From: Mytilus edulis
Taxonomy: Eukaryota
Reading direction: 5' to 3'
DNA: 64,000 nucleotides
Assembly (NCBI RefSeq): GCF_963676685.1
Contig: NC_092345.1
Span: 85,250,001 to 85,314,000 of the forward strand
Numbering within the stretch: the stretch's first letter is position 1; every line of letters begins with the position of its first letter. Below the pieces are notes generated by a model that was not told the origin of the DNA, ran no database searches, and worked only from the letters and a program-made list of their open reading frames with translations. The position numbers and the translations under genes were made by a program. Below, piece by piece: positions 1 through 64,000 of the stretch.

Positions 1-494
1 GATTTAGTTTATGACTGTATTTTGTTTTTAGAAATCTCAACAACTTTCAAAATAATCAATTACTTTTTCAAAGAAAATAAAATATTTTTAGGCTTTTCTA
101 CATTGTCTATAGGGGGTTAACTTTAAACCAAACCAACTAACATGGCCACTGTTACTATAGATACAAATAACAACATTACTATAGATACAAATAACAACAT
201 AACAGGTAAAATAGTAAAAATCGGCTGCTTGTAAATGTTTTCATGCATTTCAGTATGTAGTAAGTGATGACCAAGGCTTATAAGTTTTTCCAGTAGACCT
301 TCTTGTATAGGATAGTTTTCTGCTCTGTTCATCCCTCCTATATACATTTCTTGTTTTTTATACAGATTAGACCGTTGGTTTTCCCATTTGAATGGTTTTA
401 CACTAGTAATTTTGGGGCCCTTTATAGCTTGTTGTTCGGTGTGAGCCAAAGATCCGTGTTGAAGGCCGTACATTGACCTATAATGGTTTACTTT

Positions 495-674
495 CAGTGG
501 CGGATCCAGAACTTTTCATAAGGGGGGGGGGGGGGGGGGGCCTGCTGACTGACCTAAAGGGGGGGACCCACTCCAATCATGCTTCAGTGATTCCCTATAT
601 AATCAACCAAATTTTTGGAACAAAAGGGGGGCCCTGGCCCCCCAGGCACCCCCCCCCCCCTGGATCCACCTATG
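495..674. mobile_element. Short poly-G/poly-C MITE nested in an interspersed repeat
   Basis: Termini CAGTGGCGGATCCAG / CTGGATCCACCTATG, flanked by ACTTT on both sides. It splits a repeat (about 360-745) that recurs inverted at about 47200-47380. Confidence 0.65.
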
Positions 675-1702
675 ACTTTTATAAATTGTTATTTTGATGG
701 AGAGTTGTCTCATTGGCACTCACACTACATCTTTCTATATCTATTGAATAGATATTTTTTTGTGAGTCACAAGTTCAAAGTTACAGATCAAATTATATAC
801 AAACAAGGTATTATTTGAATCTGGAATAATTTTGAAATCTTGAAAATTGATATAAAGAAATGTATGATGAAAATTAACCAAACTACGGGTAAAGATAATT
901 TTATTTTCACTGATATTTCAGATTGTCCCATAAATACTTGGCTAACCCCCTGAATTTGTTTAGTTTTCATCATATATTATTTTTCATTTTTATTCTAGTA
1001 TTGAAATTATTCTTTATTTTTTTAATAATACAAAAATGTACCTTGTTTACAGTATAAGTAGTTTACAAGTCTAAAACTTGGAACAGTGAGCCTTTGACAA
1101 CTTTTTCTTAATAGAGTTTAAAAGGTTTTGTTTGCTCATTTAGGTCTTAAATTATGTTTGACAAAACTTTATATGTCTGTTTTATCAGTATTTTCATACC
1201 AACTTTATTTTGCTGAAGCCTTGAACATTGGTTTGTAATTGAATCTTGTTCATTCTTTAGTTCACCTTTATACCTGGATCGAGCATTTAGTTTCTGCTCA
1301 TGGGAAAATTATATTATCCATATAATTTTGTATCTAGTGGATACATGTATATTAAAATATTGATTGATTGATTGTTGGTTGCTTTACGTCGCCTTAGCAC
1401 AACAAGGCTATATCGTGGCGATATATATTAAAATAAGGAGATGTGTCCATTTCATTTCATTTGAACTTTGGTGGATAGTTGTCTCAATGGCAATCATATC
1501 ACATCTCCCTATATTAAAATAAGGAGATGTGGTATGATTGCCATTGAGACAACTATCCACCAAAGTTCAAATGAATTCGATGTAAGCAATTATAGTCAAC
1601 CATATGACCTTCAACAATGAGAAAACCCATACAGTATGGTCAGTCAACATGTTGTTATCTCTTTGGTTCCATTTAGTTGTATGAACTTCACAACACTTGT
1701 AA

Positions 1703-2150
1703 AGGGGCTTCATTGGCTGAAGGTGGAACTTCTGTATCACTAGCCTGTCAACACTGAGGGGGGCTCCATTGGCTGAAGGTGGAACTTCTGTATCACTAGC
1801 CTGTCAACACTGAGGGGGGCTTCATTGGCTGAAGGTGGAACTTCTGTATCACTAGCCTGTCAACACTGAGGGGGGCTTCATTGGCTGAAGGTGGAACTTC
1901 TGTATCACTAGCCTGTCAACACTGAGGGGGGCTTCATTGGCTGAAGGTGGAACTTCTGTATCACTAGCCTGTCAACACTGAGGGGGGCTTCATTGGCTGA
2001 AGGTGGAACTTCTGTATCACTAGCCTGTCAACACTGAGGGGGGCTTCATTGGCTGAAGGTGGAACTTCTGTATCACTAGCCTGTCAACACTGAGGGGGGC
2101 TTCATTGGCTGAAGGTGGAACTTCTGTATCACTAGCCTGTCAACACTGAG
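1703..2150 (+). repeat. 56-bp minisatellite, 8 copies
   Basis: CATTGG recurs at 1711, 1767, 1823, 1879, 1935, 1991, 2047 and 2103. Confidence 0.95.
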
Positions 2151-2295
2151 GTTGTCAGTTCAAATCCCTCACATGGCAGGTGAGCTTGACTTTGATCTTA
2201 AATAACTATTATTGTCAGTTTTAACTACCAAGGGTCAGTGGTTTCTCAGGGCACTCTGGCTTTTTCCACCAATAACAACTGTCAACCACACAATG
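2095..2295 (+). mobile_element. tRNA-derived SINE (V-SINE-like core)
   Basis: Box A-like TGGCTGAAGG, box B GTTCAAATCCC, and core GGTTTCTCAGGGCACTCTGGCTTTTTCCACCAATAA. Another fragment lies at about 19790-19835. Confidence 0.6.
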
Positions 2296-3103
2296 AAGAT
2301 ATATTCATTTGTTAAAATGTGAAATTGTGAAATCAGGTGTGGTAAAGTTGGTACTATAAATGTTGTTAGTCTTCATTGCTATCTGGCAGTAGTCAAAATA
2401 TATATGGGCAGTGGTATATAGAATACTTTTCAACATGTATTTGTTTCTCCTAATAGTATATAGTTCCCCTGAAAACTTTTGTTGAAAATAATGCCATATA
2501 ATGTGTTCCTGTTGGAACAAACATTCTATACCCTTTATTTGTAAGGAACAAATACCTTACTGTCAGTACTGTAATATTTGTTAAAGTGGATATTTTTTTA
2601 TAAAAGAACTTCTATTTTATGACATACTTAGTATTAGTATCATGTATGATGTATTTTCACGTGCTAATACACATGTTGTCGATATTTTCTAAATTATAAG
2701 AACTGATTTTAAGTAACGACTTCATTAATGGCTTCATTATTATAATTTTAAGCAATGTAACAGTTTGAGCATGTCGATTTATGGATTAGAAATAAGTGAG
2801 TTGTTACAATAAATAAGTAATGAGAAATTTCTTTACCCAGATCTCTAATTAGTATTAAAACTTATCATTAAAAAAACCTGCTGTTATGTATGGTAAAAAA
2901 ACTTATAAATATATGGCAAAATTGTAAATCTTGTTATAAAAGTTCTTTTTTCGTCACAAAAAGACTGATGAATTAGAGAAACTCTATAGTATTTTTGTTT
3001 TATTGTCTTTGAATTTTGTTTTTTCATCAACATCTTTTTTACTTTCCAATTTAAAAATGAATTTGAAACTTAAGATTATTGAAGATTTATTGTTTATTTG
3101 CAG

Positions 3104-3220
3104 TAGGTGTGAAGACCAAATGATGATCGATAGAACAGATTATGATATAGATTTGATGACAAAGAGTTAGAATTCAGTATTGGTGGATTATCTGTAAAAT
3201 GTGAAGTTAACTTTTTAAAG
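3104..3220 (+). other. Candidate non-coding 5' UTR exon of the adenylate cyclase
   Basis: Polypyrimidine tract plus TTTGCAG at 3101-3103 and a strong AAG|GTAAGT donor at 3220/3221. The first coding exon starts with an acceptor (tag at 12241-12243) 2 nt before the ATG, so an upstream exon must exist. Confidence 0.45.
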
Positions 3221-4724
3221 GTAAGTCATAACTATTAATACCCACGCATCACTAAACCTTTTTTCTAATAAACTATTTGTTTTGATTTTGAAATATTTCA
3301 TATTTGTCATTGATTTCCTACAGGAAACAAAGGAGTTTTGAAGAAAAGAGAATTTTACTCATCTACTGATAAGTTATTTTGTTTGATTTAATTCTTTTAG
3401 TTTTGATGACCCTAGCCTTCATCCAGTGTGGTTGTCAATGATAAATTGTAATTTTGACCAAAGATTTAATAAAAAAAAAAATAGAAATCCTATGAAGAGC
3501 AAACTACTAGCCAAACTTGTTTATACTGTTGGTGACCTTCTGCTGTTGTTTTTTTCTATGGTCAGGTTGTTGTCTCTTTGGCACATTCCCCATTTCCATT
3601 CTCAATTTTATAGATAAATATAGGTTTCCTTTAAGAATCATGTATGATGACAACCAAACTGTCAGGCACGTAGCTACGTTTACGTCAAAACCCCCGGGCA
3701 TACACTTGAATCTTGATAAAAAAATATTTTAATCTAAATAAAATTAATAAGAATGATTAAAAGTACATTGGCCTTGTAATTCTTTCTTCAATGGCTTAAC
3801 ATTGCGAATAAAAGAGACAAAATTTACTTTTCAACCAAATGGTATCACATTATATATTTGTTTGGTGAAAGTCTAATCTACTGTGAATTCTAATCTCTTT
3901 CGTTTTGTTTAAAGCAATTTATTATCTGCTGAGATTTCGATATGTGGTTTGCATTTTTGTCAAGCCTGGGACAAAGCCATCCTAAATTTTGTCGTCGGCA
4001 TCAATATTTAGTTCAGTTTGTGAGTAAGTTTTCAAGAAATTTTACGGAAATTTAACAGAAACTATTTATGATCAAATGAGGATCCATAGCATAATGATGA
4101 AATTTTATACAAATATATCATGCTTACAAGTGGTATTTTCCAAACATACTGGTTCAGAGGTAAACAAATTTCCAGATCTGCTAAACAAGGGATTTATTTT
4201 ACCTTTCAACACATATTTTTGGCAAATACTCCTTGTAAGCATGATATATTTGTTTAATTCCACCAAATGCCACTTATATTTAAACTGAGATTTTTATATA
4301 AAATGAATAAAGTGTTATTCTTAAAACTTAATGGTAAGGGCTTATTTTGTGCAGCTTGTTTACATGTTTGTTTAAGTGCATGAAGATTAGTATTCACTGT
4401 TTTTGTCCAAATTGGTTACAGAGATATTGTTTTTGTTTTTTTAACCCTAGTGAAATGACTATATTGTTTCATATTTGTCTGTGCTCGTAACCCCCACAAC
4501 CCCATCCCTCCCCCATACCATTTCCCCCCTTTATGACCCTCCAATCTAACCATAATCTATAAAAGTTCATAATCTTTTCCATCGATTTTCATTTGGTCTT
4601 CAAACCATTATTAACAGCAAATAAAAAAGCATCAATAAAGGTTCATATATTTTCCTCTAAAGGGTCAGTTGCCAAAAGACATCAAGTAAAAAAAATGAAA
4701 AATTGCAATTAATTTTGATAAGTG

Positions 4725-5300
4725 GTTTTTGTTCAGCCTTTGATTTCGGTCGAAAAAGCGAGACATAGTGATCCTGGATTTCTACCAAACTTGGACAGAT
4801 GCTTGTTTATGATCATAAGATAGTGTCCAGAGGTAAATTTTTAAAATAAAAAAATCCATTTTTTCCGTATTTTACTTATAAATGTACTTAGTTTTTCTGC
4901 CAGGAAATATAACAATCACTCTGTGATTAAAATTTTTAAAATTTAAATAACTTTCTTAAATTATCCTGTATTTCTAGCAAACTTCGACAGAAGCTTGTTT
5001 ATGATCAAAAGCTAGTATCTAGAAGGAAATTTTGTTAATTTTTTTTATCTGTTTATCAGTATTTAACTTATAACATGTATAAATGGACTTAGTTTTTCTT
5101 CCAGTTAACTTTACATACAGTCTGCTGTTCAAGTTTTTAAAACATTTATTAGATTCATAAAATATCTTGGATTTTACCAAACTTGAAAAGAAGCTTCTTC
5201 CAATCAAAAGATAGTATCGAGAGGAATATTTTTATAAATTTTTTCTTCATTTTTGTTGAGCCTGCAATTAACAGCAAAAGTAGGTGAGACACTTGTTTTT
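4725..5300 (+). repeat. Composite repeat with internal subrepeats (HINE-like)
   Basis: TCTACCAAACTTGGACAGA(A/T)GCTTGTTTATGATCA recurs at about 4780, 4972 and 5174; the two ends are related (TTTTTGTT(C/G)AGCCT). Confidence 0.5.
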
Positions 5301-5880
5301 GCTTAACACTTACAAATTTTTCTTATAATTTACATTATTGCGATTTTGTGAATTTTTCCTTGATCTTTTTTTGTGATAATTTTTCATATCATGCTACTTG
5401 CTTGAGATGGAAAATTATCGCTAGAAACTAAGAAGGCACGTGGCGTTGCTAACGAAATTGACATGAAATTGACATCGTCGTCATAGGTAAAATAGCGATA
5501 AATAGATTATCATTGGTCATCTCAACTCGATCGCTTTTCTCGCTTTCGCCGTCCCGGCTCAAGCGAGAAAATCAATCTGGTTGAGATGATCAATGATAAT
5601 CTATAATTATAACATAACATAGAAGTTTGAAAATGAAACTTTATTAAAATAACTGAAAGATGTTGTAAAGAGACTTTGGCTTAATTATAACATATGATGA
5701 TCAATTATTATAATAAGTATTAAATAAAAGTAGCTTATAACAAACATTGTAAGAGGTTATTGTATTTAGTTTATAAAATCAGTATTTTTATAAAATCAAG
5801 ATATTTGTGAAGCTTTGACGAAAAATTTGTGGTTAAATTTTACTGTGTCAAATTTTGACTTCTTTTGGTTACCAATTTAT

Positions 5881-6888
5881 TTTTTATACAACCGCAAAAA
5901 ATTTTTGCGTTGTATAATGCTATCATGTGGTGCTCGTCTGCGTCGTTGTCATCCGAAGACGCATTTAGTTTCCGGACAATAACTTTAGTTTTTGTGCATG
6001 GATCTTTATAACTTTTTACCAGAAGGTTCAATACCTCTAAAGGAAGGTTGGGATTGATTTTGGGGTTATGGTTCCAATAGTTTTGGAATTAGGGGCCAAA
6101 AAGGGGGCCCAAAATAAGCATTTTTGTAGTTTTCAAACAATAACTCGTGTTTAAATGTATGATTCTCATTGAAATTATTCCACAAGTTTCCATACCATGA
6201 AGGGATAGTTAGTATCATTTTTGGGAGTTATGGTCCCAATAGTTTAGGAGTAATGGGGCTAAAAAGGGGGTCCAAAACAAGCATTTGTGTAGTTTTCAAA
6301 CAATAACTTGTGTTTAAGTGTATGAATCTTTCTGAAATTATACCACAAGTTTCCATACCATGAAGGGATAGTTAGTATTGACTTTGGGGGGTCATGGCTT
6401 AATATGTTTTGGAATTAGGGGCAAAAAAAGGAGAAAAACTAGTTTTTTTTGGTCAATGGACAATTAAGACAATTTAAAAGCAGTGTAAAGGAGGTACCCC
6501 GGTAATTTAAAAATATTTAACATGCAATGTTGGGTATGTTAGGATTTACAGCCTTTACACTACTTGTAATTTATATATAAAGGAATGTCAGGTTTTGGAC
6601 TAATTGCAAAAAAAAGGGAGGTGGTAGTAGTTTTCAATTTTTTTTCTCCAAATTTCTTAAATTTAAAATTTTTGAAAAGGTTGAAGAAGAACTTTTTAAT
6701 TGCACAATATTGTGCAATAGATTTGTAAGATCTTGACATTTGTTTTGTGTAAGAAATATGTCAAAAATTTGATTACAATCCTAATTCAGAGCTGTATCAA
6801 GCTTTAATGTTGTGTCCATACTTGCCCCAACTGTTCAGGGTTCGACCTGTGCGGTCGTATAAAGATGCGCCCTGTTGAGCACCTGGTT
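5881..6888 (+). mobile_element. Helentron-associated (HINE/DINE-like) element, family A, copy 1
   Basis: 5' subTIR TTTATACAACCGCA with an adjacent inverted copy, a GTC-rich tract, 3 internal repeats of about 162 bp, 3' subTIR TGCGGTCGTATAAA and a short GC-rich terminal segment. Confidence 0.7.
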
Positions 6889-8889
6889 TCCCAAAAAGTT
6901 AGTGTTGAATTAGTTTTATTGTTGACTACCTGTAGCTTACATTTTGTTAAACAGCTGTACTTTGACAAAATATAAATCATTAAAGACAAACACTATTAGG
7001 ATAATATGTATATTGACTTAATATATATATGAGACATATCATGTTATTGCATAGCAATATAATGTTTCCCACAGAAAGTAACCAAAAGTGAGCGTGCAAT
7101 AAATTCCAATATTGCACTAGTGCAATGAATCTTCAAAATTCATTGACACATCCTATAGAAGATCGTAGAACATATATTGCACTCACAAGCTCGTGCAATA
7201 TAACATTCTACTCGGGACAATATTCCCCAATATTCATGCAATAACCCTATATTATAATATTGCAATAATTTAATTTACGGTAGTGGTGTAGGTTTGCCCA
7301 TAGTTTACTTTTTTATGTTGTTTTACTATAATCATTTGATGTTTTCACCAGAAAGGATCATTGAAGTTTATTATCATTTGTTGAAATGTAAAATGGCCTA
7401 TTTATTAATGCAAACCAATTATTTTTTTATGAAACATGTACTTTATTTCATTTTTAACCAAACTTTTAGCCAACTTAATTTACATCATTTTTTTTCACGC
7501 AATCTCTTAAATTCTTAATTTTTTGGGGTAAAGATTGCATAAAATGCAATCAAAACCCTATGTTACTGACTTGATATCTAAATCTTCCAAGGCTGATCAC
7601 TTCCTATTTGATACACAAAATATAGTGCATTGATTATAACATTCTATACAACCTATCCATGAACATTTAAAGAAGTTTATCAATGTAATATATGCTCAGA
7701 TATTCAAGTCACAAAACAATGTTACAACTGTCAAGAAAATTATATAACTTTCGCAAGGTGCAGGAATCTAATATCTGTTTTGAAAATATAAATGATGTCA
7801 TTGTTAATTAAGTTATATTTAAAAAAAATTGGAGCTATCTCCCATTGTCCAGTACTCTAGTTGAATCAACTACAGCCAATGCTTTATCGACAATGCAATA
7901 TTTAATATACTTCTCACTGATAAATTATTGCAATCTTTACCCTTCTGTGCTTACAAGCACTTTGACTATCTAGTTTTAAAGAAGATAGAACATTAATACA
8001 TTTGCAAAGATTTATGTTTGTTTTATCTTTTTATTTGCAAAAAATGCAAAAAATAATCGCCCAGGAAAATGATTTGTTTACAGTATATTAATTGTGTAAT
8101 TGCTTTCCCTCATTTAATTATAATACATTTATCAATAAATGAATGGGATATTATTATCTGGACAGGTCTGTTTTGATGTCACTGTGATAAACATTTTGAA
8201 CATTGACATGTTGTTAATGACAAAAATAAACAAGAGACATGTCCTATTCTATTAATATATTTAAACATATTCATAAGAGATACCTTGTAGCAAATTGTCT
8301 TTTTGTGGACAAACCTTGATCTATTTTGACAGTTATTGCTGGTTTGCATTAGAAGAAAAACGTTTGAAGCTTTGAAAAACACATAAGAAATATTGTTATC
8401 TAAAAGACTTAATCTTACCAACACCTGAACCAAGTCATTCTTTTCTTCATATTTTACTGTTGTGTTACTACCAAGTAGAGAAGAAAAATTGCAAAAGAAA
8501 ACAAACCACATTGTTATTTTCCCATTTTGATCTTATTCTGAACGAAACAGTTTCTGCCTTTTATGGTGTTACTGTGACATTATGTATGTTGCAGACTCAG
8601 GATAAGAGGTTGCCATGCCAAACTGGTCAAACTAGATAATTTTCTGCAATGCAAAATAAACTGATATATGTTTTCTAGTTCATGTAGTTAGATAAATCAA
8701 GAACTTGTTTTTAAATGATTTTTTCATGCAGTTAGTACGCTTTGATCATGATCAAAGATGTAAAATAATCAATTTTATTTTCAGATTCTGGAAATCCTAT
8801 ATACCCGTAATTGTTAACCTGAGTTAGCAAAATTTTTGTTTATTGCTAAATGCATTCTTTGGCTGTTTCAAGATAGTCAAAGTTTATCT

Positions 8890-9614
8890 TTTTTGAGCTT
8901 TTCCCATCATTTTGCGTCCGGCGTCCAGCGTCGTCCGTGCGTCCTGCGTTAACTTTTACAAAAATCTTCTCCTCTGAAACTACTGGGCCAAATTAAACCA
9001 AACATGGTCACAATCATCATTGGGGTATCTAGTTTAAAAAATGTGTCCGGTGACCTGGCCAACAAACCAAGATAGCTGCCATTTCTAAAAATAGAACATA
9101 GGGGTAAAATGCAGTTTTTGGCTTATAACTCAAAAACCAAAGCATTTAGAGCAAATCTGACAGGGTAAAATTGTTTATCAGGTCAAGATCTATCTGCCCT
9201 GAAATTTTCAGATGATTCGAACAACCCGTTGTTGGGTTGCTGCCCCTAAATTGGTAATTTAAAGGAAATTTTAATCTTGAATATTATTATAGATAGTGAT
9301 AAAGTGTAAACAGCAATAATGTTCAGCAAAGTAAAATTTACAAATAAGTCAACATGACTGAAATGGTCAATTGACCCTCTAAGGAGTTATTGTCCTTTAT
9401 AGTCAATTTTTAACAATTTTCAAAAAATTTATAAATTTTTACTAACATTAGCCACTGAAACTACTGGGCCAAGTTCATTATAGATAGAGATAATTGTAAG
9501 CAGCAAGAATGTTCAGTAAAGTAAGATGTACAAACACATGAATCCATCTGCTTCCTTTGTTTAATATTCACATAGACCAAGGTGAGCGACACAGGCTCTT
9601 TAGAGCCTCTAGTT
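8890..9614 (+). mobile_element. HINE/Pearl-like element
   Basis: CGTC-rich tract near the 5' end; 3' AGGTGAGC followed by hairpin AGGCTCT-TT-AGAGCCT and T-rich flanks. Confidence 0.6.
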
Positions 9615-10029
9615 TGTGTTTCAATAGTACTGGAAAAAGTTTATTCAATTGAACAAAAATCCTAAACTACATTATTTAATGTAAATGGACTCAACAATTT
9701 TTCATTTCCTAAACTAACTGAAATGTAAGATATTTGGCATTAAATAAATGCAATATAACAGTAATTGTATAAATGGTTCATACAGTTCTAGTTATTAAAT
9801 GAATTGCTCTAAAGGAAAAAAGGAACTAAAATGTGGTAAAACTATCAGCATTGATTTACTTCATTTCCAGGTTCAGTGATACACTGTTTATTCAGAGACC
9901 TGAATATTTGTCTACCCTATAAAAAATAATTTTCTCAAGGGGATTGGCCCGGGGAAATATGATTGGATGGCCGTGCAGAGATCTATGTTTCTATTTTATA
10001 TTGATACAAATTTATAAAATACCAAGGTT

Positions 10030-11790
10030 TAAGAGTGAACTAGACATGGACTTATCCCTGTTATAGTATGAACTTGGTATGTGGATATCATATCCTCACT
10101 ATGTGAACTAGGTATGAATATTAAATATGCTAATAGTGTGAAATACATAGACATGTCTCATGCCTAAAGTGTGAACTAGACATGGATATGTTGTATGCTT
10201 AAAGTGTGAACTTTGTATATTGACACATAATAAAATTGAAGTGTGAACAAGGACTAAGGCATGGATTTATTATAGGCTGAATGTTAACTAGGTATGGACA
10301 TATCCTATGCTGATAGTGTGAACTAGACACATGTATGGACATGTCCTATGCTAAAAGTGTACAAGGCATGGATATGTCCTACGCTTATTGTGTGAACTTG
10401 GTTTTGACCCATGATAAGCTTGTAGTGTGAACTAGGTAAGAATTAATTATATGCTTTAAGTGTGAACAAGGTATGGACAAATCATATGCTTATAGTATGA
10501 ACTAATTAAGGACATATCATATGCTAATAGTGTGAATTAAGTATGGATATATCATATGGTTAAAGTTTGAACTAGGTATGGACATGCCATATACTTATAG
10601 TGTGAACTAGGTATAGACATATCAGATGCTTATAGTGTGAACTAATTAAGGACATATCATGTGCTTATAGTGTGAACTAAGTATCAATATACCATATGGT
10701 TAAAGTTTGAAATAGGTATGGACATGCAATATTCTTATAGTGTGAACTAGGTACGGACATGTCCTATGCTTATGTTGTGAACTTTGATTGACACATAATA
10801 AGCTTATAGTGTGAACTAGTTATGGACATATCATATGCTTAAAGTGTGAACTAGGTATGGACAAATCATATGCTTATGTTGTGAACTAGGTATGGACATG
10901 TCCTAGGCTTATGTTGTGAATTTCGTATTGACACATAATAAGCTTATAGTGTGAACTAGGTAGGGACATATCATATGCTTATAGAGTGAACTAATTAAGG
11001 GCATATCATGTGTTTATAGTGTGAACTAGGTATGTATATATCATATGGTTAAAGTTTGAACTAGGTATGGACATGCCATATACATATAGTGTGAACTAGG
11101 TATGGACATATAATTATGCTTATAGTATGAACTAGGTATGGACAAATCATTTGCTTATGTTGTGAACTAGGTATGAACATGTCCTATGCTTATGTTGTGA
11201 ACTTCGTATTGACACATAATAAGCTTATAGTGTGAACTAGGTATGGACATATCATATGCTTTTAGAGTGAACTAATTAGGTTCATTCCATGTGCTTATAG
11301 TGTGAACTTGGTATGGACATGTCCTGTGCTTATGTTGTGAACTTCGTATTGACACAAAATAAGCTTATAGTGTGAACTAGGTATGGACATATCATATGCT
11401 TATAGTGTGAACTAGGTATGGATATATCATATGGTTAAAGTTTGAACTAGGTATGGACATGCAATATACTTATAGTGTGATATAGGTATGGACATATAAT
11501 ATGCTTATAGTGTGAACTAGTTATGGATAAATCATATGCTTATGTTGTGAACTAGGTATGGACATGTAATATGCTTATAGTGTGAACTTGGTATGGACAA
11601 ATCATATGCTTATATGTTATGAACTAGGTATGTACATGTCCTATGCTTATGTTGTGAGCTTTGTTATTGACACATAATTTAAGCTTGTAGTGTGACCTAG
11701 ATATGAACATATCATCTGCTTATAGTATGAACTACCGGTAGGTATGGACATATCATATGCTTATAGCTTGAACAAGTTATGAACATTTTG
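10030..11790. repeat. 35-bp satellite array (about 50 copies)
   Basis: Consensus TAGTGTGAACTAGGTATGGACATATCATATGCTTA. Confidence 0.93.
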
Positions 11791-12245
11791 TATAATTTAT
11801 GACTACATGATACGAAACCCCAAACAGAAGGGATTGTGGATGATTTTCATATGATGATGACATAATCTTTCAATCAGATTAATTTAAGTATGGAGCTGGC
11901 ATGTTAGTAACTGTGTAGTCTTTTGTTTCATTTTTGTTAATCTTTTTCATTTTGCTTAGTCTCAGACTCTTCTAGTAGTCCTATTCTAACATTAGAATCA
12001 GACTTATTTGAGTTTTACTGTGAGTTTTGCGGTGTGTTTGTTTATTCCACATTGACTAGAGGTATAGGAGGAGGCTTGAGATCTCACAAAACAATATTTA
12101 ACACTGCCACACTTTAGTGCCTGTCCCTCTGTCTGGAACCTCTAACCTTTGTTTGAATAGTTGTCTTCCCTGTTTCCATTGTCTATTCCTTATCATATAA
12201 TTATCACATTGTTAAAATTTATCTATTTACTTTTATTTTATAGAT

Positions 12246-13097
12246 ATGGAGTCTGAAAAGGTTCCTCATCCACATCTTGTTCTAGACACAGGACAAGTTC
12301 AACAGAATGGTCATATAATACAGAAGTTGGAATCAAGATCTAGACTACTAAATGGAAATACTGACAGGAATGGAAATGACAATAATTCTCATATTGTTAA
12401 CTTGGAAGGTACTGTGTCACCAAACAGTCTTCGTCCAGACACACCCACATCGGCTACAAGGAAATCAGCATGGGAAAGAGCAAGAGACAAATATAAAGCT
12501 CAAGAATTAGAATGCAGCAAAAAGAAAACAAAAGTAAAACCTTTTGTTGATCCTGATGAGAAAGTAGAACAGAAGAAATTTCTAAACTTAAGTGGTGTTA
12601 AAGAAGTATTTTCATCAAGTCATTTCCAAAATAAGGATCTTGAACGATTATACCAGCGGTATTTCTTCAAACTTAATCAGTTGAACCTGTGTATTTCTTT
12701 GGGATTCATTTGTGTTATTAGTATAATACTGCTAGTGACTTACTATATTTATGGAGCTATTATGCCGGCAAGAGCCATCAATTTTGGCATTTTGTTTTTT
12801 TTGTGTATATTTTTAGAATTTTTATGTAATCGATCATCTTTTGACCAACAGCAAATGTTGATAACCTTGTTCATCATTATTTTGTTTTTTTGTGCATCAT
12901 GTGTTCTTGTTTCTCTGGACAACTCACCCAAATCAGGGTCTGATGGAGTTTGGATGAATGTTATATTTATATACATGATCTACACACTGCTACCTATTAG
13001 AATGAGATTTGCATGCCTGACTGGAATCACACTGTCCATTATTAGTGTATCGTGTACTGTCAGTTTTACAGCAGACAAAGGATACAGAGTAAAACAG
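12246..13097 (+). CDS. ADCY5: ADCY coding exon 1 (N-terminus and first TM cluster)
   Basis: MESEKVP...GYRVKQ; donor CAG|gtatat. Confidence 0.92.
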
Positions 13098-16000
13098 GTA
13101 TATAGTATAAACTTTTTGAATTTAGTTATACAATTTCGTCTTTTTTGAAGTTTCAACTAGAAAGAAGGCCTTTAGGTAAACTGGTTATGTAAACTTGTCT
13201 GTTTGACCTCTTTAATTAAAGGGGGTGCAGCACTAATGCATCTAAGAAAATGACATATTAATTATATTCTTCATGTGCCTTTTTTAAAGAATGATCTGGT
13301 ATTTCTGCATTTGTAGCCAGGGCAATTGAAGTACGTAGACTTATCTGTTGGGCAATAACCTTTATTTAAAAGCAAACATCTATTAAAATTTTATACATTA
13401 CACTTCCGACGGAAAATTTCTTGTTAAAAAGAGACACATTCCACTTCTTGCATATGTCATTCAAGAAAATGTATAAATTATTTAGATTTTTTTCACTTTG
13501 TTGAAAGGAATACATAATTCGTTATGATATATTTATACTGCTAAGACATTTCTGTTTAGATGTGTTTTCATATTATCACATTGATTACTGTAAATTCAGA
13601 AATTATTGCGATGTTTTTATTATTGCGATAAATGTGTCAGGGTTATAATCGCATTTATTAAAACTCGCATATTGAAATTTTTAATATGAATCAAACAGGA
13701 TTTTTCTGAATATCGCAAAAACTAAAATCGCATTTCAGTCTAAAATGACAAAATCGCAATAATAAATGCACGCAATAATTTCTGAATTTACAGTACATGT
13801 AGAGTCAAAGCAATGACCAGATAGAAATTTGTGGCTCTGTCACTGACTACACAATTAGCATCAACTTCCGTTTTCCACTAAATTCAATGAAAAAGAGCCA
13901 ATTTCCTTTGGTTTTTAGGACCAGAAACAGATAACATATACATTGACAAAAAAGATTTTGTAACTATGTTTTTATAACAAATACGGATAATATGTCTAAC
14001 TTAAATTGTTTAAGTTTTTTTTTTCCATATTTCATTAAATTTCATCCTTCACAAAGCTTAAAGACTGTAAATTGGAGTTTTATGTTTCAAAATGGTATGT
14101 TCATCAAAATTATGATACAAATGGCTTTAAAGTTGGCAAATTCCAGCGAAGTGTGAATATTTTCGTGTTGCCTTCTTGGATAAAAATTTTGTAGTTAAAA
14201 AAATAATTTAAAAAAAACATTTCCTAGAAAATGAGACCAGATAGAATTATAACTTCATAGCTTTTTTTTAAGAGTTCAGCATGATAGTGACATAGTTTTT
14301 TCTGTTTCATTCAAAGAGAACATTCTGACTAAAATATAAAAAAAAAAGGGAAAGAAAATACAAGTGGACCAAGTGTTTTGTCCAGTTTATTTTTTTCTTT
14401 TTTATTGCCAATTTTACTTTAATTGTTCTGCATGACAGAATTGATTTGATGGAGAGAAAATAAACATTGCATTTGATGAGATGTCAGAAATTTTCTGTTG
14501 AGATTAAAAAATGATAGTAAACCGTTTCATAACATGTAATGAGCACTATGTTTCTAATTGCAAAGGATGTTGTTATTTTGTTACTTGATGCAAACATTTT
14601 CTGTTGCAGGGGATTGCAAATGCATTGATATTTACAGCTACAAATTTGGTAGGGATATTTACACATTGGCCAACAGAGTACAATCAGAGACAAGCTTTCC
14701 TGGAAACAAGGCGATGTATAGAGGCTCGTCTGACAACACAGAGAGAAAATCAAGAACAAGTAATACACTTTTTTTTGTTTGGTTTCCCTTTTGCACTAAA
14801 ATATTTTATCAAGCGCAGCAATTTTATTTATTGTGGTTTTCAGTGTAATGTCTATTTTCATTGGTTGAAACCAGTCATTTATTTATGATAGAGGAGGAGA
14901 GTGATGGGGTGACCAAGAGCAATTTTGCCCACTTAATATATCAATTTATTTATATTGCATTGAAAATTACATTATTTCATCTCAGCTTCCTGCAAATTTT
15001 TAATCCCCCTAAGCCTTGCTGACTGTTTCCGTGATCATTCTGTATTTGTTATCAGCCTCATCCTCTTTATTAATTGAATCTTTCATTGTATGTTTGCATG
15101 TTTCTCTATCAAACTTGTGTGATCAAGTTAATTGTTTTTAAGTGGAAATTGTTTGTTGTACAGCAGATTTATTTAGGTTATAATGAATTCTAAAACTTGT
15201 GGTATAGATAATCTTTTTGTTATGACCCAGGTTACTCAGTGACATTTGAAATGTGATTTAATTTCTCGTCCAGATTTCATGTAAAAGAATCTACTAATGA
15301 AATTCTCAAAGAAAATCTCACTGTATAAAATGTTATGTCTCAAAAAGCCTAGAGCCTTTATGTCTAAATCATTGTATAACTGCAAGCAATTGAATACTAA
15401 AGGCGAAAATTTCCAATATCTCTACTTTTGTTCAGGGTATTGGTATATTTAATTTGATTTGGAGAAGTTAAAGTGAATTTCATGGGATACTGATTAGAAC
15501 TATTGTGCTAAGGACACTGAGGAATTGAAGTGAAGGATAAGACAAATTACATTTGTCATTGATGGAAAAGACATCTTAGCAAATTAATGCTGATTGCTTA
15601 CAATGTCTTGTGTTCTGTCAAAATAACAAACGAGCTACAAAAGATATTTCAATCCTTTGATAGGTGGATATCGGCAGATTAAATTAAACCAAAGAAATGG
15701 AACTCTTTATTATAGATTCTGAAATATTACCAAAATGTCAAGTTAAGATTGTATTGTAGACCCATTGTTGGCCTTTGGCTGTTATCTGCTCTTTGGTCAG
15801 GTTGTTGTCTCTTTGAAATATTCCCCATTTCCATTCTCAATTTTTTTAGATCTGTTTCTATAGTCATTAGTACTAAATTGGTGATTTTTCTATGTTAGAC
15901 AATACATATTATTGTGTGGATAGAGGTAATAGATACATTTGTTATTCATAAAGTTATCTTTCATCAATGGGGTCATGATACCTTACATGACTTATTTTTG

Positions 16001-19000
16001 GGGTTTTACAATGACCTTGACTGGCTATAAAGCCCTCGCACGGTCAGTACCTTACATGATAAACAGTAGTCCATCCAATGTAAGCCTTGGTTTTAATATC
16101 TCAAGATTACCTACCTGTTCTGTTGTAACCATGCCAACTGTCTCTAATGACTGTTAATACAGTAGTCTGCTAATGAACCTTTATATGGCAGAAATGTTTT
16201 ATTTTAGAAGTAATCTTGTAGTTATTGATTTATATCCCTATTCTCACAGAAATGTGTTAATCAAAAAAGATTAATATATTTCTGTTACTCACAAGAGAGA
16301 TGGAAGAAAAGTATCTAAAGTTCAAATTATATGCTTTGACTCAGAATTTGTGATTATCCATCCTTTAAGTAAGAATAAAGATGTACAAGTTAATTTGTTC
16401 AGTGACTGATGAAGAAATAACAGAATTTTAGAGAAATCACTGAAATAATGATTTTCTCTTCTGAATTGTTTCACATTTTGTGATACCAGAAACTCTATAA
16501 CAGGTTATAGGTTACATACTATATGGTACAGGTTCTGCTCATTGTTGAAGACCATAATATGTTATTTGTAATTGTTCACAACCTTGTTCTTTGATCTTTG
16601 TGGATATTTATGTAATTGTCAATTATACCACATATCTTTATTTTATATTTACAGTACTAATCTAAGGTATGTCCTCTGCCCTGATTACATTCTTAATTAT
16701 TAAAACTTTCTTGTGATTAAAGCAATCACCTTGAACATGGAAGTATTATTTAATATAATACTTCCATGCTTTGAACAATAATGTGTTCTTCCATTTGTTT
16801 TTCTGGAAGTTTTTGTGGTTTAGAATTATTACATCATGTACATGTTAGACTGATTGTTGGTAAAAGTTATAGATTTAGGGATTGAAAAACTCGCCTATTT
16901 CACTGGTTCTTCTAACAACAATAGACAACAGCAATTACTTCTATAAGAGGAATAATGATGATTTAAGTCTTATTGTAAATCTTAAAAAGTCTGAAACGCT
17001 GGCTTGAAAAAAAAATGACTGTAGGGCAATAACTCCTATAAGGAGTCAATTGAGGTTTTCATTCATATAGATACTATGACGCTGTTTACAATTTAAACAT
17101 TCTATTTTAAATTTCAATATGACAGGGGAAATATGGTTAAATTTTCTTTGATGAATTGGCAACATATTCCCTTTAGAACCCGGCCCCTTTTTTAAGAATT
17201 TATAATAAAGGGTCCTTTTTATACGACTTCAAAAATTAAAAAAAATTTCGTCGTATATTGGTATCAAGTCGTCGTCGTCGTCATCCGATGAAGAACTGTT
17301 TCCGGATAATAACTTTTGAATAAGTAAAAAGAATTCAATAAAATTTTTGACACAATGTTTATAACCACAAAAGGAAGCTTGAGATTGATTTTAAGGGTAA
17401 TGGTACCAAAGGTTTAGAAATTAGGGGCCCAAAGGGACCAAAAACAGCATTTATCTAGTTTCAGGACAAATAGGTGTGTATTAGTATTTCAATTGTTCTG
17501 AAATTGTACCACAATGTTTAATACCATAAGTATAAGGTTGGGATTCATTTTAAGGGGTTATTGGACAAACAGTCTAGCAGTTAAGGGCCAAAAAGGGGCC
17601 AAAAACTAGCATTTTTCTAGATTTAAGACAATAACTTGTGTGAAACTGTATGGATTTATCTGACATTGTACCACAAGTTTCCATATAACACAGGAAAGGC
17701 TGGGATTCAGTTTGGGGTTAATTTTCCAGAATATGTAGGAATAAGGGGCCAAAAAAGGGCCAAAAAGAAGCATTTCTCTAGTTTACAGACAATAACTTGT
17801 GTTTAAGTGTATGGATCTCTATAACTTTTTACAAGAAGGTTCAATACCACTAAAGGAAGGTTGGGATTGATTTGGGGGGTTATGGTATGAATAGTTTAGG
17901 AATTAGAGGCCAAAAAGGGGGCCCAAAATAATAATTTTTGTAGTTTTAAAACAATGTTAAACATATGTTTAAGTGTATGAATGTCTCTGAAATTAAGTTT
18001 CCATACCATGAAGGGACGGTTAGTATTGACTTTGGGAGGGTTATGGCTCAAAATGTTTTAGAATAAGGGGCAAAAAAGGGGGAAAACTAAGTATTTCTGG
18101 TCAATGGACAATTTAGACAATTTAAAAGTGAAAGGGAGGTTATTCTAAAACATTTAACATACAATGTTGGGTATGTTCTGATTGACCTCCCTTACACTAC
18201 TTGTATATGATGCATAAAGAAATGTCAGGATTTGGACTAATTGCAAAAAAAAAGGGGGTGGTAGTTGTTTTCAATTTTTTTTTCTTCAAATTTCTCAAAT
18301 TCCAAATTTTTGAAAAGTTAAAAGAAAAAATCTTTAAATGCACAATATTGCGCAATAGATTTGTAAGATCTTGACATTTGTTTTGTGTCAGAAACTCATA
18401 TTACGTCAAAATTTTTATCGCAATCCGAACTCAGAGCTGTATCAAGTTTGAATGTTGTGTCCATACTTGCCCCAACTGTTCAGGGTTCAACTTCTGCGGT
18501 CGTATAAAGCTGCGCCCTGTGGAGCACCTGGTTAAAATGGCTATTTCTATAAACCTCTCTTGGTTCATGAAGATGATAACAAAACTATTATTGTATTTTA
18601 GGAAAGATTGCTACTTTCTGTATTGCCACGACATGTTGCCATGGAGATGAAAGCAGACATTGCTGGTGCACCAAAGGATACAATGTTCCATAAAATCTAT
18701 ATTCAGAGACATGACAAAGTCAGGTCAGTAATGTTTAAAACTTACATGAAGGATCTCATGAACTGACAATATTAAGTAAAGCTTAGGTCTGCTGAAAAAA
18801 GAGAAACTGGATAAACCTTAGTTTTATGAATAGTATAGTTGACTTAGGATTATTTACAAGTTTCAAGTGGATTATGTTATTCTTGTATATTTTACAATGA
18901 TATGATAAGAAACCCCAAAAGGGAGGGATTATGGGTTATTTTCATATGATGAAGATATATTCTTTCAGTTTTCAGTAAAAGATCATTTTACTGTGCATAT

Positions 19001-22000
19001 GCCTGTATGTTTATTTATTCTGAATTGGCTAGAGGTATAAGGGAGGGTTTATATAGCACAAAACATGTTTAACCTTGTCCTTGTTTTTGCATCAACAAAT
19101 TAGAATCAATCCAAAGTACAAACTGTATTTATCAAGACCATAATGTTTTGAACAGTACACCTTTAAGTACCATAACTTTTATTCAACATGACATAACATT
19201 GTACATATGAAATGTTGGTAGTTTGTTGAAAACAACAATTCTGTCTTTACACTACCTTTATCCAGTGATTGATTGGAATCTATCTCGTGTTACCTGTTCA
19301 CAATAAGACAGAGAATTGACGTTACATATGTTATACAAGGAAGCTTTTGTTATACCACACATGATGAAGCTTGTTATAAGGTGTTAATCATATATTTATA
19401 TATATGAAATAATAGCTGAGATTGAAATTAAGTATATGAACTATATGTTCCCTAAGGTTAATGATTTATTGTAGGTGTTTCTGTACTAATGAACCCTAAC
19501 AAATGATTATAGACATTGTATTCAGTAGCAGGAGTACATTTCCTTTGTTTGTCCACACAAAAGTACTGTCAGTGATCGAAGGAATCATAGATTGTTTATG
19601 TTTCCAATGCACTTACAAAAACACATGTCTTTCTTGCAATGAATGTTTCAGACTGATATACCTAGGCTTGATAATCTAGCGACAGTGTGAAATGTTTTTG
19701 ATAAGATTTATTTTTCATGAGGTAAAATATTTGGTCAGTTATCCAAGCATGACATACATTTTAACTTTATACTTGTTTATCTACAAATGGTGGTTCTCTG
19801 AAGGTACTGTGGCTTCCCCCACCAGTAAAAACTGTCCAAGGTATCCGAGCCAAGAGTATAATTAAACACCAACAAACAAGTATCTACGTACAAATAGGGA
19901 ATACTTAAGGGGGTTCGCGGGTCTAAATCATTTATATAGGATTTCTCTATATTTTTCTATAAATGAACTTTATCTTATAGTTAAGTACAGCTTATATGGA
20001 AATTATATTAAAAAAGATAGGTCACCAATGAGTTGAAAAAGATATTTCAATTTTAGAGCCAAAAAATGGCATTTTTCCACCAAAGGGAGATAATTTGGAA
20101 CTTTTTTAATGATGTATACATTTTGAAAGTCATCTGGGGCCAACACGAATTGATTGTTTTGAATGATTTTTGTACCATATGATAAAGTAACAACTACAAA
20201 AGGAAATAAATAAAATTTGTAATGAAAAACAAATGTTTGATTTTTTTCTGAAATTGTTATACCCTCGAGCCTCCTTAATACATTGAAAAATTTTCTGTAT
20301 ATATGTTTACAACTAAGAAAGACCTTTACATTATCACTGAAACCAAGTCTGTATAAATTGTTTAGACATCTTTTTTAATGGCTAAAATTTGTATGTTACA
20401 GTATTGTGTTTGCTGATATTTGTGGCTTCACAGCTTTATCCTCCCAATGCACTGCTCAGGAACTTGTACAGCTACTCAATGAATTATTTGCTCGTTTTGA
20501 CCGACTTGCTGCAGACAACCATTGCCTTAGAATCAAGATTTTAGGAGACTGTTATTATTGTGTGAGTGGACTTCCAGACATCAGAGCAGATCATGCTCAG
20601 TGTTGTGTAGAGATGGGTCTCGATATGATAGAAGCTATTTCGTAAGTAATATTTTTGTGGAGATGATGCTTAATATAATAAAACAGACTCTTTATGCAGA
20701 TACTTGTATCAATGGTTTATTGAATAGAAGATTAGCTTTATCTGAAGTTAGGATGTTATTTGATGAAAGTTTTTAGGTAGGTCAGTGTTGTATTGGGTTA
20801 TAATTTTTTTTTTATGATGGTTATTTGGTATGTCAATATGTAAGAAGTTTGAACTTGATGTAATGAATGTTAGAGATGGGATATTCATGTTTCTATTTCT
20901 GAAAATTTGCAAATCATCTACTCAATGGTATGTTTGTAGTCAAACTGAATAATGTTAATTATATGTGTATTTACTCTTTGAAGCTTACTTTGTTAAACAT
21001 GGCTAAATATGATGTGGGCTATGATGTCCATTATCACTGTACTAGTATACATATTTTTAGGGGCCAGCTGAAGGACACCTATGGGTGCGGGAATTCTCGC
21101 TACATTAAAGACCCATTGGTGGCCTTCGGTTGTTGTCTGCTCTATGGTCCGGTTGTTGTCGCTTAGACACATTCCCCATTTCTTTTCTCAATTTTAGTTG
21201 AAATGTAAACTAAGTGTTTGCTATAGTTATACTGGAGTGTGATTTGCAGTTTTCTTCTTACAGTAAATGGATGTGACATTTTAATGGAAGCTTTTTCATC
21301 AGAAAGGTTTTGTTAGTTGTATTTCTCAGCCAGTTGAGGTGTGATGAATGTTGTTACAAATCTTTTGAAATTTTATATTGCAGTCTTTTCACTGATGGAA
21401 ATATTTGTAGCTATTTGCGCTAACATAAAAAACAAAATCACTGAAAATTCAAAGGTTTTGTTTAAAAAACTTAAATCTAATGGAAAATAAGAGATATTGT
21501 GAAGTAATCCATGTAATAAAATCCTACATGCACAAAACTTAACCTATAGCAAATTTAAGAAACAGCACTATAATTGACATTTATTGCTGTAATTCACTTC
21601 TTGTTGGTAATCTCAGAATATTTATTCTGTAATCTAGAATGTGACTCATATCATTTGTGGTACTAAAATTTATTGTGACTTTGTAAAAATGAAATAGAAA
21701 CTTGTTATTCAGTTCAAGAGACACAATAAAGCTACAAATGTATAGAAATAAAACCATAACTTGTACATGTACTGATTTGGTATGACTATGTTCACTAGAC
21801 ATGCAATAGGAATAGCATATCTGGATTAAATTGAGAAGATATTGTTAAAGTTATTGCATAATTCGTCATTTCAATTTTTCTGTCATTAAGGAGGCTTGCG
21901 GGTATAAGATTTTCAGAAAAAAATTAAACATTTATTTTTCACTACAAATTTTATTTATTACCTTAAGTAGTTGATACTTTATCATATGGTACAAAAATCA

Positions 22001-25000
22001 TCCCAATAAAACAATTCGTGTTGGCCCCAAGGGACTTTTAAAATGTAGATATCATTGAAAAAGCTCCAAATTATCTCCCTTTGGTGCAAAAATGCTATTT
22101 TTTGGCCTGAAAATTGAAATATCTTTTTTAACTCATCGGTGACCTATATTTTTTATTGTTGTTTTCGAATAAACAGTACATAAACTAAACAATTGTAAAA
22201 TTTAAGTGTTTTCTGTAATTTAGTTCTTTTTTTATTTCGATATTACCACTTTTTCTCTTATTAGTTCAACAGAAAAAAAGGACATTGTCAAAAATGTATA
22301 CTTCTTTCGAAAGCAGATTGTGAGCGTAAATGAACGGTGACCCCATTTTTTTATTTCATTTTTCTATATTATATAAGATAAAGTTCATTTATAGAAAAAT
22401 ATAGCGAAATCCTATATTAAATAAAAAAAATGATTTAGACCCGCGAGCCCCCTTAATTACAATTGTTTGCTTTATGGTGGTAGACAGTTAACTGAATATT
22501 TTACAATAACTTTTACAAAAGAGGTTTAAAATTTCAAAAATTATGCAAGCTATTGACTATGATGAAATTAGCATTGATAAGAATTGTAATATTATACATG
22601 CCATTTTTTACCTCCCTTATTTTAATGGGTTTACTGAACAATGAGTCCCATTAAATAGTTTATTTTTGAATACATGAAAGAGACTTCAACAGAAAAAGTG
22701 TCTCATTTGCAGATCAGAATTTGTAATGAGGAAATGATATTCTTTGAGTCATTGACCTTATGAGGTCATAAATAAAGTTTTTTTTTATATATTTTACTGT
22801 ACTTATTTTAATGTCTATGTCAATTCACAATTACAATCAGACATAATTCTAATTTCAAGTTGCTGGTTGAATTCATGACTTTTCAAACTGTTCAACCGAT
22901 GAAAAAGTTTAGTCAATAGGTAGTGAAATGTTTTTAGTATATTGGAATCAAACAGTAGTGAAATGTTTTTAGTATATTTGAATCAAACGGAGCATAATAA
23001 AAGATGTTAAACCTTTGAATGCAATGTATCTTATGTCACTCATAAAAATTATGAAGAACATTTTGGAATATCTTACAACACCTATAAACGTCCAATAGAC
23101 TTGTACTATTTTCAGAGGGTTCATCAGAAAATCAATAAGGTCTACTGGAAAAAATTAAGTTTAAATGATCAATTTTCAAAATTGTTATTTCAGACTTGTG
23201 AGAAATGTAACAGGAGCAGATGTTAATATGAGAGTTGGAATCCATTCTGGAAGAGTCCATTGTGGAGTTTTGGGGCTAAGGAAATGGCAGTTTGATGTGT
23301 GGTCCAATGATGTGACATTAGCTAATATAATGGAAGCAGGTGGACTCCCAGGGTTAGTATGCAGGTCTTTGCAGTTTGCACTATTAGGGAATAAATAATG
23401 GCATTGTTACAGCATTGTAATAATTTTTACAGAATAATAGTTGTTTCAAATATCATTTCTTTGTCAATACTTTTTAAAAGCATTAAATTATATAGAGTTA
23501 CTTTATTTATAGGCGTGTCCATATCACTGAGGAGACAATGAAACTTCTGAAAAATGACTATGAAGTTGAGGAAGGTAATGGTGCTGATAGACATCCATAT
23601 CTTAAAGAACATAATATATCTACTTATCTTATTGTACAGGAGGAAAATCGTACCAGTAAGGTGAGAGAACTTACAAGGCAAAAACTTGTGCAATTCCAAA
23701 ATAAAAGTATTGATAGGATGTAGCTCACTGCGAAGTATAGGAAACGTTTGTAACCTGATAAAAATTTGATTTTAGTTTTATTCTTATTAGATATATTATT
23801 TTGATTGAATATGTGAAATATGTATTTATGATATTTGGACTGTTGGCGTATAACAACAGAATACCATCATGACTGAAATATAACTTTATACATTTTTTGA
23901 CTGCTAGGATGAGATTGTCAATAGTGTTGAAAATTTTCACCTTTGAAAGATTTTTCATCTTGATAACATTGCATTATTGTCAGTTGGAAAAGATTCACAC
24001 AGTGTTTACACACATTGATTTGTTTGTGATTAGTAGTTTTTGTTTTTTACACTGTCGTAAAATCTTATCTGTTTTATATTTCATAAGGAAAGACCACCTT
24101 CACCAAAGTCAGCTTTTCGTAAGAAACATTCCATTGGCATGTTTAATGGTAGTGCTAAAGACAAAAAGTTTCACAGTGATCCCAATGCAGCTATTCATCA
24201 GAAGTAAGTGGATCTACTACTGTAAATTCAGAAATTATTGTGAAAAATGCGACAGGGTTATAATCGCAATGATTAAAACTTGTGTTTTGAAATTTTTTAT
24301 ATGAACAGGATTTTTCTGAATATCACAAAAATTAGAATCTCATTTTAGTCTAAAAATCGCAATAAAAAATGCATGCAATAATTTCCAAATTTACAGTATA
24401 ATAGTAGTTTACAAAAGGTACTATTATACACAACAGTAATTTGAAGTACAAGTTTCAGAATCTTATCCACATTCAGTGTTTAAGATTCAAAGTTATTTTA
24501 CAAAGCTGTTCAAATTTGTTATAGGCATATCAGGTTTCCTTTTCTTCTGCATAGATATTTATGAAAAATTTTAAGTACATGCTCTATGAACTTTTGAATT
24601 TTGAAAATAATACAAAATCCTTGTTTTTCATTTATGTAAAGAAAGTGGATTGAAGGCCTGGAACACAGAGCTAAATGATGAAAATTGAGTGATCAGTAAA
24701 TGAATGGGAATAGGAAATTAAATATTGGAACCTGGAGTCAAGGGCAATTACTATGTCATAAACTGGAAATCAGGGGGGGGGGGGGGGGGGGGGGGGGGGA
24801 AAGGGTAACAGGAGAGTAGTGAAAACTTTTGTTATTACTCATTTTTTATTTTGATCATTTAACACATAAAGTTCAACACTTTGTAACCAATACGTAGAGT
24901 TAAATACCAATTATAATACAAACCTTTCAATATTTTGAAATGTAACTTTTATTTTGCTTAGACTTGGTATTGGTGATGACCAGAATACTAAAGACCCTAA

Positions 25001-28000
25001 CGATGAAGTAAACGACTATCTCCGTCGAGCTATAGATGCCAGGAGTATAGATAAACTCCGCTCAGATCATGTGAAATTCTTCTTTCTTACATTCCTAAAG
25101 ACTGATTTAGAGGAAAAGGTACATAAGCTAATATATATGATAAACACATTTGCACTATTTTACAAATTACATCACATTTATAAGTAAGTTGTATGTTAAA
25201 AGTACTAATGCTATTTAGTACATATCACAATAGATGATAGATCTGAAGTAGGCAGGTCATTTTACTCAAAAGTAGTCAAAACAGGTGAATAGTTTAAAGT
25301 CCCCTTTGTATGAAGAAATGTATGCATCACAGAGATGAAGCTGTTATAGAGTGTATAACCTTTTAGGACTAAGTTGTTGATTAAGCAGATCTTTATTAGT
25401 CTCAGTTGAATTAATTCATATCTTGCCTAGGCAAATGAAGATTTAAAAGAGTTTATCACATTGTATTTAAAATACTTCTTAATCATAGAAGTTATAGTTA
25501 ACCTAAAGATGTCTTTTATTTTTACAGTAATGTTAATTATAATACTTAAGATTCTGAAATTGATTTTAAGAATGAACTGCCCTGATTGACCTGGGGTCAT
25601 TTTGGTGAAAACACATCATTTGACATTGTGACATAAAAATGTTTGTTTTGTGAAGTCAACTTTTTACTGGTGTTAGCACCAATTGGAAGATCATGTATTG
25701 ATGTACCCCATTTTTACCATACTGGTTGGTCTCTCTAGTATCTACTTTTTGTCTAAAGCTGCAATGGCATATATCATATTGGAATAGCAATTATATAGGA
25801 ATCAAATACAGTAGTATTGTTGAATGTTGTTCAGAATTTTGAATTATCTTTGTTAATAAAGCAAGAATAACCAATGATATTAGCCAATATATTAATATTT
25901 TATTTGTCTTTTCAGTATTGTAAAGTTCGAGACACAATGTTTACATCACATATTGGTTCCACACTGATCACTTTACTATTTGTTTGCACCATACATTTAG
26001 TTATTTTACCACAGTAAGTAACATCACTCTAGTATGTTTATCAGATTGTCACAGATGTTTATAGTTATTTTTTATACTTTTTTATGTTATTCAATTTATT
26101 TCTACTGAATATAGTGACCATTTAAGTTGTAAATATGATATTTCATCTGTATTCAGGTTATAAATTGTGTCCAAATTTTGAAATTTTTGTATATTATTTT
26201 CAAGTTTTCCAAAATAACAAGATCTCCTCCCTATGTATTAAAGCTGAGAAAATACTCATTGCAAACAGGGGAAGGTTGAGCACTCACCAATATGTTTAAC
26301 CCTGTCACATTCTTTATGTGTTTGCCCCAAGTCAGAAGCATATTATTCAGTGGTTGTCATTGGTTCATGTCTGTCTTATTTTTTTCTTTAGCTATCTTGT
26401 TATAAATCTTTTATAGCTGACTATACTGTATGGGTTTTGCTCATTAATGAAGCTGAATTGTGACCTTAAGGTGCATATATCCATATCATTTGAACTCTGC
26501 TGGATAGTTGATGCATTGGCAGTCTACAACTGCTTCTTAATTTTATATACCGTAGACATTTCAGCTTGTGATTTTTTTATGTCTAATTATGTGACACCTC
26601 TCTGAGTGATAAGTCTTAGGTTTCTTTATTGTCAATCTTCATTGGATAACCAATCGCTACATAGAGCTGATACAGTAAACATCAAATACTTGGTCTCAAA
26701 TTAAGCCCAACAATTTTAGATCTACAAGTATGTGTCTTACAGTTTTCATTTCAGTTTGCAAAGATCAATTGAAATGAGATAAGGCTTTTTATAAATAATT
26801 GCAAAAAAGACCTTTCTCATATAACATAGAAGGAAACTATGGCAAGCATATAATGTAGATTAGTGTTTGGATATATCTAGAAGACACAAAATACAATATT
26901 TCTCCATCATTTTTAGTCATTAGATAGTGATTTAGTTAATGGAGTTTGAATTTTGATAATGAGGATAACTTTTTGATATAGATAAGTCGAATCATCAGCG
27001 TTTTCCTTAATTTACATAATGGATACAGCATATCTTATGAAAAGAATTTTTTACTGGTTAAACAGGTTTTTTTTTTATAAAGTTCTATAAAAATTCATAT
27101 TGCTTAATGTACGATGTTTGACCAAATGCTGTAAATCTATTTGCAGGTCTTTTGTAATGTTTGTATTGTTTGACCAAAAACTTTTACTCTATTTTCAGGT
27201 CAGTTGTAATGTTTGTAATATTTCCGATCTCCTGTATAGCCATACTTGGTTTATTTTTTCTTATGTTATCAGAACCATTTTTGGTAAGTTAGTACAATAC
27301 ATTATATTTTTGAGTACTATTATTGTTAACAAATAAAATATATACTCTGCAGAACAAACATGTAGAAAATTTAAAGATTCTGAGCCATTTGTCTGTCACC
27401 TGAATTATAGAATAACCAATCAAAGTATTCAAATAGAGAAAAATATTCAATGAGTGAATGCACAACGCATTAATTCACAAATGCGCCAATTATCAATTTT
27501 GTTCAGTCACGAGTTGAATAACAACTTTATTTTACAATGTCCATTAATTATATAACAACATATGATTCTTCGTTTCAGATGTCTTCAAATTACGCACTCA
27601 ATTTTTTTTTCTTCATAAAACTAAAATCCACAAATTCAAGAACCTTCATATTTTCATATCTAAGATTAAAAGCATCAAGAGTTATTGCAATTTCTATTGA
27701 TATGAAATGGATGAAAACTTATTTTAAAGTAACCAACACCTTGACTTATATGAATTTGGCTTGTTTAATTTTTATAAAGTTTGGACAAAATGTTTACTTT
27801 GACCCTTTAACAAATTGTAAAAATTTCATAAAATTTGAACCAGCCACTTTATCAGAAAAATTTCATTGGTTATATAGCAGTTTTTCAAACACTAATTTTG
27901 ATCATTGAGAAAATTAATATTTCCTTAACAATTGAATGTGAATAAAACGTTTAGCTGATTTTTACAGAGTTATCTCCCTGTAGTGTTAGGTACCACCTTA

Positions 28001-31000
28001 AAGGCCTGAAATCTCACACAAAAAGGTGAATATGAAATGTATGATCAAGGTGTACAACTAATAGCCCAGATTTATCTTGAACAATTTACATGCCTGAAGA
28101 CTGTATTGCTGCCATCTTATTATTTTCAGTGGACACCAAGGAGAATCAAGGCTATAGCCAGAACAATAGCTGTGAATCATTGGTATAATCAAATTGTAGC
28201 TGTGATAGTCATTATACTTCTGTATGCTAGTGCCTTATTTCCTATGGTAAGTAAACCATAGCTGTGATAGTCATTATATTTCTGTATTCTAGTGCTTTAT
28301 TTCCTGTGGTAAGTTAACCTTGACCTAGTTTTCTATTCTTTAGACCAAGGACCTCAAATCAACAGACTCTAGGTCACTATCACTTATGGTTTACCAGTTA
28401 CAAATGTGTATCACTTATTTCAAATGCATTAAGGGAAATAACTCTCAAATGGAGTTCGTTTTGCTTCTGTCAAAATTGGACAAAAAATCCTGAGGGATAG
28501 CAAGATTTGGTAAAATAAATTCTTTTACGGTTACTGAGGAGATTTCACCACAAAGAAAACAGTGTTCTGAGAGATAACTCTTACAATAAAAAGTCTTCGA
28601 CTAAACAGGGTCAGTCTCAAAAACGCAATAACTGTTTGATATCATACACTAAAAATCTAAGCGACATCTTGCGTAATCACAAAACAGGGCACGTAACAAA
28701 TTTGGCGGAAGAAGAAAAAAATAATCATAACAAACGCAATAGGTCTTTCCAAAGAATAGATGAATGACGTAATTATATAATTTTATTAAGTGATCATATG
28801 ATTAGGTTGGATACTGTAATGTTAATATCACATTTAATTATACATTTATTACTTCTCAAATACTGTAAATTCAGAAATTATTGCATGCATTTATTATTGC
28901 AATTTTGTCATTTTAGACTTAAATGTGATTTAATTTTTATGATTTTGAGAAAAATCCTGTTTAATTCATATAAAATATTTCAAAATGCAAGTTTAATTAT
29001 TGCCTCTACAACTCTGTCGCATTTTTCACAATAATACATGTACAAACCTTGTATTAATTTCTGAATATACAGTATTACCTTCAGTTTATTAAGGGAACAT
29101 ATTTTCAGAAATGTTTTGTTATTGATCAGTAACAAGAGTGTTCCAAAAGTTATATTTGATTTTTTTTTATTACTAAATGCTTCCCATATATTTATTGTAA
29201 GTTTTATTGTAATTTCAGGTGTCTGTTTATCAGTATGATTTAAAAGAATGTCTTTCCACACATTTTGGTATTCCTGTATCATCAGTCAACCTAACACATC
29301 TGGACCAGGCCAATATCAGTCTTGGTATCGAGTATTCAATATGTAATCCTCTACATAAAACGTCACATTTTCCAGAGGTAAATATCATATATTTATTATA
29401 GTTTATTATGCTCAAAGGATCATGTGATATATTGCTTTTCATCTGTTATCATAGATTATCTGTGACTTGAGAACATATTTAAACTGATATCTATGAATTA
29501 CTGTATTGGCATGATACACAGAATTATTTGACATTTTCTATAGCAATGCTAACTTGCTAAGTATTGTGAGTAATTTGTGACCCTTTGATTGAAATGTTGA
29601 TCGGGAGTACACACTTTGCTTACAAGGATCTAGTCACCCTTCCTGTAGACTTTTGGGATCCTCTGGTTTTGTTATAATGATAAACACCTTTAAAAACTAG
29701 GCAGAAGACTGCATTGGCTGATGTCATATTAAAAAACCCAGAAAGTAAAACAAAACGTTTTCTGATCCATGTACAGTTAGCAACAGGCATGGACACATGA
29801 TCAGTATTTTATTCAGATTGTATTGTGACCTCAAATTGTTTATTACATTTCCAAAACAGAATACTATAAACTCTATTTTATTTTTCAGTATCTATCATTT
29901 TGTATGTTGTTGGTTATGATAGCATTAGGAGTGTTCATACAAGCCAGCAGTGTCCTGAAATTATTGGTATGGACTGTGATGGCATTCTTCCACTTGTTAT
30001 TGGTGGAAGTATTCTTTGTTGATCTCCTTAACAACAGAGATTTTCTTATTAGTGCTAACAGAGGGTAAGTTAATAAATAATTGCGATGTTCAAAATGCAA
30101 ACTTAATAGAAACAGATGATAAAACACAAAGCATTATAGTCATAGTAGATTCAATTATTCATAAATCCAAAAGAAATAAATCTATCTCATGGTCGTGACT
30201 ATTGTATATCTCTGATATTGGTGACTAAAGTGAAAATACTTCTATAAATTTGATTCACCCAAAGCACATTTCTGGATATACCTACACCAGGAACTGTCAA
30301 ATCCAAGAAAGTTGAAAGCCAGTGATGTATAAATACTTGTGGTGCCATGTGACCAAAAACGACCTAATAAGAATAGGCGAAAAAATGTACCTTATGTCAA
30401 CTTCACCTTAGGGACTTGGAATATTTTAATAATGTCTAATACCAACAAAGAATGTTATAAATCTGTGAGTGAAAATTGCTTTGATAATACCCTTGGGGAT
30501 AAGTAGTCCACCAGCAGTGGTTTGACTCAGGGATTAGTAGTCCACCAGCAGTGGTATTGACTCAATGGTTTAACTACTTTTGCTATCTATTTTCCAGACA
30601 GAAAATACATAAAGCAAAGGTGCAGTATGATAAAATAGGTAATCACTAGGATTTTGTAGAAGAATAAGTAATCAATAGGTTATGTATTTTAGTACTAGAA
30701 GAATAGGTTATCACTGGGATATTGTTGTAGAATGGGTAATCACTTGGGTATAGTGGTAAACAAGGTAGTCACTGGGATATTATAGAATGGGTATTCACAC
30801 GGAAATTGTGATAGAAAAGGTAATCACTGGTAAATTGTGGTAGAATTTGGACTATCTATTTGTTTTACATTTAACTTGGCTACAAGTTCTCCAGTATAGA
30901 CACTAAATTGACTTAATTAGTAGCTATAATTTTTTTTTCATTTGTAGAATTATTAGCTGTGATACGTGTATGTTGTCTATTTCTAGTATAAACACGTGGG

Positions 31001-34000
31001 ATACCTTGACGGTGATACCTCTGAAATGGGAGATAATTTTGTTTTTGATTTTCTTTGTGGTTTTGCTATTTGTACACAGTCAACAGGTTGAAGCAACTGC
31101 AAGATTGGATTTCTTATGGAAAATTCAGGTATTTATAAGTAATGTATGACTATATGATATATATTGTTTTTGCTGTAGTACCTTCTCTGCCTGTTTCAAA
31201 AGCTACACTAACATACATTTTTTTTAAAGGATAAGCGATCATTGGCCAAAATTTACAGGAGGCATTAATATGGTTATAAGGGTCCTCAGGATTATCATAC
31301 TATATCGGAGTGGTTATTTTTTTCCAGGAAAGGGTTTACAAAACAAAACATGTGCAAAATGTGAAAAAAAAACTCTGATCTCAATAAAATAATTCTGTAA
31401 AATAAAAAAAATTGTCCTAGATCCCAATCTGCCGTTCAGAACAAATAGCTTTAAGTTTAGGTCCTGACTTGCAAAACTGACCCTTTCTGAACATTGTTCA
31501 CTAAACATTGCCAAATTTTAATAATATGGAACAGAACACTTTAAAACCGGTCTCTCTCCAATTAATCATTGTTTTATATTATAGGCTACAGAAGAGAAAG
31601 AACAGATGGAAAGTTTACGAGCATACAATCTCAAACTGATAGCAAATATATTACCTCTACATGTGGCTGAGAATTTCCTCAAAAATCAACACAAGAAAGA
31701 TGAGGTAAATATTCCATTGTGGCTGTATTATGTTTGTATAAATGTCATAAATGTTTTTGAAAAATCTAGCTTTTTTCCATTCTTTATCTGGAGAGTTTCT
31801 GAAACATATTTATTATACTTAATGTCAATAAGAGCATCCTAAGATCCAAGGTTATAAAAAAAAGACATGTTGATATCAGAAACACAAATAATTTTTATAT
31901 GAAGTAACCAAATATTATTTATATTTTAAAAGAAATGAAATTTTGAGATGTTATTGTAATATCATGGTTTTACTTCTCAGTAGTTTCTTGTGTTTGACAC
32001 CGTTCAATAGATTAAGTAAATTTAACAAAAGGCGTTCTAATCGTTGTAGATGGGATATAACAATGATTTTATTATCTTACAGGATCTGTACCATTTAGAT
32101 ATAGACAACACAGGTATTATGTTTGCATCTATTGCCAACTTTAATGATTTCTACATTGAGTTAGAGGGCAACAATGAAGGAGTGGAATGCCTGAGGCTGT
32201 TGAATGAAATAATAGCTGATTTTGATGAGGTAGGAGTTATACCTTAGATAACACCTTAGTTTATATACCAGGTTCCATAAGATCATCTAAACTTTCCCGA
32301 ATATGCTCTTGAGTAAGTGTGCAAAACATGTCTTTAATTTAGCTCTTCAGTCATATTGCTTTAGGGTTTAATATTTTACTCATTGTTTCGAATTTCTATA
32401 CATAACTGGTTTAGAATCATTCTCAAAATTTGTTTCTATAACACTGATTTTCACAACAAAATTTTGTCACTTTGATTCAGAACTGAAGTTTAAATATAAG
32501 ATTTTTATATGGAGTATATTTAATCAGTTATTGTTTATATTTTTAGATCATCAGTGAGGAGAGATTTAAATGTTTAGAAAAAATCAAAACAATAGGATCG
32601 AGTTATATGACAGCCTCAGGTTTAACTAAGGAAACAAACTATGCTGACATGAGGCATATTGTAGCCCTGGCAGAGTTTGCTTTCTCACTCAGAGAACAAC
32701 TCCAGTATGTCAATGAACATTCATTCAATAACTTCAAGTTAAGGATAGGTAAGTCTGAAATCAGGTTTTTAAGACAGATAGTGTTGAATTAGCTAAAAAG
32801 ATTCATTAAGGTGGTACCTAACACTACAGGGAGATAACTCTGTAAAATCAGCTTAACGTTTTGATTACGTTTTGTTGTTAAGGGAATATCAAGCTTCTCA
32901 ATGATCAAAATAAGTGTTTGTCAAACTGCTACATAACCAGTATAATTTTTCTGATAAAACGGTTGGTTCAAATTTTTTGAAATTTTTATATTTTTGTAAA
33001 AGGGTTAAAGTAAATACTTTGTCAAAATTTAAAGAAAATTAAACGAGCCAAATTAATTTTAGTTAAAGTGTTTGGTACCACCTTAAAAACCTTAGCTTAT
33101 AAAGTGAAGAAATGTTATAATTTAGACTACATAAAGGACAGTTATATGTTATAAAAGTTAAAAGTAAAAATGGTAATTTGCACTTAATTTTGTATTCTTT
33201 TCATTAATTGCTATGTTTAAACACACAAAGTTAATGCATTTCTAGCATTATGGGTTCATCCTATATATAATTTAAAGAAATGATGTTAGGAAAGAGGGGT
33301 GAAAGATACCAGAGGGACAGTCAAACTCATAAATTAAAAATAAACTCACAATGCCATGGCTAACAAAGAAAAAGACAAACACATATAATAGTACACAAAA
33401 CACAACATATTAAAATTAAAGACCAAGCAACACGAACCCCACCAAAAACTGGGGGTGATCTCAGCTGCTCCGGAAGGGGAAGCAGATCCTGCTCCACATG
33501 TGTTTATGTTAACATGATTCATTCTTGAAAACAGTAATCCCACAAAATTATTTTCAGAAACACTGAATATTTCTACTGTTTGTTAAAGTGAAAATTCCAT
33601 GAAAATCTCTCCGAGGAAGTAATTTAACTATACTTTTTGGGGAAATATTATGTTTTTTGTTTACATAAAATATACAGTAAATGTACATAAAACTTTAATT
33701 TTTAAAACTAGTAGTAGAAAATATCTTCAATATGACTTCTTTGTGTAGGTATGAATATTGGACCTATAGTGGCAGGTGTAATTGGTGCTAGGAAACCTCA
33801 CTATGATATCTGGGGAAACAGTGTAAATGTGGCAAGTCGCATGGATAGTACTGGTGTTCAGGATCGTATACAGGTAAGCAATCTGAAATCAATTATGAAT
33901 AAAAGTTTAGAAAAGGATGAATTGAGTTAAACCAATTAGTTGTCAACCAAACAGCACTGGTTTACCAAAAAAAAACTCTCCATGATTATGACCTTCAACA

Positions 34001-34705
34001 ATGATCAAGCATTCAAACAAGAAAACTTACAGCCTAATTAATGTACAAAAAATGAGTGAAAAACAAATATGTAACACAGCAACAATGCTTACTTCTGAAT
34101 TATAGATCATATTTGTATAATCTCTTCTAGGTGGAGGATGAGTGCAAAGTAGGTTTTTGATAACACACTATATATTTGTAATTAATTTCATATCTTACAA
34201 TCAATATCAATTTTTAAAATAGAAACCAATGTGACCTGTAAGTGCATAATCATTTGATAATTCATGAAACTTTTTAGAACTTCTTTATTATCCTATGTGG
34301 CAATGTGGTGCAGGGAACTTGGAAATACTGGATGTAGCAAACTTACTAGAATTTTATGAAATTTATACCAAAGAGTCATTTCAGCAATGCCTTAGAAAAG
34401 TTTGAAAATCAGTGCCAAATATTTAAGAGTTATGACCATTGGAAATATGATATATTAGAAATATTTAATTGTAAGTGCCCTCAAGCCTACATTTGTTGTA
34501 GGATTATTATTAATAACTTTTACTTGCATTTATTTATAGAAAGTTCATTTTTCTTTTGAAATAGGTCACCCAGGAAATACACAATATTTTACATAAGAAA
34601 GGGTATGTTCTTGAGTGCCGAGGAATTGTTAGAGTCAAAGGAAAGGGTGACATGACAACCTATTTTCTTACAGACAGGCCACCAGTAGCTTACAGTAAAG
34701 CTTGA
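12246..34705 (+). CDS. ADCY5: Adenylate cyclase type 5/6-like, 19 coding exons, about 1151 aa (whole-gene span)
   Basis: The exons listed below join in frame at GT-AG junctions (3456 nt). Motifs: [35 protein letters not shown]1 [46 protein letters not shown]2 [41 protein letters not shown], and two hydrophobic multi-TM blocks. Confidence 0.93.
13586..13795. mobile_element. TA-flanked MITE (Tc1/mariner-like); other copies at about 24218-24397 and 28861-29074
   Basis: TA-CTGTAAATTCAGAAATTATTGCG ... CGCAATAATTTCTGAATTTACAG-TA. Confidence 0.8.
14610..14759 (+). CDS. ADCY5: ADCY coding exon 2
   Basis: GIANALIF...[25 protein letters not shown]; tgcag| acceptor and |gtaata donor. Confidence 0.92.
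17216..18533 (+). mobile_element. HINE-like element, family A, copy 2
   Basis: Same termini as 5881-6888, (GTC)n, and 5 internal repeats of about 161 bp. Confidence 0.7.
18602..18723 (+). CDS. ADCY5: ADCY coding exon 3
   Basis: [41 protein letters not shown]. Confidence 0.93.
19909..20274 (+). mobile_element. TTAA-flanked MITE (Kolobok/piggyBac-like), internally deleted copy
   Basis: TTAA|GGGGGTTCGCGGGT ... ACCCTCGAGCCTCC|TTAA. Confidence 0.75.
20402..20641 (+). CDS. ADCY5: ADCY coding exon 4 (C1a)
   Basis: [10 protein letters not shown]...[16 protein letters not shown]...MGLDMIEAI. Confidence 0.95.
21005..21197 (+). repeat. Common interspersed repeat (partial copies at about 3530-3610 and 15758-15845)
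   Basis: Shared GGTGGCCTTCGG...GTTGTTGTCTCTTTG(G/A)CACATTCCCCATTTCCATTCTCAATTTT. Confidence 0.6.
21890..22452 (-). mobile_element. Same TTAA-flanked MITE, longer copy in inverted orientation
   Basis: TTAA|GGAGGCTTGCGGGT ... ACCCGCGAGCCCCC|TTAA. Confidence 0.78.
23194..23352 (+). CDS. ADCY5: ADCY coding exon 5 (C1a)
   Basis: [19 protein letters not shown]...MEAGGLPG. Confidence 0.95.
23513..23660 (+). CDS. ADCY5: ADCY coding exon 6
   Basis: [40 protein letters not shown]... Confidence 0.92.
24088..24203 (+). CDS. ADCY5: ADCY coding exon 7 (C1b)
   Basis: [21 protein letters not shown]...IHQK; needed to reconcile phase 0 of exon 6 with phase 2 of exon 8; donor |gtaagt. Confidence 0.8.
24962..25118 (+). 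CDS. ADCY5: ADCY coding exon 8
   Basis: [42 protein letters not shown]. Confidence 0.92.
25916..26013 (+). CDS. ADCY5: ADCY coding exon 9
   Basis: [32 protein letters not shown]; ttcag| acceptor and |gtaagt donor. Confidence 0.88.
27199..27283 (+). CDS. ADCY5: ADCY coding exon 10 (TM)
   Basis: [28 protein letters not shown]; phases match both neighbours. Confidence 0.82.
28130..28246 (+). CDS. ADCY5: ADCY coding exon 11 (TM)
   Basis: [39 protein letters not shown]. Confidence 0.85.
29219..29377 (+). CDS. ADCY5: ADCY coding exon 12 (extracellular loop)
   Basis: [12 protein letters not shown]...[12 protein letters not shown]; N-glycosylation sequons NLT and NIS. Confidence 0.85.
29889..30064 (+). 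CDS. ADCY5: ADCY coding exon 13 (TM)
   Basis: [28 protein letters not shown]...[12 protein letters not shown]. Confidence 0.88.
30987..31128 (+). CDS. ADCY5: ADCY coding exon 14
   Basis: ...[21 protein letters not shown]. Confidence 0.92.
31585..31704 (+). CDS. ADCY5: ADCY coding exon 15
   Basis: [32 protein letters not shown]. Confidence 0.93.
32083..32229 (+). CDS. ADCY5: ADCY coding exon 16 (C2a)
   Basis: [37 protein letters not shown]. Confidence 0.95.
32547..32748 (+). CDS. ADCY5: ADCY coding exon 17 (C2a)
   Basis: [17 protein letters not shown]...[13 protein letters not shown]. Confidence 0.95.
32810..33082. mobile_element. Second TTAA-flanked MITE family; inverted copy at about 27725-27997
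   Basis: TTAA|GGTGGTACCTAACACT ... AGTGTTTGGTACCACC|TTAA. Confidence 0.78.
33749..33873 (+). CDS. ADCY5: ADCY coding exon 18 (C2a)
   Basis: [41 protein letters not shown]. Confidence 0.95.
34565..34705 (+). CDS. ADCY5: ADCY terminal coding exon 19
   Basis: [35 protein letters not shown]...YSKA*. Confidence 0.93.
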
Positions 34706-36822
34706 AACATTCCACATAATTACAATCAGTGATGTGCAAAACAGTATGAAGATATATGTTGTCATGGAAACAGTTTCTTTGTATGATTGCATAATCTTCT
34801 ATATTCAAGTTTGGAGAGAAAACTTGTGAATGGTAGACCTTGGCTCTATACTACCACTAATTGTACTATATTGCTACTAATTGTACTATACTGCCCATAA
34901 TGTACTATACTGCCACTAATTGTACAGCCGGTTTTGAAAAATTAATCTATAAGGAATTGTGATCTTCAAATTTTGTTTTATATAAGAATTAAAAAAAGAA
35001 TTACAAACAATATTCAAGACAACTACTAAAACACCCTTTTAAATGTTTTTAATAAAACTGGGTTTTTTTATCGGAAGAAAATTATAAAAGTAAATTGATT
35101 TTTTGTGAAGCATAATTGATTTTATTGATGTTAATTTTTTACCAAAACAAATTTTAACCAGGTCAGGGACAACACAGTTGTTTCTGTGCCTTATTTTAAC
35201 CTGTCACGACGAAATAGGACACAGACCATCAGTGGTAACGTCTTGTGTCAAATCTTCAATGACTGGTGATATGCCAGGTTAATCTAAAGGGCCTTTTTTT
35301 ATGCATAGTTATGCACAATGTTCATTTCTATGGAGACCAGCTATCATTTGATTTTGAAATTTTCAGATTTGTCATTTCATAGTTATGGGACCTAAATTAA
35401 AGGTAATTTGATAAAGAAAAAGCATGTCTTATGATAAATAACAAGGTTTTTTATTTATTTTTTAAATTTACAAAAAAGCACATCTTTAAAAATACATTTT
35501 TCATCGGTAATTTAAGGGATACTGCAAATTGTAATTCCAGAGTAAAATGAATTATTTGTAATGTCTAACAAAGTCCATTATTTATTTCATAAAACATGAA
35601 GGTAAATCAGCAGCAGAATAAATGAGCATGAAAATCAATAATCTGAAGTGACTGCATAAAAACTATATAACATAAGTAACCAACAACAGTGGCTATGGCT
35701 TGCTAGGAATAGCTGTAATTTGGCACAAATACATTTATACATTGGTCCTAGCTATAACTTAATATGTTTAGTAATACATATCATATTTTTTAGTCCTTTG
35801 ATATTATGTATGGTTCTATTTAAGTATTATGTAAGTGCAATTATATAATTTATTTTCCTGCCAAAATGTTTATATTTTATTTTCATGTCAAATTTCTATT
35901 TTGGCTCATCATATTTGCTAATTTATGTTAAAGATCTAGTCAGTTTTGTCATGTTATTGTTATAAGTTTAGTATACTATTAAGATAATTTGTTATTATGG
36001 TATTTCCTCTAATATAACTGCAAAACTTTTGTGATATTACTTATACATATATATGTTATGGGTAGTAATCTTTCATTTATAATAGTAGAGGACAATTAAA
36101 AATAAAACTAGCTATGCCCATTTCAAGACAAAAATGTAAAAATGTTTTTTATTTGCTATTGAGCATTCCTGATGAAGGTAATTTTGATAACCTATTTGGT
36201 CAATATTCATTTTTGTTTTGTATTATAAATTAGTGCAGTATGAAACTTTGGTTGGGATTGTTCTCATTTCAGTTCTATTCATAAGTCAGTGAAATATTTT
36301 ATCAGTATCAATTATAACAACAATGAATTGATATCATTCCCTTTCTGTTGTGATCTCATTTAATTTTTATCAATATATGTTATACACACTACAATATAAT
36401 ATTGTTTTGTTTCATAAATCATGTAAATGTAAGATACATTTTAATATACACTATCACATTATTCTTGATGAATGTCATGGTTGTGTTTTGTATTGTATCA
36501 GTGTCATTATCAATAACATGAAATCCTTGTTATAAATGTGATTGCTCAGATAATTTATTAATTGTTTAATTTATGACAAGATTTTTGTTGGACACATTTT
36601 TGTGTTTAAATAATTTGAAATTCAGTAAAAATATTTCATAATAACTATTGTGAATCGGTTAAGAACAAGATTGACAGTCTTACAGTAGAATGAAGTTGTA
36701 AATCTTGTTTATAAATAGATTGCTAGATTATTCCTTAATGTCCAACAATGTGGCAACTATTTTGTCAATATTCAGGACTAGAACTTAAGATGCATTAAAT
36801 CAGTAAGGCAGATGCAAACAAG

Positions 36823-37592
36823 GGGAGAGATCCGTTTGCGCCAAAAATACGTCCTTTTGCGCCACAACTTTTTTCTTCAATGCTCCGTTTGTGCCACCTG
36901 TTTTAAAATTACATGGTATCATTTGCGCCAAAAATAAAACATACGATTGCGCCAATTTGAAAAAAAATGACTTCCCTCCTCCTTTATTAGGACTTTGAAC
37001 CGGCAGTTTATACATGGCAAATGTTTCCTTTTCTGAAACATACTTTCTTCTTACTGCTGCTCCATGGGTACAATGTATGTAGTAGCTTGTGACTTCCCTT
37101 TATTGTCCAAAAAGACAAATATTGAAGAATTAAATGCATAAAACCGTTCATAATAATTACTGGGGAATGCTTCAGCTCCATTACTGGTACGTCTTGCGGT
37201 CGATAGAGTTTCAGTCCATATGGATGGTGGAAACAAATCACTGTGTTATCAACATATGTGGTTAAACATAATCAGCAAAAGGTTTTATTTTCTTCTCTTT
37301 TGCATAACTTGAATTAAATATTAAGCAGAGCAATAAGTTTTCTTCTCTCTATGTATATGGACTGTCTAGTGCATTTCAAGTCATTTCTCTCCAGATGCTC
37401 ATCTTCATGGTGCAATATCTCTGAACATATGATACTTTTTAAGCAAAAATGAGAATAAATAGATAGATATGTGTACAGGTAAATTGGCGCTAATGAGTTC
37501 CGAAAATTGGTGCAATTGATACATTTGGAAAAATATATTTGGCGCAAATGATACCCCTGAAAAACAGTAATTGGCGCAAAAGGACTGCTTCC
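36823..37592. mobile_element. Non-autonomous DNA transposon with 8-bp TSD and subterminal TTGCGCCA arrays
   Basis: CAAACAAG at 36815-36822 and 37593-37600; about 5 TTGCGCCA-type motifs on the left and about 4 inverted TGGCGCAA-type motifs on the right. Confidence 0.72.
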
Positions 37593-40500
37593 CAAACAAG
37601 TGGCTGTAATAGGAGAAAGACATTAGTTTTGACAACTAGAAATTGATGACATGATGGAAAGGTTTTGAAAGTTTGCATTGCAACTTGTCACCTACATAAT
37701 CCTATTTACTGCAAGGGTTCTTGCTGATGGCAATGAACAATATCCAGGTAAAATCATAGTTAATAGCCTCATTTTGACCTGATGTTTTTTAAAAGTTTGA
37801 ATATTATCAATTTTTTCAGACTTCACCATTTTGAAAACATTAAAATGCACTGATATGAAATCCATTTACATAGTTAAATCAGAAATCACACAATTTATAC
37901 AAGAGTCCTCTTCTCTGCCCCACAATTTCAAGAAAATTACATTTATGATGTTAAATATTTTTCCTTTGACATTTACATAAATTTGAAATGTAACCAATTT
38001 GAAATCAGCTCTCCTACATGGGTCCTAGTGGTATGGTAATTTTGAGCTGTTCTTATCTTTTATAGGCTGTTAGGTATTTTATTGTATATAATCAGCAATA
38101 CCTTTCTCTGAAATTGCAGACTGAATAAATTATAAATCAAATGGAATAATGATTACTGCAGAAAATTAGAATCGCCCTATTTTCTTTAATTTAATCTTTG
38201 TCAGTAGACAATGACTGTTTATTATTACTTTTGGAAATTAAAGATAGGTCTGTTTTCTTGCTTGTGATTTCCAAAGTAAAACAATAATATATTTTTTTTA
38301 ATGTCTTTACATTTTTTATTTAGGCTTAAGTAATTAATCATCATCCACATAACCTCTATAGCTCAATGAAATTAAAAGCTCAATGAATCAATGGCATAAA
38401 TCATAAAATCATAAAGAAGGAACTCCATTATAATTCCAATATGTTATACAGTCATAGACCAAGTCTCATACTAATTCTAGTCAAGTGTTTTATGCCTGAA
38501 GATATTTTTTATTTTTTACTAAATCATGACATAAGACAATTACAATCATTTATGATATTATTATTTAAGGTTTATAACAAAATCTAGTCAATTATACAAA
38601 CTATTTATTGATTTGTAATGTTCTACTGTAATATTTAATTTTTACTGACTTTGCTTTCATTGACGTGCATTTATTTGACTAGGTAGAAAGCTTTAAGGAA
38701 ATAGGATATTTGTTTTGTAGAATGAAAATGGTTTGAAAAGAATACATGTATTTAAACTTTAACTTCTTGCTTTAATACTTAAGATTTATCATCTTGCTTT
38801 AATACTTAAGATTTATCATCTTGCTTTAATGTTAGTGTAATAACAAAATGTAAATCAAACATTCCATTTGAAGTGGTGAAGTACATGGTGTTTTAAACTA
38901 ATAAAATATTTATATTTTAAGTGGGAATAAAAACGTTTAAAAACATTTCAAGTTGGGTTAAAAGATAGTGAATGTTTTAATCAGTGAATGAACCCTTTTA
39001 TTTTTTATTGATGTTGATATTTCATTGTTATCTGAATAAATGTTATATTTCTTATAATACATTATTGTGTTATCATTTACAACCTTTTCTGAAGACCTCA
39101 ATTCCACCATCTTCAGTTTCATAGTTTGTGTTAGAGGTACATACTCATTCACAGTAAAATGAATAACAAGAGAGAAGTATAAGTAGCAACCAAAAGAAGA
39201 GCAAAGAATGGAGTACTGGGTTTCAAGGAGATGTGGAATATGCAGAAATAAGCATCAACATAAATTGCCAAAAGGTTTTTAGAAGTCAAAATACTGTCTC
39301 TAAAAATAGAAAGTTGTTAAGTTAATATGCCAAGCTCTAAAATGTCCCTAGTCGACTAAAGATATGAATAAAACAGGCAATATATACCAAAAGGGATATT
39401 GAAACCCATAAGTAGAAAACAAACAATGCCATGGCAAAAAAGAAAAAAAGATGAAAGACAAACAACAGTAACCAAAAGACAACATAGCTAACTAGACTGG
39501 GCAAAAACTTTCGGTGGTCTTAGATGTTCCGGAAGGATAACAAAATCCTGCTACCATTTGTCACCCTTTGTGTTGCTCTGACATGCATGTACACATTTGA
39601 GGAAATTAGGATGTGGTCTCAACATTTGGAACATATCTGTCATCATCTGGGAAAAAGATATTTGGCATAACGGTCAACCAACTTGTGCATAATTGTGTCC
39701 GTAAAACATTTGAAAGTATGATTTCAACTTCATACTTGGAACTTTTTGTTTCACTAGCTTCTTTGTAAGCAGAAACCCTCTTTGAATTTGAATAAGATAG
39801 GACAAGAAAGAACTGCTGACAAGGTGCCTGACTGGGGACATGCACTGGAATACATGGCGTAGTTAACTAGTTTATTTGATATCTCAATATCCTACCTTTC
39901 AATGCCAACATGTGGACAAAATAAATGTAGATGAAAGAGAAAACAATGAAAAATTGGACAGGAAAATAACCTCTTTACTCTAATAAAATTATATTGTGGG
40001 TATTATGAATAACAAAAGCAAGCACAAAAACAAATACTAATATACCGTATTAAAGAATGCTCAAAGTAATTAATAGCAAGTTCAAAAACTTTATTTGGAT
40101 CTTAAATAAAGATACGATTTACTACAGAATCAAGTACAAACAAGCCAATAACACTTATATAGCGTATTGGATAACAAACAGTGAGAACCCTTCAATTTCC
40201 AGTCAAAATTGTTTGAGCTAAAAGCAAAAATTTCACCTAACTTAGTTCGATGATTTCTGATGATTATTGTTTGTTATTTGTTGCTGTATATCATATTTTT
40301 TTCGTTTTTTGTTTTGTACATAAATAAGGCCGTTTATTGGATCTATTGAATTGTTCTACATTTTTCATTTCAATCAATATTTAGTTCACTATGCGGTGTG
40401 GGCAATGCTCATTGTTAAAGACCGCACAGTGAGCCATAGTTGTTAACGTCTATGTCGTATTGATCTCTGATGAAGAGTTGTCTCATTGGCAATCATACCA

Positions 40501-41385
40501 GTCAATCTATATTATCAATAATTCAGCTAGGGTAATTTCTTTGAAAAAAAGTTTTGTAGGAAAACAACTTCGGTTAACTTGATAACCAAAACAACTGCAA
40601 ATTAATATGAAAATGAGGTTTTGGCGCGTTTAAATCTTTCCAATGTGTCAATTATAATATTACGTACTTAATTAAACATAAATTATATGAATTTGCTTCT
40701 AGAGATACTAAATTATCCCATACGGATAAATTTAAAATAAGAATTTATACTGGGGATCATCATCATACAACCCCTTATATGACACCAATGCGTTGAAGAG
40801 AAATATTTAAAAAAGCAAACAACATTCAATCATCACTTTCACCTTTGGATTTTCAGTGGTAATCGATGATTAAAATAGATGGTTCCTAAATATTTTATGT
40901 TGACTCCAGAAAGTTAAACCAAATAACCAACCAAAACTTATACCCATTACCGTATATATATGATATATAAACAGTGTAAGGAAAAGCTCGTTATTTTTAT
41001 TTTTTAAGACATGAAGACGAATTTGTAAAATTTCAGTGTACAAGAAAGACCGAAAGAAGAGGTTATTTGCGATCCACGACGGTTTATTTACATTTGCGCA
41101 TGAGAGTGGGATACTCAACTTTAAATGGAAATACAAAAAAACTGTCTGAGTCTGATATGCAATATTATTAGACATGATGCTTTTTTTATTTAGATATTGA
41201 CCGATCTTAAACATTCGTTCTTTTTTGAAGAGTAGAAGACTGTACAATTAAGATGTAAAAACTTTGAAGTTTCAAATGTTGCAAAGAGTTGAATTTCAAG
41301 GAAATTAAATTGTGCGAAAATAGAGATTCATACTAACTGAAGTGGCATTTTGTGAGGTCTTTCGGAGTTGACCATTTTGATAATT

Positions 41386-44300
41386 AAGGTCTTTCCTTTT
41401 ACAAAAGGGAAAGACCTTACTGTATTTCTTCTGTTTATTATTATTAAGGTCTTTCCTTTTACAAAAGGGAAAGACCTTACTGTATTTCTTCTGTTTATTA
41501 TTATTCTTTTTCCGCCAAACTTTGACGAAGTTAGCAGCCTTAACCGTAAGACGTGTCGCTTTCATGTTCACACTTTGTATCGGTGTCATATATACCTATC
41601 TAGAACTCACCCTGTTAGTCGAAATATTTTGTCGGTTCGGAGTAATTCCTCCGAAACCAAAAAACCTTGTTATCGTTCCAACACCGTAACCGTAATAGGT
41701 AGAAAATAAACGAAGGGTGAAATTTGTTCAGGACCAGACCCCGGTTCTTCGTTACATTTGGATCGAAAAGATTCAACGACTCATTGGTAGGGTTATGCCC
41801 CTATGAAAATTAACCGGTGTCGGTGGACAACCAAAACTCAAAAACCGTAAGTCGTAGAGACCTAGGATCTTCACCATTCATCATCAATTCATGTGACTTT
41901 GAAAAATACCTCAAGGTCAAATGTGTATGTTGACCTTGACCTTTGACCTAACACCTTGTTATCAGAACAACTCAGAAACCATTATACTTACAGAAGTTTT
42001 AAATAGTGGAAAATGTTTGGGTCATTACGGGGCAACTTTGTTACATTTTGACCGAAGAGATTTGACCTTTTTGTAAGGGGCATAACCCCTGTTTTAGGTT
42101 TCTGAAAAGACAAAATCAGCATTTACTATATAACCAAAGGTCCTAGACCCATGGGGTCTTCAGCAATGACATTGGGGACCAATGACCTTGACAAAGGTCA
42201 AAAGGTCAAAGGTCAAGGTCATGTACCAGATAGCGAATTTAGTGATTTTAACCTTATTTAAGGGATTTTCAATGTGTTTTAAAGATTTTCAGTGTGTTTT
42301 AAAGCTGTTTAAGGTTGACCTTGACCTTTGACCTTAAAACTTTTAAGTCGATATCTCAAAAACGATTGTACTTACAGAAATAGTAAATAGTGAAAAACGC
42401 GTTGAGGTGGATGAGGCGCAACTTTTTGACATTTGACCGAAGAGATTTGACCTTTCTATAAGGGGCATAACCCTTGTTTTAGATTTCTGAAAAGGCAAAA
42501 TCAGCTTTTACTGTATAACCAAAGGTCCTAGACCCATGGGGTCTTCAGCAATGACATTGGGGACTAATGACCTTGACAAAGGTCAAAAGGTCAAAGGTCA
42601 AGGTCATGTCCCATATAGCAAATTATGTTTTTTTTACCTTATTTAAAAGATATTCAGTGTGTTTTAAAGCTTTTCAATACATTCTACGTCTATTGGAACA
42701 TGTATTTTACATTACAAAAGGAAAGACCTCTCAATTGTTCAAGAACAATTGACATTTTAATTATTATTATTATTATTAAGGTCTTTCCTTTTACTAAAGG
42801 GAAAGACCTTACTGTATTTCTTTTGTTTATTATTATTATTCTTCCGTTAAACTTTGACAAATTTAGCCGCGTTAACCGTAAGACGTGTCGCTTTCATATT
42901 CACACTTTGTATAGGTGTCATGAATACCTATCTGGAACTCACCCTGTGAGTCGAAATATTTTGTCGGTTCGGAGTAATCCCTCCGAAACCCAAAAACCTT
43001 GTTATCGTTCCAACACCATAACCGTAATAGGTAGAAAAAAAACAAAGGGTGAAATTTGTTCAGGACCAGACCTCGGTTCTTCGTTACATTTGGATCGAAA
43101 AGATTCAACGACTCATTGGTAGGGTTATGCCCCTATGAAAATTAACCGGTGTCGGTTGGCCACCAAAACTCAGAAACCGTAAGTCGTAGACACCTAGGAT
43201 CTTCACCATTCATCATCAATTCATGTATCTTTGAAAAATACCTCAAGGTCAAATTTGTATGTTGACCTTGACCTTTGACCTAACACCTTGTTATGGGATA
43301 ATCTCAGAAACCATTATACTTACAGAAGTTTTAAATAGTGGAAAATGTTTGGGTCATTACGGCACAACTTTGTTACATTTTGACCGAAGAGATTTGACCT
43401 TTTTTTAAGGGGCATAACACCTGTTTTAGGTTTCTGGAAAGACAAAATCATCTTTTACTATATAACCAAAGGTCCTAGACCCATGGGGTCTTCGGCAATG
43501 ACATTGGGGACTAATGACCTTGACAAAGGTCAAAAGGTCAAAGGTCAAGGTCATGTCCCATATAGCCAATTTGGTGTTTTTAACCTTATTTAAAGGTTTT
43601 TCAGTGTGTTTTAAAGCTTTTCAATACATTCTACGTCTATTTGAACATGTATTTTACATTACAAAAGGAAAGACCTCTCAATTGTTCAAGAACAATTGAC
43701 AGTTTAATTATTATTATTATTCTTTTTCCGCCAAACTTTGACAAATTTAGCCGCGTTAACCGTAAGACGTGTCGCTTTCATGTTCACACTTTGTATCGGT
43801 GTCATGAATACCTATCTGGAACTCACCCTGTTAGTCGAAATATTTTGTCGGTTCGGAGTTATCCCTCCGAAACCCAAAAACCTTGTTATCGTTCCAACAC
43901 CGTAACCGTAATAGGTAGAAAAAAAACAAAGGGTGAAATTTGTTCAGGACCAGACCCTGGTTCTTCGTTACATTTGGATCGAAAAGATTCAACGACTCAT
44001 TGGTAGGGTTATGCCCCTATGAAAATTAACCGGTGTCGGTTGGCCACCAAAACTCAGAAACCGTAAGTCGTAGACACCTAGGATCTTCACCATTCATCAT
44101 CAATTCATGTATCTTTGAAAAATACCTCAAGGTCAAATTTGTATGTTGACCTTGACCTTTGACCTAACACCTTGTTATGGGATAATCTCAGAAACCATTA
44201 TACTTACAGAAGTTTTAAATAATGGAAAATGTTTGGGTCATTATGGCGCAACTTTGTTACATTTTGACCGAAGAGATTTGACCTTTCTGTAAGGGGCATA

Positions 44301-44956
44301 ACCCCTGATTTAGGTTTCTGAAAAGACAAAATCAGCTTTTACTATATAACCAAAGGTCCTAGACCCGTGGGGTCTTCACCAATGACATTGCGGACTAATG
44401 ACCTTGACAAAGGTCACAAGGTCAAAGGTCAAGGTCATGTCCCAGATAGCGAATTATGTGTTTTTGACCTTATTTTAAGCATTTTGAGTGTGTTTTAAGT
44501 GTTTTTAAGGTTGACCTTGACCTTTGACCTTTCAACTTTTTAGTCGATATCTCAAAAACGGTTAATCTTACAGAAATAGTAAACAGTGAAAAATGTTAAG
44601 GTGACTGAGGCACAACTTTTTTACATTTTGACCGAAAGGATTTGACATATTCTTAAGGGGCATAACCGCCGTTAACGGTTTCTGAAAAGGTAAAATTAGC
44701 TTTAACTCTTGAACGAAAAGTCCTAGACCCATGGGGTCTTTTACAATGACATTGTGGACCAATGACCTTCACAAAGGTCACAAGGTCAAAAGTCAAGGTC
44801 ATGTCCAAATTATCGAATTTATTGTTTTTGTCATTTTTTAGCGGTTTTATGTGTGTTTGAGAGCTTTTCAATGCATTCTACGCCTATTGCAACATGTACT
44901 TTACATTTCGAAAAGGAAAGACCTCTCAATTGTTCAAGAACAATTGACATTTTAAT
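41386..44956 (+). mobile_element. Head-to-tail trimer of a HINE/Helentron-type element
   Basis: Copies at about 41386-42758, 42778-43705 and 43706-44956. Features: 5' palindrome AAGGTCTTTCC...GGAAAGACCTT, (ATT)n, 3' subTIR GGAAAGACCT and hairpin TCAATTGTTC-AA-GAACAATTGA. Confidence 0.8.
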
Positions 44957-45652
44957 TGTTTTTATAGTACTTCGAACCTCGAAAATAAAACCACATCTGT
45001 AAAAATGTCTCAGTTTTGAAATTAGCCATCATTCATATCCATTTTTACGATATGGGCAAAGGAATCTATTACGGCCTACCTGAAATGAATTGCGCATCTT
45101 AACCAATCAGTTAGTTTCGGACACACAGAAGAAGGGACGGACGGAAAAAAGGACATACGGACGGAAAGACGGACGGACAATGTGATGGCTATATATGCTC
45201 CTGCAAATTTTTCGGGGAGCAAAATAAGATATTATTTCGGAAGTGGTAGTGAAAACAACAATACAAATAGACATGAAAGTGCCCCCCCCCCCCCCCCCCC
45301 CCCCTCACTGCATTACATTAAGTATGGAAAGTATTGACCAACATTTCATTATTTCCTTATGCGAACTGTTGAGCGTCTTTTTTTCAATGAACACTACAGA
45401 ACACTCAAACTTTATACAAAACTACACGCATATACAATTAAAAGACTAAGGTATCAACAGAACATAATAATTACTCTACAGAATGCAAAACTCAACTAAT
45501 TCGAATTTTAATATATTTTTAATGAGAAAAATTTACATGACTGGTTGATTCTTACGGTAAAAGGATCGTTACCCTTGGAGAAGACAGAAGAAAGTACAGA
45601 TTTTCCCAGTTTTATATTCTCATAAAGAAAAACAATTAGTATTTTTAATTAT

Positions 45653-45759
45653 TTAAGGAATGTTCACGATGGTTCCTGTCCTCAGTGATTTGGTGCAGTA
45701 TTGAGTAAGCTTAGAGTTGAAAATGACTTCATCAGGTAAAACTTCACATGATGCTTGAC
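45653..45759 (-). CDS. Oxidoreductase exon 7 (terminal)
   Basis: GQASCEVLPDEVIFNSKLTQYCTKSLRTGTIVNIP*. Confidence 0.8.
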
Positions 45760-48700
45760 CTGAAATGTACAAAACACCATTTTACTGTTACTTCTAAAGT
45801 ATATAATGATTATTTTCGTTTTCAATGATTGTTGGATTTAATAAACATCTGAGGCAAAATTTGTATTTGTATCGTCGAACTTAACATGATTTCCAACAGT
45901 AAGTTAAAACATCATAATCGTGTCAATATATGATTGAAGAATCATCTTTTCAAAATTACCATTCATCAAATATCCGCATTGCATTTCGGCTAATTTTTCA
46001 AAACACTAGAAGAAGAAATGAGTTAGTTTTGCATAAACCATGTGTCCTAACAAGCGGTGATCATGTCAGTGCTGAAACCGATCGTTTGATTGGTGAAAAC
46101 CTTTGTTCAAACAGTGCTGCGGTCGACTAATATATATATTATAACCACCAATGAATAAATACCCTGTATGTTCCTATATATGAATTTTGAGCATATCTGT
46201 TATGTTCCCGTGGTCAGTATGTTATATTTGATATGTTTTCGGAAGTTGTTTTTTGTTGTTGCTTTGTATCTATATGATGGGTAAAGCCCTTTTCGACTGC
46301 TTTTTATAGTTTATTTATTATTTTTATCACATCATGTTGAAATGAGTAATCATGTCGCCTTTTTATGCAAAAAGTATACTATTCTTATTGGGCCATTCTT
46401 ATTACAACTAATTGAAGTATGCATACTTATCGGTCTTATACGCAGAAAGCGAGAAATTCTAATCAATTGGTTAAACAATCGTTCATATATTTCCTTACAT
46501 TTACCACTTCCTAGTTGCCTGGATGGAGACTTTGGTTGCCATTTCATTAATATGCAGTATAACAATACATTTTATATAGAAAACGCAAAATTATAATCTT
46601 GAGTTAGTATATAATTTCTTTAATTTCATTTGTGAAGCAAACACCTTAGTAAAGTAAGGTCGGATAGTACAACATATCGATATTTAATTGCGTTTTACCA
46701 TTAATAACATCTATGAAATGTTGTTTTTCCATTCTGTAAGCCTCATAAAATCGAGGTAAACCATTTTGTTCTATCGTATCCAATAGACGTCCATCTTCAT
46801 TCCACAACTGAAGATGTGTGGTAGATGGATTCTCTATACAAAGCATCCCCTTTTCTCCTAGTACCTGAAAACATTTTACATCTTGAATCTTGAAATTAAA
46901 GTTTTCTTAGTATTCCAGTATTTTTACTGTAAAAAAATCAGCCAAAATTTTTTTTTTAAATATCAGAATGATACTACAAGGTCTGTAGTTGCAGCACCGA
47001 TCTGATCACATACACATATATCGATTTCCGTGTGCGCTGAATTCGTTTCTCGAATAACCTGCATTCGCTATGTTAGAAAACAAAAGTTTGGAAAGCGAAT
47101 AATTAAAACTAGAGCATAAACATTAAATACTAGGCACAAACAGAGCAACCAAAACACTATATGGTCAACTTAAATTAAGGAATTTGCAGCCATTATAAGT
47201 AAGAAGATGTGGTATGAGTGCCAATGAGACAACTTTCCAATCATATCAAAATGTACAAAAAGTAAACAATTATAGATCAAAGTACGGCCTTCAACATGGA
47301 GTCTTTGCTCACACCGAACAGCAAGCTATAAAGGTCCCTAAAATGACTAGTGTTATACTATTCCCACTGGAAAACCAATTGTCGAAAGGTGTTTCAGTTG
47401 TAATCATATGACATTTCCTAATTAGACAAATTATAACTAAATGTATTCCACGTCTTATGCAACAGAATCCATTTCTATAATGATCTAGTATTGTTTACAG
47501 ATATTAATGTGTTGTAAAATTTGCTAATTTATAAAATATAATTGCCTAAGCAAGCTTTTGCTATCTCAACGTTCTTACTTCAAATCTCTGATCGTAGCCA
47601 TAAGGAACCCCTCGTACATTTTCAATATATCCAACAAGTCCGCTAGGAAATTTAAGCATAATCATGGCACACTCGACATCGTTACATTCTTTAAACATCG
47701 GATTTTTGGCATGTCCAAAGCATACTGCACTTTCTGGTCTTTCTCCAGACAACCAGCATATCAAATCAAGTTCGTGTATAGCGCTGTCTACAACTATACC
47801 TCCTATAATAGTCAGAAACTTAGTAATTAATAAAATAGTCACAGTCTGGTAACAGAACTTTTAAATACATCAAACTTTAACCTTTGGCATGCATCTTTCT
47901 CGGTTGTTTTTATGTCTATTTTCTTAAACTTACACTGTATCTGACTAAGACGGAAATTACGTAGAAATAGACAATGACATTTCTGGCATAATATTACTTC
48001 TAACAATACTGTTTACTATTGCAACGCAGTTTAACATCACAGGGTTAGCAGATTTAAATTTTGTTACTATAGTAATCAATGTTTTTTTATTTTTTTTTAG
48101 TATTTCGTTTTTTCAGTATACGGATATGGATAGTAAACTACACATTGCTGGAAAACAAAGAAATAATGTTATTAACGTCAAATACGTGGATAATGTAATA
48201 CAAATAGACAGGAAATACTAAATAAAATTAAAAACATTGATTAACAAAATTTAAATCTGCTAACCGAGTCCCTGTGTTTAACATAACTCATGAAACTTTA
48301 ATTTAGCATGTTAACAGATTGTATGTATCATAACATGGTATCCCAGTGACAGAACCGAGAACTACGCCTAACTGTTACTTGGATAAATGGTATACAGTTA
48401 ATTCGGAGTTTTGTCTTAATTTAAAACTATTTAAGTTTCTTTTATTCAACATCTGCAGTAAGGCAATATTTCTCATAAAAAAGGCATGTTAAATAGACAC
48501 GTATGAATGTTGAGTTCCATAACCGATAAAGATGACGCTCACTTCAATTATAGTCATAAAAGGTAAAGAGGAAATTTTGTGTTATACAGTGAACCGTGCA
48601 CACACATTCACTTAGTACTGTTAATACAGAACTTACCGCTCGACTTTAAATAATCTGCATTAATCCATGCTGGAAGCTCACGTGCAACTAGTTTTATCAT

Positions 48701-51700
48701 GCGAAGTTCGCCCAAATCCCCTGCTTTAATCTTGTCATACATTTTACGTATGCTGATATCGAAACGCCTGTACAAAAAAATGATTAGAATAGTATTCTTA
48801 TTCAATTCAGCTTTTATCGATACGATATGCACATGTATGTTATAAGGTTCACGGTAAAACTATGCAATATTTCAAAAGGGAGGGTTTTGAAATTATCTGT
48901 CTTGACAAAAAAGGGTTTCATACCAAAATTCGTTGAATATAACGTGATAAAAAAAACCAGATTAATTTGAACTCCCCCTTCTGTATCCCCTGACGAACTT
49001 TCATGCATTTCTTTTTATCTGCAAATGATAAAAATTTAGGTATTTCATAAAATCAGCAGTCAGTGAAGGGCAATGCTATTTCAGTTAGTAGAGTCAGCTT
49101 CACTACATTCCCCAAAAACATGCATGTTCTCTGGTAAACTATTTGATAGGAATAGAGATTAGTTGAATCATTTTATAGAAATGACTGTGCTAGCAATTAT
49201 TATATAAGCAAATGCAGCCTCCAATAAAATGTACAAAAGATACAGCTATTAATCTGGTAAGACAATACTTGACATCGAAGAACAAGATTTAACTTGTGAA
49301 TGTAAGAAACGTTTCTCAAGATAAAATTATTGTCAAGATTTCTTCACCCGACATTTTTTTTTATTGTGGGACACTATTTGTTTGACCATTATTTTATCGT
49401 GACAAAACGTCGCTGTTATTCGATGATCAGTATTAAATTACCCGTATTATAGCGAAATTAGAACAGTAATCAATTTTCAATACTTTACAGAATACACTCA
49501 TCATAGATACCAGGATCAAAATGTTATACTTACACCAGACGCGCGTTTCGTCTAAAAAAAGGCTCGTCAGTGTTAATTAAAAAAATGTTTAGATGCCAAA
49601 TAGAGTACAAAGTGGAAGAGCATTGAGGACCAAAAAATCCTAAAAGTTTTACCAAATACAGCTAATGTAATCTATTCCTGAGGTAGAAAAGCCTTTGTTT
49701 TTCAAAAAATCAAAGTTTTGTTAACAGTTAATTTATAATTATGAAAAAAATTGAAAACAACACGTTTGATAATTTCTTGCGTCCGAAGCGCTTTTTTGGG
49801 TTTTCCTTCATCAGGAACGCTCAAAGCCAAACAATTGAAATTCCAAGATGTATAAGTACCAAAACAGTTGAAGAGCTATATGTCAAAAATACCTAAAATA
49901 AATAGCCAAAATCATCTAAAGCCAACGTTGTCTGAGTGAGTTGAAACCTTAGTTTCTTAATAATTTCAAAATTTATAAACGGACAGTTTTAGTAAAGTTT
50001 GTTTAATCATGTCAATAGTACTGACTACTGAGCTGATGATACCCTCGGGGACTGATAGTCCAACAGCAGAGGTATCGACCCAATGATGTAAAAAATTGAA
50101 AACAACATGTTTGAACATATCAACGATAACTCAAGTCAAGACAGAAGTGCTGACTACTGGGCTGGTGACAAACCAGTTCAGTGAAACAGATCATGACAGT
50201 TTGTAATTTAATAACTTATCAAATCCACATTGAAGTGTTTTTCTATGATCTTCTGCCAACTTGTAACATTCTTCTACCACGCTTGGATCAAGGTCAACTG
50301 GTTTCTCACAGAATACATGTTTTCCTGTTAATTTTCAATAATATCAAACCATGATAGGAAACATTTATTAAATATTTGAATATGGCCTTTTTACTTTCAT
50401 TATAACAAAATTTAGTACTAATATCAAGAACAATGATTTCTAAGCAGATACTTGAACTTTAGAATTGCTGTGAGAGGTTTAGCTAGCTATAAAACTATGT
50501 ATAATCAACCATTTCTAAATCAGTAAATGCATGCACCATGTAAGGAATATGTAATCTATTCGTTTGATGAGTTTGAGCTTTTCATTATGCATTTGTTTAA
50601 GGACTCTCAGTATTGAATTTTCCTCGGAGTTCGGTATTGTTGTTATTTAACTTTCTAGTCGTATAGATATCTATATGTCTAAAATCATTATTTGTTAAAA
50701 TAATAGTTTGCTTGATATAGTGTTTTAACAATGATTGTTTAATTGTTATCATGACTTGCAAGCAGGTTTTGAAAATTTTAGATATACATGTCTTAAAGTT
50801 TACAAACCTGCCTGTAAAGCAAATTTTACTAATTCGCTTTTCTTGTGTGGTTTTCCGAACACAGGAGAGCAGATTAAAACAGCATCTAATCTAGAAAAGG
50901 TAAAATAAAAAGTTAAAATACACATTACATATCTATAAACTATTCAAAAATATGTCGCTAAACGGGCTGTTTGACTATTTAAACGTTTGAAACCAGTTTG
51001 ACGTTTTATATAGTTCGTGTAAATTCTTAATGGTATTGTTAAATACACACGCAATAAATGTGTTGAGAATAAACTGCAAAAAAGCTATGATGAAAATAAC
51101 AATCCTTATTGTTACCTTTCAGCATTTACTATTTACTCTCTTGTTAGACATTTGGAGCCTTAATACAAATATGTATAATGCAAAACTCTCAAAAGAAATA
51201 TCGATATCTGCATGATAGACTCATTTGTGTTTTGTTCGTGCTGCTGTTGTGCCCCTATTTGTGACATTTTTACCTATTGTGTCTGTTTGTTTTGTTCACA
51301 CATAGTTGTCAAAATAATGGAATTTGATACGACTGTCATACAAGGGAGAGATTTAGCGCTTAAAAATCAGGTTTAAGCCACCCTTTTCTACATAAGAAAA
51401 TGCCTGTACCAAGTCAGGAAAGTGACAGGTGTTATCCAATCGTTTGGTGTGTTTGAGCTTTTGAGTTTGCCATTTGATTAGGGACTTTCCGTTTTGAATA
51501 TTCCTCGGAGTTCAGTATTTTTGTGATTTTACTTTTATTCTAATCGTTAAAATTCTTTTCCATTTTCGAATTTCAAATGCCATAAGAAAAAAAGGGTCCA
51601 CCATTCCATTTTCTTTTGGAACTCGTTGTTGCTCACATCTGCTGACACAACCTAACTTTATTGTATCGTATCAATATAATAATGACATTAAAATAATAAA

Positions 51701-51922
51701 TCCAACTTACAATTTATCGCTAAGCATGTGAGTGACTTCTTCCGTGTTGATCACTTTTACATTTTGCAAACCATACTGCTTCACCAAATTTCTGATTTTG
51801 CCATGCACCGGTTCAATATCCACCAAATACGTCACATTTACTTGTGCACTCTGGACAAGGTGACATAGATGTACCTCTCCAATACGACCAATGCCGATTA
51901 TTCCTATATTTTTGCGTTCCAT
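45653..51922 (-). CDS. Gfo/Idh/MocA family oxidoreductase (myo-inositol 2-dehydrogenase-like), 7 exons, about 343 aa (whole-gene span)
   Basis: The exons join in frame (1032 nt). Motifs: Rossmann GIGRIG, GKHVFCEKP, GFDKRFD, DSAIHELD (D-x3-H) and YGYDQRFEVLG. Confidence 0.88.
46699..46864 (-). CDS. Oxidoreductase exon 6
   Basis: VLGEKGMLCIENP...RFYEAYRMEKQHFIDVIN. Confidence 0.88.
47579..47802 (-). CDS. Oxidoreductase exon 5
   Basis: GIVVDSAIHELDLICWLSGERP...YGYDQRFE. Confidence 0.9.
48031..48281. repeat. Foldback/MITE-like inverted repeat
   Basis: GGTTAGCAGATTTAAATTTTGTTA ... TAACAAAATTTTAAATCTGCTAACC, plus an inner TTTAGTATTTC/GAAATACTAAA pair. Confidence 0.55.
48637..48767 (-). CDS. Oxidoreductase exon 4
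   Basis: RFDISIRKMYDKIKAGDLGELRMIKLVARE...YLKSSG. Confidence 0.88.
49533..49572 (-). ncRNA. Minimal type I hammerhead ribozyme motif (Penelope/retrozyme type)
   Basis: Minus strand reads CA-CUGACGA-GCCU(U6)AGAC-GAAAC-GCGC-GUC-UGGUG. The core is complete, stem III has a palindromic loop, stem II has one mismatch and stem I is short. Confidence 0.65.
49779..49820 (-). ncRNA. Degenerate hammerhead ribozyme motif
   Basis: Minus strand reads GCGUUC-CUGAUGA-AGGAAAACCC-AAAAAA-GCGC-UUC-GGACGC. Stem I is intact but the GAAA core reads AAAA. Confidence 0.5.
50216..50324 (-). CDS. Oxidoreductase exon 3
   Basis: KHVFCEKPVDLDPSVVEECYKLAEDHRKTLQCGFDK; the donor (gttatt) is weak but the phase fits. Confidence 0.85.
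50808..50890 (-). CDS. Oxidoreductase exon 2
   Basis: LDAVLICSPVFGKPHKKSELVKFALQAG. Confidence 0.85.
51711..51922 (-). CDS. Oxidoreductase exon 1
   Basis: MERKNIGIIGIGRIGEVHL...; donor |gtaagt. Confidence 0.88.
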
Positions 51923-52294
51923 TGCTTTCAGATTACACGACAAATGTGACCAGATCACCATAAATATCAATTAATGAATAGCCATTTAAATATTTGAACT
52001 TTTTTCTAAACTTATTAAAACTTGTATTAGTACATAACAAAGTGTGTCCAAGTTAGGTGATCTTTTTGTTATGTGTGTCCTATGAAGGTAGATAAGATAA
52101 TCACATGGCTTATACTCATACACATTGCACACTGACAGTGTGTCGTCTTGGTCGACAAGTCAAAAATTAGTTAACAAGGTGCAAGTGAAATCTAAAGTCT
52201 TTTAAAGACAGCATCATATATGATCAAAATCAAAAGAATGACAAATCAATACAATAGTTCACTTGAAAATTCAACATATACCTTCACGAATATT

Positions 52295-52563
52295 ACTAGA
52301 AAGGAAATCTGAAATAATCATAGGTCTTTTCTATATGCTCCTTTGAATTTCAATCAAAGATGAAGAAGTGGATCTTTCTTTATTTTATTGGATACCTTAA
52401 CTACATAGGAATCTCTACAAATAATGTCATATAGCTTGGTTTTCCAAGTGCTACACGAAACATCTTTCTAAGCTATTAACACCAATATTATCAGCAATCA
52501 AAACCAGTCTTCAGACTTTGGGAAAATATCTACATTATGGGCGATGATAATCAGACGTAGATA
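52295..52563 (+). pseudogene. Decayed Penelope-like reverse transcriptase fragment, interrupted by the LTR element (continues at about 54935-54950)
   Basis: Translates to KDEEVDLSLFYWIP*LHR and ...SKCYTKHLSKLLTPILSAIKT, and to ILKN after the insertion. This resembles the Y-x-x-PKxHK region of Penelope-type RTs, with stops and frameshifts. Confidence 0.6.
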
Positions 52564-53241
52564 TGTCACCGGGGAAACTGGGTGACTTGTGAGGTTGTGT
52601 AACAAGAGCCTGACTGAATGGCCTCTTGTTACTGAAACTGTGTGATGCACCTGATCACACAACGAACGATTGCTGTGAATAGCAATGAGAACTCTGGAAC
52701 TGAAACTCTGGTGAAAACTAACTACTGAGACTCTGGAACTAGCGATGCATAAACCAATAATTCAGCATGGAATACTAATACTTTTATTACAGATGGACTG
52801 TGTTCAGTGTAAAGTCCTGAGTCCAAATCTTGCTTATTGAAATTATAAGCAAGTATTTATACACAATTGAAATGACAAGAATAGACATAACAAATAACAG
52901 TTAATTTGAGTGATATTGTTCACTGACAAAGATTAAACTATTTTTAGAACTTGAAGAATAGATATTAAATGATAATCTGATTATGACAATTAAGAACATA
53001 CATTATGAATAAGGTAAAATGTCACTAATTAGGTAACAGATTGAAACATGTCACTCAATGTCCAAACTAAGAATTAAAAAGCATGTTGATTTTAAGTCCT
53101 GGATACGAAATGTAAATAGAAACGAAATTATAAAATAAAATGAATTATAAAACAAAGAGAATTAAAGTCTGAAATATCAAAATTGAGAATTTTATATTAA
53201 AGTCCAAAATAATAAACGAAGCTGCTTTTTCCACTGTCACA
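52564..53241 (-). repeat. 3' LTR
   Basis: 678-bp direct repeat of 54257-54934. Confidence 0.92.
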
Positions 53242-53282
53242 TATGCCTCTCCTCCCAATTAAGTCCGTCCTCGGACTTAGCA

Positions 53283-54149
53283 CTATCTGAATCGGCCTCC
53301 TCTGCGGTTGTAATAGTGTCTGTTGTTGTTATTGGGACGCTGTTGGTTTTGACGGGATACAAGATGGAGTTCGTGGTTAAGGTCCTGAAGTTGAAAAGTC
53401 AATTGAGAAATCGAGTCCGCTTGAAAATTTACCTTTGAACATAGGTCTGCTTTTTCTTTTTCTAATGCTTGTTTTTCATTTTTCAATGATTGGATTTCAT
53501 CCGTAAATTCGGTAGAACGCATATAGTAAAGATCTTGCACCATTTTAACAGTCCCGTTTTTTTCGATTACTTGGTCCTTTAATTCTTGAATTTGATCCAC
53601 ATATTCCTGTACGTTTATGCGCGAAGCACTTTCTTCTTTCTGTTGACGCAGGTTTTCAAGTTCTTGCTTGAACTGGTCTCTTTCTGATTCGATGATTTGC
53701 TGATTCTTTAATTGAATTTTGAGTGCCTCGATACACTTTTGCTGTTCTAGATTTGTATTCTTTTCCTTTGCAATTTTCTGCTTCACACTTTTTAATTCTG
53801 TCTTGAGCACATTTGAAATATCCAAATATTGAATGAAAGGTGAATTCCGCATACCAGAGAATGGTAAAGCACGGATAATATTTTTACACTGAATATAGCT
53901 GTGTATTCTAGCTGTATCGCGCTCTTTTTGCTTTTTAGATTTCACACTAACTGATTTACTTTTGCTGTCCTTTGTAACTTTAGAAAAACACTTACTAGAA
54001 TAATGTCCGAATTTTCCGCACGAATAACATCTCTGATTGAAAGAGTTACAAATATAATGTTTGTGAAATTTGCCACACCTCCCACATGCTGGACTATAAC
54101 CTGACTGGATGTTCCATGGTCTCCATTGTGGTCGGAAGCTGTACTCCAT
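53283..54149 (-). CDS. 288-aa intronless protein: two CCHC zinc knuckles, long coiled coil, N/R-rich RGG tail (Gag-nucleocapsid-like)
   Basis: CGRCGKFHKHYIC and CYSCGKFGHYSSKC; E/K/Q-rich heptads at about aa 115-265; C-terminus NQQRPNNNNRHYYNRRGGRFR. Confidence 0.85.
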   Translation of the reverse strand: MEYSFRPQWRPWNIQSGYSPACGRCGKFHKHYICNSFNQRCYSCGKFGHYSSKCFSKVTKDSKSKSVSVKSKKQKERDTARIHSYIQCKNIIRALPFSGMRNSPFIQYLDISNVLKTELKSVKQKIAKEKNTNLEQQKCIEALKIQLKNQQIIESERDQFKQELENLRQQKEESASRINVQEYVDQIQELKDQVIEKNGTVKMVQDLYYMRSTEFTDEIQSLKNEKQALEKEKADLCSKVNFQADSISQLTFQLQDLNHELHLVSRQNQQRPNNNNRHYYNRRGGRFR

Positions 54150-54256
54150 CGTTGAATATTGTCTACGCTACTTGTCTGGGAACTCGCTTGGCTGCTTGAG
54201 GTCTCTGGATCGTGTGTTGAGCATAGAAGTCAGCACGCCGTCGTCGTCCACCAATC

Positions 54257-54934
54257 TGTCACCGGGGAAACTGGGTGACTTGTGGGGTCGTGCAACAAGA
54301 GCCTGACTGAATGGCCTCTTGTTACTGAAACTGTGTGATGCACCTGATCACACAACGAACGATTGCTGTGAATAGCAATGAGAACTCTGGAACTGAAACT
54401 CTGGTGAAAACTAACTACTGAGACTCTGGAACTAGCGATGCATAAACCAATAATTCAGCATGGAATACTAATACTTTTATTACAGATGGACTGTGTTCAG
54501 TGTAAAGTCCTGAGTCCAAATCTTGCTTATTGAAATTATAAGCAAGTATTTATACACAATTGAAATGACAAGAATAGACATAACAAATAACAGTTAATTT
54601 GAGTGATATTGTTCACTGACAAAGATTAAACTATTTTTAGAACTTGAAGAATAGATATTAAATGATAATCTGATTATGACAATTAAGAACATACATTATG
54701 AATAAGGTAAAATGTCACTAATTAGGTAACAGATTGAAACATGTCACTCAATGTCCAAACTAAGAATTAAAAAGCATGTTGATTTTAAGTCCTGGATACG
54801 AAATGTAAATAGAAACGAAATTATAAAATAAAATGAATTATAAAACAAAGAGAATTAAAGTCTGAAATATCAAAATTGAGAATTTTATATTAAAGTCCAA
54901 AATAATAAACGAAGCTGCTTTTTCCACTGTCACA
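54257..54934 (-). repeat. 5' LTR
   Basis: 678 bp; I see only 3 substitutions relative to the other copy. Confidence 0.92.
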
Positions 54935-54991
54935 GATACTTAAAAATCAAATATATGGTAGAGTACATACAATCTAGTCTCTTGCATTAGT

Positions 54992-55226
54992 ATTGAAACA
55001 TTTAGCTTAAACATATTTATTTATAGTGAATTGGGAAACAAGTTATTGCAACTTATATTAATCCCTTTCCACTTTGCGGGTGCGAGTGCTGCCTTGTAGC
55101 GGTATTAGCACATTCTTTTTCGATTCTATGTAAGGGTGCCTTTTACGTGCAAGAGATATGACTTTCTCTTAACACGGGTCAGCCATGTATCGCCCCTTCC
55201 GATGGACTATCATCGTTTCCTCAAGA
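54992..55226 (-). mobile_element. SINE fragment (Meta-SINE-like)
   Basis: TTTTACGTGC...AACACGGGTCAGCCATGTATCGCCCCTTCCGATGGAC resembles, from memory, the reverse complement of the Meta-domain core. Confidence 0.4.
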
Positions 55227-58200
55227 TATTTAAACATTTGGGTTTCTACTCGTAATACAAGTGATCCCTATTCAAGCTCGTAGAAAAATTGTAAGAATTT
55301 GTTATAAATGAAATGGAATGACCAAAGTAGATACAAATAGATCTATATTGTTTAAGGGAGAGACCTATCATTTTTAAATAAATTAACTCCAACCAAAATG
55401 CTCTGAAACTGACATTATCAAAATGCTTGAGTTCGTGACATAGCTATTACGCCTGCTGGTCATGTCTTCAACAAACAATCAGCATTCATATGAGAATTAA
55501 ATATATCCTCTAAAATATTTAATTGGAATTAAAGAGTCCGACAAGATAACCCGCTATACGGTATCATACAACAACAGTTTCTTGCGAAGAATAAATAGAA
55601 TCAAGCATTATTCTTTAACATCGCGTTCCGCCATATAGTTGATGTCCTCTCACTATTTACACCGAGATCTCGGTTTATTAAATTGTTATCTCGGTTAAAT
55701 ATACCATGCAAGCACTCTTTTGTCCATTTTGCCGCAATAACCATAAGAGGGGTTATGGAGGCCGTAAATGCCAAAATACGCGTGAAAATTTAGATATAGC
55801 CCATTTTAAATAATGGAATGGATTGCTGCGACCACCCTTTAGTCCCTTATTTCATACATACCTTATACCTCATTCGGAAGCTTATTTATATAGAACAAAA
55901 AAAAATATAGTTAATATGTTCTGCACCGCCTATTAGAGGATTAACAAAGAATGTTCACCCGTATTTCTGTTTTTAGGTCCTTTGTTACTCCTCTAATATG
56001 CGTTGTGGAACATATTGACTGTATACCTTTTGTTCCTCTATTAATAGGCTTTCGAATGAGGTATAATGTATACCTGTAATTAGGGGCTGAAGGGTAGCAG
56101 CAGTCCATTCCGTTATTGCGGCACAATGGAAATGTTATATCTATAAATATGGGATGAAGAACAGCAAAAGTAACGTGAAAAAAAATAATAACGTTGAGTA
56201 TTTTAGTATTTATATATATGTTTTGGTATTCAGGTCGTCCATACATTGAACCAAGGAATTTCTGTTAAAATAAGTTAAGGAAATCCACTAGTTTATTCTC
56301 CGAAACTAAATAAATGAATGAGTTAACGATATAATAATCCGCGATCTCGATATAACAGTTTCGTTTTATCGAGATAACGATATAATAAATCGGGATAACG
56401 ATATAATAATTCGAGATCTCGATATAACAATTTCGTTTTATCGAGATACGAAATATTTTTTTTATCGAGATCTCGGTAAAACGATTATGTTTTATCGTGA
56501 TCTCGAATTAAAAAAAATATTTTCTAATTTTGTGTGTGTCCCCTTACGGCTTCCGTAGTTATCCGTTTTGTCACATAGTACAACTCAATATTGCTATACA
56601 AGGAATTCCCCACATAGGCCAGACTATTAGATGTAGAGGAATGCATTACTAAGCACCATACCAAAGATACTCCGGAATTACAGAAGTCTGAATAAATAGT
56701 GTAGTTTGGTGCTGTACCAGCATAAAAATAGAAAAGTTGGCATGCTTGCCAATGAGACAACTATCCACTAGAATTCAAATGTCGTAAATATAAGCAATTA
56801 TTGGTCACCTTCAATAATAAGAAAATCCCGTATCGTATAGCCAGCTTTAAAATGTCCAACATGAAAAATTTAAAACAAGACGTATAATAGCCTTATTTCT
56901 AACAAAACATTTTACGAAAAACAAATATGACAGATATCAACCAGCTACAACCACAGTGACTTAATTACAGGCGCCTGACTTTGTACAGGCTAATAATAAT
57001 GTGGCGGTTACCACATTTTGTGAACGCTCAAACCTCTTCAAACCTGTGACAGTGTTGTGTCACTATAATTTTTAAAGAACTAAAGAACAAACTGTAAAAA
57101 AACAAGTTCAAATGGCTTAATCCAATAAATTAGTACGAAGCACAAATTAATCCAACTGACATAAACAATCTCAAGACCTTTATAATCTCTATGGAAAGGT
57201 CAGAATTGGAATGTACCAGGTATTTCACAGTCCAACTTATGTACTGGTTGTTGCTGTATGTGTGTTTGAATATATTATCAACCTGAGCCATAGTACTTCT
57301 GGTAGACTAGAAGAAGACATTTTCTCTACTATACAACGGACCACAAATTCCTTAGACCTTGGGGAATCTGGCTGCACTGGATTTGGGTAACCTGGTATGT
57401 CAAACAGCCAGATTGAATTATTGCCGTCTGCAGACACTGTATTTCTGAATCTCGACCATAGTATACCCTATAAACATTGACGAGACTATTGACGAGACTG
57501 CATAAAGCGGTAGGACGTGGGAAAATATGGAAAAACCCATAAAAGTATTCATTTGTCCATAATAAAACAAAGGAACAACAGGAACACTGAAGTGCAACAA
57601 AATCAAACGCCAACATACATAGAAACGAACTCTTTGATAACAACTGTCATTTTCCTGACTTGGTACAGGACAGTTTAAGAAAAATGATGGGTTGAACCTT
57701 TTTGAAGGCTATCCAACCCTCCCGCTTATTTAACGATGTTGAAAAACATATCGCTAAAATGACAACACTGCAATACAGAAATACAGCCGAACACACGCAA
57801 GAATACTCATCACAGGGAAACGCACAAACAAATAATAGAATAGTCGACACAATATGCAACCGAATAACAACAACGAACATTTTCCATCAACGACAGACAC
57901 AGGACAATTTTAAGCATAGTATATCTGATTGTTTGCAGTCAATTTCCTGTTTCATCAGACTTTAAATTACTTAAATCTTGTCAGTAACTGGGAAAGGGGG
58001 TCAAAATTTTATTGACCCCAATAATATTTCCCTACCCCCTCCCCCTTTAAAAACATTTCAGCCTTATATGCCAGGAGTAAAGAGGAAAAGTTAATTAAGA
58101 ATATTAAAAAAAAATGTGATCCCCTTTCTATTAAAAAAGGCAATGAAAATCAAAATGAATAGTACACTAGGACATTAGACAGAATAATTAATGAGTAGCC

Positions 58201-59110
58201 AAAACTTTGACTTCATCATACTTGAAGAAAGCTTACTAAATATTAGAACTGATATATATTAGCCGAACAATCAGACGGAAGAGAACTGTTCAAATTGGCA
58301 TAATAAACAGGGAATTCAAGCGAAACCCAAAGGTTAAGAAACAGAATGGGAAAAGGCTTTTTACAGCTTGAGAGAAATTGTTAAGATTATCGTTACTGAA
58401 AACCTTTAACGAATGCTGCCCTCAGATTTTCCTTACTATTCCAAATATAGAATCAAGATGCAAGAGGGCTTGAATCAATTCAACCAAGACAGGTATTGGC
58501 AGCTATAAAAAAATCTCTGCTTCGGATTTGTTCGAAACGGAATCAAATGATATCACGAAGAATGTTTACAATAATAAATTCAAGTATTCCATGCCGAAAA
58601 TCTAATGAGCCGGGCTTGAAAAAAGTTTGATGAAAATCAAAATCAAGCAGAACCAGACACTTGTGAAGCTCTTGAAGTGCAAGGTATAGAAGGTGAGAAA
58701 ATTGAATCTTCAGGAGATAAGTTATATCTTATATATATTATCCTTTCTTAAAAAAAACTTTGAATGATCCCCCAACTTTGATTTTATAATATTTTTTTTA
58801 TTGAATCCCCTTTTCCTTTCTTACGAAAAAAAAACTTGACCCCTTACATTTTGACCAGCCTGGTAAAAAATATATATAAAAGTCAGATATAAAAGTCAAA
58901 TATATGAATATTTAAAGTGGTTGCGAAATGTCCTTTACGGTTTATTATCGGTCTGAAATGCTCTTTTGGTAAACAGATGAACCATTCTAATTATAAAATT
59001 ATGACTGCTATCTAGTGGTATGTTTGACTGGGTTCGCATAAAATTCAGCTTTTAAAGTATATCGTTCGGGTACCAGACTGGATGAATAAGTCGGATCTGT
59101 CTTTCCTGTT

Positions 59111-59122
59111 GAAAGTGAAAGT
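59111..59122 (+). promoter_or_regulatory. IRF-E/ISRE-like element GAAAGTGAAAGT
   Basis: Matches the IRF consensus GAAANNGAAA(S/G)Y, about 50-60 bp upstream of the CARD ATG. Confidence 0.55.
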
Positions 59123-59171
59123 AAAGAAAGGATTTTATCCTGCCATAAATAAACATAGTGTGAGAAGTACA

Positions 59172-59630
59172 ATGAGTTCCGATGATATCAAAATGATTTT
59201 GAGAAAGTTTTACGTTGTATTACGAACGAATGTTGATCCCCGTGCAGTCACGCCAATAATTGAAGGCCTCACAGTTTTTGATAAGCAACAAATACAGGCA
59301 ACAACTAACATGGATGGTGCTATGCTTGGGAACGACAAACTGCTAGACACACTTGGACGTCGCACGACAAGAACATTTTTGTCATTTGTGACAGTTTTAA
59401 AAGAGTATAATCAAGAAATAGCATATGATATGATGCAATACGCACAAGATCATTTCCCAAATATACACACTAGCATTCGGAATTTTGAGCGACATCATAA
59501 TCAAATACCATCAGCAACTGTTAAGCCTTCAGTTGCTTCAGGTTCAGATGCTCAGAATTATCCACTTAGTGAGAGCCATAGTATTCACCAAAGAACAACA
59601 TTTAGCCAGCGTCCTGATGCAGGGTCACAG
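59172..59630 (+). CDS. CARD/death-fold domain protein, coding exon 1 (gene continues beyond the window)
   Basis: ILRKFYVVLRTNVDPRAV...GLTVFDKQQIQA...NDKLLDTLGRRTTRTFLSFVTVLKEYNQEIA follows the six-helix CARD pattern. It is followed by an S/Q-rich linker and a CAG|gtagtt donor (phase 0). Confidence 0.68.
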
Positions 59631-59790
59631 GTAGTTATATTTTGTTTTAGGATTGTGTCATTTATGTTATATAATTTTCAAATTTGTATTCCTTTCCTAT
59701 CTTAAAAATCTTCAATGGGTTACTTTGTTTATGTTATGATTCAAAAAAATAATGTATGCAGGCCAAATAAGGTAAATATTCTGGTGTTAC

Positions 59791-60711
59791 TGTACTGATA
59801 AAATATTGTCCCCATGAAGTATTGTCTGTCGGACAAAATTTCATATAAAATATTGTCCACTGACAGAATTTCATAATGAAATATTGTCATTGACAATATT
59901 TTTTATGAAATAGTGTTCTTGTCCATGAAATTTTGTCATCTCCTTCTGGACAATATTTCACTATGACATTCTGTTCATGACAATATTTCACTATGAAATA
60001 CTGATCAATACTGGCTTTGAAAATCTTTTTTAATCGAGTTATTACATTATTAGAAATAGTAGCACACAAGCATGTTTCATGCACATTTTTATATTTAGTT
60101 TTTTTTATAGTAAGGAATTTATATTATTACTAATAGTGAGTTTAAAATTTGCATAGATACTTTACAAATGGTTAATTATAGATTAAAGAATTGTCAAATA
60201 GATATAGGAAGATGTGGTATGAGTGCCAATGAGACAACTCTCTATTGTATGTTTCATTATTTTACATTATTACACTGTCATGACTGTACAAATATAAGTA
60301 ATGTACTGACAATCACTTATTTTGTAAATATATTTAAAAATTCCTATATACCTTCTCTAACATGAATATATGTTGATAACCTCCACTTCATGAGACAAAA
60401 TTCCATGACAATCTGTCTATGAAATATTGTCTCAATACTCACAAAATATAACCAAAATACAACCTCCCTTTAACAGAACAAAATTTGATAGAATTCATCT
60501 GTGAAATATTGTCTCAATTCACACAAAATATAACCTCCCTTTAACAAGACAAAGTTCCATAGTATTGATCTGTGAAATATTGTCTATATACAGACAAAAT
60601 TTCACTATGAAAATTTGTCCTTCTCTGGACATTTTTCCATAGATGAGGACAATATTTCACGATACATAGTCTTGTGGTACAATATTTCATAGGACAATAT
60701 CTTGCTTTACA
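59791..60711. mobile_element. Non-autonomous DNA element with subterminal AAATATTGTCC/GGACAATATTT arrays
   Basis: The motif repeats in both orientations at both ends; termini TGTA...TACA. Confidence 0.5.
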
Positions 60712-63352
60712 AATATGCAGGTGTTATAAGGATTGGTCAGTGTTGTATTTCTAAGGTTCATATGCAGGTGTTATAATGATTGGTCAGTGTTGTATTTCTA
60801 AGGTTAATATGCAGGTGTTATAATGATTGGTCAGTGTTGTATTTCTAAGGTTAATATGCAAGTGTTATATGTGGTTGGTCAGTGTTGTAATACTAAGGTA
60901 AATATATACAGGTGTTAATTATTGGTCAGTTGTAATTCTAAGGTTGATATGCAAGTGTTAATGATTGCTCAGTGTTGAAATTCTAAGTTTAATATTCAGG
61001 TGTTACATGTGGTTGGTCAGTGTTGTAATACTAAGGTAAATATGCAGGTGTTAATGATTGGTCAGTGTCGTAATTCTAAGGTTGATATGCAAGTGTTAAT
61101 GATTGCTCAGTATTGAAATTCAGGTCAGGTGAAATTCTAAGTTTAATATTCAGGTGTTATATGTGGTTGGTCAGTGTTGTAATACTAAGGTAAATATATA
61201 CAGGTGTTAATTATTGGTCAGTTGTAATTCTAAGGTTGATATGCAGGTGTTAATGATTGCTCAGTGTTGAAATTCTAAGTTTAATATTCAGGTGTTATAT
61301 GTGGTTGGTCAGTATTGTTATACTAAGGTAAATATATACAGGTGTTAATTATTGGTCAGTGTCGTAATTCTAAGGTTGATATGCAAGTGTTAATGATTGC
61401 TCAGTGTTGAAATTCTAAGTTTAATATTCAGGTGTTACATGTGGTTGGTCAGTGTTGTAATACTAAGGTAAATATGCAGGTGTTAATGATTGGTCAGTGT
61501 CATAATTCTAAGGTTGATATGCAAGTGTTAATGATTGCTCAGTGTTGAAATTCTAAGTTTAATATTCAGGTGTTACATGTGGTTGGTCAGTGTTGTAATA
61601 CTAAGGTAAATATGCAGGTGTTAATGATTGGTCAGTGTCGTAATTCTAAGGTTGATATGCAAGTGTTAATGATTGCTCAGTATTGAAATTCTAAGTTTAA
61701 TATTCAGGTGTTATATGTGGTTGGTCAGTGTTGTAATACTAAGGTAAATATGCAGGTGTTAATTATTGGTCAGTGTCGTAATTCTGAGGTTAATATGCAG
61801 GTGTTAATGATTGCTCAGTATTGAAATTCTAAGTTTAATATTCAGGTGTTATATGTGGTTGGTCAGTGTTGTAATACTAAGGTAAATATATACAGGTGTT
61901 AATTATTGGTCAGTTGTAATTCTAAGGTTGATATGCAAGTGTTAATGATTGCTCAGTGTTGAAATTCTAAGTTTAATATTCAGGTGTTACATGTGGTTGG
62001 TCAGTGTTGTAATACTAAGGTAAATATGCAGCTGTTAATAATTGGTCAGTGTTGTAATTCTAAGGTTGATATGCAAGTGTTAATGATTGCTCAGTGTTGA
62101 AATTCTAAGTTTAATATTCAGGTGTTATATGTGGTTGGTCAGTGTTGTAATTCTAAGGTAAATATATACAGGTGTTAATTATTGGTCAGTTGTAATTCTA
62201 AGGTTGATATGCAGGTGTTAATGATTGGTCAGTGTTGTAATACTAAGGTAAATATACAGGTGTTAATGATTGGTCAGTGTTGTAATACTAAGGTAAATAT
62301 GCAGGTGTTTATGATTGGTCAGTGTCGTAATTCTGAGGTTAATATGCAGCTGTTAATGATTGGTCAGTGTTGAAATTCTAAGTTTAATATTCAGGTGTTA
62401 TATGTGGTTGGTCAGTATTGTAATACTAAGGTAAATATGCAGGTGTTAATGATTGGTCAGTGTCGTAATTCTGAGGTTAATATGCAGCTGTTAATGATTG
62501 GTCAGTGTTGTAATACTAAGGTAAATATGCAGGTGTTAATGATTGGTCAGTGTGGTAATTCTAAGGTTAATATACAGGTGTTAATGATTGGTCAGTGTAG
62601 TAATTCTAAGGTTTATATGCAGGTGTTAATGATTGGTCAGTGTCGTAATTCTGAGGTTAATATGCAGCTGTTAATGATTGGTCAGTGTTGTTATACTAAG
62701 GTAAATATGCAGGTGTTAATGTTGGTCAGTGTGGTAATTCTAAGGTTAATATACAGGTGTTAATGATTGGTCAGTGTAGTAATTCTAAGGTTTATATGCA
62801 GGTGTTAATGATTGGTCAGTGTCGTAATTCTGAGGTTAATATGCAGCTGTTAATGATTGGTCAGTGTGGTAATTCTAAGGTAAATGTGCAGGTGTTAATG
62901 ATTGGTCAGTGTTGTAATTCTAAGGTATATATACAGGTGTTAATTATTGGTCAGTTGTAATTCTAAGGTTGATATGCAGGTGTTAATGATTGGTCAGTGT
63001 GGTAATTCTAAGGTTAATATGCAGGTGTTAATGATTGGTCAGTGTAGTAATTCTAAGGTTAATATGCAGGTGTTAATTATTGGTCAGTTGTAATTCTAAG
63101 GTAAATATACAGGTTTCAATGATTGGTCAGTGTTGTAATACTATGGTAAATATGCAGGTGTTAATGATTGGTCAGTGTTGTAATTCAGAGGTTAATATGC
63201 AGCTGTTAATGATTGGTCAGTGCTGTAATTCTAAGGTTAATATACAGGTGTTAATGATTGGTCAGTGTTGTAATTCTAAGGTTAATATGCAGGTGTTAAT
63301 GATTGGTCAGTGTGGTAATTCTAAGGTTATATACAGGTGTTAATGATTGTGT
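60711..63352. repeat. 45-bp satellite (45/47-bp variants, about 58 copies) in the CARD gene intron
   Basis: Consensus AATATGCAGGTGTTAATGATTGGTCAGTGTTGTAATTCTAAGGTT. Confidence 0.95.
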
Positions 63353-63716
63353 GGTCATTTTATAGTAAATATATAGTAATAAGGGCAAGAAGGTAGGGAT
63401 TTTTTTTCTTCAATTGAGTCTATGGGGGCAACATTGTGACTTCAACTTTAATCAAAAATGGCAAGCAAAACTTCAGGACAGGGGATATAAATTAGGGTAG
63501 GTAGGGGTACAGTTAACACACATACTTTTTGGTTTTGCCTTACATGTATTTTAAGTGTGCTTGATTAATAGATGAAAATGTCAAATTCTGATGCTGACAA
63601 ACATTGTGTAGCCCTTATAAACTAACAAGAGTAAATTCATATACAAACACTCTTAGTACTGATTAAAATGATGTTCTTATTTGTTTATTGATTTATCAAC
63701 TTCATATTTTTGGCAG

Positions 63717-63828
63717 GCCATCATTACAAGAGAACAAGAATCTACAGATACATACAGTAGTGGTGGTTTTACTGTTCAGTCTGTTCACAGAACTAGAGAA
63801 GTTACCAGACAGGTGAAATTCACTGAAG
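63717..63828 (+). CDS. Probable coding exon 2 of the CARD gene
   Basis: ttttggcag|GCC is in phase 0; AIITREQESTDTYSSGGFTVQSVHRTREVTRQ; the donor is at 63812 or 63828 (uncertain). Confidence 0.55.
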
Positions 63829-64000
63829 GTAATAACAGTTTGTTATTTACTTTTGGAAAACTACGATTGAACGTGTATAAGATTTAGATTTGATGTGAAA
63901 ATGATAATGTTGTTCTAGTATATCCTCTACTTTCTAAAGCAGGTTGTATCTATAGAAACTACTGACCTAAGCCAATTTTCAATTTATGAATAATTCAAAA

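Follow-up and report, generated by a model that had tools for sequence, protein, structure and literature searches.

The window, by which we mean the whole stretch of 64,000 nucleotides of Mytilus edulis DNA that was analysed, holds a mobile element of 2371 bp at 52564-54934 that reads on the minus strand (Table 1). The element is bounded by two long terminal repeats (LTRs) of 678 bp each, both starting with TG and ending with CA, which were identical at 675/678 positions upon alignment. All three differences are transitions (52592, 52596 and 52600 versus 54285, 54289 and 54293). Directly outside the LTR ends, we observed the tetranucleotide GATA on both sides, a 4-bp duplication for which the odds of a chance occurrence are about 1/256 and somewhat higher in AT-rich DNA. 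A run of 11 purines lies 4 nt upstream of the 3' LTR, a position that points to a role as the polypurine tract (PPT) primer site. The terminal repeats, the short duplication and the PPT that characterize LTR retrotransposons are thus all present, as the preliminary description had reported. That description had also proposed a primer binding site (PBS). A candidate for it is an 18-mer that begins with TGG and is separated from the 5' LTR by 3 nt; the window contains no tRNA gene.

The interior of the element spans 1015 bp (53242-54256) and consists of 107 nt between the LTR and the ATG, an intact open reading frame (ORF) of 867 nt and 41 nt between the stop codon and the LTR, so that 867 of the 1015 internal bases (85%) belong to the ORF, which encodes 288 amino acids. 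We detected neither a pol remnant nor a second ORF in the element, in agreement with what had been described. The window as a whole likewise contains no pol remnant and no further copy of the LTR or of the ORF, nor any element with the same LTR ends or PBS that could serve as a helper. An Rfam search of the window returned no family, and the leader was not predicted to fold more stably than shuffled sequences (z = -0.96), indicating no significant overall structure. The TATAAATA and AATAAA motifs suggest that the 5' LTR comprises a U3 of about 410 nt, an R of about 60 to 70 nt and a U5 of about 200 nt. A scan of the LTR for sigma-70 promoters and terminators was disregarded, since the host is a eukaryote. 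This copy, although it lacks pol, has the complete structure of an LTR element, and its insertion into the Mytilus genome is best read as very recent.

Table 1. Features of the element and its immediate flanks: position in the window, strand and basis of each assignment
Feature	Position	Strand	Basis
Target-site duplication GATA, left	52560..52563	.	Sequence reading; same as 54935-54938
3' LTR	52564..53241	-	675/678 LTR alignment; TG..CA
3' LTR motifs	TATAAATA 52854-52861; AATAAA 52783-52788	-	5' LTR motifs shifted by the 1693-bp spacing between the two LTRs
PPT	53246..53256	-	Sequence reading
ORF, 288 aa + stop	53283..54149	-	ORF list; homologues with 27-96% identity; family alignment
Asn/Arg/Gly tail, residues 270-288	53286..53342	-	Composition; RG-type motif at stop codon
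Predicted coiled coil, residues 111-269	53343..53819	-	AF2, heptads, profile matches
Basic helix + LPF, residues 70-103	53841..53942	-	Invariant residues, AF2
Conserved FRPQW motif + two CCHC knuckles, residues 5-59	53973..54137	-	Pfam, PDB profile, hhalign, BLASTP
PBS-like 18-mer	54236..54253	-	Sequence reading
5' LTR	54257..54934	-	Alignment; TATAAATA 54547-54554, AATAAA 54476-54481
Target-site duplication GATA, right	54935..54938	.	Sequence reading

At 32% GC, chance would produce an uninterrupted run of 288 codons about 1.5e-5 times over the length of the window, and dozens of homologues were found; the ORF is therefore not a product of chance. Pfam recognized only zf-CCHC in the encoded protein, and matches to this family were present in 23 of 30 family members. 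The two knuckles have the spacings given in the preliminary description, with C-x2-C-x3-H-x4-C at residues 22-34 and C-x2-C-x4-H-x4-C at residues 41-54. In a PDB profile search, the knuckle module matched EIAV NCp11 at 6.9e-7, and BLASTP gave E values of 2e-11 and 3e-11. Using hhalign, residues 7-59 aligned to positions 303-355 of a conventional Gag of 390 amino acids (probability 97.8%, E 8.9e-13). Judged by these comparisons, the Gag-like part of the protein is residues 7-59 only, and it matches the C-terminal nucleocapsid (NC) module of conventional Gag.

Downstream of the knuckles, a predicted basic helix (KS-KK-RD-R; residues 72-94, AF2 pLDDT ~93) is followed by an LPF motif, and residues R81, P96 and F97 of this region were invariant in an alignment of 30 sequences. 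Mean pairwise identity reached 0.44 in the basic-helix/LPF region versus 0.17-0.21 in the coiled coil. The coiled coil itself was predicted by AF2 as two long helices, 111-177 and 180-269 (67 and 90 residues), with pLDDT values of 89-97 in a model whose overall pLDDT is 81; with a pTM of only 0.30, the model does not fix how the helices pack. Heptad periodicity was strong across the long helices, and coiled-coil profiles of SMC, tropomyosin, tetherin and keratin were matched. The protein ends in a disordered tail (residues 270-288) composed of 32% Arg, 26% Asn and 11% Gly, with a C-terminal RG(R)G-R-F motif at the stop codon that is kept across the family.

We then looked for a capsid fold. 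Foldseek searches against the PDB and BFVD returned matches to the knuckles only, whereas a conventional Gag passed through the same pipeline as a control matched the capsids of MLV, RSV, PNMA2, Copia, PEG10 and dArc1. The PDB profile search gave no capsid match either. The Retrotrans_gag profile reached only E 0.7 on the ORF, and no RRM or CTD match was obtained with Pfam or the PDB profile search. The order of parts that had been described, with N-terminal knuckles, no recognizable capsid, a coiled coil and an RG tail, is thus borne out by hhalign, AF2 and Foldseek with the control Gag. Among the results that the preliminary description had named as counting against it were a colinear alignment to gag and a normal capsid fold. 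Neither was seen; only the knuckle module aligned, and it lies at the opposite end of the protein.

Searches with the protein yielded 32 close Mytilus matches and 122 representatives at E<=1e-3. The family proteins are stand-alone proteins of 250-330 amino acids, and all members with a species name belong to pteriomorph bivalves, namely M. galloprovincialis, M. coruscus, M. edulis, Pinctada imbricata and Tegillarca granosa. The family spans three bivalve orders. Many near-identical copies of the protein are spread over chromosomes or contigs, and each subfamily includes several copies of equal length and at least 90% identity on different chromosomes. A quick tree separated at least 5 deep lineages within Mytilus. 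The layout was kept over the full length of the protein, from its N-terminus to the stop codon, including the start motif, the knuckle positions, the LPF at about residue 95 and the RG-type C-terminus. These comparisons show that the ORF is not a one-off; it is part of an old family of proteins that is present in many copies and conserved over its full length, and this conservation speaks for selection acting on the protein. We infer that distant family members also lie within LTR elements.

Among the 122 hits, none that aligned beyond the knuckles was longer than about 390 amino acids, and the longer relatives contained no PR, RT or CA domain. In about 10 chimeric gene models, the ORF is fused to a host gene (tetraspanin, STAND NTPase, ankyrin, MFS, COR or EGF), and never to RT or IN. 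In the model P0026, a LINE-type endonuclease-like fragment is linked to a family copy, but in an order that does not fit a LINE, and we read this model as chimeric. The knuckles are missing from many gene models of M. edulis. The nearest conventional Gag proteins found belong to unclassified mosquito elements, and one protein with the same type of knuckle pair (P0140) continues into an aspartyl protease. Profile searches found no relatives in metagenome, viral and genome contig collections, blastn against a phage collection gave no match, and a profile search of a word-indexed protein collection returned the same Mytilus proteins only. Many ENA and Logan relatives lie on contigs of 1.0-2.1 kb; we set these lengths aside as a sign of short elements or transcripts, since contigs in such collections are generally short.

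The element resembles the TR-GAG elements of plants, LTR elements below 4 kb in length that have a PBS, a PPT and a target-site duplication and whose one ORF is related to gag, with no pol (PMC4350172); at 2371 bp, with one ORF and no pol, the mussel element falls within the same bounds of length and ORF number. TR-GAG elements form multi-copy families with signs of recent activity, and a helper was often not found (PMC4350172). However, TR-GAG proteins are full Gag precursors, in which a capsid part (Pfam UBN2 or Retrotrans_gag) precedes the zinc finger, whereas the mussel protein has no recognizable capsid domain: it is Gag-like in the NC module only, which is N-terminal, and has a predicted coiled coil in the place of the capsid. 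TR-GAG families are also not conserved between plant species, in contrast to the conservation of the mussel family across three bivalve orders, and a plant host with a 5-bp duplication contrasts with an animal host with a 4-bp duplication. The preliminary description had stated that non-autonomous TRIM/LARD elements are usually non-coding, and the novelty that this implied was overstated, since the plant TR-GAG elements keep gag only (PMC4350172). The architecture is a variant of a known Gag-only type and not a new category.

TRIM and LARD elements, including biv-TRIM (PMC6934838), are likewise non-autonomous, depend on Pol in trans and occur in Mytilus and other bivalves with no autonomous partner identified. 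Their interior is non-coding, and TRIM elements are <1 kb, whereas 85% of the mussel interior is an intact and conserved ORF; biv-TRIM in addition lacks a canonical PBS (PMC6934838). LINE-1 ORF1p (PMC5940361) is similar to the mussel protein as predicted here in being a small, retroelement-encoded protein with a coiled coil for multimerization and a basic nucleic-acid-binding part, without a capsid fold. In both proteins, the coiled coil evolves fast and the binding module is conserved, so that ORF1p may serve as a working analogy for the formation of a ribonucleoprotein (RNP). However, ORF1p uses an RRM and a CTD rather than CCHC knuckles, its coiled coil precedes the binding domain, and it is encoded ahead of an endonuclease/RT ORF in a non-LTR element with target-primed reverse transcription, whereas the mussel element has LTRs, a PBS-like sequence, a PPT and an integrase-type duplication. 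We observed no sequence homology between the two proteins, and membership in LINE-1 ORF1 was rejected given the lack of an RRM or CTD match and the LTR context; only the functional analogy stands. Conventional Gag (the mosquito family around P0147; EIAV and HIV NC) shares the double CCHC knuckle with the same spacing and short linker and a similar flanking motif, but in conventional Gag the CA, a two-domain and all-helical fold, is followed by NC, whereas the mussel protein begins with NC, has no CA fold and does not run downstream into a protease. Troyka (PMC12440569) was also rejected, since it has CG..CG ends, a 3-bp duplication and C-x2-C-x8-10-H-x4-C knuckles, compared to TG..CA ends, 4 bp and x3/x4 spacing here.

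The explanation that we favor, and consider reasonably probable, is that the element is a non-autonomous, TR-GAG-like LTR retrotransposon whose capsid-less, Gag-derived protein forms an RNP with its own RNA, with Pol coming from a helper. Such an element would keep what it needs in cis, namely LTRs with a promoter and a polyadenylation signal, a PBS, a PPT and integrase-type ends, together with one gene, for a protein consisting of an NC module with two CCHC knuckles, the basic helix/LPF region, a two-helix coiled coil of about 160 amino acids and an Arg/Gly tail. A transcript of about 1.75 kb would double as mRNA and genome. The protein would bind this transcript via the knuckles and the RG tail, probably in cis during its synthesis, and the coiled coil would multimerize it into an RNP in which it may act as a nucleic-acid chaperone while the primer anneals and strands are transferred. 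An autonomous LTR element of the same cell would supply protease, RT, RNase H and integrase in trans, and the conserved LPF region may be where this helper or a host factor docks. Against this reading, the window contains no helper, the leader has no significant overall structure, and a protein lacking a capsid domain has no obvious means of bringing a foreign Gag-Pol to its RNA. Entry of the RNA into helper particles and interference with the helper or with silencing, both raised in the preliminary description, are conjectural.

Alternatively, the NC/coiled-coil/RG protein could be the normal Gag of an autonomous bivalve LTR clade with pol, in which case copies such as this one would have lost pol by internal deletion or recombination and the protein would be conserved for the sake of autonomous masters. 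Many LTR elements have separate gag and pol ORFs, so that stand-alone models of 250-330 amino acids fit such a history and do not prove a family without pol. The TR-GAG families of plants are themselves thought to arise by pol loss of this kind (PMC4350172). Against a deletion derivative, the stop codon lies only 41 nt from the LTR, with the PPT between them and no fragment of pol, and the C-terminal RG motif is kept up to the stop codon across the family. Moreover, fusions to PR or RT are absent from the 122 representatives, whereas the conventional Gag hits of the same search run into protease, and in the chimeric gene models the partners of the ORF are host genes and never pol domains. We regard descent by loss of pol from such an unusual autonomous lineage as rather unlikely.

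Ty1 p22 and mouse Fv1 are partial Gag proteins that are expressed alone and act on other retroelements, although both are capsid-derived and act via capsid contacts, whereas the mussel protein has no capsid part and resides on a mobile, multi-copy element. By analogy, the protein might inhibit a competing or helper retroelement, or be a host restriction factor, trapping helper RNA or Gag through its NC module and coiled-coil assemblies rather than promoting its own transposition. Being homologous to the NC of conventional Gag, its own NC module could compete for the same RNA signals, a coiled coil predicted to oligomerize would suit a dominant-negative action, and the M. edulis models without knuckles hint at functional diversification. 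However, the copies are numerous, near-identical and spread across chromosomes, as expected of an active transposon and not of a fixed host gene, this copy sits in a complete and young LTR element, and a protein that did nothing but inhibit the helper would limit the spread of its own element; interference as the main role seems improbable to us. We consider it very improbable that the ORF stems from a bivalve-specific cellular CCHC and coiled-coil gene that was taken up once by an LTR element, with the homologues being ordinary paralogues. Bivalve genomes do contain many lineage-specific expanded gene families, and the homologues have no more specific database names than 'CCHC-type domain-containing protein' or 'hypothetical'. 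LTR elements are also known to capture genes in plants (PMC3726574). Yet the ORF fills the interior exactly from PBS to PPT, the knuckle module matches retroelement NC including the residues before the first knuckle, copies of the same length and at least 90% identity recur on 4-5 chromosomes per species, and insertions into unrelated host genes give rise to chimeric models, all of which argue against capture.

The findings bear on how bivalve genomes are annotated. Dozens of mussel, pearl-oyster and ark-clam models that now go by 'CCHC-type domain-containing protein', 'hypothetical' or 'Rad50-like' probably represent genes of transposons, and insertions have probably produced several of the chimeric models with host genes as artefacts. 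In the literature that we searched, Gag-only non-autonomous LTR elements were reported for plants only, and the mussel element would extend this type to animals; with its unusual capsid-less protein, it looks like an animal counterpart of the Gag-only parasitic retrotransposons of plants. The NC module was kept and the capsid was swapped for a coiled coil. Provided that all members of the family are carried by LTR elements, this bears on the coding capacity that such an element needs in order to be copied by the polymerase of another. It also bears on whether an RNA-binding, oligomerizing protein made in cis is the key to competing for reverse transcription, following the same logic as LINE ORF1p from a different ancestor. 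More tentatively, and as a possibility to which we give distinctly less credence than to the non-autonomous element itself, the family may represent a long-lived satellite LTR lineage of pteriomorph bivalves that lost the capsid, built an ORF1p-like coiled-coil RNP protein from the NC module of Gag, maintains several sublineages per genome and takes Pol from whichever autonomous elements are present, and that has survived in this way for hundreds of millions of years. If true, this would represent a convergence of LTR and non-LTR strategies, and replication of the LTR type would not need a capsid protein of its own.

The element at 52564-54934, a 2371-bp LTR retrotransposon read on the minus strand, proved to have the structure claimed for it in the preliminary description. 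Near-identical LTRs with TG..CA ends and a GATA duplication enclose a 1015-bp interior with a PBS-like site, a PPT and one intact ORF. The PBS-like and PPT signals are coherent on the minus strand only, which is also the strand of the ORF. The interior consists of 107 nt to the ATG, 867 nt of ORF including the stop codon and 41 nt to the LTR, and there is no space in it for remnants of protease, RT, RNase H or integrase. The chance expectation for an ORF of such length is about 1.5e-5 per whole window at 32% GC (window GC is about 31-33%). From motif positions, we infer a transcript of roughly 1.75 kb, with putative LTR borders giving a U3 of about 410 nt, an R of about 60-70 nt and a U5 of about 200 nt. 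The 64-kb window contains no second copy of the LTR or interior and no other member of the protein family.

Features of the element and layout common to the family of its 288-aa protein
Feature	Position	Strand	Basis or remark
3' LTR	52564-53241	minus	direct repeat, 678 bp, TG start, CA end
5' LTR	54257-54934	minus	direct repeat, 678 bp, TG start, CA end
Target-site duplication GATA	adjoins both outer ends of element		sequence read
Sole long ORF, 288 aa	53283-54149	minus	ORF list
PBS-like 18-mer beginning TGG	reverse complement of 54236-54253	minus	3 nt past 5' LTR
PPT, 11-purine run	reverse complement of 53246-53256	minus	4 nt ahead of 3' LTR
TATAAATA in 5' LTR	54547-54554	minus	sequence read
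AATAAA in 5' LTR	54476-54481	minus	about 70 nt beyond TATAAATA
Family start motif	N-terminus		M-[ED]-[YF]-x-[FL]-R-P-Q-W
Family CCHC zinc knuckles	about residues 22 and 41		
Family basic stretch, then LPF	LPF at about residue 95		KS-KK-RD-R, then invariant LPF
Family variable helical region	between LPF and C-terminal motif		
Family C-terminal motif	directly at stop codon		RG(R)G-R-F type

Elsewhere in the window, an ORF of 300 aa at 12246-13148 (+) matches adenylyl cyclase in its N-terminal transmembrane region (Pfam AC_N, 1.8e-39) and is likely to be a host-gene exon. At a distance of 4 kb from the element, and opposite in strand, is a 207-aa ORF with a CARD_2 caspase-recruitment domain (59082-59705 (+); 2.8e-9). 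Tandem repeats were observed at 1704-2151 (eight 56-bp units, 99% identical), 10102-11786 (35-bp satellite, 1.7 kb), 41929-42676 (385-bp unit, 1.9 times) and 60712-63349 (45/90/138-bp satellite, 2.6 kb), the last of which accounts for the marked positive GC skew where the window ends.

The two LTRs differ at 3/678 positions (K = 0.0044), and the insertion would thus be 0.2-2 My old at an assumed 1e-8 to 1e-9 per site per year. All three differences (52592/52596/52600 versus 54285/54289/54293) are transitions within 9 bp of U5, and they adjoin a predicted leader hairpin and lie about 30-40 nt from the PBS-like site. Three independent mutations in 9 bp seem unlikely; the differences may have arisen together, for instance through an error of reverse transcription, through editing or by conversion of a short tract, so that the element may be younger still.

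The preliminary description had suggested searching for the LTR and ORF across the genome and other bivalves; protein searches showed that the ORF product belongs to a family. A word-indexed search matched 32 Mytilus proteins at 36-97% identity, the best being gene models of M. galloprovincialis, M. edulis and M. coruscus, which places the window in a Mytilus genome. Exhaustive HMMER searching of 1.84 billion representatives gave 122 matches at E<=1e-3, of which 57 reached E<=1e-10. Full-length relatives, 27-47% identical, occur as separate proteins about 250-330 aa long. All named sources are pteriomorph bivalves, namely, three Mytilus species, Pinctada imbricata and Tegillarca granosa; the remaining members come from ENA and Logan contigs without an organism name. 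Clusters at 90% identity within one species hold several equal-length copies on different chromosomes: Pinctada has, for instance, five copies of 300 aa and five of 333 aa, and M. coruscus has seven. The family tree, built by a quick method that leaves most deep forks unsupported, is star-like with long branches, and its Mytilus sequences fall into five or more distinct deep lineages.

When all fetched sequences were surveyed, one layout proved common to family members (table). Among distant members, the N-terminal motif, the knuckles and the basic/LPF segment show a mean pairwise identity of 0.43-0.44, against 0.17-0.21 for the helices and 0.09 for a short linker. Since both ends, the metal ligands and the linear motif are kept at 30% overall identity across three bivalve orders, sequence conservation indicates that the ORF has been under purifying selection along the lineages leading to present copies. 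Met100, an internal residue, is the start in eight M. edulis models (P0008, P0010, P0011, P0016, P0018, P0020, P0022 and P0023), which have no knuckles and may represent either a fault of annotation or a subfamily without them; one such model is named "probable DNA double-strand break repair Rad50 ATPase" in RefSeq, a coiled-coil misnaming.

Pfam recognized zf-CCHC as the only domain, in 23/30 family members. Against PDB sequences, the family profile matched the retroviral nucleocapsids (NC) of EIAV NCp11 (6.9e-7), EIAV Gag and HIV NC, and otherwise only generic coiled coils (SMC, tropomyosin, dynactin, keratin and tetherin). The AlphaFold2 model, computed from the family alignment (mean pLDDT 81, pTM 0.30), contains two small knuckles (20-57), a confident helix (72-94), the LPF loop and two very long helices (111-177 and 180-269), with both ends disordered. 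Heptad periodicity is strong across residues 110-250, in line with the coiled coil previously proposed to follow the knuckles. The absence of a recognizable capsid was likewise borne out: Foldseek of the 288-aa model against PDB and BFVD returned zinc-knuckle proteins only, none at E<=1e-3. As a positive control, we used P0147, a conventional Gag of 390 aa that was reached through its knuckles in the exhaustive search. Its top Foldseek matches were all capsids, with weak E-values and high probabilities (MLV, 0.97; RSV CA-CTD, 0.99; PEG10 CA-CTD, 0.98; also PNMA2, Copia and dArc1). The control model was the poorer of the two (pLDDT 57) and still gave capsids, so the lack of one in the mussel protein is not explained by a failure of the method.

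In several weak matches from the exhaustive HMMER search, the knuckle pair lies close to the C-terminus. In P0140, it is followed by an aspartyl protease (Pfam gag-asp_proteas), and P0147 belongs to a mosquito retroelement Gag family on contigs of about 5 kb. BLASTP aligned mussel residues 5-56 and 12-58 with the NC regions of P0140/P0147 at 37-40% identity (E 2e-11 and 3e-11). Profile-profile comparison aligned residues 7-59 only, opposite positions 303-355 of P0147 (390 aa; probability 97.8%, E 8.9e-13). The alignment takes in the residues ahead of knuckle 1, its unusual x3 spacing and the canonical x4 of knuckle 2, and these matches indicate that the N-terminal fifth of the mussel protein is a genuine Gag nucleocapsid module, as the Gag-type double knuckle had suggested. 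Whereas the capsid precedes NC in conventional Gag, the mussel protein has none, and its basic helix, LPF, coiled coil and RG tail after NC have no counterpart there. The mussel ORF and gag are not colinear; the colinear alignment by which the preliminary description proposed to recognize a deleted gag was not found. P0034 (2741 aa) and P0035 (1434 aa), with arrays of 26-40 tandem CCHC knuckles, were matched through the knuckle alone.

The evidence on whether the family lacks pol is indirect. No match aligning beyond the knuckles exceeds about 390 aa, no PR, RT, IN or capsid domains were found in the longer relatives, about 10 misjoined Mytilus gene models fuse the family ORF to host domains and never to pol domains, and the C-terminal motif runs to the stop codon; together, these sequence features argue against a one-off deletion. 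The fusion models (P0007, P0021, P0027, P0030, P0175, P0178 and P0179, with tetraspanin, STAND NTPase, EGF, ankyrin, MFS or COR) are probably insertions in or beside host genes merged by annotation. An autonomous lineage carrying the family protein as a separate gag ORF is possible. Scans for related loci in metagenome, viral and prokaryote-genome collections gave no match.

The near-identical LTRs, the positions of the PBS-like site and PPT, the TG..CA ends and the 4-bp duplication indicate that the window copy arose by reverse transcription of the tRNA-primed type and that an integrase inserted it. Since none of the replication enzymes is encoded, the anatomy and the established LTR replication scheme imply that this copy was mobilized in trans. 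We infer that the protein is needed for mobilization, because the ORF would otherwise have decayed, as in TRIM and LARD elements. The knuckles and RG tail would bind and chaperone RNA, the coiled coil would multimerize the protein on RNA and the conserved basic/LPF segment may contact a partner; the modeled domain set suggests such a protein. Recruitment of Pol would be the weak point of this mechanism. LINE-1 ORF1p, in which a coiled coil multimerizes an RNA-binding module (PMC5940361), resembles this proposed action but is not homologous and belongs to a different element type. The earlier reading as a satellite-like retroelement with its own RNA-binding protein is partly supported: it stands for the anatomy, the lack of pol and the conserved protein, with RNA binding as a prediction.

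Plant TR-GAG elements (PMC4350172) are comparable to the mussel element in size and in having LTRs, a PPT, a duplication and one gag-related ORF but no pol; the mussel element has a PBS-like site where they have a PBS. It differs in a defining feature, since its ORF is not recognizable as a full Gag. An identity as TRIM or LARD was rejected because the element codes for a protein; biv-TRIM and Troyka were also rejected. Full-text searches of an incomplete library that does not take in Repbase returned neither Gag-only LTR elements outside the plant papers nor the bivalve family. The general type of gag-only LTR element is already known from plants, and the finding is of moderate to fairly high interest for transposon biology.
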